DNA from: Octopus sinensis
Taxonomy: Eukaryota
Assembly: GCF_006345805.1 (NCBI RefSeq)
Contig: NW_021828829.1
Coordinates: forward strand, 1-7,601
Direction of reading: 5' to 3'
DNA length: 7,601 nt
The position numbers were made by a program, and so were the translations under genes. This document shows, piece after piece, positions 1 to 7,601 of the stretch. The notes beneath the pieces are model-generated. The model did not search any database, was not told the DNA's origin, and worked only from the letters and a program-made list of their open reading frames with translations. Positions within the stretch are counted from its first letter, which is position 1. The number at the start of each line of letters is the position of its first letter.

Positions 1-129
1 TTCTAGCACAGGCCATATATTATTCATATATAAGTACTTAAAAGGCGAAGTATGTACTAGAAACACAGAAGCTTGATAAATTTAGTGAAATGAAAATAAA
101 AAACTTTTACTAACTCAGTTCTTCTTAGA

Positions 130-131
<2 letters not shown>

Positions 132-186
<55 letters not shown>
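132..186. repeat. (TA)n microsatellite
   Basis: Direct reading; one interruption. Confidence 0.98.
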
Positions 187-204
187 CATTTTTCAAATCC
201 TGGC

Positions 205-285
205 ACGTGGCCAACGATTTTGGAGGCTGGTTGACAATATAGACCCCAGTACGTGAGTTGTATTTCATTTTATCAAGACTGAATC
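205..285. mobile_element. Possible decayed fragment of a second octopus SINE family
   Basis: GACCCCAGTACGTGAGTTGTATTTCATTTTATC resembles the remembered motif GACCCCAGT..ACTGGTACTTATTTTATCGACC of an abundant cephalopod SINE. There is no second copy in the window to confirm it. Confidence 0.35.
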
Positions 286-486
286 CAGGACTAAATTCGC
301 AGCGGAAAGTCTTCTCTCGTCCAACTGCTCTCGAACGTGTTGAGTATGATTTTACTCGAATATAATTCATTCAGCGTTGTTTCGTGTGACATACCTTAAT
401 TCTAATTTCACCAAGTTTTCCGCACACCGGCATACGTTTCCTACACAGTCTTAATAAGAATAATTTCATTATAACTGGGTTGTGGG

Positions 487-908
487 CAGCGCTTGATTAA
501 CCATTAAGCAAAATAAGTAGCTTGTGCCATCAACGGGAGGGGGCACCACGGAAATGGTAAGTGGTTTACGGTACAAAAGAAATCACTTTAAACTAGCTAA
601 AATGATACTAGGGATGCCCTATCTCAACTAAATATAGAAGCAGATGTATTACGTAAGATTAATCATGAGGATCTGATTAAAGAATTTGATATAAAAAAAG
701 TAGGAGGAAACTTTTCAAATATAAAGTGAAATTATGCAAAAGTAAAGATTATTTTCCATCTATCTGTTAGTTTTGTTTTATTTTTAAAAATAACAAATTT
801 ATTTAATGTTTTATTGTTGTTTATAATTTAAATTACATATATGTGGGGGTTGATAGCATCAAAAGCTTTTGAGTGCATAGGGTCACAATGGGTCTTCATT
901 CGACCCTG
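487..908 (+). mobile_element. Old non-autonomous hAT-superfamily DNA transposon (internal deletion derivative) with transposase C-terminal remnant
   Basis: Degenerate TIRs CAGCGCTTGATTAA (487-500) and TTCATTCGACCCTG (895-908), 8/14 complementary. 8-bp flanks GTTGTGGG / GCTGTTAG (5/8) fit a decayed hAT TSD. 610-699 translates RDALSQLNIEADVLRKINHEDLIKEFDIKK, then after a frameshift SRRKLFK, resembling the L..L.IE......I..F...K.RR end of hAT (Tip100/ZMYM-like) transposases. Confidence 0.7.
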
Positions 909-934
909 GCTGTTAGTGTCTGAGTTGGTTTTTC

Positions 935-973
935 ACTGCTGACGAAGTAAAACAACACAGAAACACGTGCGGT
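935..973 (+). ncRNA. Degenerate minimal type I hammerhead-like motif
   Basis: ACTG(935-938)-CTGACGA(939-945)-A-GT-AAAACAAC-AC-A-GAAAC(960-964)-ACGTG-CGGT(970-973). Stem I ACTG/CGGT includes one G-U pair; palindrome CACGTG. The NUH triplet is defective (GUG, or loss of TC from GTC). Confidence 0.45.
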
Positions 974-1092
974 CTACGATCCGATGACATCATTCGCAGC
1001 CCATTTTGTGTCTTTATTCGCGTCTGAGAAGAGAATTGTTTTGCCTGTGATTTCCTCCGCAGCGGTAATGCACGCAAACGTGTTGAATATGA

Positions 1093-1532
1093 CTACTCTC
1101 TTTACTCTTTTACTTGTTTCAGTCAATTGACAGTGGCCATACTGGAGCACCGCCTTTAGTCGAGCAAATCGACCCCAGGACTTATTCTTTGGAAGCCTAG
1201 TACTTATTCTATCGGTCTGTTTTGCCGGGGACGTAAACACACCAGTATCGGTTGTCAAGTGATGTTGGGGGTACAAACACAGACACACAAACATACACAC
1301 ATACACACACATACACACACACGCACACACACACACACACACACACCATATATATATATATATATATATACGACGGGATTCTTTCAGTTTCCGTCTACCA
1401 AATCCACTCACAAGTCTTTGGTCGACCCGAGGCTATCGTAGAAAACATTTGCTCAAGGTGCCATGCAGTGGGACTGAACCCGGAACCATGTAGTTTGCAA
1501 GCAAGCTACTTACCACACAGCCACTCCCCGCT
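1093..1532 (-). mobile_element. Near full-length tRNA-derived CORE-type SINE (octopus OR-like family) with internal (CA)n(TA)n tract
   Basis: Minus-strand head has A box TGGCTGTGTGG (1513-1523) and B-box-like GGTTCAGTCCC (1470-1480), then CORE-like CCTTGAGCAAATGTTTTCT. Central microsatellite ~1276-1370; 3' tail of short AAAAGAGT-like repeats (~1094-1115). Possible short TSD TATGA (1088-1092 / 1533-1537). Aligns with the copies at 5302-5457 and 6207-6517. Confidence 0.9.
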
Positions 1533-1824
1533 TATGAAATTACTTTAAACATTGTGCCAGCCGAGATCTAAGCAGCTTCATTATTTAAAGTTTCTACAAG
1601 CGCTGTTGTTTCTCTTTCTTCAAACTTACTTCTACTTACACTTGAGGCGGCATTCACCTGGGGGGGGGGGGTCGAATCCGCTCCGACAAAACGGGTTCAC
1701 CATATCGCTCACGGATTAAGCGTCATTCGCTTCTGTTTGCAACTGAAGTATACATTGTACCAAGAAATTTTTATAAGTTTCGAATCCAGTTTTAGATTCA
1801 CTTAAAAGGTGCTAATCCTCCACG

Positions 1825-1917
1825 CTTTACAGTAGAAGACACTTGTGAGAGATGACACTCGAATTCTATCCGAAATCGTGCGGTTGCCAAGTGTTGAAAC
1901 CAAACTGCTACACGGGC
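1825..1917 (-). mobile_element. Old, decayed head fragment of the same SINE family
   Basis: AGTAGAAGACACTTG (1831-1845) followed by CCGAAATCGTGCGGTTGCCAAG, which parallels CCGGAATCGTGTGGCTGGGAAG in the 5302-5457 copy at similar spacing. Confidence 0.55.
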
Positions 1918-2074
1918 AATGCGCAATGGTGTCTGAGAAGCCGTCCATAGGGCTGGGACCTCGATGGATGCAAAACTACTGGTCACTCTATGACCGGACA
2001 TATATCTAACTGCTTATAAATACATTACGGCTCTATGCTTTGCTTCTTTTTCGGATATACGATGCACTGACAAT

Positions 2075-2085
2075 ACACTCACACA

Positions 2086-2119
<34 letters not shown>
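2075..2119. repeat. (CA)n microsatellite
   Basis: Direct reading. Confidence 0.97.
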
Positions 2120-2290
2120 ATTATTACTAATCAGTAGATGTCACAGTGTGACTCAAGGCCTGACAGCTTCGTGCATTGACACTTATCAAACAGATAAGTT
2201 GAGTCACTCTGTAACTTCTGACGATTAATAATGAAAAAAAAACGTATATAAACTATTATAATCTAACTTCCTTGTTTTCTTCAACAAACC

Positions 2291-2334
<44 letters not shown>

Positions 2335-2343
2335 TATATATAT

Positions 2344-2390
<47 letters not shown>

Positions 2391-2430
2391 GTATGTATAT
2401 GTATATATATGTGTATATATGTATGTATGT
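2291..2430. repeat. Compound (TA)n/(TATG)n microsatellite
   Basis: Direct reading. Confidence 0.97.
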
Positions 2431-2697
2431 GCGTGTATAAACAACCGAATACGTTCTCTGTTGATATATCATATAGCTATGTGTAAGTGTATATACAAAG
2501 AGAGATAGGCGGTGACATAATCAAGTAGAGGCACAAATAAACACGCAAGAATGTAAGTAGGTGGACTTAGACAGAGAGATGTCAAAATAATATGTCGATA
2601 TATTTGTATAGATCAATAACAATATAAATACATACATACTTACGTGTGTGTGTGGTGAAGGGAAAACAAACGTAGTTACATAAGGGACTTCAATGCG

Positions 2698-2707
2698 TAT
2701 ATATATA

Positions 2708-2740
<33 letters not shown>

Positions 2741-2810
2741 ATATGTATGTAGTATGTATGTATGTATGTATGTATGTATGTATGTATGTATGTATGTATA
2801 TGTACATGTA
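2698..2810. repeat. Compound (TA)n + (TATG)n microsatellite
   Basis: Direct reading; a further (TA)n tract lies at 2910-2931. Confidence 0.97.
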
Positions 2811-3451
2811 AATAAAGGAGGGTGGGAAAAAGAAGCTTTGAAAGATAAAGTGACAGGGCAAATAGACAAGATGATATACAAACAATATGAAGCACAGAGA
2901 GAAAATAACATATATATATATATATATATATTATGTAGGATGTAAACGAGAGGGAAGTAGAGGTGCGGAGAGAGAGAATGTGATTGGTAGATGAGTAGGG
3001 GATGGCTGAGGTGAAGGGAAAAGGTTGAGAAGAAAGCTGAGTCGATATTTCTAGAAGGAAAGGCGAGATAGAAATGATATAATATGAAAAATCAAGATTG
3101 ATGAAAGAATGTTAGAATGAGAGGAATAATGGAATAATATCTTGGAGAAGGGAAGACTCAGGGACGAGTAAGTGTGAAAGTGTGATAGTGGCATGTGATA
3201 CATACATACATCCATACATACATACATATATGTATGCATAGCTGGGTGTGTATATGTGTTTTTATATATGTATACACAGGTAAGGATATATGTATGCACG
3301 TGCAGGAAAAACTTTATATACACATAAGCTTGAACGTATATAAGTGCATAATAGATTTATACATACATGGATATATATGATTATATTATGTACATAAGAA
3401 TGTATATATATATAATGTAAATAATAAATAATATAATATATATATATGCAT

Positions 3452-3748
3452 ATACACGCTACGCGCACCTTCGTTTTGGGATCATCACTACTTTCTTATC
3501 TCCCCTTCTTCCTAGCTCTTCTGTCTGACCACCTCTGTCCGGCATTCGACATGATAGATCACTAGCCACTATACCTTTTTCTATTTTCTCTCCCTGTTTA
3601 TTTCTGTGTTCCTTTCTGCTGAAGAGCGTAGGCTCGAAACGTAAAAGACTTTCTCACTTCCCGGGCGTTAAACTAATACATCTGTTTGTTGTTTATACAC
3701 CCGTCTTCATCTTTTGTTTTGTTTGTTTTTCTGTAAATACCATCTATA
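3452..3748 (+). mobile_element. Short pyrimidine-rich interspersed repeat carrying a hammerhead-like motif; probable Penelope-like terminal repeat remnant
   Basis: A ~300-bp complex-sequence island between TA-rich tracts, containing the 3612-3647 motif followed by a T-rich tail. Family identity is inferred from the known association of minimal hammerheads with Penelope-like elements. Boundaries are approximate. Confidence 0.5.
3612..3647 (+). ncRNA. Minimal type I hammerhead-like motif (variant core)
   Basis: Stem I CTTT(3612-3615)/AAAG(3644-3647); core CTGCTGA (3616-3622, A6C); extra A3623; stem II GAGC-GTAG-GCTC (3624-3635); GAAAC-GT-A with a loopless ACGT palindrome and GUA triplet (3641-3643). 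An overlapping canonical CTGAAGA box (3619-3625) gives an alternative register. Confidence 0.6.
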
Positions 3749-3766
3749 TATCTATATTTATATATA

Positions 3767-4313
3767 TACATTTAAACACATTAAAATGTTTCCATCATAG
3801 GAATCCCTTACGCTAGAAAGAACAGCTTTAAATGTACACTGTATTTTATATGAAAAATATATAGTCACTTGAGTAATTTTTCTATACGCTAGGCCACTGG
3901 TAGTAAAAATTTCTAAAATCTTTATTACTCTGATATTATTAATTATGTATAATGATTTCTGGAAGATTCGTTCGAAAAAATTGCCGGCAATCTTTAGCTG
4001 TCGACAAAAATAACTGCGCTTGCCCGGTGGATTTGAAAAAATTAAAATGTATAAGCAAGAGACACATGCTGGATTGGTCTCGTGTTTATATGTTAAATCT
4101 TGGCGTACCTGTTGAAGAAGACGTCGCCTAGCAAATTATTTTATTTGCTAAAATAAGTCAGAAACCATGGTCCAGGAAATAGATGATAAATGTTATTTTT
4201 CATTCCCTTCAAGAATTTATCCCTAATTAGTGGTTTTGGATTTTAGCTGTTCTTTCTAGCGTAAGAGATTCCTATGATGGAAACCTTTAATGTGTTTAAA
4301 TGTACACTGTATT
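3767..4313 (+). mobile_element. Penelope-like element pseudo-LTR / retrozyme-like non-autonomous unit with inverted 5' duplication
   Basis: ~60-bp inverted repeat 3767-3827 / 4245-4304 (about 3 differences). Exact 19-bp direct repeat TTTAAATGTACACTGTATT at 3827-3845 and 4295-4313 (period 468 bp). Internal hammerhead at 4108-4176. Both flanks are (TA)n. No ORF. Confidence 0.65.
4108..4176 (+). ncRNA. Type I hammerhead ribozyme-like motif (C3U core variant, palindromic stem III)
   Basis: Stem I CCTG(4108-4111)/CAGG(4173-4176); core TTGAAGA (4112-4118); A4119; stem II GAC/GTC (4120-4122/4157-4159) enclosing an 8-bp hairpin TAGCAAAT/ATTTGCTA; A4160; GAAAC (4161-4165); CATG; GTC triplet (4170-4172). 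Predicted cut after 4172. Confidence 0.75.
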
Positions 4314-4315
4314 AT

Positions 4316-4357
<42 letters not shown>

Positions 4358-4459
4358 TAGAATATATATATATATATAACTATATTATGTATGTTTGTAT
4401 GTATGTATGTATGTATGTGTATGTATGTATGTATGTATGTATGTATATATGTATGTATG
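4313..4459. repeat. Compound (TA)n + (TATG)n microsatellite
   Basis: Direct reading. Confidence 0.97.
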
Positions 4460-4591
4460 AAACAATGGTATTACATTTAAAGCGCTACACCTACATACTC
4501 CGAGTACTATAATGACAACTTTTTACTATTTATTCTAAATTAAAATATATATATGTATGTATGAATGTATGTATTCATACATACATATGTT

Positions 4592-5148
4592 TGTGTCAGA
4601 TCACTTTCGAGTGCTACTGGTAACATATAACCCAGTACAACCTGTTGCATGGTCGGTTCGTCGGCGACTAAACCGGCAACCCCACCAAGCTTGCTTGGTG
4701 AGGAGGGTGTTTATTGGACACCCTGCGGGATGAAAAATAAAACCCGTCAAAGGGCGGAGGAACTCTTGAGAGTCAACGGCCAACCAATAAATGTGTTAAG
4801 GCTGTATCATGCGCGGGGACATAGAAATAATCGGACTGAATACCCGATCGCGCGGTTAAACCATTGGGAGTGAAGGACTCCTAGCCTTTGTTAGGGCATC
4901 TTTCTAGGAGAAGGTAACTCAGGTAACTGGGATAACTCCGACATAAAACCTGCTGCTCAGTGGTTACCAATGATGTTGACTTGTTCTTCTTTTCGGATTA
5001 TGGCTACTGTTGCTTAGTGAGTGGGATTGACTCAGTGCATAGCCTTTCCCCACTTAAAAAAAATTTCTTGCACAGCCATTGCACGATAACAACATTGATT
5101 AATCTTCGTGCAATGTCCATACTCGATAAGGAGGGGGCAGCCACCACC
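4592..5148 (+). mobile_element. Probable 5' UTR and first codons of an RTE-type LINE (structured, higher-GC block)
   Basis: Chain of hairpins at 4602-4782. GGGCATCTTTCTAGGAGAAGGTAACTC...AAAACC (4894-4950) resembles a motif I recall from RTE 5' regions (GGCAACC..CTAGGAGAAGGAAAACTC..AAACC). Candidate ATG at 5113 ([12 protein letters not shown]) is cut off by a microsatellite. Same strand as the downstream RT. Confidence 0.5.
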
Positions 5149-5229
5149 ATGTATGTATATATGTATGTATATATATATGTATATATATGTATATATGTAT
5201 ATATGTATGTGTGTATATATGTATATATG

Positions 5230-5286
<57 letters not shown>

Positions 5287-5457
5287 GCATGCACTTATAT
5301 ATACGACGGGTTTCTTCCAGTTTCCATCTACTAAATCCACCCGTAATTTTTTGGGTGGTCCGAGGCTATAGAAGAAGCTTGCCCAAGGCGCCACACAGTG
5401 GGACTGAACCCGGAATCGTGTGGCTGGGAAGCAAGCGTATTACCACACAATCGCCTG
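5149..5457 (-). mobile_element. Same SINE family, 5' half only (tRNA head, CORE region, expanded microsatellite); 3' tail absent
   Basis: 5302-5457 matches 1369-1530 (TACGACGGG..CAGTTTCC..CGAGGCTAT..CAAGG..CAGTGGGACTGAACCCGGAA..TACCACACA). To the left of the (TA/TATG)n tract at 5149-5300 there is no SINE tail sequence. Confidence 0.85.
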
Positions 5458-5480
5458 TATATATATATAGAGAAAGAGAG

Positions 5481-5555
<75 letters not shown>

Positions 5556-5578
5556 CAGACAGATAGATAGATAGATAT
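5458..5578. repeat. (TA)n-(GA)n-(GATA)n compound microsatellite
   Basis: Direct reading; long GATA array with two GACA variants. Confidence 0.98.
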
Positions 5579-5802
5579 AGTAGCAGCGTTAGATGAAAGG
5601 TTAGTGAAACCCTTACGGTGTCCCCAATCTCCTCCACTATTATTATGCATCTTCACACCGGATGTTTTATGTTGACATAATACATCTTCAGGTCATTTTC
5701 CCTATTCTTGCATTAATTATCTCTTTTTCTTTCCTTTCTTTTCTTTTTGTCTTTTGTTTGATTCACTATTTCTCACCATTCATACCCATATATAAATCAC
5801 TA

Positions 5803-5804
<2 letters not shown>

Positions 5805-5837
<33 letters not shown>
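5805..5837. repeat. (TTA)n trinucleotide microsatellite
   Basis: Direct reading; produces the poly-Tyr in ORF 5662-6294. Confidence 0.97.
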
Positions 5838-5838
<1 letters not shown>

Positions 5839-6107
5839 TCTTATTACGAGGATGATAGTCACAGGATTATATCTTGTCAACTTCCGGTGGAGACAATTAG
5901 AACCTTTCTTAAAACAATAGACTTTAACCTGAATACACAAACCCAAATCCTGAATTATTTAACAGATATTATTCACAGCTCATTTTGGTGTAAGAGGGCT
6001 TATGTACACTCCCCACCCCGACAACACACATTCACGTGTTGTCCTATATGCGTATGTGTTAGCAACTTTATCTATGCATCTACAGTGGTTTGGCTAAGAC
6101 GTTACAG

Positions 6108-6150
6108 CACTGGTTCTGAAACCCGGAGCCGTGCGGCCCTCGGGTGTCCG
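6108..6150 (+). mobile_element. Possible decayed terminal sequence of a Charlie-type hAT DNA transposon
   Basis: CACTGGTTCTGAAACCCGGAGCCGTGCGGCCCTCGGGTGTCCG resembles the CAGTGGTTCTCAAAC..GGGGTCCGCGGACCCC..GGGGTCCG termini of Charlie-like elements. No partner end is seen. Confidence 0.3.
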
Positions 6151-6206
6151 TATAAGAATTTGTTGTTAAAATTTGTGCGCATTGAATCGGTTGTACTTGT
6201 ACAATT

Positions 6207-6409
6207 CCTTTACTCGTTTCAGTCATTTGACTGTGGCCATGCTGGAGCACCGCCTTTAGTTGAACGAATCGACCTCAGGACTTGTTCTTTGTAAGCCTAG
6301 TACTTATTCTGTCGGTCTGTTTTGCCAAAACTGCTCAGATACAGGGACGTAAGCACAGCAACATCGGTTGTCAAGCTATGATGGGGGGGGGGCAAATACA
6401 GACACACAA

Positions 6410-6443
<34 letters not shown>

Positions 6444-6517
6444 GACAGGCTTCTTTCAGTTTCCGTCTACTAAATCCACTCACAAGTTTTTAGTCTGTCC
6501 GAGGCTATAGTAGAAGA
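6207..6517 (-). mobile_element. Same SINE family, 3' part only; tRNA head lost at a junction with the LINE RT
   Basis: Matches 1107-1443 (GTTTCAGTCA..TGGCCAT..CTGGAGCACCGCCTTTAGT..AAGCCTAGTACTTATTCT..TCGGTTGTCAAG..AAATCCACTCACAAG..CGAGGCTATAGTAGAAGA), then switches abruptly to LINE coding sequence. Carries ~16 bp (6328-6343) that is missing from the first copy. Confidence 0.9.
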
Positions 6518-7601
6518 ACTAACAGCAGCCACCAAGCAACTAAAAGCCTCGAAAGCATTTGGTCCCGACAACATCCCGGCTATAATTTGGAAGGATGAGA
6601 TTTCACCCACTTTTGCTCAACTCTGCAACCACACACTTTCCACCTTGTCGCTCCAAAGATTTGGCACCAATCTCAAATGATTCCAATACCCAAAAAAGGC
6701 GATTTATCCCTCGTCACCAACTACAGGGGTATATCTCTAATGTCAATTGCTGCAAAACTGTACAACAAACTGATCCTAAATCGTCTTGTCCTTTTTGTTG
6801 AACCTTTGCTCCGAAAGAACCAAAATGGATTCAGACATGGGCGCTCAACGCTGAGCCAGATACTATGCCTGCGCAGACTTATTGAAGAATCAAAAGCATT
6901 TAATCACGATCTTGCAATGGTATTTGTAGACTTTTCTAAAGCGTTCGACTCTGTAGATAGGTACAAGTTGTTTGAAATCCTTAAGCTCTATGGGATACCA
7001 GACAAAATCATTTCTGCCATCAAGGTCCTCTACACAGATACGTCTTCAACCATCTTAACTCCTGACGGAGAAACATCATATTTCTCAATCAAAGCCGGAA
7101 TACTGCAGGGAGACACACTCGCCCCATTTCTTTTCATCATTGTTGTTGATTATGTGCTACGTATGTCAGTTGATACCATCTCTGGCAAGGGCTTTGAAAT
7201 AAAACCAAGAAGAAGTTCCAGACACCCAGCTGAGTACTTGACAGACACTGACTTTGCTGACGACATCGCTCTTATCAGTGATTCTCTCTCCAATGCCCAG
7301 TCTCTTTTACAATCTCTTGAACAAGCCTCAAATTGTTAGGTCTTTACCTCAATGAGGCCAAACTGAATACATAAACAAGTGCTGTCCAACAGTGATTGCA
7401 TCATCCATACTCTCAACAATGCACCTTAAATATGGTTTCTGATTATAAATATCTTGGGTCATACATATCATCATCTGGAAAAGACTTTCTAACTAGAAAG
7501 GGTATGGCCTGGTCAGCCTGTAATGACATGCATAAGATCTGGTCATCAAATCTAAGTAGAGACTTCAAACTTAAGATCTTCAAAGCCACAGTCGAACCAA
7601 T
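6513..7601 (+). pseudogene. Non-LTR retrotransposon (LINE, RTE clade) reverse transcriptase region; 5'-truncated, frameshifted, continues past the window end
   Basis: ORF 6677-7339 has the RT motifs IPIPKKGD, NYRGISL, QNGFRHGRST, FVDFSKAFDSV, GILQGDTLAPFLF and DFADD. Upstream in another frame (6513-6597): EELTAATKQLKASKAFGPDNIPAIIWKD (pre-RT GPD motif). Downstream in shifted frames: GLYLNEAK, TEYINK and (7432-7599) MVSDYKYLGSYISSSGKDFLTRKGMAWSACNDMHKIWSSNLSRDFKLKIFKATVEP. RTE assignment is from motif style, not a search. Confidence 0.95.

Follow-up and report, generated by a model that had tools for sequence, protein, structure and literature searches.

Small hammerhead ribozymes are found at the ends of Penelope-like elements (PLEs) across animals (Cervera and de la Peña 2014, PMC4209133). 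The consensus of these minimal hammerheads (min-HHRs) has an extra base after A9, a G10.1-C11.1 pair, a stem I of 4-5 bp and a palindromic stem III; among the 56 rows of Fig. S3 in that study, the extra base 9.1 is present in 54 (as A in 30), A6 is present in all 56 and one GAAA cell reads AGAAA. The taxa covered range from cnidarians to reptiles and include two molluscs, with no cephalopod row. The literature on PLE hammerheads offers a dimer model and reports that their activity in vitro is low; inverted 5'-truncated copies and partial-tandem repeats of PLEs are described as well. Short PLE-derived units bearing such motifs have also been published. Non-LTR retrozymes (PMC7229834; Li et al. 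2026, 10.64898/2026.07.22.740005) are short, non-coding, PLE-related units with one type I hammerhead each, and the hammerhead of phage Bcep176 has a natural change of A6 to C (PMC3088659; PMC7151607).

We analysed a window of 7,601 nucleotides from Octopus sinensis (contig NW_021828829.1, positions 1 to 7,601), in which a sequence-only reading had placed three hammerhead-like motifs of Penelope type. All three were present on the + strand, at 935-973 (motif 1), 3612-3647 (motif 2) and 4108-4176 (motif 3). In each, an A directly follows the 7-nt box (positions 946, 3623 and 4119), stem II begins with G, and the G10.1-C11.1 pair opens a helix II that is 2, 4 and 3 bp long in the window copies of motifs 1, 2 and 3, respectively. 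Stem I is 4 bp in all three, with one G-U pair in motif 1; it cannot be extended and lies within the PLE helix I norm of about 3-5 bp. The palindrome that had been attributed to stem III of every motif holds for motifs 2 (4 nt) and 3 (8 nt), where it is centred on A15.1-U16.1, but not for motif 1, where the span 963-968 is not self-complementary and the proposed palindrome (964-969) sits one base off-centre. The assignment to the Penelope type is borne out, because base 9.1, G10.1-C11.1, the short helix I and the palindromic stem III make up the published PLE consensus (PMC4209133), and the presence of many unrelated families in a genome, mostly as solitary truncated copies, is a further likeness.

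These data make it highly probable that the motifs are minimal type I hammerheads. They likely represent the pseudo-LTR ribozymes of three families that are unrelated to one another and either Penelope-like or Penelope-derived and non-autonomous; we infer PLE ancestry for each. The repeats that carry the motifs (elements 1-3) are distinct, and in each the motif sits close to the 3' end, with position 17 falling 97-140 nt from it. The claim that the motifs come from different high-copy repeat families agrees with the family depth seen for motifs 2 and 3, and their flanks are indeed dissimilar: five of six flank pairs score at shuffle level, and the sixth, motif 1 against motif 3 upstream, is marginal (4 of 200 shuffles reach its score). 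Unlike published PLEs with min-HHRs, the elements here come without a PLE ORF: the window contains neither a PLE reverse transcriptase nor a GIY-YIG ORF, which would be expected if the copies are truncated or non-autonomous, and a Pfam search of eight ORFs around the motifs returned no informative match. A reverse transcriptase at 6599-7336 was considered as the PLE partner of the motifs and rejected; it is LINE/R2-like, with R2 and LINE-1 proteins as its best matches.

If a tandem transcript were active, the palindromic stem III would bring two motif copies together, with slow cleavage predicted after position 17. The copies in the window occur singly and have stem III spans of unlike length and sequence, so they would not complement each other. 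Predicted homodimers of motif 3 pair through the palindrome. For motif 2, the homodimer of lowest predicted energy is joined by stem II rather than stem III, which counts against this reading, as does a recent preprint in which eight of nine predicted dimers did not cleave (Li et al. 2026, 10.64898/2026.07.22.740005). The clustering of the elements may reflect high copy number together with insertion into (TA)n: one such tract separates elements 2 and 3 (3741-3768), and others lie at 3403-3447 and 4313-4458, so that element 2 is flanked by (TA)n.

Motif 3 comprises stem I (4108-4111/4173-4176), a box with U3 and G8 (4112-4118), A9.1 (4119), a long stem II region (4120-4159) that encloses an 8-bp hairpin, an extra A (4160), GAA (4161-4163), the 8-nt palindrome (4164-4171) and C17 (4172), all on the + strand. 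Its box and A9.1 match letter for letter the Saccoglossus(1) row (U3-G8) of the PMC4209133 table, whereas its 40-nt stem II region, the internal hairpin and the extra A before GAAA set it apart from PLE min-HHRs. At 4123 the family has T (98-100%, four of four runs), which pairs with A4156 and gives stem II a length of 5 bp instead of 3, and the free position 7 (4116) is variable in the family (41-75% T). U3 appears to be the family letter, as 4112 is absent among the 40 of 96 difference rows listed. Judged by its letters, motif 3 is a good PLE min-HHR member. Element 3 (3827-4312, + strand) consists of a 468-nt unit and an 18-nt terminal direct repeat (3827-3844 equals 4295-4312). Head to head with it lies an inverted, 5'-truncated copy of its 3' end (3767-3827 on the - strand against 4245-4304; 61 nt, 95% identity, E = 5e-21). 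Element 3 therefore shows both a partial tandem and an inverted 5'-truncated copy, as PLEs do. Some contigs run from 4282 into 3827 or from 4286 into 3831; others bridge 3925-4206.

Motif 1 comprises stem I (935-938/970-973), the box (939-945), A9.1 (946), a stem II of 2 bp (947-958), an extra A (959), GAA (960-962), the non-palindromic stem III span (963-968) and position 17 (969), again on the + strand. H17 is missing, with G at 969, and the 2-bp stem II is weak. We class motif 1 as a decayed look-alike, not an intact min-HHR member, and its ribozyme is most likely dead. The 3' end of element 1 (1058-1092, + strand) extends to 123 nt beyond position 17 and has an upstream copy at 298-349 (+ strand), a terminal direct repeat that differs by a 17-nt indel and whose score was reached by none of 500 shuffles (repeat family D19). 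No inverted partner of element 1 was found, only this terminal direct repeat. A SINE-like repeat follows this 3' end. The stretch 487-908 (boundaries by eye), a putative remnant of what we take to be a hAT-like DNA transposon, likely splits element 1 at a point some 27 nt ahead of motif 1. A Pfam search of this stretch gave no match to support hAT identity, and a terminal inverted repeat test on it was not significant (157 of 500 shuffles reached the score).

It is possible, at somewhat less than even odds, that elements 1 and 3 are non-LTR retrozymes and not the truncated ends that autonomous PLEs leave behind; retrozymes are short non-coding units that make circular RNA and that PLE proteins mobilise. 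This reading would refine the assignment to Penelope-derived families, with which it is compatible. The terminal direct repeats delimit putative units of 468 nt (element 3) and about 320 nt (element 1), sizes within the published range of 51-972 bp, and contigs pass from the end of element 3 back into its start. On the other hand, there is about one unit per place (element 3 amounts to about 1.04 units, short of a tandem of at least two), although the end-to-start joints in other copies of element 3 leave room for arrays elsewhere. In two runs depth is near zero at 3972-4000, so that the 468-nt unit may represent a minor subfamily with a deletion. Classic retrozymes, moreover, have canonical hammerheads with loop-loop contacts, whereas the motifs here are minimal, and circular RNA from elements 1 and 3 is a prediction.

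Element 2 (3450-3740, + strand; depth by bin, four of four runs) is the 3' fragment of a very abundant repeat, with a 5' boundary at 3450 that is the edge of the compared stretch; no inverted or tandem partner of it was found. Motif 2 comprises stem I (3612-3615/3644-3647), the box (3616-3622, with position 6 at 3619), A9.1 (3623), a 4-bp stem II (3624-3635), GAA (3636-3638), the 4-nt palindrome (3639-3642) and A17 (3643), on the + strand. It lacks the A6 of the CUGANGA box that every published row retains: the window copy has C, and T (U6) makes up 95-99% of the family depth in four organisms. Motif 2 is thus best classed as a variant of the PLE min-HHR, not a strict member. The sequence-only reading did not pick out this position, the one family-wide departure. 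The depth of family 2 peaks on the motif, at 1.7-7.8 times the 3' neighbouring bin and 8-42 times the bin 3566-3594, and many of its contigs lose their match at 3609 and 3652, just beyond the motif. As a rough size from summed depth, which is not true copy number, the family has thousands to about 10^5 copies; in three other runs it is roughly 50-100 times family 3, again in summed depth and not copy number.

Two described motifs come close to motif 2. The Neptune-associated motif of Acropora digitifera (PMC4209133 Fig. S3, Table S1) shares with it a 4-bp stem II with seven of eight arm letters equal (by eye), a tetraloop and the same 4-nt palindrome, but keeps A6 and differs in stem I and loop. 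Neptune elements are described as biased to microsatellites. On these letters the Neptune likeness is a lead only, not a clade assignment. The Bcep176 hammerhead has a natural change at position 6, as motif 2 does, and the window copy shares the box CUGCUGA with a mutant tested in the Bcep176 work (PMC3088659; PMC7151607). That hammerhead is a single phage motif with C6, whereas here a high-copy animal family has U as its family letter.

U6 in place of A6 across family 2 is the sole remaining novelty and may be a crippled core; most likely, the core is weak or inactive under Mg2+. It is doubtful, but conceivable, that it is an active natural variant kept by selection, in which A9.1 or a protein or metal cofactor offsets the loss of A6. 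The near-uniform T at 3619 in four organisms argues for this, as do the motif being shared more widely than any other part of the family, the natural A6C hammerhead that cleaves with Mn2+, and the fact that 3619 is the only motif 2 position among the 40 of 96 difference rows listed, which are all that this last point covers. Against it, published hammerheads altered in the CUGA turn show low activity, and a crippled master copy could be amplified in trans. The exact 22-nt family 2 pattern had no match in metagenome contigs and none in viral contigs. A generic U6 pattern matched at least 120 loci in metagenome contigs; among the 120 loci listed, four have 3 bp or more in both stem I and stem II (null mean 1.1, P = 0.024), one has stems of 5 and 6 bp (P = 0.015), and none matched the window by BLAST. 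Also against an active variant, at two metagenome U6 loci the adjoining inverted arm retains A6, so that U6 also arises by simple decay. By sequence, U6 does occur elsewhere, but these loci do not establish family-wide U6 there. The full proposal seems unlikely: that one of the most abundant repeats of this animal lineage has a U6 hammerhead which is the best-preserved part of the family in at least four organisms, is able to cleave as a dimer despite the loss of A6, perhaps with altered metal preference, and is missed by standard descriptors.

Much less probable is that motif 2 should be read in another register, with a box at 3619-3625 that retains A6 and no U6 variant at all. In the window 3619-3625 is a canonical box, and putting the family T at 3619 turns it into the U3 box of motif 3. 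In this register, however, G3618 faces A3644 at the base of stem I, a 3-nt insertion is needed before position 3, and the 4-bp stem II is broken.

The sequence-only reading took the signature to be non-canonical and to mark a lineage-enriched hammerhead subclass, counting A9.1, the 4-bp stem I and the palindrome as common to all three motifs. We consider this very improbable. The extra A before GAAA, found in motifs 1 and 3 only, does exceed its frequency in the published rows (two of three against one of 56). The defining features are, however, the pan-metazoan PLE consensus, published from cnidarians to reptiles, so that Fig. S3 (PMC4209133) largely refutes the subclass, and the core deviations differ by motif (G17 in motif 1, C6 in motif 2, U3 in motif 3). 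Co-orientation was rejected as a signal, since three motifs fall on the same strand by chance with p = 0.25.

A descriptor derived post hoc from the description in that reading and run on the window matched exactly the three motifs, as against none in 300 global and none in 300 local dinucleotide shuffles. A looser one gave four, against shuffle means of 0.04 and 0.06, the fourth match being antisense, within the reverse transcriptase ORF and without a palindrome. A strict CTGANGA descriptor with H17 found no match in the window, and an Rfam search at E up to 10 matched no hammerhead model, only microsatellite-driven and chance matches. Chance matches in AT-rich repeat DNA are the least credible explanation, and for motifs 2 and 3 a refuted one: the descriptor is post hoc, motif 1 fails two features and Rfam gave no hammerhead match, but no match arose in 600 shuffles and motif 3 folds better with its family letters.

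The three-motif signature itself repeats the 2014 result and matters little. The U6 family, with thousands of copies or more, is invisible to searches based on CUGANGA, so that hammerhead counts in such genomes would be too low. It also bears on the open question of whether PLE hammerheads must cleave at all. If the U6 core is dead, a PLE-type family would have multiplied on a massive scale although its ribozyme, with the fold preserved, no longer worked; should the U6 form cleave instead, the hammerhead core would tolerate a change held to be crippling.

The sequence-only reading had claimed three hammerhead-like motifs on the forward strand, at 935–973 (motif 1), 3612–3647 (motif 2) and 4108–4176 (motif 3). 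A descriptor that we wrote from its wording, that is, after the fact, recovered exactly these three motifs and gave no match in 300 global and 300 local dinucleotide shuffles. A looser descriptor gave four matches, where the two kinds of shuffle averaged 0.04 and 0.06. The additional match, antisense within the reverse transcriptase ORF, lacks a palindrome and probably arose by chance. The flanks were also as dissimilar as claimed, with five of six flank pairs at shuffle level and one marginal. The strand shared by the three motifs carried no signal (P = 0.25). Comparison with the Rfam hammerhead models, which the same reading had suggested, gave no hammerhead match for the whole window or for each motif searched singly.

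The common signature had been taken to mark a lineage-enriched subclass. This is unsupported, because the published consensus of Penelope-like elements (PLEs) already carries it. In the relevant passages of Cervera and de la Pena 2014 (PMC4209133), PLE minimal hammerheads have a helix I of 4–5 bp, palindromic positions 15.2–16.2, a conserved base between 9 and 10.1, and G10.1–C11.1. By our hand count of Fig. S3 of that paper, the extra base is found in 54 of 56 rows (30 A, 12 U, 11 C and 1 G). The box in its Saccoglossus(1) row is identical to that of motif 3, and AGAAA stands in one GAAA cell, whose row cannot be fixed. The three motifs are real and mostly already known, their common signature being that of the standard PLE minimal hammerhead. 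In motif 3, U3 occurs together with G8, stem II is long and the 8-nt palindrome is perfect, and the window copy of motif 2 is well formed apart from position 6, where it has C. The box of motif 1 is canonical, but its stem II is just 2 bp, its stem III span lacks self-complementarity and position 17 is occupied by G, a base that established hammerhead rules bar there. The palindrome claimed for it sits one base off-centre, as would follow from either a 2-nt deletion or two substitutions.

The repeat bearing motif 1 has a terminal direct repeat (298–349 and 1058–1092; 0 of 500 shuffles), the two copies of which lie approximately 320 nt apart once a probable insert is removed. It seems to be interrupted by a probable hAT-like remnant at 487–908, whose frameshifted peptide at approximately 601–715 appears to resemble a hAT C terminus; a Pfam search of this insert gave no match. 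For the repeat bearing motif 2 (element 2; approximately 3450–3740), neither an inverted copy nor a terminal direct repeat was found. The repeat bearing motif 3 (element 3; approximately 3827–4312) has an inverted copy of its own 3′ end at 3767–3827 (95% over 61 nt) and a terminal direct repeat of 18 nt, an arrangement that Craig et al. 2021 (PMC8557442) and Arkhipova et al. 2013 (PMC3846280) report for PLEs. Some contigs link the end of element 3 to its start and others bridge 3925–4206, consistent with some copies having a 468-nt unit; this form may be a minor subfamily, as depth is low at 3972–4000. (TA)n tracts flank elements 2 and 3, and we attribute the clustering of the motifs to high copy number together with the known PLE bias towards (TA)n targets, as noted in PMC8557442.

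The surrounding animal DNA is repeat-rich, with microsatellites, SINE-like repeats and one LINE-type reverse transcriptase remnant, and its repeats appear octopus-like. Among the SINE-like repeats, 1106–1271 matches 6206–6387 and 1371–1519 matches 5304–5449; these copies, across 1106–1519, 5304–5449 and 6206–6516, are microsatellite-linked and 78–88% alike. The reverse transcriptase remnant spans 6599–7601 (Pfam RVT_1 at 6599–7336, E = 1e-28), with a frameshift near 7340–7395; its closest solved relatives are R2 and LINE-1 ORF2, and it has no relation to the hammerhead motifs. The forward strand is strongly purine-rich at 2480–3190, between microsatellites (GC skew up to 0.62), and neither an ORF nor a repeat partner was found there. 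The GC-richer, non-coding stretch at 4590–5140 appears to resemble an RTE-type LINE 5′ UTR, a possible site of HDV-like ribozymes; the Rfam search of the window gave no ribozyme match there.

The stretch 3450–4310, which takes in motifs 2 and 3 and leaves motif 1 outside, was found wholly or partly in 20 of 24 listed runs from five organisms, and contigs of four of the 24 (four organisms) were aligned to it at 80% likeness. Among the 40 of 96 family differences listed, the top share reached 0.63 or more in all 12 that were computed; we therefore infer that the list is ranked by share and that unlisted positions, where smaller variants may stay hidden, are replaced in at most about 63% of depth. 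Two of the 40 fall within motif 3. Position 4123 changes from G to T in 98–100% of depth and pairs with A4156, which brings stem II to 5 bp; at position 7, which is free, T makes up 41–75%. One falls within motif 2, at 3619, where C is replaced by T in 95–99% of depth in four of four runs. The family behind motif 2 therefore has U6, whereas all 56 published PLE rows of Fig. S3 have A6 by our hand count. Contig depth is maximal on motif 2, at 1.7–7.8 times the next 3′ bin and 8–42 times the bin 3566–3594, and large contig groups cease matching at 3609 and 3652. Motif 2 looks like the best-conserved part of diverged subfamilies, since 5′ truncation could account for the fall in depth upstream of it but not for the one downstream.

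In the model outlined in the literature, two motif copies in a tandem transcript would form a shared stem III through the palindrome; cleavage of this dimer after position 17 would then cut the RNA down to unit length. In the assays described in PMC4209133, dimers were cleaved at a low level and monomers not at all. Short PLE-derived units have been described as non-LTR retrozymes (PMC7229834), for which a preprint (10.64898/2026.07.22.740005) mentions cleavage of one of nine dimers. Each of the window copies is a solitary insertion, and nothing points to a local role; their stem III spans are 6, 4 and 8 nt for motifs 1, 2 and 3, and the three would not pair in register among themselves. For motif 3 an energy model predicted the stem III dimer, but for motif 2 it favoured a duplex through stem II.

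Changes to the CUGA turn led to low activity in the parts of Perreault 2011 and Roberts 2023 that deal with them, and Naghdi 2020 shows cleavage of A6C with Mn2+ but poor cleavage with Mg2+. Metagenome contigs scanned with a generic U6 pattern gave at least 120 loci, and in four of those listed stems I and II were each 3 bp or longer. At two loci, L018 (355–444) and L062 (331–444), an Acropora-type minimal hammerhead inserted as a hairpin has U6 in its direct arm; U6 looks sporadic there, because the adjacent inverted arm retains A6. A third, L076 (396–436), is a U6 minimal hammerhead with a 5-bp stem I and a 6-bp stem II on an animal-like contig, approximately 170 nt downstream of a peptide that we take to resemble the end of a PLE endonuclease. 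Literature searches at listing level, octopus and cephalopod work included, showed us no PLE family with U6, which does not establish its absence from print, and term look-ups in PMC11014351 and PMC6962438 gave none. The U6 core shared across the motif 2 family, a putative ribozyme, is a modest and apparently new variant with uncertain activity.

Follow-up and report, generated by a model that had tools for sequence, protein, structure and literature searches.

A variant type I hammerhead ribozyme motif in a non-coding, probably Penelope-like repeat family of Octopus sinensis

The window analyzed here is a 7,601-nt stretch of Octopus sinensis DNA (contig NW_021828829.1, positions 1 to 7,601), and it contains one copy of a dispersed 468-bp repeat that carries a type I hammerhead ribozyme motif. 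Reading through it, the copy is made up of an inverted arm, 18 nt of a prior unit, a single complete unit and then a TA tract, with the following features:

3767-3827, minus strand: inverted, 5'-truncated arm of the element, matching 4245-4304 at 95%
3827-3844, plus strand: partial tandem, made of the preceding unit's final 18 nt; same sequence as 4295-4312
3845-4312, plus strand: 468-bp repeat unit, a non-coding Penelope-like element; 32% G+C, longest ATG ORF 59 aa
4108-4176, plus strand: type I hammerhead ribozyme motif, cleavage predicted after C4172, from the scan and family covariation
4108-4111, plus strand: 5' strand of stem I, pairing with 4173-4176; pairs retained in 60-67 of 69 parsed copies, a count from a parse that favors intact stem I
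4112-4118, plus strand: core TTGAAGA (U3 U4 G5 A6 A7 G8 A9), with U3.G8 replacing C3-G8
4119-4160, plus strand: two-part stem II, from pairing counts and double changes at all five proximal pairs
4161-4172, plus strand: GAAA box (4161-4164), stem III palindrome (4164-4171) and C17 (4172), from palindromes across subfamilies
4313-4458, no strand assigned: (TA)n/(TATG)n tract at the short 3' end of the element

A short TA tract also lies to the left of the inverted arm. Because it consists of one full unit plus partial arms, the copy, which is an old insertion, has a single ribozyme. The host element is the motif's main context, and an earlier preliminary description of this DNA had passed over it. 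The element lies in the TA tract at the end of a very common repeat (3451-3760, plus strand), which has a minimal hammerhead motif of its own at 3612-3647 with a CUGUNGA core, in which U stands for A6 and N7 is free in most of about 20 copies. Also found in the window were a degenerate copy belonging to a second and older hammerhead family (935-978, plus strand), with a short stem II, a 10-nt palindrome and stem I lost, whose relatives have A.A at the stem II base in 7 of 12 cases and the 3'-side A in most (by eye); an abundant SINE-like repeat, present as three copies or fragments (1094-1527, 5290-5450 and 6200-6517); and a broken non-LTR retrotransposon reverse transcriptase (RT) fragment (6520-7601, plus strand; RVT_1 E 1e-28 at 6599-7336), which is unrelated to the hammerhead.

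A strict hammerhead scan of both strands of the window returned one match, at 4108-4176, and dinucleotide shuffles gave 0/200. The preliminary description had proposed a complete type I topology here, and every piece of it was recovered where it had been placed. Three stems surround the core with both ends in stem I, and U4 G5 A6 N7 G8 A9, G12 A13 A14, A15.1-U16.1 and H17 are all present. The oddities reported earlier were likewise seen: U3.G8 instead of a Watson-Crick C3-G8, A.A instead of a pair at 10.1-11.1, and an extended stem II. In stem II, A4119 faces A4160, GAC 4120-4122 pairs with GTC 4157-4159, and an internal loop and a distal hairpin of 8 bp (4129-4136 with 4143-4150) complete the layout. 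The stem III palindrome of this copy is ACCATGGT, 8 nt at 4164-4171. One change mostly absent from the family, G4123 (T in nearly all contigs compared), cuts the proximal part of stem II to 3 bp, compared with 5 bp in the family. The A.A at 10.1-11.1 and the unpaired base after A9 of Cervera, plus an added A before GAAA, are one layout under two numberings; assigning 10.1-11.1 to the G-C pair instead leaves the variant with one extra base per side.

Rfam gave no hammerhead match at E <=10 for the whole window or for 4060-4220, so standard models miss the motif, as had been anticipated for strict descriptors; the Rfam matches in the window were limited to microsatellite-driven miRNA matches below the cut-off. 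The lowest-energy fold of the monomer is not the hammerhead, which lies 5 kcal/mol above the minimum, and the folding z-score is -0.86.

A search of the animal's own genome (2.72 Gb) yielded 3,648 candidates, of which 40 were scored, with 81-91% identity over the unit, and a 20-mer at the unit end occurred exactly 1,563 times (control 0). About 230 loci were sampled, out of at least 1,563 places. Copies are 5'-truncated and frequently have an upstream partial copy, direct or inverted. In loci chosen by words outside the ribozyme, 216 unit ends were scored: 114 stopped within about 20 nt of the unit end, 76 at 3925-3955, 13 ran into a full next unit and 13 lay elsewhere, and the two 3' end sites are about 100 nt apart. 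A simple repeat follows 165 of 203 family ends, versus 15% of random places. True dimers are present (loci L002, L053 and L291), and no long arrays of the unit were seen among the sampled loci. Wherever a copy reaches far enough, the sequence upstream of the unit start is the end of another unit and not coding sequence.

Penelope-like elements are described as leaving partial tandems and inverted 5' arms, with a tail that is optional, and as targeting microsatellites (PMC8557442, PMC11167929). The family shows the partial tandem or inverted 5'-truncated arrangement with an optional 3' tail, and this insertion structure, with its two 3' ends and simple-repeat flanks, bears out the Penelope-like link first suggested for the motif. 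The longest ORF of the unit is 59 aa, and because the unit has no RT and GIY-YIG ORF of its own, we file the element as non-autonomous only. A MITE reading of the inverted repeat was ruled out, the arms being truncated 3'-end copies of varying length. Head-to-head inversions recur near the window equivalent of 4177-4192, one arm starting from about 4177 and the other from about 4190, which suggests a new DNA strand folding back just past the ribozyme. Distant relatives of the unit occur at L182:2830-3430 and L193:305-439, the former being alike in unit size and tail and carrying a hammerhead with C3-G8 and G.U; given this resemblance, the mini-elements form a wider group.

Conceivably, too, the unit could be no more than the repeat at the end of a longer Penelope-like element that codes for protein, with the ORF lying beyond the sampled loci, as the motifs of other animals are mostly end pieces of truncated elements (PMC4209133) and our sample takes in only part of the genomic places. 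We consider this quite improbable, since in the copies that reach it the unit start is preceded by another unit's end rather than by coding sequence, and no tested GIY-YIG locus had the unit as its own end. Intact RT and GIY-YIG ORFs of 775-781 aa with a Neptune-type cysteine linker (CX4-5CxxC) are present in the genome, and the 3' hammerheads of these coding elements carry U.U, or U3-A8 with G-C or A.C. Neither 8 downstream regions nor the coding elements at 50 GIY-YIG loci, drawn from 5,029 candidates, showed similarity to the unit apart from two separate relatives that are non-coding, and none of these coding elements had end sequence in common with it. At L176, L178 and L179 such ORFs come after a first ORF of 280-479 aa that is read in a different frame, and their 3' region has CCAAT and TGACGT repeats. 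Hammerheads upstream of the L178 ORF, and the related unit at L182, are separated from the coding elements by microsatellites and were set aside as separate insertions.

Conservation was calculated from 68 segments picked by words outside the ribozyme, without a ribozyme filter. The ten invariant core positions were 0.95 conserved in these segments, versus 0.82 in 108 other columns, with 0 of 20,000 random draws as high, and N7 stood at 0.40, free among fixed neighbors. We took the core figure from this unfiltered set because the ribozyme parse (at most 3 substitutions in core plus stem I; 140 copies kept, 69 from unbiased loci) dropped decayed copies. A core shifted to start at C4109 (CUGUUGA) was ruled out because the free position maps to 4116. 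The 3-8 states in the 69 parsed copies were C-G 39, U.G 20, U-A 8, C.A 1 and G.G 1, so that the contact is retained as a pair or wobble in 67/69. A8 occurred with U3 in 8/28 copies and with C3 in 1/40 (Fisher p 0.003, for rows that are not independent), and part of the A8 may come from CpG decay.

The base of stem II in the same 69 copies was A.A in 33, A-U in 13, G.U in 7, C.A in 6, and U.U, G-C, A.C and A.G in 2 each. This first position was paired in 23/69 copies, and the next five in 59, 62, 59, 55 and 52. With A on the 3' side, the 5' side carries A, C or U but in no case G, which matches the published consensus (Cervera 2014, PMC4209133); with U or C on the 3' side, G does occur and forms a pair. 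Exact word counts over the genome were 230 for U3 and 149 for C3, and 247 for the A-form and 55 for the U-form of the 3' core.

Covariation was scored on 40 rows hand-picked for subfamilies (39 of the 69 plus the window copy), some off register by one column; both sides changed in 14 of 21 pairs, with 67 cells against 21 in shuffled data and 0/500 shuffles as high, where the relatedness of family copies means that counts are not independent events. Slid-structure controls were 24-46% paired, versus 87% for the true structure (40 rows). Stem III is a palindrome of 8, 10 or 12 nt or a 9-nt near-palindrome, depending on subfamily, and stem I is longer in some subfamilies. The expectation raised earlier that stems I and II would covary and the core be preferentially conserved among genomic copies was thus borne out; stem covariation and palindromes of several lengths support the hammerhead identity and the proposed dimer logic. 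The strongest sign that two ribozymes pair with each other is a palindrome that persists through changes of length. The missing Rfam match and unremarkable folding z-score would suit a chance resemblance within AT-rich repeat DNA, a reading whose probability we regard as negligible: the shuffles, the free N7 between fixed neighbors and the palindrome series all speak against it, as do 93 hammerhead matches versus 2 in reversed sequence when about 1 Mb of fetched loci was scanned with relaxed settings, and the covariation data exclude it.

A tree of the 69 rows made without the ribozyme columns sorts ribozyme states by clade. One clade, with GAT/ATC and a 10-nt palindrome, contains C3-G8, U3.G8 and U3-A8 copies; another has C3-G8, A-U and a 9-nt stem III; a third has C3-G8, G.U or G-C and AGC/GCT, and the 12-nt palindrome arises within it. 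The window copy falls in a clade of 21 rows that are mostly U3.G8 and A.A, on an end branch of 0.03, with G4123 as an extra change. Because the states sort by clade, U3.G8 and A.A go back to a founder whose descendants multiplied; the oddities are family-level traits and not private to the window copy.

From the 3' side, 155 inserts reach the ribozyme. Of these, 134 extend past the cut site and 21 terminate in 4173-4183, with 0 of the 21 on 4173 itself. The 5' end rate at 4173-4183 was 0.135, compared with 0.013-0.095 in 13 upstream 10-nt bins holding 1-12 ends each. Many of the 4173-4183 ends are fold-back junctions, so this excess merely hints at cutting or at stem I pausing. No sharp pile of 5' ends at 4173 was found in genomic copies, 2 of 51 breaking within 1-2 nt by eye. 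Loci selected with the 3' core word showed a 5'-end cluster at 4131-4137; it was unclear in the unbiased set (7/109 in the bin) and was dropped. Contigs of three presumed RNA runs and one unlabelled run cover the family at 85% likeness; they carry no end or strand information and were counted neither for nor against cleavage.

These ends bear on the possibility that the U3.G8 and A.A lineage is a dead ribozyme, whose ancestor cleaved and whose core has decayed during spread by copying that needs no cleavage. We hold this possible, at less than even odds. It would account for the many inserts that cross the cut site, and for A.A and C.A lacking covariation, with 27/40 unpaired; in vitro, ribozyme mutants leave insertion unblocked (PMC11167929), and core mutants are generally weak (PMC9901934). 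Decay fits less well with the recurrence of a stem II base mismatch in at least 3 clades of the family, in 11 of 42 hammerhead rows from other families in the relaxed scan (A.C, U.U or C.A) and, as A.A, among relatives of the window's second family; moreover, in mismatch lineages the stems are still compensated and the palindrome has grown longer, and C3-G8 and U3-A8 states stand next to U3.G8 on the tree.

Another reading is a strict non-LTR retrozyme, in which tandem transcripts would be cut to 468-nt monomers and circularized, and the circle copied round more than once. This overlaps with the explanation preferred below, the sole difference being the circular step. Full and partial units and true dimers exist, the unit has low G+C and no ORF, 5' ends at 4173-4183 (21/155) are about two to three times denser than in most upstream bins, and a 2026 preprint derives retrozymes from Penelope-like elements (bioRxiv 10.64898/2026.07.22.740005). 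We judge it somewhat unlikely, since the unit exceeds the published 150-450 bp (PMC7229834), only 13/216 unit ends continue into a full next unit and long arrays were not seen, while the excess of 5' ends is also explicable by fold-back at a short self-complementary spot or by stem I pausing.

The explanation we prefer, at a probability of roughly 0.78, is a type I hammerhead in a 468-bp non-coding repeat, likely spread as a non-autonomous Penelope-like element, whose RNA would cut slowly after C4172, likely as a palindrome-joined double hammerhead. As its relatives preserve the shape by compensating changes, the motif likely descends from a slow ribozyme that would cut in pairs, of the kind known from Penelope-like elements. 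It is probably a genuine variant, shared by the family, of the dimer hammerhead of Penelope elements and retrozymes, and its non-autonomous host had carried no label before. The family has tandem and inverted 5'-truncated arms, two 3' ends and simple-repeat flanks. In the proposed scheme, a helper RT with a GIY-YIG endonuclease, probably of Neptune type, would nick AT-rich repeats and initiate reverse transcription from one of two positions within the RNA, some 140 or 240 nt 3' of the cut site. Founder lineages held the core, stems and palindrome while the 3-8 pair and stem II base drifted. Cleavage may be weak and probably protein-helped, and most templates would have escaped cutting or been religated at the site. 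The anole system is similar: its ribozyme cleaved only with protein and was dispensable for insertion, and two such 3' ends are tied there to two internal start sites (PMC11167929).

Self-cleavage of the window copy is doubtful, given U3.G8, A.A, a further stem II mismatch, a single ribozyme at the locus and the missing pile at 4173. With one ribozyme at the locus, it could cut only with a second transcript. For the window copy, the double hammerhead was calculated at -40.6 kcal/mol, which is lower than a pair of monomers in their minimum folds (-33.6) and higher than the best fold of a dimer (-45.5); lying 4.9 kcal/mol above the latter, it appears feasible but not dominant. We put the odds that this copy would cleave measurably as a dimer slightly short of even. 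Penelope minimal hammerheads cleave poorly even as dimers (PMC4209133), one of nine Xenopus retrozyme dimers cleaved in vitro (bioRxiv 10.64898/2026.07.22.740005), and in a type III hammerhead core changes other than a C-G swap led to low activity (PMC9901934).

Closest among published systems are the minimal type I hammerheads found in metazoan Penelope-like elements (Cervera and De la Pena 2014, PMC4209133), which share the type I layout, short stem I and long stem II (helix II of 7-8 bp), a palindromic helix III predicted to force dimers, an extra A, C or U after A9, U3-A8 and U3.G8 variants, and dispersed families of truncated copies with inverted pairs. Their Fig. S3 contains a U3.G8 motif (Saccoglossus kowalevskii 1), and a single row has the box AGAAA, a row not identifiable from the text. 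Their consensus has a one-sided bulge, whereas in the 468-bp family GAAA is separated from the G-C pair by an added base, in most cases A or U, so that A.A or C.A results; the family differs also in its two-part stem II of about 40 nt, 8-12 nt palindrome and lack of an attached ORF. Axolotl HHR_Amex2 has a stem II base mismatch too, U.U as opposed to A.A plus a U3 core in the window family, and is active, weakly alone and better as a dimer (PMC7229834). Both U3-A8 and U.U were reported by Perreault 2011 (PMC3088659), with filters that discard core changes and core-adjacent mismatches. The unusualness claimed for the motif in the preliminary description thus holds in part: A.A was not found in print, but a long stem II and U3.G8 appear in Cervera 2014 and a U.U mismatch is active in axolotl. 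No report of the A.A form or of the 468-bp family was found in the literature searched, a comparison that also took in parts of PMC6765202, PMC7151607 and PMC2837043, with Lunse 2017, the likeliest place, and Przybilski 2007 outside it.

Non-LTR retrozymes (PMC7229834; bioRxiv 10.64898/2026.07.22.740005) resemble the family as non-coding low-G+C units with one type I hammerhead; they measure 150-450 bp, compared with 468 bp here, and form arrays, whereas this family, known from sequence alone, is mostly dispersed and truncated, with Penelope-type tails and inversions. Poseidon PAc of the green anole (PMC11167929) has the same two 3' ends downstream of the ribozyme, AT-rich targets and intact inserts that cross the ribozyme, but is protein-coding with a short optional tail, while the 468-bp element encodes no protein and its ends are about 100 nt apart. 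Neptune-clade and non-autonomous MRC1-like elements (PMC8557442) share the microsatellite-biased insertion, partial tandems and inverted 5' arms; Neptune-type ORFs occur in the same genome, and no sequence link between them and the unit was found.

The family is not a new ribozyme class. Motifs of this kind go undetected in large numbers by Rfam and strict filters. Hammerheads of Penelope-like elements are kept everywhere, are poor cutters, and in one in vitro system were dispensable for insertion. The family offers matched natural versions in one scaffold, with 3-8 as C-G, U.G or U-A, the stem II base as G-C, G.U, A-U, A.A or C.A, and palindromes of 8-12 nt, and because each version made genomic copies, how cutting rate relates to spread can be asked directly. 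A broader reading, which we consider unlikely, is an overlooked hammerhead class in this genome, with an open 1x1 stem II base (A.A, C.A, A.C or U.U) and a 3-8 contact walking from C-G through U.G to U-A. It would be purposely slow: cleavage would require both protein help and a dimer of separate transcripts, leaving the bulk of the RNA whole or circular for reverse transcription. If true, the family would be a natural allelic series for the limits to which a hammerhead core can be loosened, and descriptor-based counts of animal ribozymes would fall well short.

Repeats of TGATGACGTC behind an L179-type ORF have no stem I and were left out of the hammerhead count. Many unrelated type I families with 4-12 nt stem III palindromes were also observed, among other loci at L014, L044, L046, L102, L122, L187, L222, L239 and L297.

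Follow-up and report, generated by a model that had tools for sequence, protein, structure and literature searches.

The window analysed here, a stretch of 7,601 nucleotides of Octopus sinensis DNA, contains at 3767-4313 a repeat unit that begins and ends with the same short sequence, is preceded by an inverted copy of its own 3' end and is embedded in (TA)n repeats. This arrangement raises the question of what kind of element was inserted, from which template it was copied and by which route. The features on which the answer depends are the following.

about 3745-3766, no strand: left, degenerate part of the (TA)n target, which is the TA tail of the upstream repeat (sequence)
3767-3827, minus strand: inverted, 5'-truncated copy of the element's 3' end (matching 4245-4304), head-to-head with the direct unit (58/61 identity; joint in three of four sequencing runs)
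3827-3845, plus strand: first copy of the 19-bp terminal redundancy (exact match)
3827-4294, plus strand: 468-bp non-coding monomer (period; family coverage in all bins in all four runs)
3885-3893, plus strand: predicted to form a 9-bp helix with 4255-4263 (pair probability 0.94 in the circular fold, prediction only)
4108-4176, plus strand: predicted minimal type I hammerhead, cut after 4172 (descriptor match, folding, family letters, published consensus)
4230-4243, plus strand: predicted anti-hammerhead strand, pairing with 4155-4168 (pair probabilities 0.80-0.89, prediction only)
4295-4313, plus strand: second copy of the 19-bp repeat, with 4305-4313 forming a 9-nt 'tail' at the right end only (repeat and arm alignment)
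4314-4378, no strand: part of the (TA)n target on the right side, running into (TATG)n up to about 4459 (sequence; TA/TATG array at 4313-4458)

Anatomy of the locus

The terminal redundancy and the inverted copy that the sequence-only reading had described were both recovered. The direct repeat is exact (3827-3845 = 4295-4313) with a period of 468, while in 2000 dinucleotide shuffles of 3827-4313 no exact repeat exceeded 14 nt and 0 reached 19 nt. With blastn the match stretches to 24 of 25 positions, its right boundary being blurred by the microsatellite. The inverted arm, aligned as 3767-3827 against 4245-4304, gives an E value of 3.5e-22 and overlaps the direct unit by a single nucleotide, at 3827. 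Both outer ends of the element adjoin TA repeats, degenerate (TA)n on the left and the TA/TATG array on the right, in agreement with the claimed location inside (TA)n. The short arm ends at the TGTA of 4301-4304 and the right end lies two bases past the TGTA of 4308-4311, so placed that it carries 9 nt absent from the left arm. The GC content over 3767-4313 is 32%, and an AT-rich, microsatellite target of the kind used in insertions of Penelope-like elements (PLEs) was found, an observation that applies to this locus only.

One further candidate feature was rejected: a degenerate long inverted repeat (3846-3960 against 4176-4294) is equalled by shuffles (631/1000).

Other parts of the window are also rich in repeats. 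A decayed LINE-type reverse transcriptase at 6474-7601 on the plus strand (Pfam RVT_1, E 1e-28), which we take to be RTE-like, carries frameshifts and runs off the window; it has 1486 homologues, with a sea cucumber sequence at 58% among the 120 listed. Two families of SINE-like repeats, related to each other and with 76-90% likeness over the best segments, are present in several copies at 1106-1520, 5290-5450 and 6206-6516, each interrupted by CA/TA microsatellites. Between the TA arrays, the higher-GC, non-microsatellite stretch at 4600-5150, for which Pfam returned nothing at cut-off for one frame, is probably another repeat.

An abundant repeat family and its coding potential

Contigs of four public sequencing runs, X1, X2, X4 and X11 (2851, 1953, 2153 and 94 contigs), were aligned to 3827-4313 at 80% likeness; the details of the family rest on the best 40 of 185 differences, 15 of 60 joints, 12 of 28 inserted-letter rows and 32 of 7277 pieces. 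The run search itself revealed parts of the stretch in 20 of the 24 runs listed (9 studies, four organism labels), with shares below 0.2 in 13 of those 20, one of which is among the four aligned, and half of its words in none. None of these 20 is recorded as RNA, which says nothing about expression, and X11 is RNA by guess only. Pattern scans for copies or a linked ORF, two of metagenome contigs, two of viral contigs and one of prokaryote genomes, gave 0 matches; these are non-animal collections and carry little weight here.

In run X1, the depth summed over the unit, which is not a copy number, ranges from 1,600 to 172,000, compared with 42-61 for the eight long pieces listed for that run; the 468-bp family is very abundant, orders of magnitude above a single copy. 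The inversion joint of the studied locus (3828/4249) was found in three of the four runs, as one contig each at depths of 42, 16 and 46. Since this is roughly single-locus depth while the family is far deeper, the joint is real and belongs to the locus, and it is not a family terminus. At least five other inversion joints, between opposite strands, lie at other positions among the 15 of 60 joints shown.

The suggestion that the unit comes from a circularly permuted or tandem sequence received partial support, as other copies run head-to-tail across the ends of the studied copy. A joint leading from 4284 to 3831 was found in runs X2 and X4, with a short side of 33-36 letters, and four rows (among 12 of 28) continue from 4313 into 3858-3879 through letters resembling those from 3846 onward, one of them at depth 272. 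Four further rows going back only to 3827-3834 were left uncounted, because the shared 19-mer could explain them. The listed pieces cover 3838-3982, 3891-4076, 3925-4206 and 4014-4313, and in this way every part of a 468-nt circle is bridged in some copy. Among the contigs listed for the four runs, none contains a complete unit or a pair of hammerheads.

Between 4105 and 3945, across the junction, the depth stays high; at 3846-3945 it equals the hammerhead level and exceeds that of much of 3963-4098 by a factor of ten or more. Such a profile is not expected from simple 5' truncation starting at 4313. Diverged subfamilies, with homologous loose ends at 4105, account for part of the profile; alternatively, many copies end near 3945 and the studied copy is a permutation of those. 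Variants at 3885, 4085, 4101 and 4112 have similar shares in the three deep runs (17-46%) and 63-76% in X11.

The claim that the unit has no ORF stands for conserved frames. The longest ATG-initiated ORF has 59 codons, a length reached in 218 of 2000 shuffles, but the minus strand has an unusually long frame, with 123 codons and no stop (5 of 2000 shuffles). When family letters were put by hand into the known triplet phases of this frame, those that prevail in the family, at 3867-3868 with 90-99% of depth and at 4095 with 67-98%, created in-frame stops; because most family copies close the frame, we treat it as an accident of the studied copy. As a candidate gene it was rejected, Pfam giving DUF5418 below cut-off only and most copies carrying stops. 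Pfam returned nothing at cut-off for the two longest frames of the unit, and the reverse transcriptase plus GIY-YIG ORF by which an autonomous PLE is recognised is absent from the 468 bp.

A predicted minimal hammerhead and its folding context

The hammerhead attributed to the unit could be placed at 4108-4176, in a type I topology with a short helix I of 4 bp (4108-4111/4173-4176). The core at 4112-4118 retains G8 and departs from the CUGANGA/GAAA pattern by a U at position 3, whereas C3 accounts for 17-63% of family depth. This C3 letter, the variant at 4112, has 17-28% of depth in the three deep runs and 63% in X11, the higher share there resting on 4 contigs and being a weak hint; most of the family depth has U3. 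Together with those at 3885, 4085 and 4101, the variant hints at a subfamily with the canonical C3 core. An extra A4119 follows A9, and helix II (4120-4124/4155-4159) is opened by the pair G4120-C4159 (G10.1-C11.1) and closed by an 8-bp hairpin cap. It has 3 bp in the studied copy and 5 bp with the family letter T4123, which holds 97-100% of family depth in all four runs. An additional A4160 precedes the GAAA at 4161-4164, helix III is an 8-nt palindrome (4164-4171), and a GUC triplet occupies the NUH site. The palindrome is predicted to form a self-duplex at -11.2 kcal/mol, and PLE hammerhead variants reportedly cleave as dimers, according to one paper.

A type I descriptor, written after the motif had been seen, matched the plus strand of the unit once, with its core at 4112, and also matched 1 of 5000 unit shuffles. 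A loosened descriptor, consisting of the published PLE consensus with one core mismatch and an extra base before GAAA allowed, found sites at 939, 3616 and 4112 in the window and in 0 of 300 block-shuffled windows. Rfam searches of the whole window and of 3780-4310 returned no hammerhead, only low-complexity matches. According to the available parts of PMC4209133, the PLE consensus (Fig. S3) has a short helix I, an additional nucleotide following A9, a helix II that begins with a G-C pair, and a palindromic helix III; in the accessible alignment of the same source, a U3/G8 core occurs in one PLE-linked Saccoglossus row and an A before GAAA in 1 of 56 rows. Judged by its letters, the putative motif at 4108-4176 fits this published minimal-hammerhead consensus with two deviations, both of which have precedent in the alignment. 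PLE minimal hammerheads are described there, in the part available, as working poorly and as dimers. Cleavage is predicted for the motif at 4108-4176 only in a dimer or when assisted by protein, and in the studied copy weakly if at all.

RNA folding did not favour the hammerhead. The isolated hammerhead fold lies 0.4 kcal/mol above the minimum, and in the folded monomer the hammerhead helices have pair probabilities of 0.00-0.01, because 4155-4168 is predicted to pair with 4230-4243 instead. The family letter T4241C (39-81% of depth) turns a G.U into a G-C pair and would strengthen this competing helix. If the RNA is a tandem or a circle, the predicted helix 3885-3893/4255-4263 would enclose both inferred priming sites. 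In that helix, a compensatory pair would arise from T3885C (23-76% of depth) and G4263, the latter seen in loose-end consensuses, provided that the two occur in the same copies. The global fold stability of the unit is unremarkable (z -1.77), and a bacterial promoter scan, irrelevant here, stayed at chance level.

Two other hammerhead-like motifs were seen in the window. The one at 3612-3644, in a repeat of about 3450-3745, is a second minimal PLE-type motif with 4 bp in each of helices I and II, a palindromic helix III, a GUA site and one core mismatch at A6. As the studied element lies in the TA tail of this repeat, one PLE-type element appears to be nested at the end of another. In the third, at 935-975, the core boxes are intact and GAAA is again preceded by the extra A; helix II has 2 bp, and the cut site is occupied by a G that does not allow cleavage. 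This motif is probably a decayed PLE-type relic.

Proposed insertion mechanism and probable relation to Penelope-like elements

We regard it as probable that the locus is an insertion of an abundant 468-bp non-coding hammerhead repeat, likely a non-autonomous PLE derivative, mobilised in trans by the reverse transcriptase/GIY-YIG nuclease of a PLE from a source RNA longer than one unit, with two adjacent primings in (TA)n. A non-autonomous Penelope-type retroelement copied from such an RNA had already been proposed, and the PLE-type motif, the copies reading through the termini and the locus-level inverted arm all speak for it. In this scheme, a source with at least partial tandem structure would give rise to an RNA of more than unit length, which could be a linear transcript produced by read-through or a circle formed by hammerhead cleavage and ligation. 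The PLE protein would nick both strands of the (TA)n tract. From each nick, reverse transcription would be primed within the RNA, at one of two neighbouring sites that end in TGTA (4304; 4311-4313), with the help of TA microhomology. The long cDNA would comprise one unit plus 19 nt and pass through the uncleaved hammerhead, the short one would stop after 60 nt, and the two truncated cDNA ends would be joined head-to-head with a 1-nt overlap.

In unit coordinates, 3827 corresponds to 4295 of an upstream unit, so that the long copy ends 10 nt inside the site at which the short arm would have been primed. This position fits twin priming, for which a linear RNA would have to measure at least 537 nt, and it also fits one lap of a circle; the balance between them is nearly even, with a slight lean towards the linear RNA. 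Twin priming is an L1-type process. Our literature search returned no description of the 468-bp family, or of twin priming for Penelope; it did not extend to repeat libraries (Repbase, Dfam, an Octopus vulgaris library), in which the family may already be catalogued. Both arms of the locus carry the same minority family letters, at 4265 and 4282, which suggests one source, and the three differences between the arms suggest that the insertion is of some age.

The scheme draws on what is described for PLEs. According to the available parts of PMC8557442, PMC3846280 and PMC2377424, PLE insertions frequently take the form of a partial tandem that has an inverted, 5'-truncated copy at its 5' end and a tail on one side, and they show a preference for (TA)n. 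As far as the accessible text of PMC11167929 goes, the purified protein of the PLE Poseidon cleaves AT-rich DNA on both strands and extends each of them; it begins copying at internal positions of its RNA, at two neighbouring sites which set the limits of the tail, and takes RNA that has not been cleaved as its template. Pseudo-LTR sequences alone were able to mobilise unrelated DNA in trans (PMC3846280, in part), and recently active Penelope families are reported from octopus in the available portion of PMC13282606.

The strongest alternative keeps the same family but attributes the inversion to fold-back, in which the cDNA end anneals to its own start and copies it; this is the cause that the sequence-only reading had favoured, out of three routes by which the inversion could have come about. 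For head-to-head PLE inversions whose junctions are palindromic, an origin by self-priming has been put forward (PMC3846280, available part); short palindromes flank the junction here, and the two arms have minority alleles in common. However, the arm stops at 4304, at a TGTA abutting the TA target and 9 nt short of the end of the long copy, as if it had been primed separately, the exact overlap at the junction is only 1 nt, and extension of two strands has support in vitro (PMC11167929, accessible text). Since the TGTA/TA ends of the arms fit two primed ends better, we set fold-back aside as the unlikely, though still serious, route.

A second and less probable alternative, which we doubt, is that the locus is the truncated 3' end (pseudo-LTR) of an autonomous PLE with no separate short unit, the 19-bp match being an internal repeat of the pseudo-LTR. 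Most PLE hammerheads are indeed single motifs in truncated copies, according to the part of PMC4209133 available, and two whole units were seen in no listed contig. Against this, some copies join 4313 to 3846-type sequence and others run from 3891 through 4206, so that the 468-nt circle closes without room for an ORF; one-base indels are common in 3990-4036 among family copies, and the Pfam result for the two longest frames points the same way.

A rolling-circle DNA element of the non-autonomous Helitron/Helentron type, or a satellite monomer, with a chance or passenger hammerhead, is very unlikely. Helitron/Helentron-type elements form tandems, and this reading could appeal to the head-to-tail joints of other copies, a short hairpin close to the 3' terminus (4269-4282) and an inverted pair inside the unit. 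Helitron-type ends read TC...CTRR; the ends of the unit do not, the hammerhead fits the PLE consensus with helix support at the family level, and variable inverted arms are a PLE hallmark. Poorer still are the prospects of a MITE with 60-bp terminal inverted repeats inserted in TA, a reading that the sequence-only reading had named as its own refutation and that the contigs largely refute. Its long inverted repeats at the ends, TA flanks and lack of an ORF are set against an inversion joint orders of magnitude below the depth of the family, and the redundancy and the hammerhead would be left unexplained. Because inversion joints differ between copies and copies read through the termini, the element is not a MITE with fixed ends, and fixed terminal inverted repeats shared between the copies were not found. 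Least credible of all is a 449-bp insert whose flanking 19-bp direct repeats would be its target-site duplication, or else an assembly artefact: the 19-mer is family sequence (deep coverage at 4295-4313) and lies partly inside the inverted arm, and the inversion joint occurs in contigs of three runs from three studies, one of which may be the window's own source.

With insertion by two primings from a PLE-type source as the preferred reading, comparison with known systems leads to two described groups. In the available parts of PMC8557442, PMC3846280, PMC2377424 and PMC11167929, insertions of endonuclease-containing PLEs share with it the head-to-head inverted truncated arm, the extension at one end, the partial-tandem redundancy and the (TA)n target, and their 3' ends likewise lie downstream of an uncleaved hammerhead. 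These PLEs carry a reverse transcriptase/GIY-YIG ORF and an extension of 30-40 nt (the tail length also given in the accessible part of PMC8557442), whereas the studied unit is without such an ORF and has a one-sided extension of 9 nt (19-nt redundancy). By our analysis, the architecture is an already described PLE insertion pattern and less unusual than had been implied.

The other group comprises the non-LTR retrozymes of animals, which, in the parts available of PMC7229834 and bioRxiv 10.64898/2026.07.22.740005, resemble the 468-bp unit in being non-coding and low in GC, with one type I hammerhead, and in occurring commonly as monomers. They range from 51 to 972 bp, which includes 468 bp, and are proposed there to be non-autonomous PLE derivatives. 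The unit shows all of their marks: it is non-coding, is a few hundred base pairs long, has a GC content of 32%, below their limit of 45-50%, and carries a single predicted type I hammerhead. In the same partial sources, retrozymes also form tandems with two hammerheads and carry a canonical fast hammerhead, in contrast to the monomer at the studied locus and its minimal PLE-type motif. The PLE-associated hammerhead Dwi_HHR2 of Drosophila willistoni, with a palindromic helix III in a non-coding unit of about 450 bp (PMC4209133, Fig. S5, as available), is likened to the unit by description only; it bears the labels of SINEs and of a tandem array with as many as 85 units, and belongs to a different host. 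The 468-bp unit is likely a PLE-mobilised non-coding unit, that is, a non-LTR retrozyme.

A more far-reaching proposal, which we offer tentatively, is that of a retrozyme family of thousands of copies whose insertions record how PLEs copy their templates, by two primings on one RNA longer than a unit. The helix at 4230-4243 would switch the hammerhead off, so that it would be cut only in nascent or dimeric RNA, and the C3-core subfamily would be the transcribed master.

The mechanism of retrozyme mobilisation is left open in the available text of bioRxiv 10.64898/2026.07.22.740005, which sampled 31 vertebrates, 3 insects and 1 coral and, in that text, builds its case on distribution and phylogeny and makes no use of insertion anatomy. 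So far, animal retrozymes have been linked to PLEs mainly through shared hammerheads, co-occurrence and phylogeny, and a short, high-copy family with PLE-specific footprints (inverted arm, tail, TA target) would be structural evidence for mobilisation in trans. The studied locus alone is an aged copy of a known kind of element, and its value lies in offering a test system for the form of the template. PLEs of 3 kb rarely allow circular and linear tandem templates to be told apart by the ends of their copies; as the present unit is only 468 bp long, many copies should exceed one unit and their ends can be used for this test. If the insertions do record PLE copying, the statistics of copy ends would decide between a circle and a linear tandem for the templates of both PLEs and retrozymes.
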